A stretch of DNA of 64,000 nt. Source: Hyaloraphidium curvatum SAG 235-1. Taxonomy: Eukaryota; Fungi; Monoblepharomycota. Location: positions 62,001 through 126,000 of the forward strand of contig JAIVFI010000046.1 of assembly GCA_025558095.1 (NCBI GenBank), in the 5' to 3' direction. Positions 1 to 64,000 of this stretch are shown one piece after another (position 1 is the stretch's first letter; the number at the start of each line of letters is the position of its first letter). Under the pieces are notes generated by a model, which had not been told where the DNA came from, did not search any database, and worked only from the letters and a program-made list of their open reading frames with translations. The position numbers were made by a program, and so were the translations under genes.

Positions 1-874
1 AGCAGGGGATGGAAAAGCGCCTCGCCCCGGAGCGGTTGATCGCGCGGTGCACCGTCGAGAGGAACAGATCGTTGCTCCACCTTGCCAACGAGTCGCCGAT
101 GTTCAGTACGAAGCAGCCGGGCGTGGGAGGGGCGTCGACCCATTTCCCGTCCTGGTTCAGCACCTGCAGGGCCGGCACTTCGTCCTGGCGGAGGATCGTG
201 AAGCATTCGTAGTCCGTGTGCGCGCCGATCCCGATGACGCGGTCGTCGATGACGCCGGTCTGGGGCGGGTAGTGCAGCAGCCTCGCAATGCTGCCGACCT
301 TGGTCGTCTTGTCATCGAAGAAATCCTCGTTCAAGTCGAGCGCGAGCGCGAAAAGCCTGAAGAGGACCTTGCCGAGCTTCATCATCTCGGAAAAGTACTC
401 GTTCACGGCCTCCCGGAACCCGGGCAGCGCGTCCCGAGGGGGCCAGTTGTTCCCCGCAGCGAGGCCCGGGCCGCCGCCGGCGCCGGCGACTGCCTCCGCG
501 CCGAAATCAAACGCCTCGTGGAGGTCCCCGCGGTTCTCGGGGTTGGTGTTCTCGCCCAGCAAGGGGGTGTACCCCTTGAAGTTGGCGCTCTTGTTGATGT
601 CGAGCAACATCTTGAAGTCCTCGGGCATGTCGAAGAAGCGGTGGGCCTGGTCAAAGGCCGCCTGTACCACGCACTCCGGGACGCCCGTGTTGCTGATCTG
701 CAGGAATCCCACGTTCATGGCCACGTCCCGCAGCCGCCGGGCCAGGGCCTTGCGGTCCTCGATGTTGGGAGACCGCGCCGGCCCGAGGTCCAGCACGGGG
801 ATCTCGGTGAAGGCCGCGGCATGGAGCGACGAGTCGGCGAATCGCAGTCCGTTTCCCGTGACGACGGCGGCCAT
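1..874 (-). CDS. 2-oxoglutarate/Fe(II)-dependent dioxygenase (IPNS/DIOX_N + 2OG-FeII_Oxy family), 3' end outside window
   Basis: Manual minus-strand translation from ATG at 874: IPVLDL...VGFLQISNTGV...FFDMP...KGY...DLHEAFD, HTDYECFTIL (HxD), NIGDSLARWSND, STVHRAIN (distal His), RFSIP (RxS). Absent from the ORF track because it runs off the window. Confidence 0.9.
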   Translation of the reverse strand, partial: MAAVVTGNGLRFADSSLHAAAFTEIPVLDLGPARSPNIEDRKALARRLRDVAMNVGFLQISNTGVPECVVQAAFDQAHRFFDMPEDFKMLLDINKSANFKGYTPLLGENTNPENRGDLHEAFDFGAEAVAGAGGGPGLAAGNNWPPRDALPGFREAVNEYFSEMMKLGKVLFRLFALALDLNEDFFDDKTTKVGSIARLLHYPPQTGVIDDRVIGIGAHTDYECFTILRQDEVPALQVLNQDGKWVDAPPTPGCFVLNIGDSLARWSNDLFLSTVHRAINRSGARRFSIPC

Positions 875-1004
875 TGCCTCGGCCGACGGGATTGAAACGC
901 GGAATGAAAACGGTTATCTCGCGGCGCCACCGCCCGCGTGAATCTTCTGATCGGTCGATCCCCCGAACCACCAACAACCACGAACACACCGGCACTTCTC
1001 CGAC

Positions 1005-1520
1005 ATGGCGACCTCCGAGGACCTGGAGTTCATGAAGGCCGCCGTCGCGGCGGCGCGGGAGGGCGAATCGCAGGGCGGCGTGCCGATTGGAGCCTGTCTG
1101 GTGGTCGACGGCAAAGTCCTCGGAACGGGCTACAACAAGCGCGTGCAGCAGAACTCTGCGATGTGGGAACCCCTCCTTCTCCCCGACATTCGAGTCAACT
1201 GACTCTCGATTGCCAGCCGCCACGGGGAGACCGACTGCCTGGAGAACATCGGCCGTCTTCCGGCCGCGACTTACAAGAAGGCGACCATGTACACCACGCT
1301 CTCGCCCTGCGACATGTGCACCGGCGCCATCCTTCTCTACGGCATCCCGCGCGTCGTCATGGGGGAGAACGCGACGTTCTACGGCGGCGAGGACCTGCTG
1401 CGGGCGCGCGGGGTCGAGGTGATCAACCTCGACCTTGCCGAGTGCAGAGACATGATGAAAAAGTTCCTCACGGAGAAGCCGGGGGTCTGGAGAGAGGACA
1501 TTGGCGTAGAGGACAAGTGA
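1005..1520 (+). CDS. FCY1: Cytosine deaminase (fungal type), 1 intron
   Basis: GGVPIGACLV, spliced SAIRHGETDCLEN (HxE) and YTTLSPCDMC (PCxxC) zinc-deaminase motifs; GT-AG intron ~1163-1216. Confidence 0.92.
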
Positions 1521-1820
1521 AGGGGTAGTGTACTTTGGTGGAAGCGTCCCGCGCAAGGGCATCGAAGAGTTCTGGAGGTGGCGCGCCACCCGCCGGCTAT
1601 CGCGGATCCAAACCCGCCGATCAGCATCCACGGTGAAATAGTCAAATTAGTCCGCGTGTTGCGGGTGTGAGATAGCGGTCGGATTCGGTGGGATCAACGA
1701 GGGTAGGGGGAGGGCCCGCAAGGTTTTTGCGGTGGCGGGGCAGCAGCGGCGGCGGCGGCGGCGGCGCCGGCGGCGGCAACTCAACGACAGATAACGAACC
1801 AACTCGCCCGGCCCCCCGCA

Positions 1821-3841
1821 ATGGACAGCGCCGACGCCAAGGAGAACGCCCTCGGGCCCGAAACGCACTCCAAGGAGGACGCGCCCTCTGCGATGGAGTC
1901 ACAGGTACGCCTCGCCGAGGCCCGAAACCCGCTATCGCGCTCACTGATCCCCCGGGCCCGCGCACCAGGTTCCCCTCAACGACGGTGCCGAGAAGCTCCC
2001 CGAAAAGGTTGACAGAGTCGAGGACGTCGACCTCGAGAAGGCCGGGGGGATCCTCATGAAGGAGGATGTCACCGCGGCAGAATTCCACGTGAGCGCGGCT
2101 GCCTGTCGCCCGCGGAGAACACGCGCTGATACAGCCCGCCGCAACGAATGCTCGACGCCTTTTCAAGTTCGCCCAAGAGAACAACAAGCTCGGCTTGGAG
2201 ATCCGGGGAATCGAGAGGGTCCTGCCCGAAGACAGGCACCACAAGGCCCTCTGGCAAAACCTCACACTCTGGGGCTCGGCCAACTTCTGCCTCTCGACGA
2301 TGGTCACGGGCGCGTTGGGCCGGACCATCTGGGTCCTGGCGACCTACCAGTCCATCCTCATCATCTTCTTCACCAACCTTTTCACGTGCGCTCTCGTCGC
2401 CTACATGTCTACGTACGGCCCGAAGCTCGGATTGAGGCAGATGGTTATTGCGCGCTTCTCTTTCGGGTGGTTCCCCAGCAAGTTTGTCGCCCTGATCAAC
2501 TGCATGTGGGTGGACGGCCGAGCTGGCAACCGAGCGTGCGCTGATGTCCGCCTCTTTCGTTTCTCTCTCTTCTCTCTTTCTCTCTCTCCTTGCCAGCGCC
2601 TGCATCGGATGGTCCATGGTCAACGTCATTGTCGGCGGCACCCTCTTGACGGCCATCAGCAACGGCAAGCTTCCCGTCTGGGGCTCGATCCTCCTCCTGG
2701 CTTTCGCGACCATCGTTGTGGGGGTCTTCGGGTACAAGATCGTGCACTACTACGAGCTCGTCGCATGGGCCCCGCTGCTCATCATCTTCATCATCGTGCT
2801 CGCGGAAGCGGGGCCCTACATCACGAACGTGCCCAACCTGAACGACACCTCGCTTCTCACGGCGGGATCGGTGCTTTCGTACATGGGCGCGCTGCTCGGG
2901 TTTGCGTTCGGTTGGGCTTCGTATGCGTCGGATTACAACGGTACGCCCAATTGCAAGGGCCGCGTTGGAGTCCGGTTACTGATTCTCACCATCCACTAGT
3001 CAACATGCCAGAGGACTCCAACCGATGGAAGGTCGCTGTCTACACCTTCTTCGGCCTCTTCATCCCGTTCGTCTTCATCGAGTCCATCGGCATCGTTGTC
3101 GCTTCTACCGCCGGGGCCAACGAGGAGCTCGCCGGGGTCCTCGCCGATAGCGGCATCATCGGCCTGACCGTCAGGCTGCTCCAGCCCCTCGGCGGCTTCG
3201 GGACCTTCTGCCTCGTCCTCCTCGCGCTCAGTACGATCGCCAACAACGTGCCCAACGACTACTCGCTCGGCCTGTCGCTACAGGTCGCGGGCCCCCGGGT
3301 GTTCATGAAGGTGCCCCGCTGGGTCTGGACGCTGATCGGCTCTGCGATCTGTGAGTTTGCCCGCCCGCCGAAGCCCAGGAGCACGTTTCACTGAGCTGTG
3401 CGCAACTCAGATGTCGTCATTGCCTGCGTTGGAGCCAACAACCTCACTGCGACCCTGGAAAACTTCCTGCTCGTGATCGGCTACTGGGGAACGATCTACG
3501 TTACCGTCACCTGCATCGACTGCTTCATTCGCGACCGCAAGGGCTGGCCCGTCCACGACTGGAACGCCCCCGACAAGCTGCCCTACGGCTTCGCCGCCAG
3601 CGCCGCCCTGGTCCTTGGTATCGTGGGCGCCGTCCTGGTTGGTTGCCTCCCGACTTAAACACCTGCTGCTGCTGACCCCGGTTTGCTCCAGGGCATGGCT
3701 CAGGTCTGGTACATTGGCCCCGTCGGCGCCCTCTTCGGCCCGTACGGAGGTGACGTGGGCTGGCTCATGGCGGCAGCCTTCGCGGCCGTCGTTTACATCC
3801 CGGGCCGCATGATTGAGTCCAAGAAGACGCACCGGATGTGA
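1821..3841 (+). CDS. Purine-cytosine permease (NCS1 family, FCY2-like), multi-exon
   Basis: LEIRGIERV, YGPKLGLRQMVIARFSFGW, GWASYASDY, STIANNVPNDYSLGLSLQ, LENFLLVIGYW; many TM segments separated by short introns. Confidence 0.9.
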
Positions 3842-4141
3842 GGTTTCCCCTCGGGGGTCGTTGGAGCACGGTTTCGCAAGGTGTGTAGGCCACCGGCGCG
3901 GGCAAAGTGTAGCTCGGCGTTCGTCTCGGAGAGAGAAAGAGAGCATTAGGAGAGTACTAGATATCTGCTATAGAATTCGAAAGGTCATGAAATCTGTCAT
4001 CGCCATTTGCCTCGTCGACACCGCCTCGAAACTGAACTCTTGTTTCCCAGCACCGCTGCGCGCATACAAGGAAATGGACTGAAACTTATCTATTCCTCCT
4101 CTCTCGCTCTCCAAATCACGTAAAAGATCGCCCCGCGCCGC

Positions 4142-5584
4142 TTACGCCGGCACCATGATCATCCCCGCGATCTTGATAGCGTCGTGGTCCTTGTACCGAT
4201 CGCAAAGCACCTGCACCCCCACCGGCAGCCCGTCCGCAACTCCCAGGGGAACCGCCGTGGCGGGCAGGTTGCCGTAGGTGGCCCAGCTCGCAATCGCGAA
4301 CCCAGACGGCTCGTAGGGCAGCTTCTCGCCGTCCACATCGAGCTGGCGCGACTTCTGCGGCGAGTCGTCGTGCGGGAAGGCCTGTACGGGGAACACGGGC
4401 ATGAGGAGCGCCGCGTGCTCGGCAAAGAACGCGGCCCAGGCGCGGTGCACGAGCGCCTGGCGGTTCAAGATCATTATCATCTCGGCGGCGCTGAAGACGG
4501 AGCCGTCGCGCTTTTGGTACGCGCCGGCGGTCATGGTGATCCAGAGCAGGTCCTCGTAGTCCTGGAGGTAGTCCTCGACCTTGGGCAGGAGCGGCGACTC
4601 GCGGACGATGATCGCGCCGGCCTGCTCGGCGCGCGTGGCGGCGGCCTCAATGGCGTCGCTGATGTTCTTGGCCACCTTGACGTGGGGCAGCGTCGGTGCG
4701 ACAAAGATCTTGAGCCCCTTGAGCGACGTGATCTCGCTCTGCTTCAGCGGGTACGCCGAAAGCAGGTCCAGCGCGACGGCGACATCGTCCGTCGTCCGCG
4801 CCATGGGGCCGGACACGGCGAGCGGCACGGGCGCGCCACCGGGCGTGCCGGGGAAGTTCTCGCCGGGGATAATGTTGTGGGTGGGCTTATGCCCCACGAT
4901 GCCGCAGAAGAAGGAGGGCACGCGGATGGAGCCGGCAATGTCGGAGCCGACTTCCAGGGGGACGTAGCCCGCGGCGAGGGCCGCGCCGGAGCCGCCAGAA
5001 GAACCACCGGGGCTGCGGTCTTTGTTCCAGGGGTTGACGGTGCGCCCGTAGATGGGGTTGACGCTTTGCCAGTCCGACAGCCCGACCTGCGGAAACGGCC
5101 GTCGCCGAAGAGTCCTCCCGTCAACGCGATAGCACCCACGGGCACGTTGGTCTTGCCGAGCACGATGGCACCCGACTCCTTGAGCTTCTTGACGTGGTAT
5201 CCGTCGTCCGCGCTCGTCCAATCCTTGAAGTCGGGAATGCCCCAGGTCATTTTGGTCCCCTTGATGTTGAACTGCTCCTTGACGGTGAACGGCACGCCTG
5301 GCATCGCGGCCAAAAGTCAATCCCGGGCTCCGACCCAATTTCCGCGTGGATTGCCCACCGAGCAACGGCTTGCGCACGCCCTTCTTGACCAGCTTGTCGG
5401 CCTCCTTCGCCTCGGCGCGCGCGCGGTCAAACACACGCACGACGACCGCGTTGATCTCCTTGTCCATCGCCTCGATCCGCGCGATCGCGGCGTCGACCTC
5501 GGCAACGGCGGTCGTCTCGCCGGCCGCGATGCGGCGCGCGGTCTCGAGCGCCGAGGGGGGGTGGGAGACGCCGGGGGGAGGCAT
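4142..5584 (-). CDS. Amidase signature family protein
   Basis: PLLG|[41 protein letters not shown]; short introns near 5090-5140 and 5300-5357. Confidence 0.9.
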
Positions 5585-6179
5585 CGCGCGAGGGGACGGC
5601 GGGGACGCGGAGAAGTAATGCGGGGCGAGATAGAACCCGGCGGCGGGAGCAGGAACCAAAGCCTGCGCGGCGGAGGTTTCGGAGATGTAATGCACGGAGA
5701 GTGTGCGGGAGATTGTGCAGTCGCTGCTCGTCCGCGAACGCTGGAACAGCGCACTCTAAGGAGATTGGGTTGAGGCAAGGAGTGCGGCCGGAGCGGATCA
5801 CTTTCGTTCAGCCCGCTGCAGAACAAGCCTCCCTCTCGATGGAGTGGATCGGCGGACGCTCATAAGCTTGTACTGTGCTCCGAGCCGCGATCAGCTAGCT
5901 CACGTCGATCCGGCTGGCCGCGTCAGCCGCGAACAGCAGTCCGTGGTCATCGAACGTTGCAGTCTGCCAAGACGCGCTGGGAGGCGTGCGGGTGCGCCGC
6001 GTCGAGCGGTTTGTACCTTGGAAGCTGGTCGGCGCGTCATGGTCCCATCGTCCTGATGCCCCATGCAATGGCATGCCACGCGGAGCCAAACGAACCAACC
6101 AAAGGCACGAAAGCGTGCGTCCGCAGCTTCTCTTCCGGCACCATCAGCGGCTGCCGTTGTAGAACGCGTTCCGGAGGAG

Positions 6180-6565
6180 ATGCAAAAGGAAACCGGGTTA
6201 AGCGCGCGGCCCTCGGGTGAGCTTCCTAGTGGTAACCGAGGACCTTCGGACGCGGTTGTCAGAAGCACTTCAGAGCCGATACAAGTACGGTCCTGCGCGG
6301 GGGTGGGGGATTTTGGGGCGGCCGGGCGAGCTGAGTGTCCGGGCTGCGCCTCTCATCCGTCCCACTCGGCTTCCTCCAACGCCCACGGCCGAAACACAAA
6401 AGGCGGGTGCGGATGGCGCGTGGGATCCGTCCCGCAGGACGTCGAATCTTACCGGCGGCCGGCTCCGCCGCACGCGTGCAGGTTAGCGGCGCGCCAAAAG
6501 CAGCGTCAAGCGGGCGCCCCCGGGGGAAAGGCCATTCAAGTGGTAACCGGGGACCTTCGGACGCC
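6180..6565 (+). repeat. Left arm of diverged inverted repeat, with two direct units ending GGTAACCG(A/G)GGACCTTCGGACGC
   Basis: Units at 6228-6258 and 6539-6564; 6231-6258 is the exact reverse complement of 11767-11794; shared blocks AAGTACGGTCC and GGCGAGCTGAGTGT. Confidence 0.8.
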
Positions 6566-6880
6566 GCTCCTTCCCCCTCCTTCTCCGACTTTAAGTGTAT
6601 GCTGTCCCGCCGGGGGGGAATTACGGGCGCGGGAGGTGGGGATACCCCGGGCTTCTCCACCGGACGCCCCGCCGGTCCGCACGGGGACAACGCACGGCAC
6701 GAGAGGTTCCCCAGCAAGAAAGAGCCATCTATTCCGATGACAGAGGTGCGAATTAGCGTAGTAGATTGCATGTGTGCAGCAGTGCGGATCGAATCGAATC
6801 AACGGCATGCAGTTGTCCGGGCCCCCCGCGCGGGCGGGCACTCCCCCCCCCCATCCAAAGGCACGGCGCCGGCGGCCGAA

Positions 6881-8593
6881 TCACGGCTTCTCGAAGTAGA
6901 CCACCTTGACGGTCGCCCTGTGCCTCCGCACCAGGTCCTCCACGCCCGCCTTACTGCCGCCCTTTCCGCCGGCCGAGGGCGCGAACCCGTCCGTGCGCAC
7001 GGCGTAGCCGGCCCCGGCGAGCCGCGAGAGCACCGCGCGCGCGGGCATCTCGCCGCCCAGCTTGCGCGGGTTGTACGACAGCGCGACCAGGGGGGCGGGT
7101 CCGGAGGAGTCGAGGCGCAGGAGGCGCGGGGCGCCGGCGACGGCGAAGGGCTCCTCGCCGCGGGCCGAGATGCGCACCACGCCGATGGTCTTGCGGCCCG
7201 AGCGGAGGCGCGGGGAGCGGCCGGATTCGTGGGAGAGGTACGAGTCGGCGATCTCGTCGAGGGTGGCCAGGCCCGCGGTGCCCCGTGCGCGGTAGCCGGC
7301 GACGGAAGCGAGCTGCCGCTGGGCGGCCGACTCCTCCCTGTCCGCCAGCCCGCCGCCCCCGGAAGGCGAAGAAGGCGCGCGGCAGACGACCGCGCCGCCG
7401 TGGTTGGTGTCCTTGCTGCGCACGGTGCAGTTGCGCCCGCTCACGCCGGGGTCCGAGGCGGCGAGGGGGACGGCGACGGCGCGGGCGGGGAAGCCGAGGG
7501 CGGCGTTGGCGCAGAGGGAGGAGCGGAGGAGGCGGAGGTTCGAGTCGAGGGGTTCGACGGCGAGGACAGAGAAGCCTGGAGGGGGGGGGGGCAATCAGTG
7601 AGCGTTACGCGGTCGAGCACCCCCAGACGACGTACCCCTCGAAAGGGCGACGAGGCTGAACCAGCCCATGCCCGCGCCCACGTCGACAAACACCACGTCC
7701 TCCCTCGTCGCCTCCTTTTCCACCTTGGCCAGCTCCTTGAACTTCCTCTCCAGGCCGAGCAGCAGCTGCGCCGCCGTCGCCGACTCGAGGTACCCCCCTG
7801 CCCCGTCCCCGCCCCTCCTCCTGACCCTGATGGCCGAGTTCAGGACGGCGGCGGACCGCCGGTCCATCAGCACGCCCCCTTGCTCCGCCTCGTCCGCCTC
7901 CACGGGCTCGTCGTCCCCGGGGGGCGGCGCCGGAGCGGACAGCCCGATGTTGTAGATGTGCATCGTGAACGGGGCCTGCTGCGCGGCTGCGGATGACTGC
8001 GCGAGCGAGGGGTGCGAGAAGCGCACGTCGGTGATGGCCATGGAGAACGAGTCGGGGTAGGAGCCGTTGAGGTGGGCGGCGTGCGCCAGGGGGAAGTCCG
8101 CGGCGCAGAAGCGGGCTGCGGCGGAGGAGGCGGCGCCGGCGATGTCGCGGGGTGGGGGGGAGGGGGGCGATGCGGGGGCGGGGGCGTCGGGCGGTGCCTC
8201 GGGTGCCGGTGCGGCGGGGGGGTTGACAGGGGGGTCCGCGTGCGGCTGCTGGCCGGCCCCCGTGCCCTCGGTGCCCGCCCGATGTGCAGCCGGGGCGCCC
8301 GATGCACCACCAGGCTGCGATGCGCCGGCCGGTGCGGGTGCCGCGGGCACGATGTCGTCGCCGGCGCCGCCCGCCCGCAGCCCCCACTGCCCGCCCAGCG
8401 CGCCCTGCACCCGCACGCCGGCGCCGCCCTCGCCCGCCACCAGCCTCGCCACCTTGGGCCCGGCCCACAGCTCCATCTGCGTGGGCGGCTTCGCGCTGCC
8501 GAGGCCGGCCAGCGCCGGGTCGACGTAGAACGCCCCGCCGGCCGCGCACACGACCGCGAGCTGCAGCGCGCGCCGCGGCGTCAACACGCGCAT
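6881..8593 (-). CDS. FkbM-family SAM-dependent methyltransferase with N-terminal membrane anchor and Pro/Ala linker
   Basis: VVFVDVGAGMGWFSLVALSRG|FSVLAVEPLDSNLRLLRSSLCAN, TLDEI, VVRISARGEEPFAVAGA (degenerate KIDVEGxE); one intron ~7578-7633. Confidence 0.75.
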
Positions 8594-9328
8594 CGTCTCT
8601 CAGGGCGCCCGGCGTGTCCGCGGGTCCGCCCGCCGCGATGCGCTGCGCGACGGCGTCGGCCGCCCGCTCTTCCGCCTCCGTAGCGCGCGCCCGCCCGCGC
8701 GCCGTGCGGCCCTCCGCGCGTCCGGCAGGGGTCGGCGCGCGCGAGAGAATTGAATGCGGGCCCGGCGGGCGCGGTGCGGCGCGGGGACGGGTGCGGGGGG
8801 AGGAGCGGAGGTCGGAGGGCGGGTGATCCACAGGGTCTCGACGAATGCGGGTTTATGGGGGGATTTCGCGGGCGACCCGGCCGCCGGCGCTGACGGATGC
8901 CATCGCGGACAGCGGACCCATGAATCGATGGCAACGGCTTTCGAGGTGTCGCAGGCGGGCTTGAGCCCCGGGCGGACCGTCCCCGCGCCTTCCCCGGGCC
9001 TCGCTTTCGGGCCGTCGGAGCATCAGCCTCCGGGAGTCCCCCCGACGCAACGGCAACATCCGTCCCGATGGGCCGCCTCTCCCGACCGGGAACGCTTCCT
9101 GACAAATGCATCAACGCCGCTGGGTCACCGCCGGCCGGCGGCTCCCGGACTGGCGGCGCCCGGTGGCCGATCTCCGAAACCCCCTGCGCCACAGGGTCGT
9201 TTGCCCCGATCCGGCACGCACGCCGAAAGCACCCCAAGACCAGTCGAACGCACCGTACGTCTCCCATAACTCTACTGCAAAGCGCATAAGAATACCATCC
9301 CGGCGTCCGGACCCCCCCCCGGCCGCCA

Positions 9329-10992
9329 TCACCAAAGCTTGAACCACCCCCTCGGCTCCTTCGCCCCCAGCTGCGCCTCCACATCCACCGCCCTCCCCTG
9401 CACCCTCGGGCCCGCGGTCGGCGTCACCCCCCACGTCGAATACGTCCTCGTCGCCACCGTCTGCACCGCGATCGACCCGCCCTTCTTCCCCGTCCCCACC
9501 GCGCACTCGGTCTGCACCGGCCACACGCTCGTCGCCGGCGCCGGCAGCACGGTCTTGGTGTGCGGCGTCTCGCGGAACCTCCCGCCCTCGTAGCCCGCGG
9601 GGCAGTCCTCCAGCCGCGCGTAGAAGTACGCCGTGCGGCCGTCGCCGTTGCCGATGGGCACGAACTGGAGCTGGTGCTGGCCCTCGGGCACCCACACCGT
9701 GATCTTGCTGAAGCGCGAGGGGTCGCCGCCGTAGGAGGGCATGATGATGTCCCACCAGTCCCAGCCCATCTTGAAGTTGGGGTACTCGCGGGAGCCCTCC
9801 TGCTGCAGCCAGAAGCGGCAGCACTCGACCTGCGGCTCCGAGGAGGTGCCGGCCTGCCGTTCGTGGGGCAGGAAGGGAAAAAAGGAAATAAGGAAGCGGC
9901 ATCAGTCGGGGTCCGGCAACAGTCAGGGGGCCGTCAACGCACCGGCCTGCCGTCGACAAACACGTTCCACTGGTCCCCCGGGCAGATCGAGTCCCACGCC
10001 GTGAGGTTCATGCACCGTCCCGAGGGCACGTTGATGTCCCACACCAGCCCGGGGACGTTGGGCCACACGTGGATGTCCTGGTTCAGCAGCACGGACGAGT
10101 GCCACTCCTCCGTCACGGCGCCCGTGATGTCCTGCTGGCGGCATCCCCACCCGTTGGTGTAGAAGTTGAAGGCGCCGAGGGTGCCGTCCCCGCGCTTGGC
10201 GAGCTCGATCTCGAGGACGTGGAAGTTGTTGGGCATGATGAAGCGGCCGGAGGACCACTCCGTGTCCCAGGCGAAGCCGGGGAAGATGTTGGCGTCGGGG
10301 GTGCGGGTCATGTCGTAGAAGGTGCCGTTGATGGGGTTGGTGAAGCTGCAGCTCTGGCCGCCGGGCTCGGTGGTGCGGCCCATGAGGACGCCGTCGAGGT
10401 AGAGGTTGTACTGGTCGCCTGGGGCGGGGGCGGGGGACGTCAGCAAGGGCACCGGGCGGCGGAGGGCCGATGCGCGGTAGCGTTGCGGCCGGCGAAGCAT
10501 CCCGGCGGCGGATCACCCACCCGCGCAGCCCTGGTCGGCGATCTGCATCTCGGTCTCGGCGCACGGGTAGCCGTCGTCGGCGAGGTCGATGTAGAACCTG
10601 TGCACGGCCTGCTGCCTGAAGTCGAACCGGTGGAACACGCCCTGGTCCCGCCGGGTGAGCGTGATCCCGGGCAGCGGCGAGACGCCCGGCGGCGGGGTGA
10701 CGGGCACGCGGGCGGGCGTGGTGGTGGTCGGCGCCGCGGTGATGGTGACGAGGGTGCCCGTGCGGCTGGCCGACGGCCCCGCGGACCGCGACAGCGCCGT
10801 CGTGGCCTGGCGCGCGTGGAGGTCGACGGCGTTCGCGGCGCGCACGGCGTCGCGGAGCTCCTCGAGCGTCGCGTACGGGTGGAACGGGTTCGGGCGGGCC
10901 GCGGCGGGCAAGGCGAGCAGCGCCGCCGCGGCGATCGCGAGCAGCGCCGCGGCGCCCAGCCGGATCGCGGGCCGGCGGCGTCCGGAGGCCAT
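9329..10992 (-). CDS. Secreted protein with two tandem beta-rich domains (DxxCxGDQxNxxxDG motif), function unknown
   Basis: Signal peptide (LGAAALLAIAAAALLALPAAA), Thr/Pro linker, exons in ORFs 10513-11055, 9934-10500 and 9329-9769 joined by GT-AG introns. Confidence 0.7.
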
Positions 10993-11484
10993 CGCTGCGT
11001 GCGGGGCCGCGATGGTCGGGGGACGGGTGTGCGGGAAAGGCGCAGCCTCGTTCATATTCCTTTTCGGGCGTCGGCGTAGCGTCGCGCACCCAAACCGGCA
11101 GGGCGCAAGGGCGGGCCATCGGAAGTCGGGAATGGTCGCAAACCGGCGAAGAGGGCTCTCGAAGGCTCATCGGTGTCCGTTCCGCCCGGGAAGTCGTCCG
11201 GGGGGACCGCTCCCCGCCCCGATCGACCGCCACGTCGGCACACTCCTCCGGGCCCAGAACGGCAGAAGGACGGACACAGAGCCATCGCCCGGCTCCCAGG
11301 CATCATAGAACCGTCCGATGCGGCCGTTCTGTGGCCCGACAGTCGCTCGTGTGACGCGCAGCGGGCGATCGCGATCGGAGCCCGCGCGAAATTCTCGGTT
11401 GGCGGACACCAATCGCTCATAACTCTCCTTCAAGCACCTACATTCCGTCGTCGGAACTCCTGCGGGAAGGGCCCATGACCCGGG

Positions 11485-11845
11485 GGTCCGAAGCGCTCTC
11501 GGTTATCTGCAATGAATCGGCTCGAACTTTCCGAAGCGCACTACTTGACCCCCTTTTCCTTCGGGGACGTCATTTTGTTCGGCGGGAGCACCTCCGCCCC
11601 AGCAGTCCATGGTTTTTTCCAACTCTTTGACCCTTGGCTCCGTCGGCCGCGACGATGGGGGTTCGGGCGGGCGTTACACAAGCCCCCACACTCAGCTCGC
11701 CGCCCGCGCCGATTTCCCCGACGCCAGCGCCGGACCGTACTTATGCTACGTCGCCGGTAACCATTTCAACCGCGTCCGAAGGTCCTCGGTTACCCAAAAA
11801 GCTGATCCCCCGAGGACCACGCCCTTGACACGGCTTTTTTGACAT
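11485..11845 (-). repeat. Right arm of diverged inverted repeat (mirror of 6180-6565)
   Basis: Perfect 28-bp unit at 11767-11794, degenerate unit at 11486-11505; flanks align to the left arm (20/25 upstream block; block 11680-11745). Confidence 0.8.
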
Positions 11846-12032
11846 TGAAGGACAGCATACCGAAGGCGTGCGAGAAAGACGGCATCAATCCTTCGGGTAT
11901 CTGCTTCCAATACATTTCTTTTGCGATTCGGCACGGAACGGTCCGATTTACCAGGGATGTGCCCGCGACAGTGCCCTCGCGCCGACGGGTGCACCCTCTT
12001 GCCGACGATCCCGCCGCCCCCACTTTCCAAAG

Positions 12033-12659
12033 ATGCCCCCCCGCCCACCGCTCCGCAACCTCTCTGATGCCCTCTGCGCCACCTGCGGTCGCAACCTCCC
12101 CCTCAAACCCGCTCCCGCCGCGACGCCGATGAAGTACTGCTCGGCAAAGTGCCGCTCCCGCAAACCCGGGGAGCTGGACGCGCTGATCGAGGGTGCGATG
12201 CTGCACATGGCCAGGGAGAGGGAGGCGGCATACAGGACGGGACGGGCGGGTAGGAAGGGCGCGGGAGTGACGTGCGAGGAGGTGGAGGAGGCGGTGAGGG
12301 GGCTCGTGGGGCCGGTCGCCGCGGACGGGACGGACGGTGCGGGCGAAGGGCTCCAATCAGGTGGAATGCACGACTCCGGACGGTCGGAAGAGGTCAATTC
12401 TGCCCGGAAAACATCGCATGGACGCGCAGAGGGTCTGGACGCCGACGGACGACTGGTCGGAGCCCTCGATCCATCTTCCCCCCCGCCTCGGACCCTTTCC
12501 CTGCCCGTGGACCTCCGCGAGAGGACGCGGCAGGCCGCCAGGCGACTAGCTGGCCGCAACCTCGTCGCGCTCTACGGGAATGGTAGGGAGCTGCCGTCTT
12601 CCGGGGCCGCGGGGGTCATGGAGGTGCGCATCAGGGAAGGGAGGGAGGCCGAAGGGTGA
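12033..12659 (+). CDS. DUF2256-like Cys motif plus DUF3253-like C-terminal domain protein
   Basis: CATCGR...KYCSAKCR at the N-terminus; VTCEEV and LRERTRQAARRLAGRNLV...GVMEVRIR at the C-terminus. Confidence 0.65.
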   Translation: MPPRPPLRNLSDALCATCGRNLPLKPAPAATPMKYCSAKCRSRKPGELDALIEGAMLHMAREREAAYRTGRAGRKGAGVTCEEVEEAVRGLVGPVAADGTDGAGEGLQSGGMHDSGRSEEVNSARKTSHGRAEGLDADGRLVGALDPSSPPPRTLSLPVDLRERTRQAARRLAGRNLVALYGNGRELPSSGAAGVMEVRIREGREAEG

Positions 12660-12956
12660 TTCCGAAGGCTTCGGAACGGGCCTCAGAGGACGAAAAGCAG
12701 CGCGAATGGATACTCTTCAACTGAATCTGGTGTTTTCTGGAGCAGATAGAAGGCAACACAACCGGACAACCATCGCCTGAAGGCTCGCGAACGGATACCA
12801 GGTGACCGAGTCTCTTGACTTCGAAACAGAACATTAAGCTGTAGGACCGCAGGCCAGCTCCGGTGCCTGATAGAATACGCCTCGTTCCTTGAACGAATGA
12901 ACCTCTTGGGCGGGGAAACCGCCGGCTTCGACCTCCCTTGATCGTTTGGGGCCTCC

Positions 12957-13655
12957 TCACATCGGCATCGGCTGGGTGCCCGGGGGGCCCTTCACGACCT
13001 TTGCCATCTGCCCGCACTTCTGGCACTGGACGACGCGGCGGCCCGGGGGGCAGAAGCAGAAGTTCCAGGGGAAGAAAAAGATGCACCAGAGCTGCAGACG
13101 GGAGATCACGAGATCAGTGGCACCAAAGGGGCGCCGAGCCGCGGAATGCTCACGATGTCCATGCCGGCCCACTTGCCGCTCGGGCGCCAGGCGTGCTGGC
13201 AGGCGGCGCCGGGCTGCGACGGGCAGGAAGAGTCAGCGACCTGTGATCCGTGATCACGAGCTGTCAAACGCACCGCGGCGCCCATGGCGCCCATTGCGAC
13301 GGGCTGAGGGGCGTACGCGGGGGCGCTGAAGCCGGCACCGGGCTGGGCGGTGGTCCCATCGGCGTAGGATGGGGCAGCGAAGGTCGTCGGAGGGGCGGCG
13401 GCCGGTGCCGGGGGAGCAGAGTAGACGGGAGCGGCCGCGGCCACCGAAGCGGTCGCGTCGGGGGCCGGAGCGGCATAGGTCGGGGCAGCGTAGCTCGTTA
13501 CCGGCGCGGCGGCCGCCGGAGGAGCAACAGGGGCGGCAGCGGCCGGGGGAGCGCTGTAGGAGGGCGCGGCGTACGTGGTCGTCTCGGCAGCTGCGGACGG
13601 GCCGAGTGAGAAGCGGCCTTCCACCACGAGGGCAGCTCAGCTTACGGGCAGACAT
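12957..13655 (-). CDS. Pro/Ala/Tyr-rich small membrane protein with BRI3/LITAF-like Cys-TM-Cys C-terminus
   Basis: PSY/PTY/PVY-rich N-region, then ACQHAW, WCIFFFPWNFCFC and QCQKCG; several introns. Confidence 0.6.
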
Positions 13656-14224
13656 TGTGACTTCGTTCCTTCAACGACAAAGGGTGTGTGCGTGCCTGCG
13701 GGGTTTTATCTTTGGGGACCGCAGTCGGTCGGACGAGGCGGTGGGACCCTGACCTGAAAGGGGACCTGGCCGACAACCCGACAATCCATCGGGCGTGGCC
13801 GAACCTTCGAAATAATCCACAAGCGTACATATCGCTGCCACGATTGACTGTTTTCGCTGTCCTGGATGCGGTCGCCTAGCCCAATACCAGGGAAGGCGGA
13901 GAGCTGTGCCAACAAGCCGAGGTCCCCTTGAACGAACGAACATCGTACATCAACTTTGCGTTTCAAATTTGTGGTGCGGGGCCATGTACGTGCTTGAAAG
14001 GTCAAGCTGTTCCGACGCGTGTTAACACGCGGTGGGAAGGGCGCCCGGCGCCTCGAGACTCGGGCCGCGCGTGAACCTCCAAATGCTCGGGACTCTCCCC
14101 CGTCTAGAGTTGAGCGGACGGAATCGATGTCCCGATCATGCGAACTGCAACGCGCGCTGAAGGCAGTCCTCCTCGGGCCCCGGACTCGAGAGCCGAACAA
14201 TCGGCGAATCCGGCCGCCCTTGGG

Positions 14225-15460
14225 ATGCGGCTGACGCGTGTAACCCGTGCCTTGCGGGCGATGTTGCCGTTGTTCATCGCGCTCGGTCTCTTTGTCGCTG
14301 GCACTCGTTATGAGGCAACGCGCACGGGCGAACGAACAGGGGTGGCCGTGGAGCAGACGGACTCGCACGCGCCCGCGCCGGACGTCACTCGGATCCACGT
14401 CGTCGTCGTTGCAATCGGAGCGTACTACGCGCGAATGGTCGCGGCGAGCATTCGTTCCATTCTGTTCCACCGGCGCCGGACCTCGCACATCGAGTGGCAC
14501 CTCTTCGTCGACCCCACGGCCGAGGCCTACCTTCGGGCCAACTTCACGCTCCTTGGCGCGCTCCCTCCTTGTGCCAAAGTGAACATGTACCCGAGCGCGC
14601 CGTTGCAGGCCCAGGCTCTCAGTTTCCTGAAGGAAACGGGCCTCGTGGTGGATCACTACGTGGGCAACGACGGCCTCACGCTTGCCTTTGTGCAGGATCA
14701 CGTCCCGCCTCACGTCGACCGGCTCATGCTCCTCGGATCGGACACCTTCTTTGTGGACGACATCGCGCGCCAATGGGACCTGTTCTCCCTCTTCGATTCG
14801 CACACGGTCCTTCGGGATCAGGAAACGCCGAAAGGCCCGCTCACCGAATTCTTCGACGCCCCGCCCCAACCTCCGGATGTAGTACCCGGAAGTGGTCCCA
14901 TTCTGGCCATGGCCCGCTTCCACCCGCCCATTGCTCGGAACTATCGATGGCGAGCCACTTGGCCGGACTTGGTGGTGTCGGGCGGGCACCTGATCGACGT
15001 GCGGAGGGCCAAGAGGTTCAACCTGACCGGCCGCTACGTCGCCGCCGCCCGGTTCTACAAGGAGAAGTTTGGAGTCACAAAGCTGACGGCAGCCGATCAG
15101 ACGCTCGGCAACATGTTTGCGCTGACGCACCCGGACCTCTTTGCCGTCCTGCCGTGTTGGGCACAGGGCCACACTGGCCATCAGCTGGTCGCGGCGGGAA
15201 AGCATTGGTCGCGGTCCGGCTGGTGTCGGGGCGAACCCATCGTCAACATCCACGCGTCGCCGTCACGACAGTTGGACGACCCCCAATCGAGGTACTACAG
15301 CCTGTTCCGGTGGTTCTCGAGATTGGACGACGGCTGGCTCCAGTTCTGCCCCGGTTCCCAAGATCGGCCGATGAAGGACTCTGATTACGCGGCCCAATAC
15401 CACGCAGAGGGGGACAGAATCGCCAAGGACTACATGACGTACAATGTACTTCAGAATTGA
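14225..15460 (+). CDS. Glycosyltransferase family 8-like (xylosyltransferase/LARGE-type), type II membrane protein, intronless
   Basis: N-terminal TM; IHVVVVAIG, SIRSILFHR, WHLFVD, VPPHVDRLMLLGSDTFFVDDIARQWDLF, ADQTLGN, VLPC. Confidence 0.7.
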   Translation: MRLTRVTRALRAMLPLFIALGLFVAGTRYEATRTGERTGVAVEQTDSHAPAPDVTRIHVVVVAIGAYYARMVAASIRSILFHRRRTSHIEWHLFVDPTAEAYLRANFTLLGALPPCAKVNMYPSAPLQAQALSFLKETGLVVDHYVGNDGLTLAFVQDHVPPHVDRLMLLGSDTFFVDDIARQWDLFSLFDSHTVLRDQETPKGPLTEFFDAPPQPPDVVPGSGPILAMARFHPPIARNYRWRATWPDLVVSGGHLIDVRRAKRFNLTGRYVAAARFYKEKFGVTKLTAADQTLGNMFALTHPDLFAVLPCWAQGHTGHQLVAAGKHWSRSGWCRGEPIVNIHASPSRQLDDPQSRYYSLFRWFSRLDDGWLQFCPGSQDRPMKDSDYAAQYHAEGDRIAKDYMTYNVLQN

Positions 15461-15484
15461 TCTTGATCGGGCAAACCGTTTCAT

Positions 15485-16495
15485 TTAAATCCTACGAAGG
15501 AACACCGCTGGGCTTCCCACTACGACGGTCGCGGTCTCGACATCCCTCACGACCGTACTGCCCGCCCCCACCATCGCCCCTTCCCCTATCGTCATTCCTG
15601 GGAGAATAGTGCAGTTGGCCCCCAAGCTCGCCCCGCGGCGGACCCGGATCGGAACAGGGGCCTTGTGGGCCCCGCTCCGCGGAAACGGATCGTTGCAGAA
15701 GCACGTTCCGGTGGCGACAAAGACGCCGTCCTCGAGCGTGGTGCCCTCGTAGACCGCGACGCCGTTCTTGACCGTGCAGTTGTCCCCGACGATCGCGCCG
15801 CTTTCGATGAAGGCTCCCTCGCCGATATTGCAGTTGTCGCCAACAATCGCGCCCCTTTGTATATGTGCGTTGGCCCAGACGCGGGTACCGGCACCGACTT
15901 TGGCTCCGGGGTCGACTATAGCTCTTTCGTGAATGAAACAAGCTAGGGCTCCGCCGGGTTTGTCGCCCGGTTCGGTCGGAGAAGTCGCGGCGGTAGGAGT
16001 GGAGTGGCTGCCCTTGTCGAGCGTGGCACGTCCGTCGGTGATGGCAAGCGGTAACGCCTCCATCGGCGGGCGCTCCTTTGTAGCCTCCCGCAAGAAGGCA
16101 TCATAGTCGCACACTTGGTCGGCCTCCTCGAGCGAGCATAGGCCGAGGACCACGGCGCCCGGCGCCGTCTCCAGCTCGATCCAAACAAGAGGCCCGATCT
16201 CCACGCACTGGCCGCCCGCGACCGAGTTTAGTTCCACAATCTCCTTTCTTGTGCCGTCGTCGAGATGGAGGCGACAGGAACCGGCGAGACACTGCAAGAG
16301 AGTCCGGCTCTCCCGGGCGGCGTGCCCACCCCTCTCTCCTGTCCGTATTTCGAGGCCCGTGACCACGAAATGTCGCTTCGGACTGAACGGCAGAGGCGCA
16401 AAGCTGGCAAAGCCAAGCGTCTCGCGGCAGCCGTCGGTGCGATGAAGGTTCCAGCGGCGCCACTCGGGCCGATCCCGCATCGCCGCGGCCGGCAT
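15485..16495 (-). CDS. Bifunctional FdtA/QdtA-type sugar 3,4-ketoisomerase (cupin) + hexapeptide-repeat N-acetyltransferase (FdtD/WxcM-like), intronless
   Basis: PFSPKRHF...ERGGHA...CLAGSCRLHLDDG...IGPLVW...VCDYDAFL (cupin); IHERAIVDPGAKVGAGTRVW...GDNCNIG...FCNDPFPRS...GASLGANCTILPGMTIGEGAMVGAGS (left-handed beta-helix). Confidence 0.85.
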   Translation of the reverse strand: MPAAAMRDRPEWRRWNLHRTDGCRETLGFASFAPLPFSPKRHFVVTGLEIRTGERGGHAARESRTLLQCLAGSCRLHLDDGTRKEIVELNSVAGGQCVEIGPLVWIELETAPGAVVLGLCSLEEADQVCDYDAFLREATKERPPMEALPLAITDGRATLDKGSHSTPTAATSPTEPGDKPGGALACFIHERAIVDPGAKVGAGTRVWANAHIQRGAIVGDNCNIGEGAFIESGAIVGDNCTVKNGVAVYEGTTLEDGVFVATGTCFCNDPFPRSGAHKAPVPIRVRRGASLGANCTILPGMTIGEGAMVGAGSTVVRDVETATVVVGSPAVFLRRI

Positions 16496-16748
16496 CGCGG
16501 GCCGTCTGGGGCCGTCCTCCTCGTCCGCCTGCTCGTCGCACACGCGGCAGGATGGGTGGATCACTGCTGACTTCAGAACGCCGGCACAGTTCGGCCTTCA
16601 AGAAGCGTCCCTTACTCAGGAATAAACAGGACGCGTACGCGGGACCGAAGGGACCAGCCAGACGCTGTGGCCAATCACATCGCGAAACGGGTAGCTCGCA
16701 TAGGGTATCTCTCCTAGATTGCCAAAGGACATACGCGAGGTCGAGCAA

Positions 16749-18670
16749 TCAAAACTGTTGTGGGGCTGGGTCAGCGCATACGTGTGAGAAGTGAGGAAGG
16801 CGACCTACCCGGATCTGGTACGTCCCCGCCTGCGGCACGGCCTCACCAATCAGCATCGACTCGGCCCCAGCGACACCTCCACCACCCACCTTGGTCATGT
16901 ACCTGACCCACTTGACGCTCTGGTAGTTGCTCTTCTCGAACACCTTGAGGAACCTCACCACGAGCCCCGACGCCGTGAACATTAGCACCTGGAAGTCCAT
17001 GCTGATCGGCGGCCGCGACCAGGCGCTCGCGGACCGGCCCGAGGTGGTCGGGTGGAGGGTGCAGTCGAGGGAGAGGGTGAGCTCAGTCTGGCCCTGGAAC
17101 TTGGCGATCCTGGCGGCGTTTGGGTGAGCAGGCCCGGCGGAATGGCCCGCAGGAGACCCACTTCCAAATCACCGCGTTCTCGGCGCCGACGTACTTGGCC
17201 TTGCCGCCGGTGGCGTTGATCTTGACCGCGCTGGTCGTCGGCGGCGTCGGCACGCGCACGACCACGTTCTGCGCGTGGACTTTGGAGGAGAACTGCGAGC
17301 GCACCGCGATGCGGTACTCGGCCCGCTGTTGTGAAGGGAGGGAGAAGGTGGGGGATAGGCGGAAGGGGAGGTTGATGGCCTCGGTGGAGCGGTACCTGTC
17401 CGGCACGCGTCGGTCACCCGTCGGCAACCCCACGAGCGAGGTACGCACTTCATGAGCTCAAACTCCCCGTCGGGCGGGACGAACCCGATCGTCCTGTCCG
17501 AATCGAACCTCCCAAGCCGGACGCACTGGTGGAACTGCACGTCGTCCAGCAGCACCGTCCCGTCGTCCTTCCTGTGCTGCCCGCTGGCGTCTACCACGCG
17601 ATCGTTCATGCCGAACTTGCACTCGGGCATGCCCGTGAGGTACGCCCGCACGATGACCTGGCCCGAGACGTCGGCCCGGAGGGTGCCGCCTGACACGGAG
17701 CCCAGGTAGTTGACGCTCTCCACGACGTCGACAAAGGCCTCGTTCTTGCGGTATTTAATGTCGGGACGGCGCCAGGCAATGGCGCCGGTGGCCTGGATCG
17801 AGACCTTGGTGGCCTCGGCGGAGGAAGGGGCGTCCAAAGAGCGGGTGGGGAGGGGAGCAGAGGTGATAAAGAGCTTAAGGGTGGAAGAGTCGGTGGTTTG
17901 CGGGTAGCCGGCGTCGAGAATCTCTGGAAACGGGCGAAAAAGGCCGTATCAGCAAGAGTTGGCCGGGCCCGAGTGCTCCAGAGCCGCTGAACGAAGCAGG
18001 CCTCCGAACCCGGCAACTGCGGCCCCCGGCCACCCGCATGCCATTTTGTCGAGGTGCCAAATGATCCTTCAGGCAAATGAAGGAAGGAAACAGGGTCCTT
18101 CCCCACGAATGCAGCAGCAAGCGCGTCGCGACGCGTTCCCGCCCAATTCGGGTTCCCGCTCCCGAACGGCACCCGTCGCCGCCAGCTGCTGGCCAAACAA
18201 TGCCGGCCACGTAGAAAACGAAGCAGCCGACGTCCCGTCCCGCCCCTCGAAGCCCGCAAACACCGTGGCGGTCGGCCCACCCACCGTCGAGCAGCTCGTA
18301 AACCAGCACAAAGTTGCCCTTGATTTCCTCCTCGCCGAAGCGGCCAAAATACTCGCGGCCGACGCGGCATATCCGCGTCAGGACCTCGAACACCAGCGCG
18401 GCGTTGACGTTGAGCTTGGACACCGCGACCAGGTACACGTTCTCGTGCCGGATGTGGAAGAACGTCGTCGAGCCCAGCGTCAGGATCGGCGGCGGCGTCG
18501 ACAGCGGCGACGCGATGGTGTGCACACGGAAGAGGTCGGCGACGGAGCGCCTTCGCGGGGGTCAGCGGGGCGGCCGGCGCGCGGCGGAGTGCCCACTTGA
18601 CGTCGTTCCGGAAGAGCCGCGAGATGAGCACCTCGCCCTTCAGGCTCATGATAATGATGGCAGACAGCAT
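16749..18670 (-). CDS. APM4: AP-2 adaptor complex mu subunit
   Basis: KGEVLISRLFR, LGSTTFFHIRHEN, WRRPDIKYRKNEAFVDVVE, DVQFHQCVRL, FVPPDGEFELM, FTASGLVVRFLKVFEKSNY. Confidence 0.93.
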
Positions 18671-18936
18671 GGCGGCGGCCGCCGCGGCGCGCCGCGGGGG
18701 GCGGCGGAGAGCGCGGGGACGGGGTTGAGGTGAGCGGAGCGCGGCCGCGAGGCCGCAGTTGAGGAGACCGCCCTGCCAGGGTCAACAGACCGCGCGCCCT
18801 TCGAGGCCGGAACGCATCATGGGGAACTCGAATGAGCTGTTGGTGTAGGTTTTTTGATTGGAGACCGGGACAATGATGGATTCAACCTCCATCCAGATCG
18901 TCGAGGTCTGCCGTGGCCGACACGAGGAGAACTCCA

Positions 18937-19147
18937 CCCAGCTCCACCTAGCCAATGGGACGGGAATATGATCCATCCACGCGTCTCGGGTGCGCAGGGA
19001 ACAGCTGCGTGCAGTCCTTGCCTGTTGGCTCGTTATGTTGGTGCACGACGGGCCCCCACGGTCCCGCCGGCGTCCAAGCTCCACAGCGACCCGGCGACGC
19101 CGGCGCAACCCCTCACAACGTGCGTTTCGCTCCTTAAACAGTTGGTT
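18937..19147 (+). repeat. ~210-bp inverted repeat, left copy
   Basis: Reverse complement of 35227-35439 with few mismatches (e.g. CCCAGCTCCACCTAGCCAATGGGACGGGAATATGATCCATCCACGCGTCTCGGG). Confidence 0.95.
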
Positions 19148-19318
19148 TGAGCAAATGACCATACGATTCGACGTCCATAGGTCTAATGTACAGCATACGT
19201 CATTCTCTACAATCTAGCCTCGGAGCCATGAATAGCAAGTCAGCAAATCAGTGGCAACCACGTTTCGAGCAATACGCGAGCCAACGCCGATGTGCGTAAG
19301 CTAATGCTGTCGATAATA

Positions 19319-22300
19319 TCACGCGAGCCTGTACGAGGCGTCCAGGAGCGGGTTCCGTCCTCCAAGGGTCGCGCGGAGCTCGTCGGCGTCGTTGTGCCAG
19401 ACGCGGTGCAGCTCCAGGCGGATATCCCATGGCAGATCCCAAAAGCCGCCGAGCAGACCGATCTTGTCCATGTAAGGCCGGTCCGGGTGGGCGTTGGTGT
19501 TGCACTGCCGGTACTTCATGTCCTTGCCGTAGGCGACATGGCGACACAGCGCGTCGCGGCAAAGATACCGCACGAGGATGTCGTTGTCTCCAATAACCTT
19601 GGCGATGGTACGGATAGCCTGGTCCGCGCGCAGCTGGGTGTTTCTGGTCGGGGGCTGGAGGCGCATGGTCAGGCGCCGCGGAGGGCAAAGAATGACGGCC
19701 GGCTCCCACCTCCTCGTCATCATAGGTCGCCAGGCGCTCCGCACCACCCGAACGGCCGTCTCCGAAGCGCGTCGAAGGCCTGCCAGGCTCTCGGAAGCGA
19801 TGCACGACGTAATCCCGGGCGGCGTCCCTGCGGTACTTGTCCACCTCGCGGCGCTCCTCGACCGCCGTCCCGGGAGGCATCGAGGGCACAAGCAGCTTAC
19901 GATCCGCGAGAAGACGGAGCAGCACGGCGATCTCGGGGTCCTCGGCCGCGAGCTGCTGCTCGCTGGCGTACACCTCACCGATCGTGACGAAGGCGAGCTC
20001 CCTGACGGTGGAAGTGTCCAGCTCCAGGTACCCGGGGACGTCGTGGCCGAAGAAGCAGTGGTGGAAGTCCGGCTCGACTTCAGCTCCCCCAGCGGCGTTG
20101 CACAGGTGTCCGTAGAAGGCCTGGTTGTTGCTCAACCACGTCTTCGAACAGCGCGTGCAGTGGCAGTATCGAAAGTCAATATCGTCGGGCTTCACGACCT
20201 TGTAGGCACCAGGCTTGATGACGGCCTTCAGCTTGCGGATCGCCCAGCGCGCGACCTCCGACGGAGCGCCCTGGATCGCGGTCTCGCCGAGTGCCTTCCG
20301 CTTGCCCAGCGTCTCCTCGTAGCTCGGAGCTGAAATCCGCGCGAGGCCGTTGGCCACTCGGCGGTACTCGGACCCTTCCCGCGCCTCTGCGACGAACTTG
20401 TTGAATGCAGGTCCGAGGACGTCCACGTGGCGGCCCTCCGCGTCCCTCGGCGCCGGGAACCACGCAGGGTGTTGATCGTGCCCACCCTGCTCGCGGAAGT
20501 GCTGTCCCGTGGCGACGAAAATGGAACGCAGCGTGTCCACATCGAGCTGCCTCGTTGCAGTCGGCCCGGCCTCAACGGGCATGATGAGCGCGCGGGAGGT
20601 GTCCACGCCCGGCAGCACCACATGTTGCGAGGCGTACACGGTGGGATCAAACACATCCGAGACGTTGGCATGGAAGGGCACGTTGTTCTGAGGCGGCGGA
20701 GGGGGAGCCGGCGTGGGCGGGCGGTTGGTAATGCGGCCGATGAGGAGCTGGACGTCGGGCCAGCGGCGCTTCGTGAAGGGCAGAGCGGCAGCTTCTTGAG
20801 CGCAGAGACGCCTTGCCGAAAGAACGGCCGCATAGCGGCGCTGGATCATGTCCTTGATGACGTCGATGGCCATCAGCAGGTCCGCGTTGCCCGGGTTCGC
20901 GAGAAAGCGATCTCGGCACCAGAGGAGACACTTGTAGACGTCATCTCCGTCCGCACTGTTGAGTAGCTCGCGGACCTGGCCCTAGCGAATAGGGCACCAA
21001 TGAGATTGCCAACCAAGAAGTCGGCAAGACGTCGACGACCCACCTCCGGAAGAGCGAGCTCCTGCGCCATGAAGCGCTCGAAGGCCTTGAACAGCGCGAC
21101 GCAGAGGACGAAGAAGGTGACGACGAGCCGGGCGAAGATGGGGTCGTGCTGGGGTAGGCCAGGGTGCTGTGCGCCGACGTGAGCCGTCCAAGCCGTCGGC
21201 AAGACACCATTCTTGCAGATTGTGAGCTTGCCCGCGGCGTCGATCGTACTGAGCTGCGCCATGAACCGATGAACGCTTCTGCGATCCGTGATGCGCTCTT
21301 CCAAGAGCAGATCGAGATTCTCGCCGAGCACCCCGTTCACGTGGGTCCCAACCGGAAGATGACCCATCGAAAAAGTGGTCACCGCGCGCATGGCGGCCCG
21401 CAAGCGCTGGAAGAAGACGATCACTATGATGATCAAAACCCACTGTCCGTCGATGCAGATCAGAATGAGGATAATGTCGACGAAGGGCTTCAGCTTCCTC
21501 TTGAGAGCTGTCCAGCGCTCCCGACCAGTCCCGACTTCGATCCTGTCCTCGCCGACGAAGCTCCTCCGAGCCAGCCGCGGACCGGGTCCTTCAAACGTAG
21601 CGAAGAAGGGCCACGAGTGCGCCAAGGCCCGAGCAGTCACGTCCTTGCCGTCAATCTCCGACAGAACGCGGCCTCCGACGACGTTGATGTGCTCCGTCAG
21701 CTGGAGGCGATACGAGTCGACCGTCTCGACCGGAACGCCGCGCGCGAGCTCTTTAAAGTGCCCATAGAAGCCCTTGCCGTTCGGGCCAAAGACCGCGTTG
21801 ATCTTGTCGATGGTCTCGCTTTCACGCGTTGATCCTCGGCCGTGGGCTCGTACGGCGGCAGATCGGGCTCCGCGAACCGCCGAAAAAGCTCGTGTGCATC
21901 GGGCAGGGGACGCTACGGGTTCAAAAAGCCGCCCAACGCCGAGTTGTGCGAGTCGAAGCGCTGCAGCGAGATGAGGTTCCGCTCGAGAAAGCCGTAGAAA
22001 GGGTGGCGGAGGAAGAACGCGGGGTCCGTCGCAGCCTCGGGCGGGAGCTCGAGCACAATCAAGGGCCTTGCTCTCCAGCCGTGGTTCTGCGCGTAGCTGT
22101 CGACAGCATCCCAGGACTGGAGGAGCGCCTCCTCTGTTGTCTGCTCGTCGTCGCTGACGCCGTCTTCCTCATCCCCAAAAGCATCCATCTCCATCTGAGC
22201 GGCTCGCTCCGCAGCTGCACGCGTCTCGTTGACGAAGCGGACGGCAACGTTGCCGTCAATGTCTTTCGTGTACCGGTCCACGGGGGTCACGGCATTCTGG

Positions 22301-23178
22301 ATGACCACGCCCGCGTAGCGCCGACTGTAGGTCTTCGCCCCCAGCGCGCCGGCCTCTGCGATGGACGCAAGGCTGGAGACACCGAAGCCCGCGTCGCCGA
22401 GGAACCTCGACGCGTAGAACTTGTAATCCAGCTCCGCCTCGCCGATGTCCTGGTCCTTGGCCCGCACGTAGAGCATGATCCTCGGCTTGCCCTGGTCGAG
22501 CCTGGGGAAGGGGCGTGGATCCGATCAGCCGGGCAGCCAGCAAGGCCAGAGGGAGGTGGCTCACTGGACGGAATCGGTATCGTCGGTGAACGAGAAGCTC
22601 CAGATCGCGTTCACGTCCTCGATGTCGGGGGTCTGTTCCGTGAGCGCAACGGGCAACGAAAAGCTAGATCCAGACCACGTCCCGCCGGCAGGAGCTTCGA
22701 ATTCGGCGGGCGAAGCGCGCGACAGAAACGGGTGCGCGTGATCCTCGCGCAACCTTCCCACGAGCACGGGCAGCTTGTCGAACCAATCGGCGGCGTGCAC
22801 AGGGTCGATGAGCTGACGAATAAGAGGGTAGAGCATGGCGGGCTGGCAGAACGGGTCGAGCGAAGCGTCCGAGACGGGGATGAGCCCGCGGTGCTCGTCC
22901 CACGCCGCGATGAAGGATCGCAGGGCGTCCGCTCGTTCGCCGTGAGTCGTGGAGCTCCTCAGCCTCTCCCGCAGCTCATGGAGCAGCTCCTTGTGCTTCT
23001 CGCGCTGCTCCAATCTCTCGTCCACCAGCGGCACCATGGCCTCGACCGCCACCGCGAGCTTCGCGGGACGCTCGTCCACGGTCCGTTGCCGCTTGGCCTC
23101 GTTGGCCCGCTCCCTGCACTCCTCCTTCCTCTTCTTCTGCTGATCCACGCCCTCGTTGAAGACGTCCGCCACGGCCAT
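19319..23178 (-). pseudogene. Large (~1200 codon) gene of unknown family, broken by an in-frame stop and frameshifts
   Basis: Consecutive minus-strand coding-like segments; in-frame TAG at 21913 with the frame continuing (RPLPDAHELF); frame changes near 21830, 20975 and 19780; Cys/His motif YCHCTRC...HLC. Confidence 0.55.
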
Positions 23179-24539
23179 GGTGGGCAAGGCGCAGCGGGAA
23201 AAGCCGGGCGTCCGACGGGGGCGCCGCAAAAGGGGGTGGATTTCGGCCAGGGACGCGTGCGAGAACGCGTCGTCCGGGGCAAAAGGGGGCAAGGAGAATA
23301 CGGCGCGCCGCGCGGCGTCGATGACGCCGGCGGGTCCCGCGCTGGCTGCGGGATCGGGGTTAGGATAAGGAGGGGAGGAAACGCGCCCGTTTGGGCTCCC
23401 CGGGTGACCTTCCATAAACGCACGCCGAATCCGTGGAAGCCGGGAAGGATACAGCCCTTAACGGCCTGCAAACCGAGCAAGGCACCTGGCTCGAAGGAGA
23501 GAGCTAGAATAGGGTTGATGTAGGCGAAATCGGCCGGGGAAAAGCTCGAATCTAGTGAATCGTGCTTTGGTACAGACCGCCTGACGCGTGGTAGACTTTC
23601 CGTGAGATTCATCGATGCCGTCGACGGGTGCGGAGCGCTTACTCTGCTAGTGCCGGAGAACGTCCTTGGACGGGAGAGTGTGAATGGGACCCTCTGTGGT
23701 CGGAATCCTGCGTGCGCCCTTCGTCGTCGCATCTCTGCACAACATCAAGGCGCGCGGGTGCTCCGAAAGCGCTGCATCATCGCGCCGGGGCAAGCCGACG
23801 ACGACGGTGCGCCGCGGGCCACACAAATGGGGAGAGCGCCCGCGGCCGCGGCCGGGCGTCTCCGCGGAGTGCAAGAGCGGTGCGGCCACGATGCTCACCA
23901 CTAGAAAGTCTCCGTCACCGGCCAAACTGGGTTCTCCACTTCTGTGGAAAAGGGCCACGGTCTTGCGCTGCGCCGCGGAAACGGGGGATCCCCCGGCCCG
24001 CAGCCCCCGCGCCGCACGTCCATCGCCGGGCGCGCAGGCCATGGATCCGCCCCGTTCGACGTCTCGGACAGCGTCCGAAAAGTCGGCGTCGTCACATCGC
24101 CGAAGTGTTCGCAACTTCGTGCGGCAGGCTGCACTCATGTTCGAGCCGCTGTCTCGATGTACTACAGCAGATTGCGATAGCATCCGATTGCGATAGCATC
24201 CGAGCTTTCAATCTGCCATCCGGCTTCCAAACTACGTCACGTTGGCCGGAAACGTTTCCTGTTGGGCGCTTTTGTTGCTGTCGTCTCCGGCTGTGGGGCT
24301 GACCAGGATTGGCCCCGGGCGGACACAGAGTCATGCCCCAGCGAGACCAGCTGGGACCCCGAGGAATCCATCAAAGATACGGGCAGATTATAACAGCTGT
24401 GTAGCTTGGAAGCTGAGTAGGGACGCACCGAGGCATCGATTTCGAACTGCAATGGCCCAGGACCTCCCGCGTCCGGGCAACCCGGCAACATTAAGCAGAC
24501 ACCCCATAGACGACTCTTCCTCGTTCAAACGGCGTTTGG

Positions 24540-24643
24540 ACCCTTGTAGCTCAACTGGTTAGAGCACGGTGCTTATAGTTTGCTGCGAAACTATGATCTG
24601 AGCAACGCCGTGGTTCGCGGTTCGATCCCGCTGGGTAAGGGAT
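24540..24643 (+). tRNA. tRNA-Ile(UAU) with intron; imperfect acceptor/T junction (possibly pseudo)
   Basis: TAGCTCAACTGGTTAGAGC (A box/D arm), CGGTG-CT-TAT-A, intron, CGCCG stem, GGTTCGATCC (B box); extra bases before the 3' acceptor strand. Confidence 0.75.
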
Positions 24644-24802
24644 TTGGGGCCATCGCATCTTCCCCTGTCCTCGCATTGACAGGGCGCGGATCCACTCGGA
24701 ATGTCACCGGAGCGAGGAAGGGCGGCTTGGAGTGGAGCACCCGCCTGAAAGCGGGCTAGGTCTCCCACCTAGTGCACGTTTTCCTATTTAAACGATGTTT
24801 GT

Positions 24803-24904
24803 TCCCCAGTAGCATAGTTGGCCAATGCACAGTGCTTATAGTTTGATGCGAAACTATACTTCCGAGCCACGCTGCAGACGCGAGTTCGAGTCTCGCCTGG
24901 GGTA
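24803..24904 (+). tRNA. tRNA-Ile(UAU) with intron
   Basis: CCCCAG/CTGGGG acceptor, GCAT/ATGC D stem, CAGTG-CT-TAT-A...CGCTG anticodon arm, GCGAG-TTCGAGT-CTCGC T arm. Confidence 0.8.
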
Positions 24905-25499
24905 CTGATCGGGCTTTAATCATTTTGATACATGCCCGGTGGGTTCCCCCATGGCTGCCTGGACTCCGGTCTCCCTTTCTGGGACGGTTCGGCAACGCTT
25001 TGCCCGGACAATGGTAATCATTTTCGCACCCGAAACGGCTCGGATCGCCCGCACCTGTGCAGCGGCCACTGGAGCGGGACGTGGCGCACGGAGAGCCACA
25101 GACAGGTCTGAAAATTTGCATCACGGTAGCAATCCATGCACCAATAGGAGCTACATGGTCAACCACATTATATTTTCCCGTTCCGATGCTGATCCGGGGA
25201 TGCAAAAGCGGGAATGGGATGGCGTTCGCGAGCAACTGGTGCGAACGCAGACCGGGGTCCAGACTGGCCATCCCCCCCCGCGCGCCCACCACCTAGTGGC
25301 CGTGCGTGCACCGAGGATTTGCGCACGTCGCCCATGCTGGGAGGGCGCCGGCGCCCGCGCTTCTCCGCGATCCTCGGCCCGCGCAGGACCCGGCCGCAGC
25401 GCGGAATCGGCCTCATGCGTGTCCGGCCATCGCGGCTCCGTGCGGGCTCCCAACCGGGTGCGCACGACGTGCCATCAGCAGTGACGGTAACTGCGTGGC

Positions 25500-28430
25500 T
25501 TGGGCCGACCGTGGTGCCCCCAACGCCGATGTGGCGCGCGCCTCGGCCGCTCCGCTGAGGCGGCAGACCGGTACGCCGGCGGCCGCCGGCACCACCGGGC
25601 TGCGTGCCACGGCGTCGGGCTGCGTGCCACGGCGTGCGGCGGCACCTCGCTGCAGCTCTCCTGCAACGGAGGCGTCGTCGTGATCGCCGACGCGTTCTAC
25701 GGCCGCGTCATTCCCGGCGAGGCGGCGCTGGATTTCTCGTGCCAGACGCCGGCCAACAACACGCAAGTCGACGACTGCAGCCTGTCTCCGGCGCTGTCAG
25801 CCGCCCTCGCCGTCGACGTCGCCCGCGCCTGCGATGGGAAAGAAAGCTGCAGCTACCTTCTGGACGCCAACTTCGAGGCGATGCGGGGCGACCCGCGCCC
25901 CGGCGTGCACAAGTTCCTGCGCGTGTCGTACGACTGCATGGCGCCCGCGCTGTTCGCGCACGTGCCGCCCGCGCCCGAGCCGGCACAGTACCCGACGCTG
26001 GGGACGCGCAGGCCATCGACGTTCGCCGCGGCAAAGTGCCCGCTGGTCGCCGCCGCCGCGGCAAACGTGTCGGCGTCGGCCGCGAACTGGGCGCTGCGCG
26101 TCGAGCCCAACCCGGGCCCGTTCGGCGCCTACACCGTCGACGCAGTCGATCTGGACATGTCGGAGCTGGACGCGCTGCTGTCGGCCTGGACCAGCGGCCG
26201 GGCGTCGATCCACACGGCATACAGCCTCAAGGTCCGCGCGGTCAACGTGATTTTCCCCGGCAACACCGTGTCGGTCGGCCTCGGAAACACAGCCAACATG
26301 ACCCGCGTGGTCATCGAGGCAGCCAACGTCGTCGCCCTGCCCGGCAGCGCGCTCGCGGTCTACTCGACGGCGCCGGACCCCGCCACGGGCGAGCGGGGGC
26401 CCGACGTCAAGATCAGGGCGGGCAGGGTGTTTGGCCGGCTGGACGTGTTGTTCAACGGGATGAAGGCGGGGAACCCGCTGGTGCAGAGCGTGTCGGGGAC
26501 CTACAACCGTGGGTGCCTCCTCTTGCGAGCCTGAACTCGGCCTGACCCTACTCCACCCACGACCAGTCGGCCTCTCGGCCTCTACCATCCCCCCCTCCGG
26601 CATCCAGTGCACGACGTGGGCGATCCAAGGCAGCGACGTCGCCTTCCCCTACGCCGCGATCCCCACCTGCGCGCCCCTCCCCCTCTCGCAGTCCTTTGCC
26701 CCCATCTGCGTCAGCCAGATGGACACCTCCAACCCCGGCAGCCCAGTCGGCCTCAACCTGAACCCCTACTACGGCGCCAGCTGGGCGACCGCCCCGGGCC
26801 AGGATGGGCTGCCCTTCAACACGGACCGGTTCACGTGGGACAGCAAAGACAACCCGAACGGCGCCTTTGACCTGGACGCCCGCGTGTTCTACGACGCCGA
26901 GGGCACCCCCGGCAACACATCCACCTCGACCACCGCCTACGCCGGCATCGCCTCGACCGCAGACTACTCGATCTCGCTGTACAACAACCTGCGCGCCGAC
27001 GGCAGCCTGGCCCTCATCAGCCAGTGGAGCGCCGCCTTCGACCCCAGCAACCCCCTGCCCAACATGCAGCAGCTGCAGAACGCGACATGCGGCGGCGGAT
27101 GGCAGGTCGGCTGGAAAGCCGCGGCGTTCGGACAGCTCGCGCAGACCCCAGGCGCCAGCACGGCCGACCCATCCTCGTTCCCCGCGCTCCCCTCGCAGAT
27201 TGCCTCCCTGGCCTCGGCCTGCGCCGACGAGATGGTCGGCTCCGGCCGGTACGCCGAGGCTTTTGCCTTTGCCCTTGACCTCGGCGAGCTGCTCTCGCTC
27301 GGGGCAGCGCAGGGGGACTACGCCGCCTCGGCCAGCCTGGGCGGCATGTACGCATCGCAGTCGTCCCTGCGCGCCGACAGGCGCGACCTGGCCATCCAAC
27401 CCGTGCCCTTCCTCTCGCAGTCGAGCACCAACCAGCTCGCCGCCCTGGAGGTGCAGAACCTTGAGGCGCTGGCGGCGCAGGTGGATGCCGTGCGGGACTC
27501 GACGCAGCGAATCTCCAGCGCGCTGCAGGCAGCCAGATGCGCTGCGGCCGCCGCACAGGCTCAGGTGTACCGGGACTCGCTTGGACTGGACAAGTCCTAC
27601 GTTCAGTCGCTCGGCCTGGCGGTGCAGCAGCTCAACGCCTCGTTCGCCGAGGCGCACGCCAACCTCAACGCCACGGGCAAGGCCTTCATGGATGCCGTGG
27701 AGAAGAAGGTGGAGGAGAACGTGTTCGAGGCCGCGTTCGAGCTCGTCTTTGCCATCCTGTCGGCGCTCGTGGGCGGCATCGGCGAGGGGGCCGCGATCGC
27801 CAAGATCGGCAAGGACGCGGGGTCGCTGGGGAAGCTGTTCCAGGACCTGGAAAAGGTGGCCAATATGCTGAAGGAGATCGGCACGCTGCTGGCGGGGATC
27901 AACTCCATCATTGCGGTGAGCTTTGCGTGCAGCAGCTCGTCCGGCACGGCCCGATCTCACCTCTTCCCCATGCCAGGCCTCGGTGACGCTCAACAACGCC
28001 ATCATCAGCAACCCGGTCGGCAACACGGACCTCAGCGGGGCCATTGCCTCGGCGCTGGCGGGCAACCTGAGCACCGGCAACCTCGCCTCGCTCGCTTCCT
28101 CGGCCCTTGCGTTCCAGAACCTCCACGACGAAGCCTACATCACCGTCGGCCCCGCCATCAATCAGGGCATCACGGGCGCGTCCGAGTACGCCGAGGCCCT
28201 GGCCAAGACCGCCAACGCGGGCGGCGACCTCGTCAAGGCGCAGATCAACTACCTCGCCGCGCAGAACAAGGAGCTCGTGGCGGCTGCGCACGGCGCTCAA
28301 ATACCAGGCCGCGCAGGCCCAAGCCGATGCGCTGCAGGCGCGGGCGAACCAGCTGGCCAACGACGAGACGGCGGTGGTGGAGGCTGGCGATGATCGAGAT
28401 GGAGTTTTCGCTCATGAAGCAGAAGCGGAG
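25500..28430 (+). pseudogene. SUEL/Gal-Rha-binding lectin domain + long helical region with hydrophobic hairpin; frameshifted and 3'-truncated
   Basis: ACGGTSLQLSC...IADAFYGR...CDGKESC...GDPRPGVHKFLRVSYDC; introns ~26509-26566 and ~27916-27977; 20-bp duplication frameshift at 25596-25635; frameshifts near 28285 and 28380. Confidence 0.7.
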
Positions 28431-28906
28431 GGGGCGGGGGGAAGCGTGCGTGCGGCCGCTCGGTGCCGGCTCGCGACGATGCTGACCTTTGGCATTCGTT
28501 CAGCCTGCTGCCCGCCCTTCCCAACCTTCAACCTTACCCTACCCGAAACCCGGCAAGCCCGACGAAGCGCGTTACCTGACTGGAGGCATCGTCGCCGTCG
28601 GGTGGTTAAGCTCAGATGCGCGACAGCCTTGCGTTCGGCCGGGCCTGGAGCTGTTGTGGCGGATCGACAACGATTTCGGCATCATCGCGAACGGTTTTTT
28701 CAGGTAGCCGTAAACATGAATCATCTAGGGTATCGATCACATCCTCCCGCGGGTCGAAGTCCATTACTGAGCATAGCTAGTGAGCATACCAATGGGGCAA
28801 TACAAATGTCACAATCAGAACACCGTGCGGGAGTCCACTCTAAGTTTCTGTAGGAACATCGGATTAGCAAGGAGGATGGACTCCCACGCAGGACGGGCTC
28901 ACCCCT

Positions 28907-30679
28907 CTACCCGAGGCCGGGTCTGGCATAGACCTTGGCAATCCCCTCCCTCTCCAGCTCCTTGAACTTGTCCACCGCCCTAGGCTCGTGTCCGACGAGG
29001 GTGATGGGGAACGCAAGGTTCGTGGAGGGGCGCTTCTTGCCCTGCTCGGCAGCCTTGTCGGCAGCGGCGACCTCGCGGGTAAACTCAATGACCCGCACGA
29101 GGTGGGCGGCGTAAAGCTCAGCGCGCTGCTTCGCGAGCTTCTTGAGACTCTCCCCGACGACGGTCCCCTTGTCCCAGTGCCCATCGAACCACTTCTTGAC
29201 AAGGCTCCGGCTGGCGACGGCTTCCTTGCCCTTGACGGTGAGAAACCCGTCAGCTCGAAGCGCGGCTTCCGCGGTCTCCCTGAGCGCCTCTGTGGTGCCC
29301 GGCCGGGCGATCGTCCCGTCTGCCGGGAGCGCACGCCGAGCCGCGGCCGTGTACGCCTTCTTGATCTCGGCGAGGGGGTCCGTTTCGGCGACGCGGAAGG
29401 AGCCAAATAGCTTGCGGGCGCCGAAAGCCTGGACCTCCGGAGTTCGAGTGGTAAAGTCAAGAGTCCCGTTGATGACCTCGCGCTGGCGTGCGACGTCGTC
29501 GTCGAGGTTCTTGAGGTGAGCTTTCTCGTCCATTTCCTCCTCGTCTACGATCTTCTCGTCTACGATAAAGCAGTGAGTTTCACAAGAGCAACGAAGCTTC
29601 GCCCGCCACGTACTGGACGAGCCGTCGATCGTCAGGAGACGGAGGAAGTCGAGGCGTCTGAGGGTTTCAAGGAAAGAGACCTGAGGTTCCGAGTGGAGCA
29701 GCTTGATGGTGACGGTGACGCCGTTGATCTGCACGCGGAACTTGGATTCCAGCCCTTTCTCAGCGAGGAAATCGAGGAGCTGAAGACGGAACGGTTGAGA
29801 TCAACACCCTGGGGAAAGACCGCAACTTACGAGCTCGAAGAAGGCGTAGGCCGACCATCCGCCGTGCTTGGCACAGCGCCGCAGTCCGTCCTCGTCAGCC
29901 TCCTTGCGAGGCTCCAAGCCGCAGCCCGGGAAGGCGCAGACATCGAAAACCTTGACAGCTCCCAGGGGCCTGCCGTGCGGGGCACAGTACCAAAGTTCGT
30001 CGAGCCTGAAATTCCCCCTGATCAGGTCCGGGCACTCGGGGCAGTAATGCGCGTAAGGATCGGAAGCGTCGTCGGGGGCGCAGCTGGCGCAAAAGAAGCC
30101 GGGGACTGTCGGACTTGTGTAGTGAGGAATGACCTGCGAAATGGTTGTGTTTTAAATTCCAGTCCGGGCTCACGACAAAACGATACTGACCGAAGCGCAG
30201 GTGCTGCACATGTCGTGCATCGGCTTCACGGGCACTCCCTCCCTCGTCGAACAATCGCGGCACCAGGTCCCACTGTCCTCGGCCCGAAAGTGGGGGCGCC
30301 TGCCGCAGCCGCCCGAGCATCTCTGGCTCTCGTAGCTGTAGATGGCGATGGACTCCGTGGTTCCTGTCAACTTCTGGTTCGCAGCCGTTCCACACTTGAA
30401 GCAGAGCGGTCTGCCCTCGACGTTCATGTAAACGCGGCGCTGGCAGGTGCCGTTCGTGCACAGGTTCTGCTTCGAAAACCTGAAAAAGGAGCATAGTGAG
30501 AAAATGAGCAGCCTTTGATGAACCCAGACGAACCGGGAGGGATGCTTCTGGCCGTTATGCTCCATGCAGTTCTTGCAGGCCTCGAGCTCAGCGCCGTGGT
30601 CGTCAACAAAGAAGAAATTGCCGATGTCCAGCTTGTGGGCCGGGGACCTCTTGCTCGGGGGTACTTTGCAGTTGACCAT
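28907..30679 (-). CDS. Cys-rich repeat (EsV-1-7-like) protein with putative C-terminal PD-(D/E)xK endonuclease, ~4 introns
   Basis: Repeats such as CSGGCGRRPHF...WCRDC and CAFPGCGLEP...RCAKH; after splicing RRLDFL...EEEMDEKAH...DDVARQREV. Confidence 0.6.
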
Positions 30680-31975
30680 CGCGATTCCCTGCCGTGTCCG
30701 CTTGCTCAATAAACGCCATGGTCGAGCAATCGATGCAGGCTTACAGAATGAATAGCCAGCGACAGTCCTTGAATGTGATCCGGCCGGGAACGGCGAGTGG
30801 GGGCGGCCGTCCCGAAGCCGCCCTGAGCCGTAGCCCGCGCCGAGGTCCGCGCCGAGCACAGGAGACAAAAGACCGCGTCTGACCCGCCGTTTTCAGCGGC
30901 GGCGCAGAGACGCGCCGGGGACGCGCGCGGGTCTGCGCGAGGGGAGGTTTTGAAGGAGCTTGAGGTTGTCCCCTTCCTCTCATCAACGCGCCGAGGATGG
31001 CAAACGGGCAGCCGTGTGGCAGACACGCGGCTACGGGCATTGGCCTCGCCGGTCCATCGCAACTGTTGCCCTGCTCCATGACCGTCGTCGTCGAACGCGA
31101 CGACGGGCGGCGTTAGACGGGGCAACGGTGGCGTGCGATGACGCGTCACCGCGATCGGCGACGACGCGCGGCAGGGAGCGTGGTCCTTGCTCGAACAGCG
31201 GGCTTCCATTCAGCCTCGCACGAGAATCCTCTGCGGTTCAACAGAGCGACATCGTGTTCATTGCTGGGCTGGCGTACGATTCGGAAACGCGGCCCGAGGG
31301 GGTGTCGATGCTGCTGGATGTCGCCCAGCACCACGACAAACGCCGCAACATAGCGCACTCCGCGAGTTCCTGAAGCGCATCGTCAGCGGTGCCACGCGGC
31401 TGCGTGACGACACGAAGCGTACGCTCAACACCACTGAAGACCCGTGTTCCGCCGACCGTGCGGCTCCCTCGCGCCCCGGGAAAGCCATGTTCGCACCAAA
31501 TGCCGCCCTGTTCGAGCACCTCGGCGCCCGGGGAAGAGCGCGGGTAAGACCGGCGGCGACCGGCGGCGGCTGCGGCTGCCGCCGGTCGGCGCGGCCTTGC
31601 CGGAAGCGAATCCCGGCTCGTTCGGCCTCGGGAGAGCCCAAAACTGTCCAATTGGAAGACTCCGCTGCGTCCTCGAGGGAATGAGGCGGCCAAGGCGGGG
31701 TGTTCTTGGATAAGCGACGACGCTTCGGTCGTCACAACCGCAACGTCACAACCCTCCATCAGTCAGGGCGGTGCTGGCCACGAAGTTACCTCCTTGTCCC
31801 CGCTGGCGGTTCCTAGCGAAAGTGGGCGACGTTTCTGTTCCTACCAGTGGAAGTGGAAGCTACTGTGACCTGGATTTGGCCTCTCTCTCGAGCTTGGTCC
31901 GGCTCGGCGTGCGGCCTGCCGGGCATCATGGCTGCCGCTCGGAGCGCAAGATTAGGGGTTCACCGCGTGCTTAAG

Positions 31976-32351
31976 GAAGCTCTTGCCGCATTGGAGCATG
32001 CGTAGGACGCCTAAAGGCGTCCTGGCTCGACATCAATGGTCTGGCGTCCTTTAATCGAGGTTTGACAGAGGTGTGGTTGGAACCTGAGCTCCGCCTCGTT
32101 CGCGCTTGGATCCCGCGCAGGGGTATACGAAGCTTTTGCCGCATTGGAGCATGCGTAGGACGCCTAAAGGCGTCCTGGCTCGACATCAATGGTCTGGCGT
32201 CCTTTAATCGAGGTTTGACAGAGGTGTGGTTGGAACCTGAGCTCCGCCTCGTTCGCGCTTGGATCCCGCGCAGGGGTATACGAAGCTTTTGCTGCGTTGG
32301 AGCATGCGCAGGACGCCCAAAGGCGTCCTGGCTCGATATCGATGGTCTGGC
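31976..32351. repeat. Tandem repeat, 153-bp unit, ~2.5 copies
   Basis: GAAGC(T/C)TTG unit starts at 31976, 32129 and 32282; first two copies nearly identical. Confidence 0.95.
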
Positions 32352-32644
32352 AACCATTGAGCGTTGCTTCGCTGCCGGGGCAGTCCGCACTCGGGTGCTG
32401 TGACTCCACTCCACAACTAACCTGTGGTCACGAATCTCTTGAGAGAATGTAGAGAAATCGGATGTGAATGACGAGAGGAGGTCGTCCCATCGTTGTCGTC
32501 CGCAGGAATGTGCCAAGGGGGACGGTCATACCGAGTCAGCACTTCCTCTTCCTTCACACGCGCAACATGAGTTCAATTCTTGTATTCCGTTCTTTTGAAG
32601 TGTCACAGGATGAATCAGCATTAGTCTTCCCCCGGCGGCAGCCA

Positions 32645-34804
<2,160 letters not shown>

Positions 34805-35194
34805 CGTCGGGGAGGTGTGCCTGAGTGGAAGCAGTCAACAAAAGTGACTTGCGTGCCCCCAGCGGCGACGAACGATCGCGGGCCTCACGCCGCGCAAAGA
34901 AAGGCGGAACCATGAACGCGGAGCATTGAATCGAGATGAGAGCAACCTCGGTAATGGTTGGATGGGGTGGTCGGTTACGATCTGCCGCCGACTCTGCTAC
35001 ACCGTCACGTGGATCCTCCAGGATCCAGAGAGACAGGGACTAACCCAGCATTCTACTCTACTTGAGTGCGGACCCAACATGTTTTAGCTTCCCAGGATGT
35101 TTTAGCTTCCCAGGATCCTTAGATTCCTTGTTTGCAGGTCCTCGAATCCGTGCCTGGGCACCAGGACAGGGGCCAGATCGCGATCAGATCCCGG

Positions 35195-35225
35195 ACCGTG
35201 CTCTAACCAGTTGAGCTACAAGGGT
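35195..35225 (-). pseudogene. tRNA 5'-half fragment identical to 24540-24570
   Basis: 31/31 reverse-complement match ACCCTTGTAGCTCAACTGGTTAGAGCACGGT; no anticodon loop or T arm follows. Confidence 0.9.
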
Positions 35226-35226
35226 T

Positions 35227-35439
35227 AACCAACTGTTTAAAGAGCAAAACGCACGTCGTGAGGGGTCGCGCCGGCGTCGCCGGGTCGCTGTGTGGAGCTT
35301 GGACGCCGGCGGGACCGTGGTGGCCCGACGTGCACCAACATCACGAGCCACCAGGCAAGGGCTGCACGCAGCTGTTCCCTGCGCACCCGAGACGCGTGGA
35401 TGGATCATATTCCCGTCCCATTGGCTAGGTGGAGCTGGG
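35227..35439 (-). repeat. ~210-bp inverted repeat, right copy
   Basis: Reverse complement of 18937-19147. Confidence 0.95.
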
Positions 35440-35512
35440 GTTCGCCGCCGGCAGAAGGCGCTGGTGAACGTCTGCGAACACCAAGCAAACAGGTCCCTCG
35501 GCCGGACCGTCC

Positions 35513-36862
35513 ATGCCCCCCCGCGGCACGAAGCGCCCGCGGGACGCCACGCCGGACGAAGTTGAGATGTCGGACAGCGCGCACGGGCGCCGACGGACGG
35601 GCCGGGAGCCCGGAAGTTCCGATGCCGAATCGCAGGCCGAAGCGGGAGCAATCGAGCGTTCCCCTGCCCGGAATACACACGGAGACGAATCATTGGACGA
35701 GGAGGACCCCGCCGTGGCGGCGCTGGCGAGGGCGCTGGCGCGGGACAACGGGTCGGGCGGCGTACGGGCGTCGCTGCGGGCGCTGCTGGCCGCACACGGC
35801 GTCGAGGTCGCTTCGGAAGTCGAGGAGGACGAGGAAGCGGGTGGTGATGACGGGGAAATGATGTGGACGGACGAGGACGACGGGAGCGGGGACGGGGAGT
35901 ACGCGCCGGTCGGCGACGACGATTCGGGCGAGGAAGACGACGAAGATTACGAGGAAGAGGACGACGGGGAGTACGATCCGCCGTCGGATGAGGACGACGA
36001 GGAGGACGATGCGCTCGAGGAGCGGGCCAGGCTGTTCCGCGGCATCCAGCGGCTGCTGGGCACGCATCGCGAGCGGGGAGAGGACAAGCTGATGAAAAGG
36101 AAGCGGACGCGGACGCTGGCGGAGAGTAACAAGCTCGGGCTGGCACAGTTTGTTGGCAAGCGCAAGATCAGGTTGGTTTCGTCCTTGCCGAAGCAGGAGG
36201 CCCCTTGTGGACCTGACCACCTGCTTAGTGCCTCGGTGATCTCGACCGCGCGGATCAACCAAGGCTCGTCGTTTTCGCAGCGCGATGCCACGTTCGACAT
36301 TGCCCCGGTCGGCGCCGTTGCCCGGCCGTCGGACCTCTCCGGCACCATCTCAATCGCCCCCGCCCGCGCGCCGCCGCACCCCTTCTCCCTCCCTTCCACG
36401 ACGCACCTCTCCTCCTTCAGCTGGGACCCGCGGCTCGGCCTCGCTCGCTTCAGCTGGTCCTTCTCCCCGCCCGCGGACCCGCCCCGCACCTCGCGGACGG
36501 CGTACGACGCGGAGCATTCTTCCTACGAATCCGCCGTCGACGCCGCCGCCTCCTCCGGCCGTGGAATCATGTGGCTCTGCGAGCGCGATGACGGCGCCGA
36601 GGCGCTGGTCGCGCTGATGGAGGCCGGTGGGGAACCGGACGCGGAGGTGCCCGCGCGGGAAGGGGGGCCGAAGGAGTACGGGCCCAAGCCGGGGATGCCG
36701 ATCGGGTGCGTGGCGGCGCCGGTGGAGCCGCTGGGGGCCGGGCTGAGGGTGACGTTCGAGGCGGTGGCGATCGCGGCGGGGGAAGGGAAGGGAAGGAACG
36801 GAGCGCGACGGGCGGCTACGGAGGACGAAGGGAGTGACGACCATTCGGAGTATCTTGCCTGA
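35513..36862 (+). CDS. Hypothetical protein with long Asp/Glu tract and basic NLS-like motifs
   Basis: 449-aa ORF with GC3-biased codons; PPRGTKRPR and KRKRTR; possible in-frame intron ~36172-36228. Confidence 0.6.
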   Translation: MPPRGTKRPRDATPDEVEMSDSAHGRRRTGREPGSSDAESQAEAGAIERSPARNTHGDESLDEEDPAVAALARALARDNGSGGVRASLRALLAAHGVEVASEVEEDEEAGGDDGEMMWTDEDDGSGDGEYAPVGDDDSGEEDDEDYEEEDDGEYDPPSDEDDEEDDALEERARLFRGIQRLLGTHRERGEDKLMKRKRTRTLAESNKLGLAQFVGKRKIRLVSSLPKQEAPCGPDHLLSASVISTARINQGSSFSQRDATFDIAPVGAVARPSDLSGTISIAPARAPPHPFSLPSTTHLSSFSWDPRLGLARFSWSFSPPADPPRTSRTAYDAEHSSYESAVDAAASSGRGIMWLCERDDGAEALVALMEAGGEPDAEVPAREGGPKEYGPKPGMPIGCVAAPVEPLGAGLRVTFEAVAIAAGEGKGRNGARRAATEDEGSDDHSEYLA

Positions 36863-37036
36863 GGGCGGTGTGGGTGTCTTTTGCATCACGATTCCTTGAT
36901 GTCGTGATCCTACCATATATTCCGCCTCCATCTCCAATCGAAGTTAACCTTGTTGAAAGACTGCCACGGAGCTACGAGAGTCACGGTGGGATGACCCCAG
37001 ACTGTCCCCCAAACACTGGAAGCGCCAGCACGCAAA

Positions 37037-38906
37037 ATGCCCTCCGGCGAGGCCTATCCGACCGGTTCCGCCCGGGATCAATATGCCATCCACCACGGCA
37101 TCATCTCCGCCGCGCAGCCCGAGGCGGCCGAGGCCGGCGCACAAGTCCTGAAGCGGGGAGGAAATGCGGTGGACGCGGCAGTCGCCAGCTGCCTCGTTCA
37201 GACCGTCGTGGACCCGCAGATGTGCGGCCTGGCCGGCTTTGGATCCATGCAGATTTACCTGCCGGCGCGGAAGCTCCATCTGTTCATCGACTTTCACGGC
37301 AAGGCGCCCAAGGCCACGAGGCCCGACCAGTGGCAGGTACTTCGAACCCCTCTCCTCTCGTGTTGCCCGGCTCACGCCTTGTGGCAGGATCTTATTGAGT
37401 CCGAAACTCGGGACGGGTTCGGTTTCGTGCTCAAGGGCAACGTCAACGACCTCGGCTACCAGAGCGTGACGGTTCCCGGAACGCTCAAGGCGATGCACGA
37501 GGCGCAGAAGGAGTTTGGTGTGCTACCCTGGGCGGACGTGGTTCAATTTGCCGTCGATCACGCGGCGTCGGGCTTCATTGTGCGACCGCACGTCAATGGA
37601 TGGTGGCAGACTGACGATGGCTCGGGACGCGTGGCAGTCACCGAACGTCTGGCCTTCAGCAAGACCGGTAAACGGGTTTATTTCCGTGAGGGCGCGACCA
37701 AGTTCGACGCGTCTGAGCTGCTGCGCGTCGGCGACCGCCTCAAGAACCCGGACCTGCATACCACCATGCTCGCTATCCAGAAGGACCCGGACTCGTTCTA
37801 CACGGGCGCGTTGGCCGAACGGATCGCCGCTGACTTTGCCGCCAACGGCGGGCTGCTCTCGATCGACGACCTCCGCGGCTATAAGACCACCCGCCGCGAC
37901 GCGCCCATGTGGATCGACTACCGCGGCTGGCGGATCAGCACCAACTGGCCCCCCGGCGGTGGCATCATGCTCGCCGAGATGCTCAACACGCTGGAGTACT
38001 TCGACCTCGCGGCCATGGAGCACAACGGGGCCGACTACATCCGCGTCGTTGCCGAGGCCATGAAGCTTGCCACGATCGACAAGGACAACTACGTGGGCGA
38101 CCCCGACTTCTTCGACGTGCCCTACGAGCGGCTCTGCTCCAAGGAGTACGCCCGGACGCTCGCGGACCAGATCAAGGCCGGCAAGATCGCCCGCGTCGAA
38201 AGGGTCGGGAAGGACGGCGGGCAGAAGGAAAGCACGCAAACCACGCACACGGCTGTGGTGGACAAGGACATGAACGCCGTCTCGGTCACCCACTCCCTCG
38301 GGATGCCCAGCGGGGTCATCACGGACGGCATCGGGACCATGTACAACGGCTGGTTGGTGCTCTTCACTGCCTTGCTTTGCCCTGTGCTGAATCCCCTCGC
38401 CAACCGCTGCTAGCATGGCCGTCTTCGATCCCCGGCCGGGCCGTTCGAACTCACTTGCGCCGGGCAAGTCGAGGTTCTCGGCCATGGCGCCGACCATGGT
38501 GTTCGACAGCACGGGTCAGATCCGCTACTGCCTCGGAGCCCCCGGGGGGACGGCGATCAACCTCGCGATCCTCCAAGTCCGTGCGTACCTTGTTCGCTTG
38601 GTTGCTTTCGGGCCCGCCTTTGACGCATCATTCATACTCGCAGTCCTCAACGTACTCGACTTTCGGATGCCCATCGACCGCGCCATCGCCGCCCCGCGCT
38701 TCATCGCCAACTCGTCCCTAATCGACGTCTCGAACCGCATCCCGCGCTACGTCACGGACGAGCTCGAAGCCAAGGGCTACGGCATCGTGCGCAATCCCCG
38801 ATCCTACGTATTTGCCGCGGTGCACGGCGTGGAGATCGAGGCGGATGGGAAGAGGGGCTTCGGGGGCGCGGACCCGGGGCACGACGGGTCGGTGCTCGTG
38901 GTCTAG
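37037..38906 (+). CDS. Gamma-glutamyltransferase (Ntn hydrolase)
   Basis: GGNAVDAAVA, DPQMCGLAG, VTVPGTL, PPGGG, QTTHTAVVD (Thr nucleophile), APGKSRFSAMAP, GAPGG, GGADP. Confidence 0.92.
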
Positions 38907-39057
38907 AGGTACAACATGTGAATGACACCCTACATTGCCATTACAACTCGTGCTGTACTTTTTCCGACGTTAGGTGACGGGCGCCCAGTAAAGGCGCCGC
39001 AGAAGAAATAAGGCCACACTTGGGGATCCCCAAAAGGCCGGTGATCCGAGGCTCCGT

Positions 39058-41581
39058 TCAAGCCTTGGATCCGACGCCCTCCATAGCGTAAGAGTCGTAC
39101 TCGAGCTTATCGTGCGGCATGTGGGCGCCGCCGTGGGTCGAGGAATAAGCGTTCTCCATGGCCTCGGCCTCGGCCTCCGAAATGAGGCGCTGGGGTCCCT
39201 TGAACCTGTGGCAAGGAGGTTCAGCATCTGCGGCCAACACCGCAAGCGCGCGACGACGAACCATTTGCGCCCCGAGAAGATCCATCCGAGACCGGAGATG
39301 AGCGAGATGCCGCCGATCATGACCGGTGCAACTGGGTAAATGTCAGCCTCGACGTAACGAAACCGTCACCGTCAGGAAGCTCACAGTTGAAAGTGCTCGC
39401 CGTCACCGGCCACAGCTGCGGCAAGCAAAGGCAGACAAAGAGCACGGAGATCCAAATGCAGACAAAGATGCCGAGCGGGACCGAGAACCTCCCCAGGTTC
39501 CACTCCCCCTGCTTGAACGTGTGGCGGCCCGCCGTGAGACGGCCGAGGATGGGGATCAGGTAGCTCGTGTCCACCGAGATGGTGCCCGTGCTGCTGAGCG
39601 CCGTGAAGGCTACCGTGCTACCCAGCACGGGGAGGAGGATGAGTACCGAGAGAGCAGCACAAAGCCACTGTGCGCGGACGGGCATCTTCTTCGGCGACAT
39701 GTGGTGCCAGTAGTGGGAGAAGGGCAGGATGCCGTCGCGGGAGATGGCGTAGGTCACGCGGGAAGCTGGGGCGGGCTCGTTCAGGAATCGCGCGCGGAGC
39801 TTGGTGGCCTTCAGCTCACCGGACATGCCGCAAGCAGCGGCGCAGTTGAAGCCGACGATGAAGATCAGGACCATGAACGCCAGGGCACCGTCCGGGCCGA
39901 CGGTCGACTCGAAAAGCACCACGATAGGCTGGGGGTAGATCGCGTAGCCGGCGGCGATCAGGTCAACGCCGGGGATCACGGCGCCGGTGTCGGGGTCGAT
40001 GCCGTCTTGGATGGCGAAGAGGAGGATGAGGAGCATGGCGAACGAGAAGACAAAGGCCATGGCGACCGAGGTGTACATCCCGCGGGAGGCGGTCCGCGCG
40101 GCGCCCTTGGTCTCCTCCGCGATGTGGGCCGAGGCGTCGTAGCCATAGCTGCGATGTGTCCAACTTCAACGAGGCCAAAGGAAGATGCTCTGGGTCCACC
40201 CACAAAGTCCAGGCGGGAAAGAGGAGCGAGACGAACCACACGTAGGCCTTGGCGCCCTGCTCGTTGCCAAAGTACTGGGTCGCGCCCGTCCCGTCTACGA
40301 ACTGGGTCATGATGGAGCCGCTCTGCCACTTGGGGACTTTGGCGGGCAGCCAGGTGAAGAAGAGGATGTACACGCCGAGCATGAAGGTGCTCGAGATGCG
40401 GTAGAACCCTGTTGACCGCGCACGTTAGCACGCTGACGGGATAACGGCTCGGCAAGGTGGTCCAACATTTCATGAACTCCTCGTCGACGATGTCTGCGGG
40501 CGAATCAGATCAGCGGCGGCCCTGGCCTCCGACGCGCGAGCGCCACCCACTCATGAGGGTGGTGAGGAACACCTGGACAACGTCCATGATAAAGAGAACC
40601 CACAGCGGGTTCGTGTACTCGGGGTACTTGACGAGGATGCCGCTGATAAGCATGGTCGAGTTGGTGTGGCACACTGCGGGCCAGGTGACGACTGGAAGCA
40701 GGACAGAGGACCGTCAGGTGCTGCGTACCGCCAGAACGGAGCAGATTTGCGCACCCCAGCCGGCCCAGCTCCACCAAGCGGTGAGCCACGAGAGGAACGG
40801 GCCCCATCTCTCTCCACCGAGCTTGGCCGACCAGACTGATGGCGACTAGGATCAATAAACCGAAAGATCAACGACAGCGTCCCAAACCTACAGTAGATAC
40901 CGCCGGCCGTCGGGTACGCGCTGCAGATTTCCTGTCGGAGCCGCCACCCAAGTCAGGACCCCATCTCGGCGCGAAATCCCCGCCATTCCGCACCGCAAGA
41001 ACGAGCGCCGTCGACAGGGCGCAGAAACCGATGATGATCCAGTTGACCCAGGCGGCCAGCGGGCCGCCGGTGTACATGGCGAAGCCAAAGAGCGACGGCA
41101 GGCCCAGCACGAAGGCGATCGTCGAGAACGAGGCGGCAAACTGCACGAAGGCATAGGATATTGATGCAGCATCGATTGCCGGGCAAATATCGACCACGAG
41201 GCGGGACGGCCGAGTGTTGCGGGGAAGGGCGGAGAGTTGCACGTGATCAAGGCGTCAGCGGCGCTCGGAACCGGCAACCGCGGGCGAACCCACGTTCTCG
41301 AAGACGCCCAGGCCGCGGTGGAACTCCTGCTTGTAGCCGAGCTGGAGGAACGGGGACCCGGTGAGCGTGCGCCCCTCGGGAAGCGGGACCCCGGAAAGGA
41401 AAGGAAACCGCGCCCCCTCGCGGGCTGCGGAGGCCTCCCGGACCGACGGGAGACGCCGTCCTACTGTCACCGAACGCACCTTGGCCAGCTGCAGCTCATC
41501 CTTGTCCACGGTCTGCGCCACGGGCGCCAGGTTCACGGAGACGTTGGCGTCCGCAGCCGCGACGGGCGAGTTCGACGCCAT
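39058..41581 (-). CDS. APC-superfamily amino acid/GABA/choline permease, many introns
   Basis: LGYKQEFHRGLGVFEN, GGPLAAW, GYDASAHIAEETKGA, SRVTYAISRDGILPFS, GEWNLGRFS. Confidence 0.9.
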
Positions 41582-42110
41582 CGTTGCGTGCGCGCCCCTG
41601 AGCGGCCGATCGCGGCGGCAGCAAGCGGCCAAATGAAACGCGGAGATGGCCGCAACCGGGGTCGGATAGCACAGGCGAGCGGGGCGGCGGTCGAGCGTTC
41701 GTCAGGCGCCTGATGACTGCGGCGGAACGGCGGCCCCCGCACGACGCCGCCGGGGTGCCTCGGGACCCACGGGCCGAAGAGTCGCGTTGGGAGAGTTGGT
41801 CGTGCAGCGCCGGGGATGCCGGGGGCGCGATTCGCGGCCGTGTAGCCCGCTGCGGGGTTTTTTCGGACGGAGGTTGGGGGCCTCTCTTGCGGGAGGGATC
41901 GATCGGGGGAGCGATCCGTGCGCGCACGCTCAAAGCGTTCTAGTCACGGCACGCTTCCGGCAGGATTGTATCCGCCATCCAGGACAACACTACAGTTGGT
42001 TTCTCGAGCCCACGCTCGCCAAAGTCCGACGAGGATCCGGTCCGCCACGTGCTTCCCGAGCCCCTGCGTCATCACACCCCAAGACCGCAGTTGACCGGCC
42101 GAACCCGTCC

Positions 42111-43631
42111 TCACCAAAGCCCGGGTACGATCCGCCACGGCACCTGCTTCTCGTACTCCTCCCACGCCTTGCCGTACTTCTGCCGGCATACCCTCCCGTC
42201 CTCGATCTCGCGCGGCACGAACAGCGCGATGTAGTACAGCGGGTACAGCCAGGGCAGCGCCTGCCAGAAGAGCCCGGCCCCGACGTACGACGCGTACAGC
42301 GAGCACGGCACCGAGAGGGCCATGGACTGCAGGATCTCGCCGAAGAAGTTGACGTGCCTGCTGACGGCCCAGAAGCCCGTGTTGAGGATCTTGCCCTCGC
42401 CGCGGACGGAGCCCATGTCCATCGAGAGCAGGCCGAGGAAGCTCCACCGGCCTGTGCGGACGCCGCGCTTGAAGGCGAACTTCTGCATGTTGGGGCCGCG
42501 GGTGAAGACCCAGCCGACGAGGAAGAGGGCGAACACGAGGGCGCCGGCGAGGGGGGAGATGTCGATGCGCTCGGCGGTGGGAGGGAGGAGGAAGACGAGG
42601 CCGCCGATGCCGTAGAACATGGGGTAGAAGAAGATGCAGCCCCAGATGAGCTTGAAACCGACCTGGCGACCGGCGGGAACGATTAGCAAGGGGCGCTGCC
42701 GCCGAGAAGAGTCGGACCCACCTTCTCGTTGAAGAGGTCGTACGTGTAGAGGTGCACGTGCTCGTGGTACATGTCTGGTCGAGGCAACCTCGTGAGCCAG
42801 ACCCATCTCCCACGCAGCCCCCAAGGGACACCCACATTCGATGGCGAACCAGTTCAGGCACACCGCCCAGGCGATCGAGGCGTTGGACAACACGGTCCCG
42901 TTGAGCCGGCGGTGCTCCGCCAGTATGGCCAGGATGTTGATCTGCAGCAGCGTCGCCCCCCATAGGTACAGGAACATCTTGAGGTCCAGCGACGGGAGCG
43001 GCCGCGGGTTGAACTCGTGGCCGGAATAGAAATCGTACAGCACGCCAAAGTCGTGGTTCTTGGGGTGCTCGGGCTTGTACTCGAACGCCCGCGCGGCCTT
43101 GCCCGACCCCTCGCCGTTGCCGTCGCCCACGACGGGCGTGCGGCGGACGTAGTAGTCCGGGTGCCGCGGCATGCCATGCTTGGCCTGCTCGCGGCCCTCG
43201 CGGTCCCAGGAGCTCTCGAGGACGGGGTAAACCCGGCCCTTGATGAAGTAGAACACCGAGGCCACCATGCCGAGGGCAAACGCCGCGATGGCGTTGGACC
43301 GGTAGGCCAGCGAGAAGCCGGCGGGGTCGCGGATCCCGTTGGCCCACTGTAGCGGGGTCGCGGGGGTCAGCGGGCGCGACGGGGCCGGTCCGCCGACGTG
43401 GCCCACCAGGAGGATGTACAGGCACGAGGTCGTCAGCATGACCCAGATGCCGTTCAGCCTGTACCGCAGCGGCTTCCCCGTGTACACGTCGCGCACGTAG
43501 CCGTCCATCTCGGTGGTTATCGGCATGCCGAAGAACTTTTGGGGCAGCAGGAGGTGCAGCGCCGTCGTCACGGCCAGGAGCTCGAGGAGCCGCAGCATCG
43601 CCGCGGATACGGACGCCGTGTCGACCGCCAT
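42111..43631 (-). CDS. ERG4/ERG24-family sterol reductase
   Basis: PLRYRLNG, YDFYSGHEFNPR, DLKMF, GFWAVSRHVNFFGEI, CRQKYGKAWEEYEKQVPWRIVPG. Confidence 0.88.
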   Translation of the reverse strand: MAVDTASVSAAMLRLLELLAVTTALHLLLPQKFFGMPITTEMDGYVRDVYTGKPLRYRLNGIWVMLTTSCLYILLVGHVGGPAPSRPLTPATPLQWANGIRDPAGFSLAYRSNAIAAFALGMVASVFYFIKGRVYPVLESSWDREGREQAKHGMPRHPDYYVRRTPVVGDGNGEGSGKAARAFEYKPEHPKNHDFGVLYDFYSGHEFNPRPLPSLDLKMFLYLWGATLLQINILAILAEHRRLNGTVLSNASIAWAVCLNWFAIECGCPLGAAWEMGLAHEVASTRHVPRARAPLHVRPLQREGGSDSSRRQRPLLIVPAGRQVGFKLIWGCIFFYPMFYGIGGLVFLLPPTAERIDISPLAGALVFALFLVGWVFTRGPNMQKFAFKRGVRTGRWSFLGLLSMDMGSVRGEGKILNTGFWAVSRHVNFFGEILQSMALSVPCSLYASYVGAGLFWQALPWLYPLYYIALFVPREIEDGRVCRQKYGKAWEEYEKQVPWRIVPGLW

Positions 43632-44444
43632 CTTGTACGGGGCCGAAATGGCGGATCGCCGGGCGGAATGCCGGCGATGACGGGGGGGTGGAAAAGTGAA
43701 CTGGAATCGGCAAGGCGGGTTCCGCCCAAGCCGCATTCCGTCCCGTTTAGCCTCTCCGCCGCGCAGGCCCTTTGGAGGCCAACGAATGCGGCACCGATCT
43801 TACTCCTGCGGACGTCGGAAGCACAGTTTCGCTCTCAATCAAGATTCTGCCTGACGCCATGGACAGCTCCTTCCCATCGGCTTCACGATCTGGTTCTCCG
43901 CCCTGGACCGTCACTGTCAGCCCCACCCAGGTCCCGCACAGGAGCTCCGCACCTCCCGATCAATCTGCCTGTATCGGCATTGGAATCCTCGGCAGCGTCT
44001 GGGGTACTTCGCGTAGAGAATAGAACCAGGCGAGGGAACAAACACCGTTCCCGCGAGGCAGATGGCGATCGAGCCGGATGACAGTTAACGACGGAAGCGT
44101 GCCAGCGCACGGCGGGGGACCAACTAGCTGAAGTTAGAAGGCTCCGAAAGCAGCACGGATTGCTCCCGGGGCCGCTTTGGGAGGATGCGGGGGATGCCCT
44201 GAGCTTGTCGACCCCACGTGATCCGGCGAGCGTAGCAGCCTGAGGAAAACGCGCAGCGGGGCCGGAGCCGGCGGATCAAATGCAGAGCTCTCCCTCCATC
44301 ATTGGTTCCCACTTGAATCCATGCCGAGGAGCCCCTGTCCTGCTCCGCTTCGGGCGGGGGTTTGGGTTGCTGCGCCGACGGTGGGCGGGAGCGTGCGAGG
44401 TCCCTGCCAGGTCACATGCTGCGTTTTCCCCCACGGCGCTCCCG

Positions 44445-45881
44445 ATGGCCGCGCTCGTGATGCCGCCCACAGCGCTGCCGACCGCCGCCCGCGCCGCGCC
44501 CCTCTCGGCGGAGGGCGCGGCCGCCGCTGCCCCGCCCGCCGCGGCGGCCGCAGAGGGCCCCGCGCCACGCGGGCAACAGGGCGCCCCCGCCGCCGCGCAC
44601 CCGGCCCCGCCGGCGTCGGATTCGGACTCGGACGGCGACTTTGTGATCAGCAGGCCCGCGCCCGGGGCGCACCCGGCTCCAGGCGCTGCCCAGGCCCCCG
44701 CGGAAGCCGTCCTTCCCCACCCGCCCTCCCACACCACCGTGCACTTCCTGCACCACCGCCCGATCTCAAACCCCGCCGTGCCCGGCCTCGTCTCGGACCC
44801 CGCCTCCTTCGCCCCTCTCATCGTCGGCTCGTGCCCCGAGCTGGGCTCGTGGGACCCGGCAAAGAGCTCGGTGTGGATGAAGCCGCTGCCCGGCAGGCCG
44901 GACGTGTGGCACGCGAGCGTGCGGCTGGCAAACGGCGACGGCATGCGCGGGGGACGCCCGCACGAGCACGACTGGAGGAAGGCGTTCGAGGAGGAGGCGG
45001 TGGAGCGGATGGAACCCGCCAAGCTGGCGGCATACAGGAAAATCGAGCGGCAGATCGCCCGGCTCAAGCGCAAGGGCCACGACGCCCACGATCCGGCCGA
45101 CGAGGACGAGCTGCCCAAAGGGGTGTGCGAGGAGTGCCACAAGATCCTCGCCGAGTACAAGGCCAAGAAGAAGCTCGCGCTCGCGGCGAAGCAGGCATCT
45201 GCGGCGAAGCAATGGCCGGCCGCCAAGCAGATTTCCACCCCGGCCAACGGCACCAAGCCCGTCCCCGCTCCCGGCAACCCAGAAGACGACTCCTCCGAGC
45301 CCTCCGACTCGTCCTCGGAGGACGGCGACCTCCCCCCCGACCCTCCCCCCGTCCTCCCGCACCTCCCCGACCTCTTCCACCCAGCCGACATCCACTCCCT
45401 CCGCCACACCTCCCGCATCGCCTACAAGTACGTCCTCCGCGCGCCGCGGGCCGACTCGTCCCCCGGCCGCCTCGCCGGCAGCCCGATGCGGTGGGAGGAC
45501 GGCGACAACAGGGTCGCCGAGTGGCGCACGTGCGGCTGCCACTTTGGCGGGAACGAGGTCGAGAACGCCGGCGGGAAGAGGAAGGAGGGCAAGGAGGCGG
45601 AGGAGCCCGAGGCGTGGCTGGGGGGCACGGGGCTGCTGATCCCCGCGCCGCAGAGGCGGGCGGCGGTGGCGAGGGAGAATTCGTGGGCGACGGTGGAGTG
45701 GGACGAGGAGATGGTGCGGAAGCTGCTGGTTTCCGAGGGCGGGGCGGGGGAGGGGGCCCAAGGGGAGGGCGGGGGGGATCTCGGGGCCGAGGTGTGGATC
45801 GTGGAGGAGGGGCTGGGGATACACAGGTATTCCCGAAGGGTGGTGGTGGGCCGGGCCGCGGGGAGCCCCGCGCGGCCGTGA
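44445..45881 (+). CDS. CBM20 starch-binding-domain protein with large insertion
   Basis: IVGSCPELGSWDPAK...WHASVRL and, ~160 aa later, IAYKYVL...RWEDGDNRV; start codon uncertain. Confidence 0.6.
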   Translation: MAALVMPPTALPTAARAAPLSAEGAAAAAPPAAAAAEGPAPRGQQGAPAAAHPAPPASDSDSDGDFVISRPAPGAHPAPGAAQAPAEAVLPHPPSHTTVHFLHHRPISNPAVPGLVSDPASFAPLIVGSCPELGSWDPAKSSVWMKPLPGRPDVWHASVRLANGDGMRGGRPHEHDWRKAFEEEAVERMEPAKLAAYRKIERQIARLKRKGHDAHDPADEDELPKGVCEECHKILAEYKAKKKLALAAKQASAAKQWPAAKQISTPANGTKPVPAPGNPEDDSSEPSDSSSEDGDLPPDPPPVLPHLPDLFHPADIHSLRHTSRIAYKYVLRAPRADSSPGRLAGSPMRWEDGDNRVAEWRTCGCHFGGNEVENAGGKRKEGKEAEEPEAWLGGTGLLIPAPQRRAAVARENSWATVEWDEEMVRKLLVSEGGAGEGAQGEGGGDLGAEVWIVEEGLGIHRYSRRVVVGRAAGSPARP

Positions 45882-46837
45882 GCTGCTTGCCGCCGGATGG
45901 ACTGCTTTCTTGGGAGGATCTTGTTTCCGCGGACGCTTTTGCCGCCCGCCTGCATAACTTTTGCTCGACTCGGTCTAGACGAGACCGCCGTGTACCGGCG
46001 CCTGCTGTCTGTCGATGTAGCTGCTTCAATGTATAAAGGTGTACAATGTTTCGGGGAACTTTCGATCATCTGTGGGTGTTCCACCTGAAGAGGGCCAGCA
46101 CGCTCGGGTGCCGGAGCAAGCGTATGTCTGCTGCATCGGGCAGATCGAGTCACTGGCGATGCGGTAATGCTGTGCGATGTCTCCGTCAGCACCTCCCGAC
46201 GCAGAGCCTGGCGGCGGTCCTTTCCGCTGCCAACCCATCCTCCGCGCCCCGGCCCAAATCCTCGCTCCACTGCCCGGCCCCGCATCCGGAACGGGCGGGG
46301 TTGGTCTTCCGCCTCGCCGCATCCGGGCTGACGCCGAGCGGCGGCGCCGCGGAGCGACGGATCCCTGCGCGCGGCGCTCCTCGGTCGATCGGGGCCGAAC
46401 GTCCGCGCTGCAGTCAAGCAAACTGCCCGGTCGGAGCGAGTGAGAATAGGGGATCGGCCGATCCGAGTTGCCTGGACGGCCGAAGGGAAATCGCGCCGCC
46501 GGACCTTGGGCCCAGGCGCACTCGCCCCCGGGCGGGCGGAGCGGGGCAATTGGCGGCCCTTGATCTGCAGGCGAACCGCCCCCGGACCGCACGCCAGGAA
46601 AGACACCGATTTCAGTGCCGTTCGATGGGAGTCCTGGCTTTGGGCGGCGCGGCGTTGGGGAGAAACCGGGGTCGGGAGATTGAGCGGCTTGAGTCATTTC
46701 ACTCCCGGCCGGCCCCGGATGGGCCCGGACGGACCTGGACCCCCGCGTCAGCGTCTGCTGGGCCGACTTCGCCGCATCCTTCTTTCTCCATTCGCTCCTC
46801 CGCTCCACCGGCCGTCGCACACCACCCTGCGAAGAAG

Positions 46838-47942
46838 ATGAGGCCCGCCCTGCTCGTCGCCCTTGTCGCGGCCTCTGCGGCCTTCCTCGCCCCGGCGGCG
46901 GCGGCCCCGGCGCCATTCAGGTGGGCGCCGACAGCGGCGTGGCGCCCGAACGAGTCGCTGACCTGCATGCGCCCCGGCCTGCCCTCCTCCGGACGGGATC
47001 CGTTTCCCCGCCGCAGCCTCCCGGCGCCTTCCGGAGCCGGCTTCGCGGCGCCGCGCGGGGCGGAGGAGCCGACCCCCGGGAACGTCCTCTTCCGGCGTTC
47101 CTGCATGGAGTGCCCCGCGACCCACGAGTACTGCGAGTACGGCTACCCCGGGGCGCCGGCGGATCACGTCGCCTGCACGGCAGCATTGGAACAGGCGTCG
47201 CTGTACAAGCGTTACGTGGGTGTCGCGCCGCGGCATCCGCAACTGGGCAGGAGCTGATCGGAGATTCTCGATACCACAGGTCACCCCGGACTCGGGGGTG
47301 CAATCACAGAGCGTGATCGACGCGTGCGAAGCGTCGCCGTGCCTCAACGGCGGGACCTGCAGCGCCACTGGCGCCAGCACCTTCAGCTGCACGTGCCCCG
47401 AGCCGTTCACTGGTGCAAGTGGGTTCTTCGTGTCCTATCTCGCCTGACGTACGTCGCTGATTGTCACGCGCTCATCCAGCGTGCGAGACCGTCACCAACT
47501 ACTGCCTGGTGGGCAAGTGCCTCAACGGCGCCACCTGCACCTTTCTTCCGACCACGGCGCCATACTTCGACTGGTACGGGGCGCCCTTGTCTTTCCCGTC
47601 TCGTCTCTGATCCTTATCCCACGGCAGCACGTGCGCCCCGGGCTTCAACGGGACGCTCTGCGAGAACGCGTATTTCAAGTGCCCTGGTTCGGGGAGCCAA
47701 GGGGACCCCGAGAAGTGCTACCGGTACTTTGTTTGCTCCGGAGTCAACGGACTCTTCACCCGGAAGACGTGCCCGAAGCTGGGCATCGATCAGGTGGGCT
47801 CGAACCGCCGCACCGCTGGAGGGCCTGGCCATTGCTGACAGTCGTTTCTCGCCCGGAACAGTTTCTCTTCGATACCACGACGAAGCTGTGCAAGAGCTCC
47901 ACCAAGTCCCCCGTCACGATAGCCGGATGCTCGAACACCTAG
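46838..47942 (+). CDS. Secreted protein with two EGF-like domains and a CBM14/peritrophin-A-like chitin-binding domain
   Basis: Signal peptide; CEASPCLNGGTC...CTCPEPFTG; CLNGATC...CAPGFNGTLCE; FKCPGSGSQGDPEKCYRYFVC...TCP...FD...LC. Confidence 0.75.
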
Positions 47943-48439
47943 GCGCGCTGGATGTCGCGCCTGCCACCGGGCAGACAGATGCTGCAGCGTTCGTGTCGGG
48001 GTGCGCGTGGAACACATCTCACTCTGTCGATCTATCTCCGACATCACTCTGTCGATCTCAACGCTTGCGTCCGTCCGGGCCGCTGGTCGATGACGGGTGT
48101 CCTCGGGATCGCTTCGGGGAGGAAAACCCCGCGTTCCAGGAAAGGCAGTGTCCGTGAGGGACCGAAGGGAAAAGGGCAGGTCAGATCCACCCATATAGTT
48201 GGACCGCCGGACCTTGGTGTGGGCACACCCGCCACCAGCGTCGGCAGGGCGGGCCAGCCAATTTGGCCAAGGGTTTTGCAGGCCATTCGGCCCCGAGCCG
48301 CACGTCAGGAAGGGGACCGATGTCGGTTCTTGGCTGGCAAGTGCCCGGCTTTGGGCGGCGTCTCTATAGGGGATATGGGATGCTGCCCGTCGGGTTGTGT
48401 GGAGCGAATCACTTTTTTCATCATTGACCAGGAATCGAT

Positions 48440-49502
48440 TCAGATCCCCGCCCCCCTGACGTCCGTCTCGACAGCCTCGATCTTTCCCTCCATCTTGAGG
48501 CCCTGCACCCTTCCGGCAGTCTTGCTGGTCATCACATAGGCCGTCTTACCCTCGGGCCCGCCGAGCGCGACAGCGAACGAGGGCATCGACGTGCGAATCG
48601 TGGCGACCTTGATGCCGCCCTCGGCCCAGCGGTGCAGCTCATTCCCCGTCGGGTTCGCTTGTTCGGGTACGGATCATCAGCTGCCGCTGCCGTGCCGAAC
48701 GAGGCGGAACACGCACCGGCCCACACCGTCCCGTCCTCGCAGAGGCAGATCCCGTCCGGCAGCGTGCCAGGCGTCCGCGCCCACACCCGCCTGTTGGCCA
48801 GCGTCCCGTCCGGCAGGATGTCGAAGGCCGTGAGCCGCGACGCGAAGGTCTCGGCGACGATCAGCGTGCGGCCGTCGGGGGTGATGGCCGGGCCGTTGCT
48901 GAAGTGCATGCCGGAAGGCCCCTTGACGGCAGTGCCCGAGGGCGGGACGACGGCGAGGGTACCGGTGCGGTACTTCCACAGAAGTTGCGGGCCCATGTTC
49001 CCGTCCAGTTCGAACGCGAAGCACCCCACGTAGGCGGTGCCGTCCGCAGAGACGACCATGTCGTTCGGCAGGTACTCCGAGACCCCGCGCAGGTCGGCGT
49101 GGTCGGACGCGCGGCCATCGGGGCCTACGCAGAGCACCTTGTGGGCCTGCATCGACACGACGAGGAGGCGGCCGTCGGGGAGCCATCCGAGGCCCGACGG
49201 TGACTCGCCGTCCGGGAGCTGGAGCACCGTCTCGAGGGCGCCCGTCGCCGGGTCCCACGCCTTGACTGGAAGCGCATTTCGGTGTTAGAGTGACCATTTG
49301 GAGCGCACGGTCTCGGATCCCCACCGGCGTACTGGTAAAAGTCCGAAAAGAAGAGCTTCCCGTTCCGCCATCGCGGACCTTCGCCGAAGCCGAGACCCTC
49401 GACCACCGGTCGCGTCTCGAAGACGGGAACATCTCGAGGAGCGCGAGGGAACACGATGTCGTAGAACGCGTCGGCGCCGAGGAGCTCGCCGAGGAACGAC
49501 AT
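48440..49502 (-). CDS. SMP-30/gluconolactonase/LRE beta-propeller protein
   Basis: GLGFGEGPRWRNGKLFFSDF, PSGLGWLPDG, PNDMVV, FSNGPAITPDGRTLIVAET, PDGICL. Confidence 0.88.
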
Positions 49503-49743
49503 TGGTTGGCACGTGGCGTGGCAAGGTCTCGCGCTCGCTCCAACAGATTCGTCGCCAAGAGGGCCAAGAATCGTTCATGCGGGGCATCTGACCATTGATG
49601 CATTCGCAATTGAACTAACCTAGATGGCCGGCCGGGGATCTTCTGCCAAGGACGAGACTGAGGTCTCGCATCTTCTCGCTTCACGGCAACTTCTATGTGT
49701 CTCTATTATACATGCGTGAGCAACCCATGCGTCCCAAGGCAAT

Positions 49744-52700
49744 CTACTTCCTCTTGCGCTCGTAGTAGTCGCACAGATCCAGCGACGACGTGCAGTACCC
49801 GTCTGGGCACGTCTCGAGGCCGTAGTCCTCGCAGGTGTCGAAGCCGTTGCTCGGGCTCGAGCAGGATCCTTCGTCCTGGCCGCACTCGCCGTCTGGGCAC
49901 GTGACGAACCCCCAGGTCTCGCATGAATCCAGGTCCGGCTCGGGGCAGTACTCGGGGCCGTCCGCGCAAGACATGTCGTAGCAGGTCACTTGTCCGTAGT
50001 TCTCTGCGGGATGCCGGTTGTAAGCGCAGTGCCGGGAGAGGTGTCGAGCGCAACCTACCGCAGCTGTCCTCGGGGCACTCCGATTCTTCCGACGCGCACT
50101 CGCCGTTCCAGCAGGTCACGTAGCCATACCACTCGCAGCTCTGGTCGCCATTGTCTTCCACTCCGCCGCACTCGTCCGAGCTCTCGGCGCAGCTGCCGTC
50201 GGCGCAGGTCACGAAACCGTTGCTCTCGCAGTCCGCGACGCAGTCGTAGTCGTTGTCTGCGCAGGAGCCGTCCGGGCAGGTGACCTGCCCGCCGTCTTCG
50301 CAGCTGGTCGGGGCCTGCGGGCACTCGTCGTCGCTCCAGCTGCAGGAACCATCGTACGCGCAGGTAACCATGCCCCAGGCCTCGCAGGATGTGTCGGGGC
50401 ACTCGTCGTAGGAACTCGCGCAAGTGGATCCGTCGCCGCAAGTGACCTGATCGTTGTCTTCGCACGTTTCCCCTGTTCCTCCGCACTCCTCCGGTCCCGA
50501 TACGCACGTCCCGTCGTCGCACAGGTAGCCGCCGCTCGATTCGCACGAAGGGACCGATGCGCAGCTCTCCAGGTCATCAGCGCAGCTGCCGTCGGGGCAC
50601 TGGACCTTGCCTTGAGATTCGCAGTCACCTCCACCACCGCCGCCGTAAATGTAGCCCCACGTGTCTGTCCCGAAGGCATCGACCCCGAACCTTCGGGTGG
50701 AAGGGAAAACCGTCAGACCTGTATGCCATAGGCTGGCCGGGCAGGTCGCACCGGATGCGGAAGAACCCTCCGTCGCACCAATCCGATCTCCACGAATTCT
50801 TCACGATCCTGACCGCGATGCGAACGAGTCATCAACTCCGTCCATACATTGATGAAAGCGAGGACCCACCAGAATCCGTCACCCCAGCCGACGATAGATA
50901 TAGCGTGACCTCCATCCGCTCGACCCGTGGAAGTGCCCGGCCAAACTGAGCTCTTGCACGCACTGCTTCCCCCCCAGGCGCTGAAATCGTCGTCTGTCGC
51001 AAAGACGTCTGTCATGTGGCTCAACGAACGCGGGTGCGCGAGAACCTACAAACGTCAAAGCCACTTGCAACGCTGCCGTACTGGTAGATGTGCCTCTTGA
51101 TTGCCTCCACATCCGTGCCGAGGAAAACTGCGGAGAACCATTCGGGGGGCCTGTCGTCGCAGCTCGCTGCACAACGGCTCCCGTCAGGGGGCTGCCGATC
51201 GCTGTGACGAGATGTGAAATGCTCTGAACTTGGAGGATCGACACGAATCGACTCACATGTACGGAGCGCACCTCTCCTGGATCGCCCCTTTTTCATTGAT
51301 GAACTTTGCAGCCTCTGCATTCCAAAAGCCGTCAGAACACTTCGCATTCCAGTCGCAGAAGAAAGCCCGGGCTTCGGAAAGGTCGTCGTGCTCCACAAGG
51401 GACCCGCGCGACGCCACCAGGATGGTGCTTTCCAGGGCCGCCATGTTCGCAAAAGCAACGCACGATCCGCATTCGCCCTGGTCTTTCACGCTGGAAATCC
51501 TGCGGAAGTCGGCCGACGACCGCAAGTCGTACGCGGCCGGAAGCGGTGCGTCTGCCAGCATTTTGTCCACGGCACTGGCGACGAGCTTGAGCCGCGAGGG
51601 GGAGAGGGGCCCCCTTTGCCAGAGCCTAGCCTTGGTGGAGTTGGAGAGCAGCGCGCGCTGTAACGCCTCGCGAGCCCTGCGGCGGTTCTCGGGTTGCTGG
51701 AGGAACGATCGCCAGTCCGTGGTTGAGTTCTTGCCCGAGTCCGCCGAGACGGCGGGGATTCCGCCGCCGGCCCGCACTTTCGCGACCAGATCCTTGACGG
51801 CACTGACGGTATTTGAGTAATAGAGGGCGGCCCCGGCCGAGACCTTCTTCGCCTTGGCAAACTTAGGGTCGTTTGCCGGCGGCTTCATGCCCAGCGCCAC
51901 ACTGCGCGGCGTCGCGGTGTTGACAACCGTGCGGGTCGACGACGTCGCGATGCGGGAGGTGCTGGCCCGCCTGGTCCCGCTGGAGGTGGATCTGCTCCTT
52001 GACGCCGACCTGCTTGAGGTCTTGAGCGTCCAGGACGTGCTCGATCGGCTGCGAGTTAAGGAGCTGCTAGAGTGGGTAGCCGACTTGGATTGGGCGCGGG
52101 AGGTGGATGAAGCCGATCTGGTCCTGGTCGAGGTCGCGCGGGACGAGGTCGACCGCGAGGTCGACCTGGAAGAGGTCGAGCGGGAGGACGTCAAGCGGGA
52201 GGAGGTCGAGCGGGAGGAAGAAGACCGCGAGGAGGTCGACCGAGAAGTGGATGACGAGATACGGGTCGACGACGTGCCCGAGCGGGTCGACGTGCCGGGC
52301 TGGGTGCGGCTCGTGGATGCTGCCGACTTGGTCGAGCTCGAGCGGGACGACGTCGACCGCGAGGTGGATGACCGGGTTCCGGATGAAGTGGTCGGCGAGC
52401 TCGATCGCGCAGCCGTGGAAGATGACCGCGATGTCGATGACCGAGGCCGCGAGGATGTGGCCGGCGAGCTGGTCGATGGGGTCCGGGATGATGTTGCTTT
52501 CGAGGTCAGGGAGGTGGTCGTTGCCGTGCGGGACGACGTTGCTTTCGAGCTAGCCGATCGCGCGCTGGATGTAGAGGAGCGCGGGGTCGAGCTCGAGCTC
52601 GGCAGCCGCGTCCTGGAAGAGGTGGATCGGGTTGCTGACGAGGTGGATCGTGTGGCGGAGGAGGTAGGCCGCGAGCCCGATGCCTTGGTGCTCGAAGACG

Positions 52701-53394
52701 TCGAACGCAGGTTGGTAGTGGCACTTGTTGACCGGCTCGTCGAGCGACTAGCCGACTTCGAACTGGCCGTGGAGCTCGAAGTCCATTTGGATGAGGTGCG
52801 AGGGCTGCTGGAAGCAGTGGTGCGCGAGGAGGAGTTAACCGTCTTGCTTGTGCTCGCTTTCGTCGACGAGATCGAGCTGGTGGTGAACTTGGCCGGTGCC
52901 TGCGACGCGGTACAGGTCCGGGTAAGATGCGAGGCGCGAGATCCGGGCAAGACTCCTCACCTTCGTCAAGGAAGACGACGCACGTGGCGTTGCCGAATTG
53001 CTCGTGGTGCTTGAGGTCTGCCTCGAAGTTGTTCTCTGCGGCACCCCATCAGAAATGATCGGATCCCAGCCAACGCGACGATGTACCTTTGTGCTGCTCG
53101 TCGTCTTGGCGACATCGAGCAGCTGCGTGACCCGGGTCCTCGTGGCGCTGGTCAGGCTCGTGGAGCTCGCCCTCGACCTCGGCGTGTACTCCAGCGCCCT
53201 CGCGGCGACGCCCTGCCAAAAACACGCTGTCAGCACGTTATTCATGCGGACGTATCGGGGGAACAGACCTCGCGCCCCTCCTCTGCCGGTCCGGTTTCGC
53301 CCGTGGCCTCGGCGGGGACCGCGCGCGCCTCGGCGAGGAGCGCCGGCGCGGCGCGGCCGAAGCCGGCGCCGGTCAGCAAGAATGAGATCAGCAT
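49744..53394 (-). CDS. Papain-family (C1A) cysteine protease with Ser/Thr-rich N-terminal stalk and Cys/Asp-rich C-terminal repeats
   Basis: LPAAYDLR...VKDQGECGSCVAF (catalytic Cys), GGHAISIVGWG (His), IVKNSW (Asn); multiple CE..G.VTC.DG.C....C repeats. Confidence 0.85.
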
Positions 53395-54140
53395 GATTGC
53401 GAGGCAGACGGTTGCCGCGGGCAGCCCGGTGCCGGGGCGGAGGCCGTGCGGGGACCCGTGCTGACGGCGGAAGGCCGCCGCCGGCGCATCGCCCAGAGCG
53501 CAGCCCATGGCTGCAGAAGTTTTGCGCGGTTTCTTGCTGCGATGCGGTTGGAGCTTGGAATCGGCCGAGTCCGGGACAATGGGGATGTTGCGTCCCCGTC
53601 TCGGTTTCCCCTGGCTGGACCAATTCAGGCTCTATCGCTCTGACGCAACGGGAATTGGCTCCGAGCTTCCATGACTAACGGCACGGGATCACATTCATGC
53701 ACTGCACTGGAGAGGCCAATGGAGCTCACTGAAAAAGCGCCCCAAGCGCAGCACAGCTGGTCCCGTCCTCGCACGCTCCCGCGCCCGCCCCCGCACCCCT
53801 CGCAGCAAGCCGGACATCCATCGCCCATGACATCACCGGCCGTACGCAGCATGACCGGCACCGCCCGCCGGCCGCTCCCGGATGTGGAATCTCCGCAGGG
53901 AATGAGGCATCCCGCGCGTGGGGTGCCCGGAGGCCGCGCGGGAGCCAATCTGAGCTGCGTTCTGGAGGACGGGCCGCCCGACCCGAAACTCGGAGGGTCG
54001 ACGGAAAGCGGGAGCAACAGAGATGGATGTATTGGGTATCTGAATTCGAGGATGAGCAATGTGTCGGGCAAGAGCAGGAGGCAGAGACGACCCACCAACA
54101 AGACCAGAATGAACATGAACAATCCAGCACACGAAAATGG

Positions 54141-54803
54141 TCACCGCAACAGCGACTCGGCGGTGACCTGCACCGGCGCCGGCGCGGCGTTCTTGACGCG
54201 GTGCTCCAGCACCTCCTTCTCGCCCCCGGTGTCCCACCGCCCCGACCAGAACTTTGCCGCCTCGTCGCGGTCCCCGTCCCCGCCTTCTTCGTCGGCAAAA
54301 TCCCCAGCGTACTCCCCGGCGTCGTCCCCCACGTCCCCACCGCCGGCCAACATCGCGGCCTTGGCGCGCATCAGCGCCTCGCGGGCCTCGTCCGTCGCGT
54401 GGGCGCCGCCGGTGCGCTCACCGCCGTCGGGGTCGCGCCCCCGCTCGTCCCGCAGCGCGTGCGGCAGCACGTACGAGTACGGCCCCGAGCGGCGTCGCGG
54501 CGAGTCGACCTCGTACAGGAACGGCAGCACGCAGCGCGGGCACGCGTAGCGGAACTGCTTCTCCAGCCCGCCGGCCCGCCGCAGCACGCGCGGCTGCGGG
54601 CCGACGCAGTTGACTTTGTAGCGCCGCACCGCGTTGTCGATGATTCGCGCGCCGTCGGTCCGCCGGCGCGGCAGCCGCGAGAGGACCTTGTCCAGGATGA
54701 GGAGGTATTCCCCGCACACACAGTAGTAGACGTGCAGCGCCGCGCCGTCCGGCTTGCGCTCCTCCGACGTCGACACGATCGACGAGCTGACTATCTTCGG
54801 CAT
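54141..54803 (-). CDS. STEEP1/CXorf56 (UPF0428)-like protein
   Basis: MPKIVS, LHVYYCVCGEYLLILD...LPRRRTDGARII, GLEKQFRYACPRCVLPFLY. Confidence 0.8.
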   Translation of the reverse strand: MPKIVSSSIVSTSEERKPDGAALHVYYCVCGEYLLILDKVLSRLPRRRTDGARIIDNAVRRYKVNCVGPQPRVLRRAGGLEKQFRYACPRCVLPFLYEVDSPRRRSGPYSYVLPHALRDERGRDPDGGERTGGAHATDEAREALMRAKAAMLAGGGDVGDDAGEYAGDFADEEGGDGDRDEAAKFWSGRWDTGGEKEVLEHRVKNAAPAPVQVTAESLLR

Positions 54804-54954
54804 CCCGGCGGTGCGACGGGGAGAACTGCGCACTCGCTTTTTTCCCTAGCAGCCTCGAGGTCTAGCGATCACGCCTGCAAAATCCTAACCGCGAAGTGCC
54901 CACGCCAATCAACGCAGAAAACGCCGCGGCCCCCTCCGCGGCCCGGGCAGCGCA

Positions 54955-56552
54955 ATGGCGTCGACCGATACGGTGTACATCACCGGGCTGCCGCCGACGG
55001 CGACGGAGGACCAGCTCGTCGAGCGCTTCTCGTCCATTGGGATCATAAAGACCGACAAGAAGACGGGGCTCAAGAAGGTCTGGATCTACCGCGACGCCTC
55101 GGGCGACGCAAAGGGCGACGCGACGGTGACCTATGGTGGGCGGTGCTCGCGGAATACGGACGTGGTTCGGGACCTGAGTGTGGTTGGCGGCAGACGACCC
55201 CGAGACGGCGCCGTCGGCCGTCGAGTGGTTCAGCGGCAAGGAGTTCCTCGGCGGCACGCTGACCGTGTCGCTGGCCGAAAAAAAGGAGAAGGAGCCGCCG
55301 CCGGGCGGCTGGGGCCGCAGCGGCGGCGGCGGGGGCGGCGGCGGCGGGTTCGGCCGGAAGGAGGGCGACTGGTGCGTCAACGCAGATCCCCTCCCCTTTC
55401 GCGGATTCCGACGCTTTCTGTTCGTAAAGGGACTGTCCCTCGTGCGGCAACATGTGCTTCGCCCGGCGGTCAGAGTGCAACAAGTGCGGGACCCCGCGAC
55501 CCGACGGCGGCGGCGCGGCGGCCGGCGCAGGAGGCTACGGCGCCCCCGCGGGCTACGGCGGCGGCGCCTACGGTGGAGGAAGTTACGGTGGCGGTGCGCC
55601 GCGTGGTGGTCCTGGAGCCCGTGAAGGCGACTGGTGGGTCTCCTCGTCTTTTTTTTTGTCGTCTCTTCTACTGACGACCGCCTTTCCTCCCTCTCCAAAA
55701 GGAACTGCCCGAGCTGCGGCGCCAACTGCTTCGCTTCCCGCACGCAGTGCTTCAAGTGCGCCGCTCCCCGCCCCGAGGGCATGGGCGCCCCGCCCGGCGG
55801 GGGCTACGGCGGCCACAACGCCCCTCGTGAAGGCGACTGGTGCGTCCTCTGCCCCTTTCCCTTCCCTCCTCAGCCCAGATCTGACCCTTTTTGCTCCCGC
55901 CCACAGGCCCTGCCCAAGCTGCGGCGCCAACGTCTTCGCCTCCAAGTCCTCGTGCTTCAAGTGCGGCGCGCCCCGCCCCGAGGGCGCCGGGTACCCCTCC
56001 GGAGCCGGCGGCGGCGGTGGGTACGGCGGCAGTGGCGGCGGGTACGCCGCGAGTGGTGGTTATGGGTATCCCCCCTCGTACGGGTACGACGGGTACGGCG
56101 CGGGCGGCTACGGTTACGGCGCTGGGGGCTATGGCGCCGGGGGATACGGATCCGGCGGATACGGCGGGGTTTACGGCGGAGGCGGGTACGGCGGTTCGTC
56201 CGGGGGCGCGGGCGGAGGGTACGGTGGTGATCGCGCAGGCGCGCGCGAGGGCGACTGGTGCGTTCCTTCCGTTCAGCAGGCAGCCCGACCCGCAGCGCTG
56301 ACCCGTTCCCGTTCCAGGACCTGCCCCGGCTGCGGCAACAACTGCTTCGCCCGCCGCACCGAATGCAACCGCTGCGGCGCGGCCAAGCCCTCCTCCGGGG
56401 GCGGCGCCATGCGCTCGTACGAGGAGGACCGCGGTGCCGGCGGGCCAAAGTACTACCCCGGATCGGGATCGGGATCCGGCGCCGCGGGCGGGTACGAGGA
56501 CAGGTACGGCGGCGAGAGGGACAGGAACGGGGGTAGGCACAGGCCTTACTAG
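54955..56552 (+). CDS. FET-family-like RNA-binding protein: RRM, four RanBP2 zinc fingers, GY-rich region, PY-NLS
   Basis: TVYITGL...GIIKTDKKTG...KGDATVTYDDP; four GDWxCxxCG..F..R/K..C.xC fingers; ends RHRPY. Confidence 0.88.
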
Positions 56553-57026
56553 GCGGTGCTTGGAAGGTGGAACGGGGAACGGTCTTGGGGCAGCGGCGGA
56601 GGACGGGGAGGGAGGCTCGCGCTGGGCCGTGGAAGCGGAAGCGAATACCCGATCTGTGCCGTCTACGTGCTGGCTCCGTGCCGTCCCTGGCTGTGGTTGT
56701 CCGTGGAGGTCCGCGGGGAAGTTGCCCGAGACAGAATCGCCGCCTCGTGCCGAAACAGGACCGACCTCGCCCAACGGGCATGGCCAAGACAAGGTGGCGT
56801 TCAAGCAGGACAGACCAGGACGGTTGGGTCGAGCAAAGCAGGATCAAGAATCAAGAAGCAAGAACCAAGTGTCTATTCCAGGTTGGGTGGTGGCGATTTG
56901 AATCACCGTTTGCCCCCGCCCGCCGCGGGCCGGGTATCCGGGTATCGCGGGGTATCGGGTATCGTCTGTACAGCGGCGGGGTATCGGGGCCGCGGGGGGC
57001 AGGGGCGGAAGGGCAGCGGGGACGGC

Positions 57027-57417
57027 TCACTTCTTGTTGTTGGGGTTCGAGGGCGAGTTCTTCCACTGCGAGGCGGGCGACGTCAGCGGGGGCAGAGGAG
57101 GCAGAGCAGCTAGGAGACGCACGTTGGCAGCAGCCAGCTTGAAGGCCTCCTTGTGGTCGACGTTGGGGTTCGCCGCCTTGATCTTCGGCAGCTCCTCCTT
57201 CATGAAGGTGTTGTAGGCGGACGGCGGCCGGCTGCCCTTCTCCTTCTTCTCCTTCTTCTCCTTGGGGGCCTTCTCCTTCTTCTCCTTGGGAGCCTTCTTC
57301 TCGGCTTTCTCGGCCTTGGCCTGGCGCGGCGCGGGGGGGGCGGGGCGGGGCGGCGCGGGCGGCGGGATCCGGCGGTCAGCGCTGCGGCGGGACGCGTCCG
57401 GCGGGGCGGCGCACCAT
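57027..57417 (-). CDS. Small YABBY/HMG-box-like protein
   Basis: M|AKAEK...KEK repeats, [36 protein letters not shown]|WKNSP; two introns. Confidence 0.8.
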
Positions 57418-58244
57418 TTCGTCAGCGGTTCCGGACGGTGTGCGTGCGGATTTCGACGGTTGAATTCAGCGGCGCCAGGGGGCGAACGGGTCTAAATACC
57501 CCTGCGGAAGTTCGCGCTGTCCGGGTGCGACTATCGATTGGCGCCAACCCCTCCAACGGAAGCACCTATGTGAGCCCCTCCGTCGTCTCAATTGACACCG
57601 GCCCAAAACTCGGCAGGAGCTCGGTGGATACCCTAGGCACAGGATTGGTCTTTTGAGCCGGGCGAAAAGCGTCGAATCTGAGGCGCTGGGGCTGGCCGAA
57701 GTGTTCGTGAGCGGCAAGGGCCTTGTGGCGCCCCGCCAAACGCGATCTGTGGACCGGCTCCGCGCCAGAGGACTTTCTCGTGGACATGATGTACCATCGT
57801 GGGGACTTGTGGCCGGCCAACGCGTCGCTTTGGGTTTGTCCTCCAGGGGTCCCGCACCGACGGGCGACGGTTCGGGTGCCCCCACGCGGTTTTCCCTTCC
57901 GGGAACCTCCGGAGTCCAATCGCAACATTGTGCATGGTCTGCGTCAAGGGCAATGGCGGTACTTCGTGGCCACAGCTCATCTCCGTTGAGCTCTCGCTCC
58001 GCGGCTCCGCTACAGTAGTCTCGCGGTTCGTTCGAGAACACGCCCCGGCAAACCTCGCGCTGGTCCTTGGACAAATCATCGATATGAGCAAAGCAATGAT
58101 GCGCAGCCTGAGCGATGGGAGGAAAGGGGGTGGCAAACTCGCGTTCGGCGGTGGCGGCGCAATGCAGCGAGGTCGCAAGAGAGAGCAGATTCCGAATCCC
58201 GACGCAACCGCACGTGCAACGGCCGCGTGGTCACTGCTCGGAAT

Positions 58245-59631
58245 ATGGCTTCACAAGTTACGAAGCGCCTCGTGAACGCGTCCACGGGCAAGGGGCGCGT
58301 CTGCTTCATGTGGAGTCCGTCGCCGGTGCGCGGGAGACACCGTCTTACGCTCCCTCGCAGCACCGGCGGAGCTTCGGGACTTGGTTCAGCTACGGCTTTG
58401 GCATTTGCCCGCAACGGAGCCAGCGCAATCGTGCTCACGGACCTGGTGAAGCAGAAGGATCTTGCGCACTCCGTCATCGAGACCCTGAAGAAGGAAGCTG
58501 GGAGCTCGCTGAAGACCCTGTTCCTGGAGCACGACGTGCGGAAGGAGCCCGAATGGATCCGAGTAATGGAGGAGTGCGTTTCCGTCTTCCGACCACATCG
58601 AGTGGTGCCTCACCGCATGTTCGCAGGACCCACAAGGCCATCGGGCCTCTCGACGTTATGCTCACCTCTGCCGGTAAGTCAAACAGGCAGATCTTTCTCT
58701 GACATGGCTCATAGCGGTGCTTGACGGCGGTGCTTTGGTTGCGATGCTTTGATTGCGGTGCTGTCATTGCGCAGGCATCTCGGGGAACGGGGACCCGTGG
58801 AAGATCGAGGACCTTGACATGAACCGCTATCAGCGCATGATCGACATAAACCTGTCTGGCTCTTCTGCGTTCTCCTCTTGTTCCGTCATCTGACTTATTG
58901 CTCTTCAGGACGGGCACGGTGCTCGGCCTCAAGTACGGCATTCGCAGCATGAAGGAGAACAAGGCCAAGGAATCCAAATCCATCATTACGATATCTAGCA
59001 TTGGTGCGTTTGCTGCGGAAGCTGTGCCCCTTGCTCCTCATTGACTACATTGGTTTGGGGCAGAGGGCATCATTTCCGAGCCTCAGGCTCTGAGCTGTGA
59101 GAACGCACTGTGCCCCGTCCATGGCATGTGACTGATGATGAACGTGGTTGTCAGACGGAGCGTCCAAGGGCGGCGTTAGGATTGCGACGAAGGCTGCTGC
59201 TCTTTGTGAGCTGATCTTGAATCTTACCCCGTCACCTTCTCATCTCGTCCCGGACAGACTGTGCCCAGCAGAAGTACAACATTCGAGTTAATTCGGCACA
59301 CCCCGGCTACATCGCGACCCCGATGTTGGGCGAGATCTTCGACAGCGTCGACGCGGAAGCCCGCAAGGCTATGGAAGCCAGCGTGGTCGCGCGGCATCCG
59401 ATCGGCAGGATGGGCGAGCCGAGGGAGATCGCGGACGGCATCCTGTTCCTTGCGTCTGAGGAGAGCTCCTTCGTGGGTGTCTGCCACTTGAGCTGCCAGA
59501 CCTTTGGTGACGATCGCTCTTGTCTAGATGACGGGATCTGAACTCGTGATTGATGGAGGTGAGGATCCGTGTTGAAGCCGATCGAATCCGATCCGGCTGA
59601 CGCCGCTTCCGCAGGCTACACGGCGCAATAG
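58245..59631 (+). CDS. Short-chain dehydrogenase/reductase, many short exons
   Basis: TGGASGLG, INL, IITISS, Y|GASKGG (YxxxK), IRVNSAHPGYIATP, PIGRMGEPREIA, FLASEESSF, TGSELVIDGG. Confidence 0.88.
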
Positions 59632-59676
59632 GCTGTCTGGTCTGGTCTAGTCTCTTGTTCGTGGAATCACAGTTTG

Positions 59677-62031
59677 CTAGCCCCGCGCGCCTTGTCCTTG
59701 GCCCGCTGCGCCTCCGTGGCCTCCACTTCGGCGTACATCTTCGCAAAGTCGGCCGCGAATCGCTGCTTCAGCATCGGCCTCCGATTCTTGATGGTCGGCG
59801 TGAGCAGGTTGTTCTCGACGGTGAAAGGATCCGTGTGCAGCGTGATCGCCTTGCAGCCGCGGTCAGCTCCAACACCACCTCAAACGGACCTCAGAAACCC
59901 ACCGCAACCTGCTCAAAGAACTGCAGGCCCGCCTCCGTTCCGATCTTGAGCATGTCGTCGAACACCTCCTTCACCACCCGCGGGTCCTTTGCAAGCTGCT
60001 CCTGCGACGTCGACGCCGGGATGCCGATCGACTTGGCGAAGGCCGCGATCTGCTCCGGGTCGGGGACGACGACGGCAACCAGCGACGGCTGGTCCCGGTG
60101 GCCGTCGACGTAGATCTGCATGACGTATCTGGCGCGCGCGTGAGTGAGGAACTGGCAAAGAGCCCGCCAGGGAGCGACTTCACCTGCTGCGGATGTAGGT
60201 GACCTCGACCTTCTCCGGCACCACGAACTCCCCCCTCGACAGCTTGAACACGTTCTTGGCCCGGTCGATGACCTTGAGCGTCCCGTCGGGCATGATCTCG
60301 CATATGTCCCCCGTCAGCAGCCACCCGTCCGCGTCCAGCGCCTCGCGCGTCTTTTCCGGCTGCAGGTAGTAGCCCCTGAACACGACGTGCCCGCGGCAGG
60401 CGACCTCGCCCTTGGAGCCGATCCAGCGGCCGTCCCCGCGCACGACGCTGTAGCCCATTTCGGGGCGCGAGAGGAGGCGGAACTCGGACTGCCGGGTGGC
60501 GGTGCCGACGTGGCTGCCGTACGGGGTCCAGACGTCGCCGAACTTGGTGGCCGTGAACGCCGACGTCTGTGGAACACGGAATCAATGACGCAGAAGAAGG
60601 AAGGCCAACAAAACCTACGGTTTCGGTCTGCCCGAAGCGTTCGAAGAGGTGGATGCCAAACACCACGCGGTGGAACTCGAGGTTGGCCGCCGGTGCCGGA
60701 GCCGCACCCGACGCCGAGAACCGGAATCGCCCGCCCATGTAGGCGCGCATGCCGGCCATGATGCCGAGCGAATCGTCCAGAGCGGGGTCGCGGGGGGGCT
60801 TTCCCGTCGTCAGCAGCACGCGGCGCTTGGCCGCGTACGAGGCCTCGAAGGCGGCCCGACGCTCCGGGGTCGTGAGGAACATCGCCTTGAGCGTCTGCAC
60901 CAAACGATTGCCGATCCGCGGTACCAAGTAGCAGATAGTTGGCTTCAGAGCGCGCACGTCGTCGAAGAGGTGAGCAGGATCCCCGGACCAGAGGCCGATG
61001 GGAACGCCTCGGCACGTCAGGGCCCAGTAGATGCAGCGCTCCGCCTGGTGCGCCAATGGCGAGTAGCTCATGAAGAGGTCCGAGGTGCTCATCTGCTCCG
61101 GTCCGGTTGGGCACATTTCGATCCAGACCGCGCTCTCTGCCAGCATGTTCTTGTGGCTGATCATGGCCCCCTTCGGCAACCCGGTGCTGCCCGAGGTAAA
61201 GCAAATGGTCACGATCTCGTCCGGGTGCGTGGCGGGGGTGACGGGCAGAGGCGTAACCTGCCCGAGAGCGACAAACTCGTCCCAATTCCAGACCTTCTGG
61301 ACGGCATGATTGCGGCTCATGAAAGCGTCCCTCTCGCCACCCGTGAGGCGGCCGCTGCCGTCCCTGGCGGGCACCACGACGAGGAATCGGAGGTGCGGCG
61401 ACTTGAGCGCCTCCACTTTAGCCAGCTGATCCTTAAGGCAGAAGCAAAGCCGAATCTTGCACAGCGAGAACATGTGCGCGACCCCCTCCGCGTCCGCGTT
61501 GGGGAACACCGGAACGCTGACTATGTTGTAGAACATGGCGGCCAGATCCGCCACGCGCCACTCCACGCAGTTCGGAGCATAAATGGCGATCTTGTCGCCC
61601 GTGGCGACTTCGACGGTTTCGTTCCTGCCATCCCAGGGCACGCCGGGCACCTGGCCCTCGAGGCCGCACGCGAGCTTCATCGCCGATCCGCAGGCGATGG
61701 CCAGGTCGCGGACCTGGCCGAACGACAGCCATGTGGAGTACGGGCCCGTCCTGTGCGGAGTCCGCACGCCGAGGCAGGGCTTGTCCGGTCCGTTCTCGCC
61801 GTTTGGTCCCGGGAGGCCCTCCCCGCGCTGCCACAGCTCGTACGACGTGGTAACGCCCGGAGCGGGCTGCCAGCCCAGCGGCGTGGAAAAGTCGCTGTAC
61901 CACGACGCGGAGCGGAAGGTGCCCGAGGCCTCGTCCGACGCGGCCAAGTTGTCCACGATCGACTGGAAGCTCGACATGCGGTGCGCGGGGATCAGCGCAT
62001 CGTGCGGAGGGGTCGAAGAGGCCGCCGCCAT
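59677..62031 (-). CDS. Long-chain fatty acyl-CoA synthetase (AMP-binding)
   Basis: ICFTSGSTGLPKGAMISH, PLAHQAER, FGQTE, GEVACRG, DGWLLTGDI, IDRAKNVFKLSRGEFV, LLTPTIK. Confidence 0.92.
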
Positions 62032-62189
62032 CGCGATGAGAACGACGGATCCGGCTGGAGGATGTCCCCGCGTAGTTCGCTTCAACACGGCGAAGAGATT
62101 TGTCTTCGGTGCCTCGTCGGGCCGCTTTCGCCGATCGGCGGGACGCGCCGTGCGGAAGTGATCGAACACCGAACTTGTCCCCCGCGGGC

Positions 62190-64000
62190 ATGGCGCTGAC
62201 TGACCTCCTCCTCGGCGCCGCCGCGCTCGTGGCAGGCTTTTACGTTCTCAAATACCTGTTCTAGTGGGTGGAACCGCGGTTCGGCCGCCGCGAGGCCCGC
62301 AGAGTAACCCACGTTCAATCCGCGTCTTGGCCACCGCGACTCCACAGCCGCCTCTTCCTGGACTTTGGCGATGATATCAAGGCGTGTTCATGGTTCGTCT
62401 GGCGATGTTCCGGCGGTCACTGACGTCCCTCATCCAGACCATCCCCATCATTCCGCTTATAAACTATCCGGAACCCAAGAAGATTCCGATATTCCATCGC
62501 GCCGGACTGGAGCGGATGAAGGAATGGGGTGCGGTCTTCCGGACGGTCAACGTCCTCAAGCCGTGGGACAGGAGTTTCTCGATCGCGGACCCCGTGGGTG
62601 CGGTTGCCCGGGACGCCTTGCCGGTCGACCGACCAGGGCCTTCTCGCCCAGATGCTGCTCAAGGAAATCTTCGTGGGCAAGGACTGGGAGATGTGGCAAC
62701 GCGGGAGCTACATCGGGAAGCCCCACTTCCCCTACACCGAGGGAACTATCAGCGATAAGAGTGGGTCATCGGCCAGAAACAGCGCTGTCCGGACGGGCTG
62801 ATCACCTCGTGCCTCCCAGACAGCAAGCGGTGGCGGGACACCCGGGCCATGTTCGATAGGACATTCACGACGGTCTCGGTCCGCAAGTACACGCCGATCC
62901 TGCTCAACCTGCGCAACACGTTCCTCGAGGTCTTGGCCAAGCAGAACGCCGACCACCCCGAGGGATTCGACTTCTTCCCCAGGGCCCACAACTTGACGTT
63001 CGACGTGATCACTGTTGGTGCTTTGCTCGCCAGTTTCGGTCCGCGCTGACATCCCCTGGCAGCGACTCACTTTCGGCGCCGAGGTCAAGGCCCAGACGAC
63101 CGACGTTGGCCGCGAATATTCGACCCGCTTCGACCGCTGGCTGTCGAACGCGTCCATCATGTCGCTGCTCATCCTCATGCTCGGCGAGTGGTCGCACTTC
63201 CTCATCCCCAAGGCCGTGAAGGAATGGAAGGAGGACGGGGACATGATGTTCGGTCTGCTCCGCGGCGAGGCCGAGCGGGCGAAGCGGGGCGAGGCGCCGC
63301 CCTCCATCCTTGCGGACGCGTACGCGATCTTCAACTCGGAGAAGATGCCCGAGACGATCGACGAGAAACACCTCCAGGCCGCTTTGGTGAGGCGGGAAGG
63401 CGCCCACGATTATTGGGTTCTTGTCCTTACAGTTCTTTCGTCGCCGCGCAGATGAGCATCCTTTTCGCTGGTTCGTGCTGGGCACGGCTGCCCTTCAAGC
63501 TTTACTCACCCGCCATCGCCTTCAGGACACGACACGACGGCTGCCCTCCTCTCCTTCGCCGTGTACGAGCTCTCGCGGCGCCCGGATCTGCAGCGCGCCA
63601 TCCGCGCCGAGGTCCTCGAGGCCGCCGGCGAGGGCGAGCTGTCGAACCTCGAGGTGCTGGAGAAGTGCAAGGTCCTCAACGCGTGCATCAAGGAGACCCT
63701 GCGCCGCTACCCGGCAGCGCCCCACGGCGGCGGGAGGGTGATGGACGAGGACTTTGAGTTCCGCTACACCGACGTTTATGGGCAGAACCGCAGGATCAGA
63801 TTCATGAAGGGCGACAGGGTGAACCCGTTGGTGACTGCCGGCGTTGGAGACCAAACTATCAGCTGAACATTCCATGCCAGCTACATCTATGGGGCGCAGA
63901 ACTACGCCGATTTCTGGGGCAAGAACCCCGACGAGTGGTATCCCGAGCGTTTCTACACGGAAGCAAACGGCGATTCGAAGAACCTGTGGGCCTACGGTGG
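62190..64000 (+). CDS. Cytochrome P450, 3' end outside window
   Basis: N-terminal TM anchor; AG|HDTT I-helix, KETLR (ExxR), PERF. Confidence 0.9.

What the first reader, a model, noticed from the sequence alone, without database searches (positions are those of the whole stretch)
18937..35439. 16.5-kb island bounded by ~210-bp inverted repeats, with a tRNA half-site at the right boundary
Seen: near-identical inverted repeats flank decayed ORFs, two tRNAs, a lectin pseudogene, a virus-like nuclease gene, a tandem repeat and the mitochondrial EF-Tu gene. The right repeat abuts a 31-bp exact copy of the 5' half of the internal tRNA-Ile. The left repeat stops precisely where that tRNA sequence would begin. 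Established: partial tRNA duplications mark integration sites of recombinase-mobilised islands, and several eukaryotic retroelements target tRNA 5' flanks. Inference: a tRNA-targeted insertion or rearrangement hotspot, or a large TIR element that captured a host gene. No integrase or transposase was recognised.
Basis: partly seen in the sequence, partly recalled or inferred. Interest (0 to 1): 0.75.

Follow-up and report, generated by a model that had tools for sequence, protein, structure and literature searches.

The report
Inversion scar at decayed tRNA cluster
In a freshwater fungus, two 211-base inverted copies of the DNA just upstream of a truncated isoleucine tRNA gene bracket 16 kb of host and orphan genes, most likely as the ordinary scar of a local chromosome inversion and not as the ends of a mobile element.

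Summary
Repeats at 18937-19147 and 35227-35439 are 94.8% identical, and a 31-bp exact 5' half of tRNA-Ile(UAU) lies at 35195-35225. The host is Hyaloraphidium curvatum.

The repeat's inner end is a true tRNA upstream flank (18/30 identical to the tRNA2 flank). So the right end is a truncated third tRNA-Ile gene with its own flank, not an attachment-site half.

Against a mobile element: no target-site duplication, no recognisable transposase or integrase, and the tRNA duplicate is inverted, not direct. TUF1 and APM4 lie two loci apart in Synchytrium microbalum (1 of 15 species), so TUF1 is probably native, not cargo. The interior 'decayed ORFs' are spliced orphan genes, one intact and one broken. 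The 'virus-like nuclease' label found no support.

Best reading (0.5): a staggered-break inversion next to a tRNA gene duplicated the flank. No genome was available, so copy number and ancestral orientation are untested. The left break sitting one base from the tRNA start is unexplained. An unchecked note from this scan reports a similar architecture at a tRNA-Thr in another genome.

The parts
18937..19147 (+). Left copy of the repeat R: tRNA-Ile upstream flank with a CCAAT at 18952; outer end 267 bp upstream of the APM4 start codon
35227..35439 (-). Right copy of R; inner end 18/30 identical to the tRNA2 flank, TTTAAAC at -16 from the tRNA start; outer end 74 bp from the gene X ATG
35195..35225 (-). 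31-bp 5' part of a third tRNA-Ile(UAU) gene, cut off one base before the end of the anticodon-stem 5' strand; identical to tRNA1
24540..24637 (+). tRNA1, tRNA-Ile(UAU) with intron; degenerate (3 nt missing from the acceptor 3' strand); has its own tRNA-type flank (17/30 to the tRNA2 flank)
24803..24904 (+). tRNA2, tRNA-Ile(UAU) with intron; folds normally except U1-U72; only 19/31 identical to tRNA1 over the 5' half
19170..24434 (-). Gene 1: one 5.0-kb contig skipping 4 GT-AG introns; ORF1 23415-21913 (479 aa, P0121), then a second long frame open to 19319; a stop at 21913 and a frame change near 21820 break what is likely one ~1,300-aa orphan gene
25491..28500 (+). SUEL-lectin-domain gene with a helical C-terminal part; frame changes near 28290-28390 and a 20-bp tandem duplication at 25596-25635; diverged paralogs in run X1; probable pseudogene
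28907..30679 (-). Gene 2: intact spliced orphan, 518 aa (P0122), cysteine-rich N-terminal half; further introns at 28848-28902, 30689-30744 and 31370-31422
31976..32351 (.). 153-bp tandem repeat, 2.5 copies, 96% matches
32645..34804 (-). TUF1, mitochondrial EF-Tu, spliced; matches H. curvatum P0001
16809..18670 (-). APM4 (AP-2 mu subunit), left flanking host gene
35513..36862 (+). Gene X, acidic ORF of 449 aa with no Pfam or NCBIfam family, right flank; its contig starts at 35485, 46 bp from R

Best explanation
The two repeats are copies of the upstream flank of a truncated tRNA-Ile(UAU) gene, likely duplicated in inverted orientation when the 16-kb block was inverted through a staggered break, so the block is likely ordinary host DNA and not a mobile element. 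Inferred history: (1) APM4 and TUF1 were neighbours, transcribed divergently, with R plus a tRNA-Ile gene between them (start codons about 0.9 kb apart if the block is flipped). (2) Three tRNA-Ile(UAU) paralogs were under weak selection because ATA is hardly used, so one lost its 3' part and one lost part of its acceptor stem. (3) A break staggered across R, with its inner cut at the tRNA start, and a second break between gene 1's 3' end and gene X were rejoined in inverted order. This left R at both ends and the tRNA half only on the TUF1 side. (4) The copies have since diverged by 4.3%. The new right copy, which carries a CCAAT about 65 bp from the start of gene X's contig, may now act as gene X's promoter.
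For: Shown: R's inner 30 bp match the tRNA2 flank 18/30 (0 of 20,000 random 30-mers reached this), and tRNA1's flank matches tRNA2's 17/30 (P 0.0003), so R-half and flank-tRNA1 are both native junctions. There is no direct repeat of 5 bp or more within 12 bp of the outer ends. No transposase, integrase or RT family matched the interior ORFs in Pfam, PHROGs, NCBIfam or PDB. P0121 and P0122 are single-member clusters, and P0122 hit only itself among 1.84 billion representatives. S. microbalum TUF1 (g05281) and AP-2 mu (g05283) are two loci apart on contigs of the same length, 192,390 bp; this is 1 of 15 species present in both hit lists (counted by eye), with a rough chance of about 0.01. ATA is 1 of 103 Ile codons in the coding segments counted. 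Interior genes have host-type 51-63-nt GT-AG introns and GC3 of 0.81-0.83. Established: inverted duplications of non-repetitive DNA mark 17 of 29 Drosophila inversions and can appear at one breakpoint only (PMC1885836, passages); yeast inversions are flanked by tRNA genes (PMC2817429, passages).
Against: The ancestral orientation is not shown. Gene directions in S. microbalum are unknown, and the present tandem APM4-TUF1 order needs no inversion if it is ancestral. The closest relatives, two Gonapodya assemblies, do not link the genes, and 0 of 80 metagenomic AP-2 mu loci (31 of them 8 kb or longer) carry a mitochondrial EF-Tu. The left break lies one base from the mature tRNA start, which a random break would rarely do (about 1-2%, a post hoc estimate). 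The model needs a separate event to truncate the tRNA. Genome-wide copy number of R was not tested. Two long orphan genes in one block is also what mobile DNA looks like.
Confidence: 0.5

Rival explanations
1. No inversion: R was copied once from the right locus to the left by repair or template switching, and landed inverted between APM4 and gene 1. The orphan genes, tRNAs and lectin accumulated between APM4 and TUF1 independently.
For: It explains every junction with one short duplication and fits the lack of a TSD. It fits APM4-TUF1 linkage in any orientation. An older inverted pair also brackets ORFs at 6183-6345 / 11681-11841 in the same window.
Against: An inverted copy only 16 kb away, ending at a functional boundary, is the typical staggered-break signature. 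The flipped order gives a compact divergent APM4/TUF1 pair.
Confidence: 0.22
2. The 5.4-kb segment 19148-24539 is a decayed tRNA-directed element (Dada-like in behaviour). It inserted at the start of tRNA1, pushed R away and brought its own tRNA-type flank; R plus half on the right would be an earlier copy of the empty site.
For: The left R and tRNA1 are in the same orientation, and R ends one base from where the tRNA would start. One spliced contig fills almost the whole segment (19170-24434), antisense to the tRNA. The likely full gene (~1,300 aa, cysteine motifs) and the segment length fall in the range given for Dada (4.7-11 kb; 1,402 aa in one family; often antisense to the target; PMC3706591). 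The half is identical to tRNA1 although the flanks differ.
Against: Dada inserts inside the gene (nucleotides 8-13 or around the anticodon) with a 6-7-bp TSD. Here the site is the 5' edge, and only a 5-bp GTTTG match, at chance level, was found. No DDE family hit. No relative of ORF1 among 3,806 candidates. tRNA1's flank resembles tRNA2's, as expected for a native tandem pair. 31 identical bases have P 0.26 at the divergence of R.
Confidence: 0.12
3. R is a low-copy dispersed repeat (MITE, solo LTR or SINE-like) and two independent copies happen to lie inverted 16 kb apart.
For: Genome-wide copy number is untested. An unchecked note reports a young Gypsy element in this genome.
Against: R has tRNA-flank homology at the correct spacing, and there is no third copy in 64 kb.
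Confidence: 0.08
4. The whole 16.5 kb is one large TIR element or recombinase-mobilised island that captured TUF1.
For: It has near-identical 211-bp inverted ends, a Polinton- or MULE-like size (recalled), and orphan genes and tRNAs inside.
Against: No TSD. No transposase, integrase, polymerase or capsid hit, and no relatives of the orphan proteins in IMG/VR. The ends are 4.3% diverged. The tRNA duplicate is inverted. TUF1 is linked to the outside gene APM4 in S. microbalum. Composition inside is like the flanks (GC 0.62-0.67 vs 0.65-0.66).
Confidence: 0.05
5. Assembly artefact.
For: No contig laid bridges either repeat, so the junctions are unverified.
Against: The copies differ at 9 substitutions and one indel. 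Spliced contigs match the interior exons with 0 other letters in the pieces listed.
Confidence: 0.03

Closest known systems
Inversion-associated inverted duplications from staggered breaks (Drosophila melanogaster group; PMC1885836, passages read)
   Same: Inverted duplicate of apparently non-repetitive DNA at both ends of a block of host genes, diverging by substitutions and small indels; a duplication from one breakpoint only is an allowed outcome.
   Different: Here the duplicated piece is a tRNA flank and promoter fragment of 211 bp around only 16 kb, and the inversion itself is inferred, with no outgroup order.
tRNA genes at yeast inversion and synteny breakpoints (PMC2817429, passages read)
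   Same: Rearrangement boundary at a tRNA gene in a fungus.
   Different: The tRNA here is truncated and the duplicated sequence is its flank; no LTR or Ty was seen.
Dada DNA transposons (PMC3706591, parts 1-2 of 4 read; PMC8869645, passages read)
   Same: tRNA-associated, 5-11 kb, intron-containing large ORF often antisense to the target; tRNA-Ile is a known target in Perkinsus; present in a fungus (Laccaria).
   Different: Dada has no TIRs, inserts inside the tRNA with a 6-7-bp TSD and encodes a DDE transposase; none of these was met here.
Prokaryotic tRNA-integrating genomic islands (recalled, not from a call)
   Same: A partial tRNA copy at one boundary.
   Different: Islands leave direct repeats, usually of the 3' part, and encode an integrase; here the copy is 5', inverted, has its own flank, and no integrase was found.

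Membership tests
Staggered-break inversion scar | Inverted duplication at both ends of the block | tested here: met
Staggered-break inversion scar | Duplicated sequence is otherwise single-copy | not testable with these tools
   no genome held; two copies in 64 kb
Staggered-break inversion scar | Outgroup shows the un-inverted gene order | tested here: inconclusive
   APM4 and TUF1 two loci apart in S. microbalum, orientation unknown; not linked in Gonapodya
TIR DNA transposon (MULE, hAT, CACTA, Polinton) | Terminal inverted repeats | tested here: met
   211 bp, 94.8%
TIR DNA transposon (MULE, hAT, CACTA, Polinton) | Target-site duplication | tested here: not met
   none of 5 bp or more within 12 bp of the ends; 2-4-bp TSDs not excluded
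TIR DNA transposon (MULE, hAT, CACTA, Polinton) | Transposase, integrase or pPolB gene | tested here: not met
   no hit in Pfam, PHROGs, NCBIfam or PDB; remote homology not excluded, folds unusable
TIR DNA transposon (MULE, hAT, CACTA, Polinton) | Other copies or an empty site | not testable with these tools
   no genome; P0121 and P0122 are single-member clusters
Dada | Insertion inside the small-RNA gene with a 6-7-bp TSD | tested here: not met
   junction at the tRNA 5' edge; best match 5 bp, chance level
Dada | DDE transposase with DxxH and zinc fingers | tested here: inconclusive
   no family hit; the paper's alignment file could not be read
tRNA-integrating recombinase island | Direct repeat of the tRNA segment at attL/attR | tested here: not met
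   half and full gene are inverted
tRNA-integrating recombinase island | Tyrosine or serine recombinase gene | tested here: not met
Endogenous giant-virus segment | NCLDV marker or viral homologs | tested here: not met
   no relatives in IMG/VR or among 1.84 billion representatives

The most novel reading that the evidence does not exclude
A new kind of tRNA-anchored mobile or invertible unit in early-diverging fungi. Its ends are built from a tRNA gene's 5' flank, it cuts at the mature tRNA start, it carries its own tRNA-type flank to keep the target transcribed, and it is driven by an orphan, intron-containing, cysteine-rich protein (gene 1 or P0122) of no known family, reshuffling promoters of neighbouring host genes as it moves.
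Probability: 0.08. Interest if true: 0.75.

Novelty: new member of a known kind. Interest (0 to 1): 0.25.

Why it matters
On the best reading this is a tidy but ordinary example of a tRNA-associated micro-inversion in an early-diverging fungus. Two points have some value. The scar may have handed a copy of the APM4 upstream region to an orphan gene. The APM4-TUF1 link may be a very old piece of microsynteny shared with Synchytrium. If the flank-plus-half-tRNA architecture proves recurrent and tied to an orphan nuclease, it would be an undescribed tRNA-targeting mechanism in eukaryotes.

Tried and rejected
Genome-wide search of the repeat: no genome held.

ARAGORN: 0 tRNAs in default mode; a relaxed intron run gave only spurious folds in the part printed. 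Rfam was used instead.

Runs: 2 listed, no RNA holder on record. X1 is only guessed to be RNA, though its contigs skip canonical introns. None of the 4 X1 and 2 X2 contigs laid on 18600-25100 covered R; this is no evidence on copy number, since holes prove nothing.

A 22-mer of R gave 0 matches in metagenome and viral contigs; a tRNA-intron motif gave 0 in viral contigs. The scan's index held no look-alike of R or P0122 and nothing nearby.

ESM Atlas gave no usable hit for P0121 residues 255-479 or for P0122. Single-sequence AlphaFold models had pLDDT 34 and 45, so no fold search was run. By eye, P0121 has a GIY-YIG-like stretch and P0122 a PD-(D/E)xK-like stretch with cysteine repeats; these labels are recalled and no call supported them.

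80 metagenomic AP-2 mu loci had no mitochondrial EF-Tu neighbour; the one weak hit (33% identity) is likely another GTPase. None is a close relative (best 68%).

LTR plus primer-binding site was rejected because the tRNA sequence follows R in sense, not antisense. The Mycodnaviridae paper has 0 main-text mentions of Hyaloraphidium, Gonapodya, monoblepharids, tRNA or inverted repeat (PMC13533422, term search only; supplements not checked). Searches for prior description (listings only) showed no paper on this locus.
Full report
Observation. The repeats are at 18937-19147 (+) and 35227-35439 (-), 94.8% identical over 213 columns, with 9 substitutions and a 2-bp indel. On the minus strand the right copy is followed by one base and then 31 bases identical to 24540-24570, the 5' part of tRNA1. 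The left copy ends one base short of that point and runs into unrelated sequence. Rfam finds tRNA2 (24803-24904, 46.6 bits) and, below its cut-off, tRNA1 (24540-24637, 24.9 bits, 3 nt missing in the acceptor 3' strand). Both read UAU and have related introns. No TSD of 5 bp or more lies within 12 bp of the outer ends.

Host. EF-Tu exons match Hyaloraphidium curvatum P0001, and P0121 and P0122 match at 100%. No genome was held, so copy number could not be tested.

What the repeat is. The 30 bases before the tRNA half match those before tRNA2 at 18/30 (0 of 20,000 random 30-mers reached this). tRNA1's flank matches tRNA2's at 17/30 (P 0.0003), and tRNA1's flank matches R at only 11/30 (P 0.12). 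All three carry TTYAAAC at -16. So R's inner end is a real tRNA-Ile flank, the right end is a third tRNA-Ile(UAU) gene that has lost its 3' two-thirds, and tRNA1 has its own native flank. ATA is 1 of 103 Ile codons in the coding segments counted, which would relax selection on this isoacceptor (inference) and fits the 19/31 identity between tRNA1 and tRNA2. Near its outer end R holds a CCAAT (18952; 35420). That end lies 267 bp from the APM4 ATG and 46 bp from the start of gene X's contig.

The interior. Contigs of run X1 (guessed to be RNA) skip canonical introns throughout. Gene 1 is one 5.0-kb contig, 24434 to 19170, with four introns. It encodes a 479-aa ORF and then a long second frame; a stop at 21913 and a frame change near 21820 separate them, and GC3 stays at 0.81-0.83 on both sides, so it is likely one decaying gene. 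Gene 2 is intact, 518 aa and cysteine-rich. Both are orphans: P0122 hit only itself among 1.84 billion representatives; the ORF1 exon hit 1 of 3,806 candidates, itself; Pfam, PHROGs, NCBIfam, PDB, IMG/VR and the ESM Atlas gave nothing significant. Folds were unusable. The 'virus-like nuclease' label rests only on a by-eye motif. The lectin gene has a SUEL domain, frame changes and diverged paralogs. Base composition inside resembles the flanks.

Synteny. Of 15 species present in both the EF-Tu and AP-2 mu hit lists (counted by eye, and four have a contig under 25 kb for at least one gene), one, Synchytrium microbalum, has the two genes two locus tags apart on contigs of equal length. The rough chance is 4/5,283 x 15, about 0.01. 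This suggests that TUF1 is an old neighbour of APM4, which lies outside the 'island', and so is not captured cargo. Against this, Gonapodya prolifera has them on different scaffolds, 0 of 80 distant metagenomic loci show the link, and orientation is unknown.

Mechanism. The simplest single event that gives inverted R copies with the tRNA half on one side only is an inversion with a staggered break across R. Flipping the block puts APM4 and TUF1 head to head, with start codons 903 bp apart and R plus the half between them. Such scars are common at Drosophila inversions and can arise at one breakpoint only (PMC1885836, passages), and tRNA genes flank yeast inversions (PMC2817429, passages). Shown: the repeats, their tRNA-flank nature, the lack of a TSD, the gene structures and the S. 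microbalum link. Inferred: the inversion, the order of events and any promoter role. Confidence 0.5.

Rivals. A single copy-paste of R without inversion (0.22) cannot be separated from the inversion without an outgroup. A Dada-like element at 19148-24539 (0.12) would explain the left break one base from the tRNA start and the antisense transcript that fills the segment. However, Dada inserts inside the tRNA with a 6-7-bp TSD and has a DDE transposase (PMC3706591, parts 1-2 of 4; PMC8869645, passages), and only a chance-level 5-bp match was found; the Dada alignment supplement could not be read and may bear on this. A dispersed repeat (0.08), a whole-block TIR element or island (0.05) and an artefact (0.03) are less likely.

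Earlier notes. One unchecked note describes an inverted duplication of half a tRNA-Thr plus upstream DNA in another fungus-like genome and reaches the same reading. I had written the staggered-break model down before seeing it, and it is not independent evidence. If such cases recur they would justify a survey.

Verdict. A real feature, most likely a known kind of rearrangement scar at a decaying tRNA-Ile(UAU) cluster. Interest 0.25, with an 8% chance of an undescribed tRNA-anchored element.

Noticed in passing
window 6183-6345 (+) and 11681-11841 (-); third partial copy 6542-6564 (+): An older inverted pair (166 bp, 73%) with blocks of exact conservation and a 23-bp core present three times (0 expected in 100 shuffles). 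It brackets two minus-strand ORFs with no Pfam or NCBIfam hit. RNAalifold gives 35 pairs, 2 compensatory, from two copies; no Rfam hit. Possibly an undescribed structured RNA or regulatory element.
   Followed up: partly
window 24803-24904: The best-folding tRNA-Ile(UAU) has a U-U mismatch at 1:72; it may need 5' editing or may itself be decaying.
   Followed up: no
window 24543-24793: An X1 contig runs from the start of degenerate tRNA1, unspliced, to the flank of tRNA2; possibly read-through.
   Followed up: no
window 28907-30679: P0122 is an intact spliced orphan with many CxxC motifs and a by-eye nuclease-like acidic motif; no homolog anywhere searched.
   Followed up: partly
window 25491-28500: The SUEL lectin fused to a long helical domain belongs to a paralog family in this organism (X1 contigs with many differences and loose ends).
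   Followed up: no
window 16809-18670 and 32645-34804: Possible very old APM4-TUF1 microsynteny shared with Synchytrium microbalum.
   Followed up: partly
window 15485-16495: An FdtA/WxcM-like cupin plus hexapeptide-repeat ORF of bacterial type directly downstream of APM4; possible horizontal transfer.
   Followed up: no
window 35079-35127: An 18-bp tandem repeat (2.5 copies) at the 5' end of the TUF1 contig, about 70 bp from the tRNA half.
   Followed up: no
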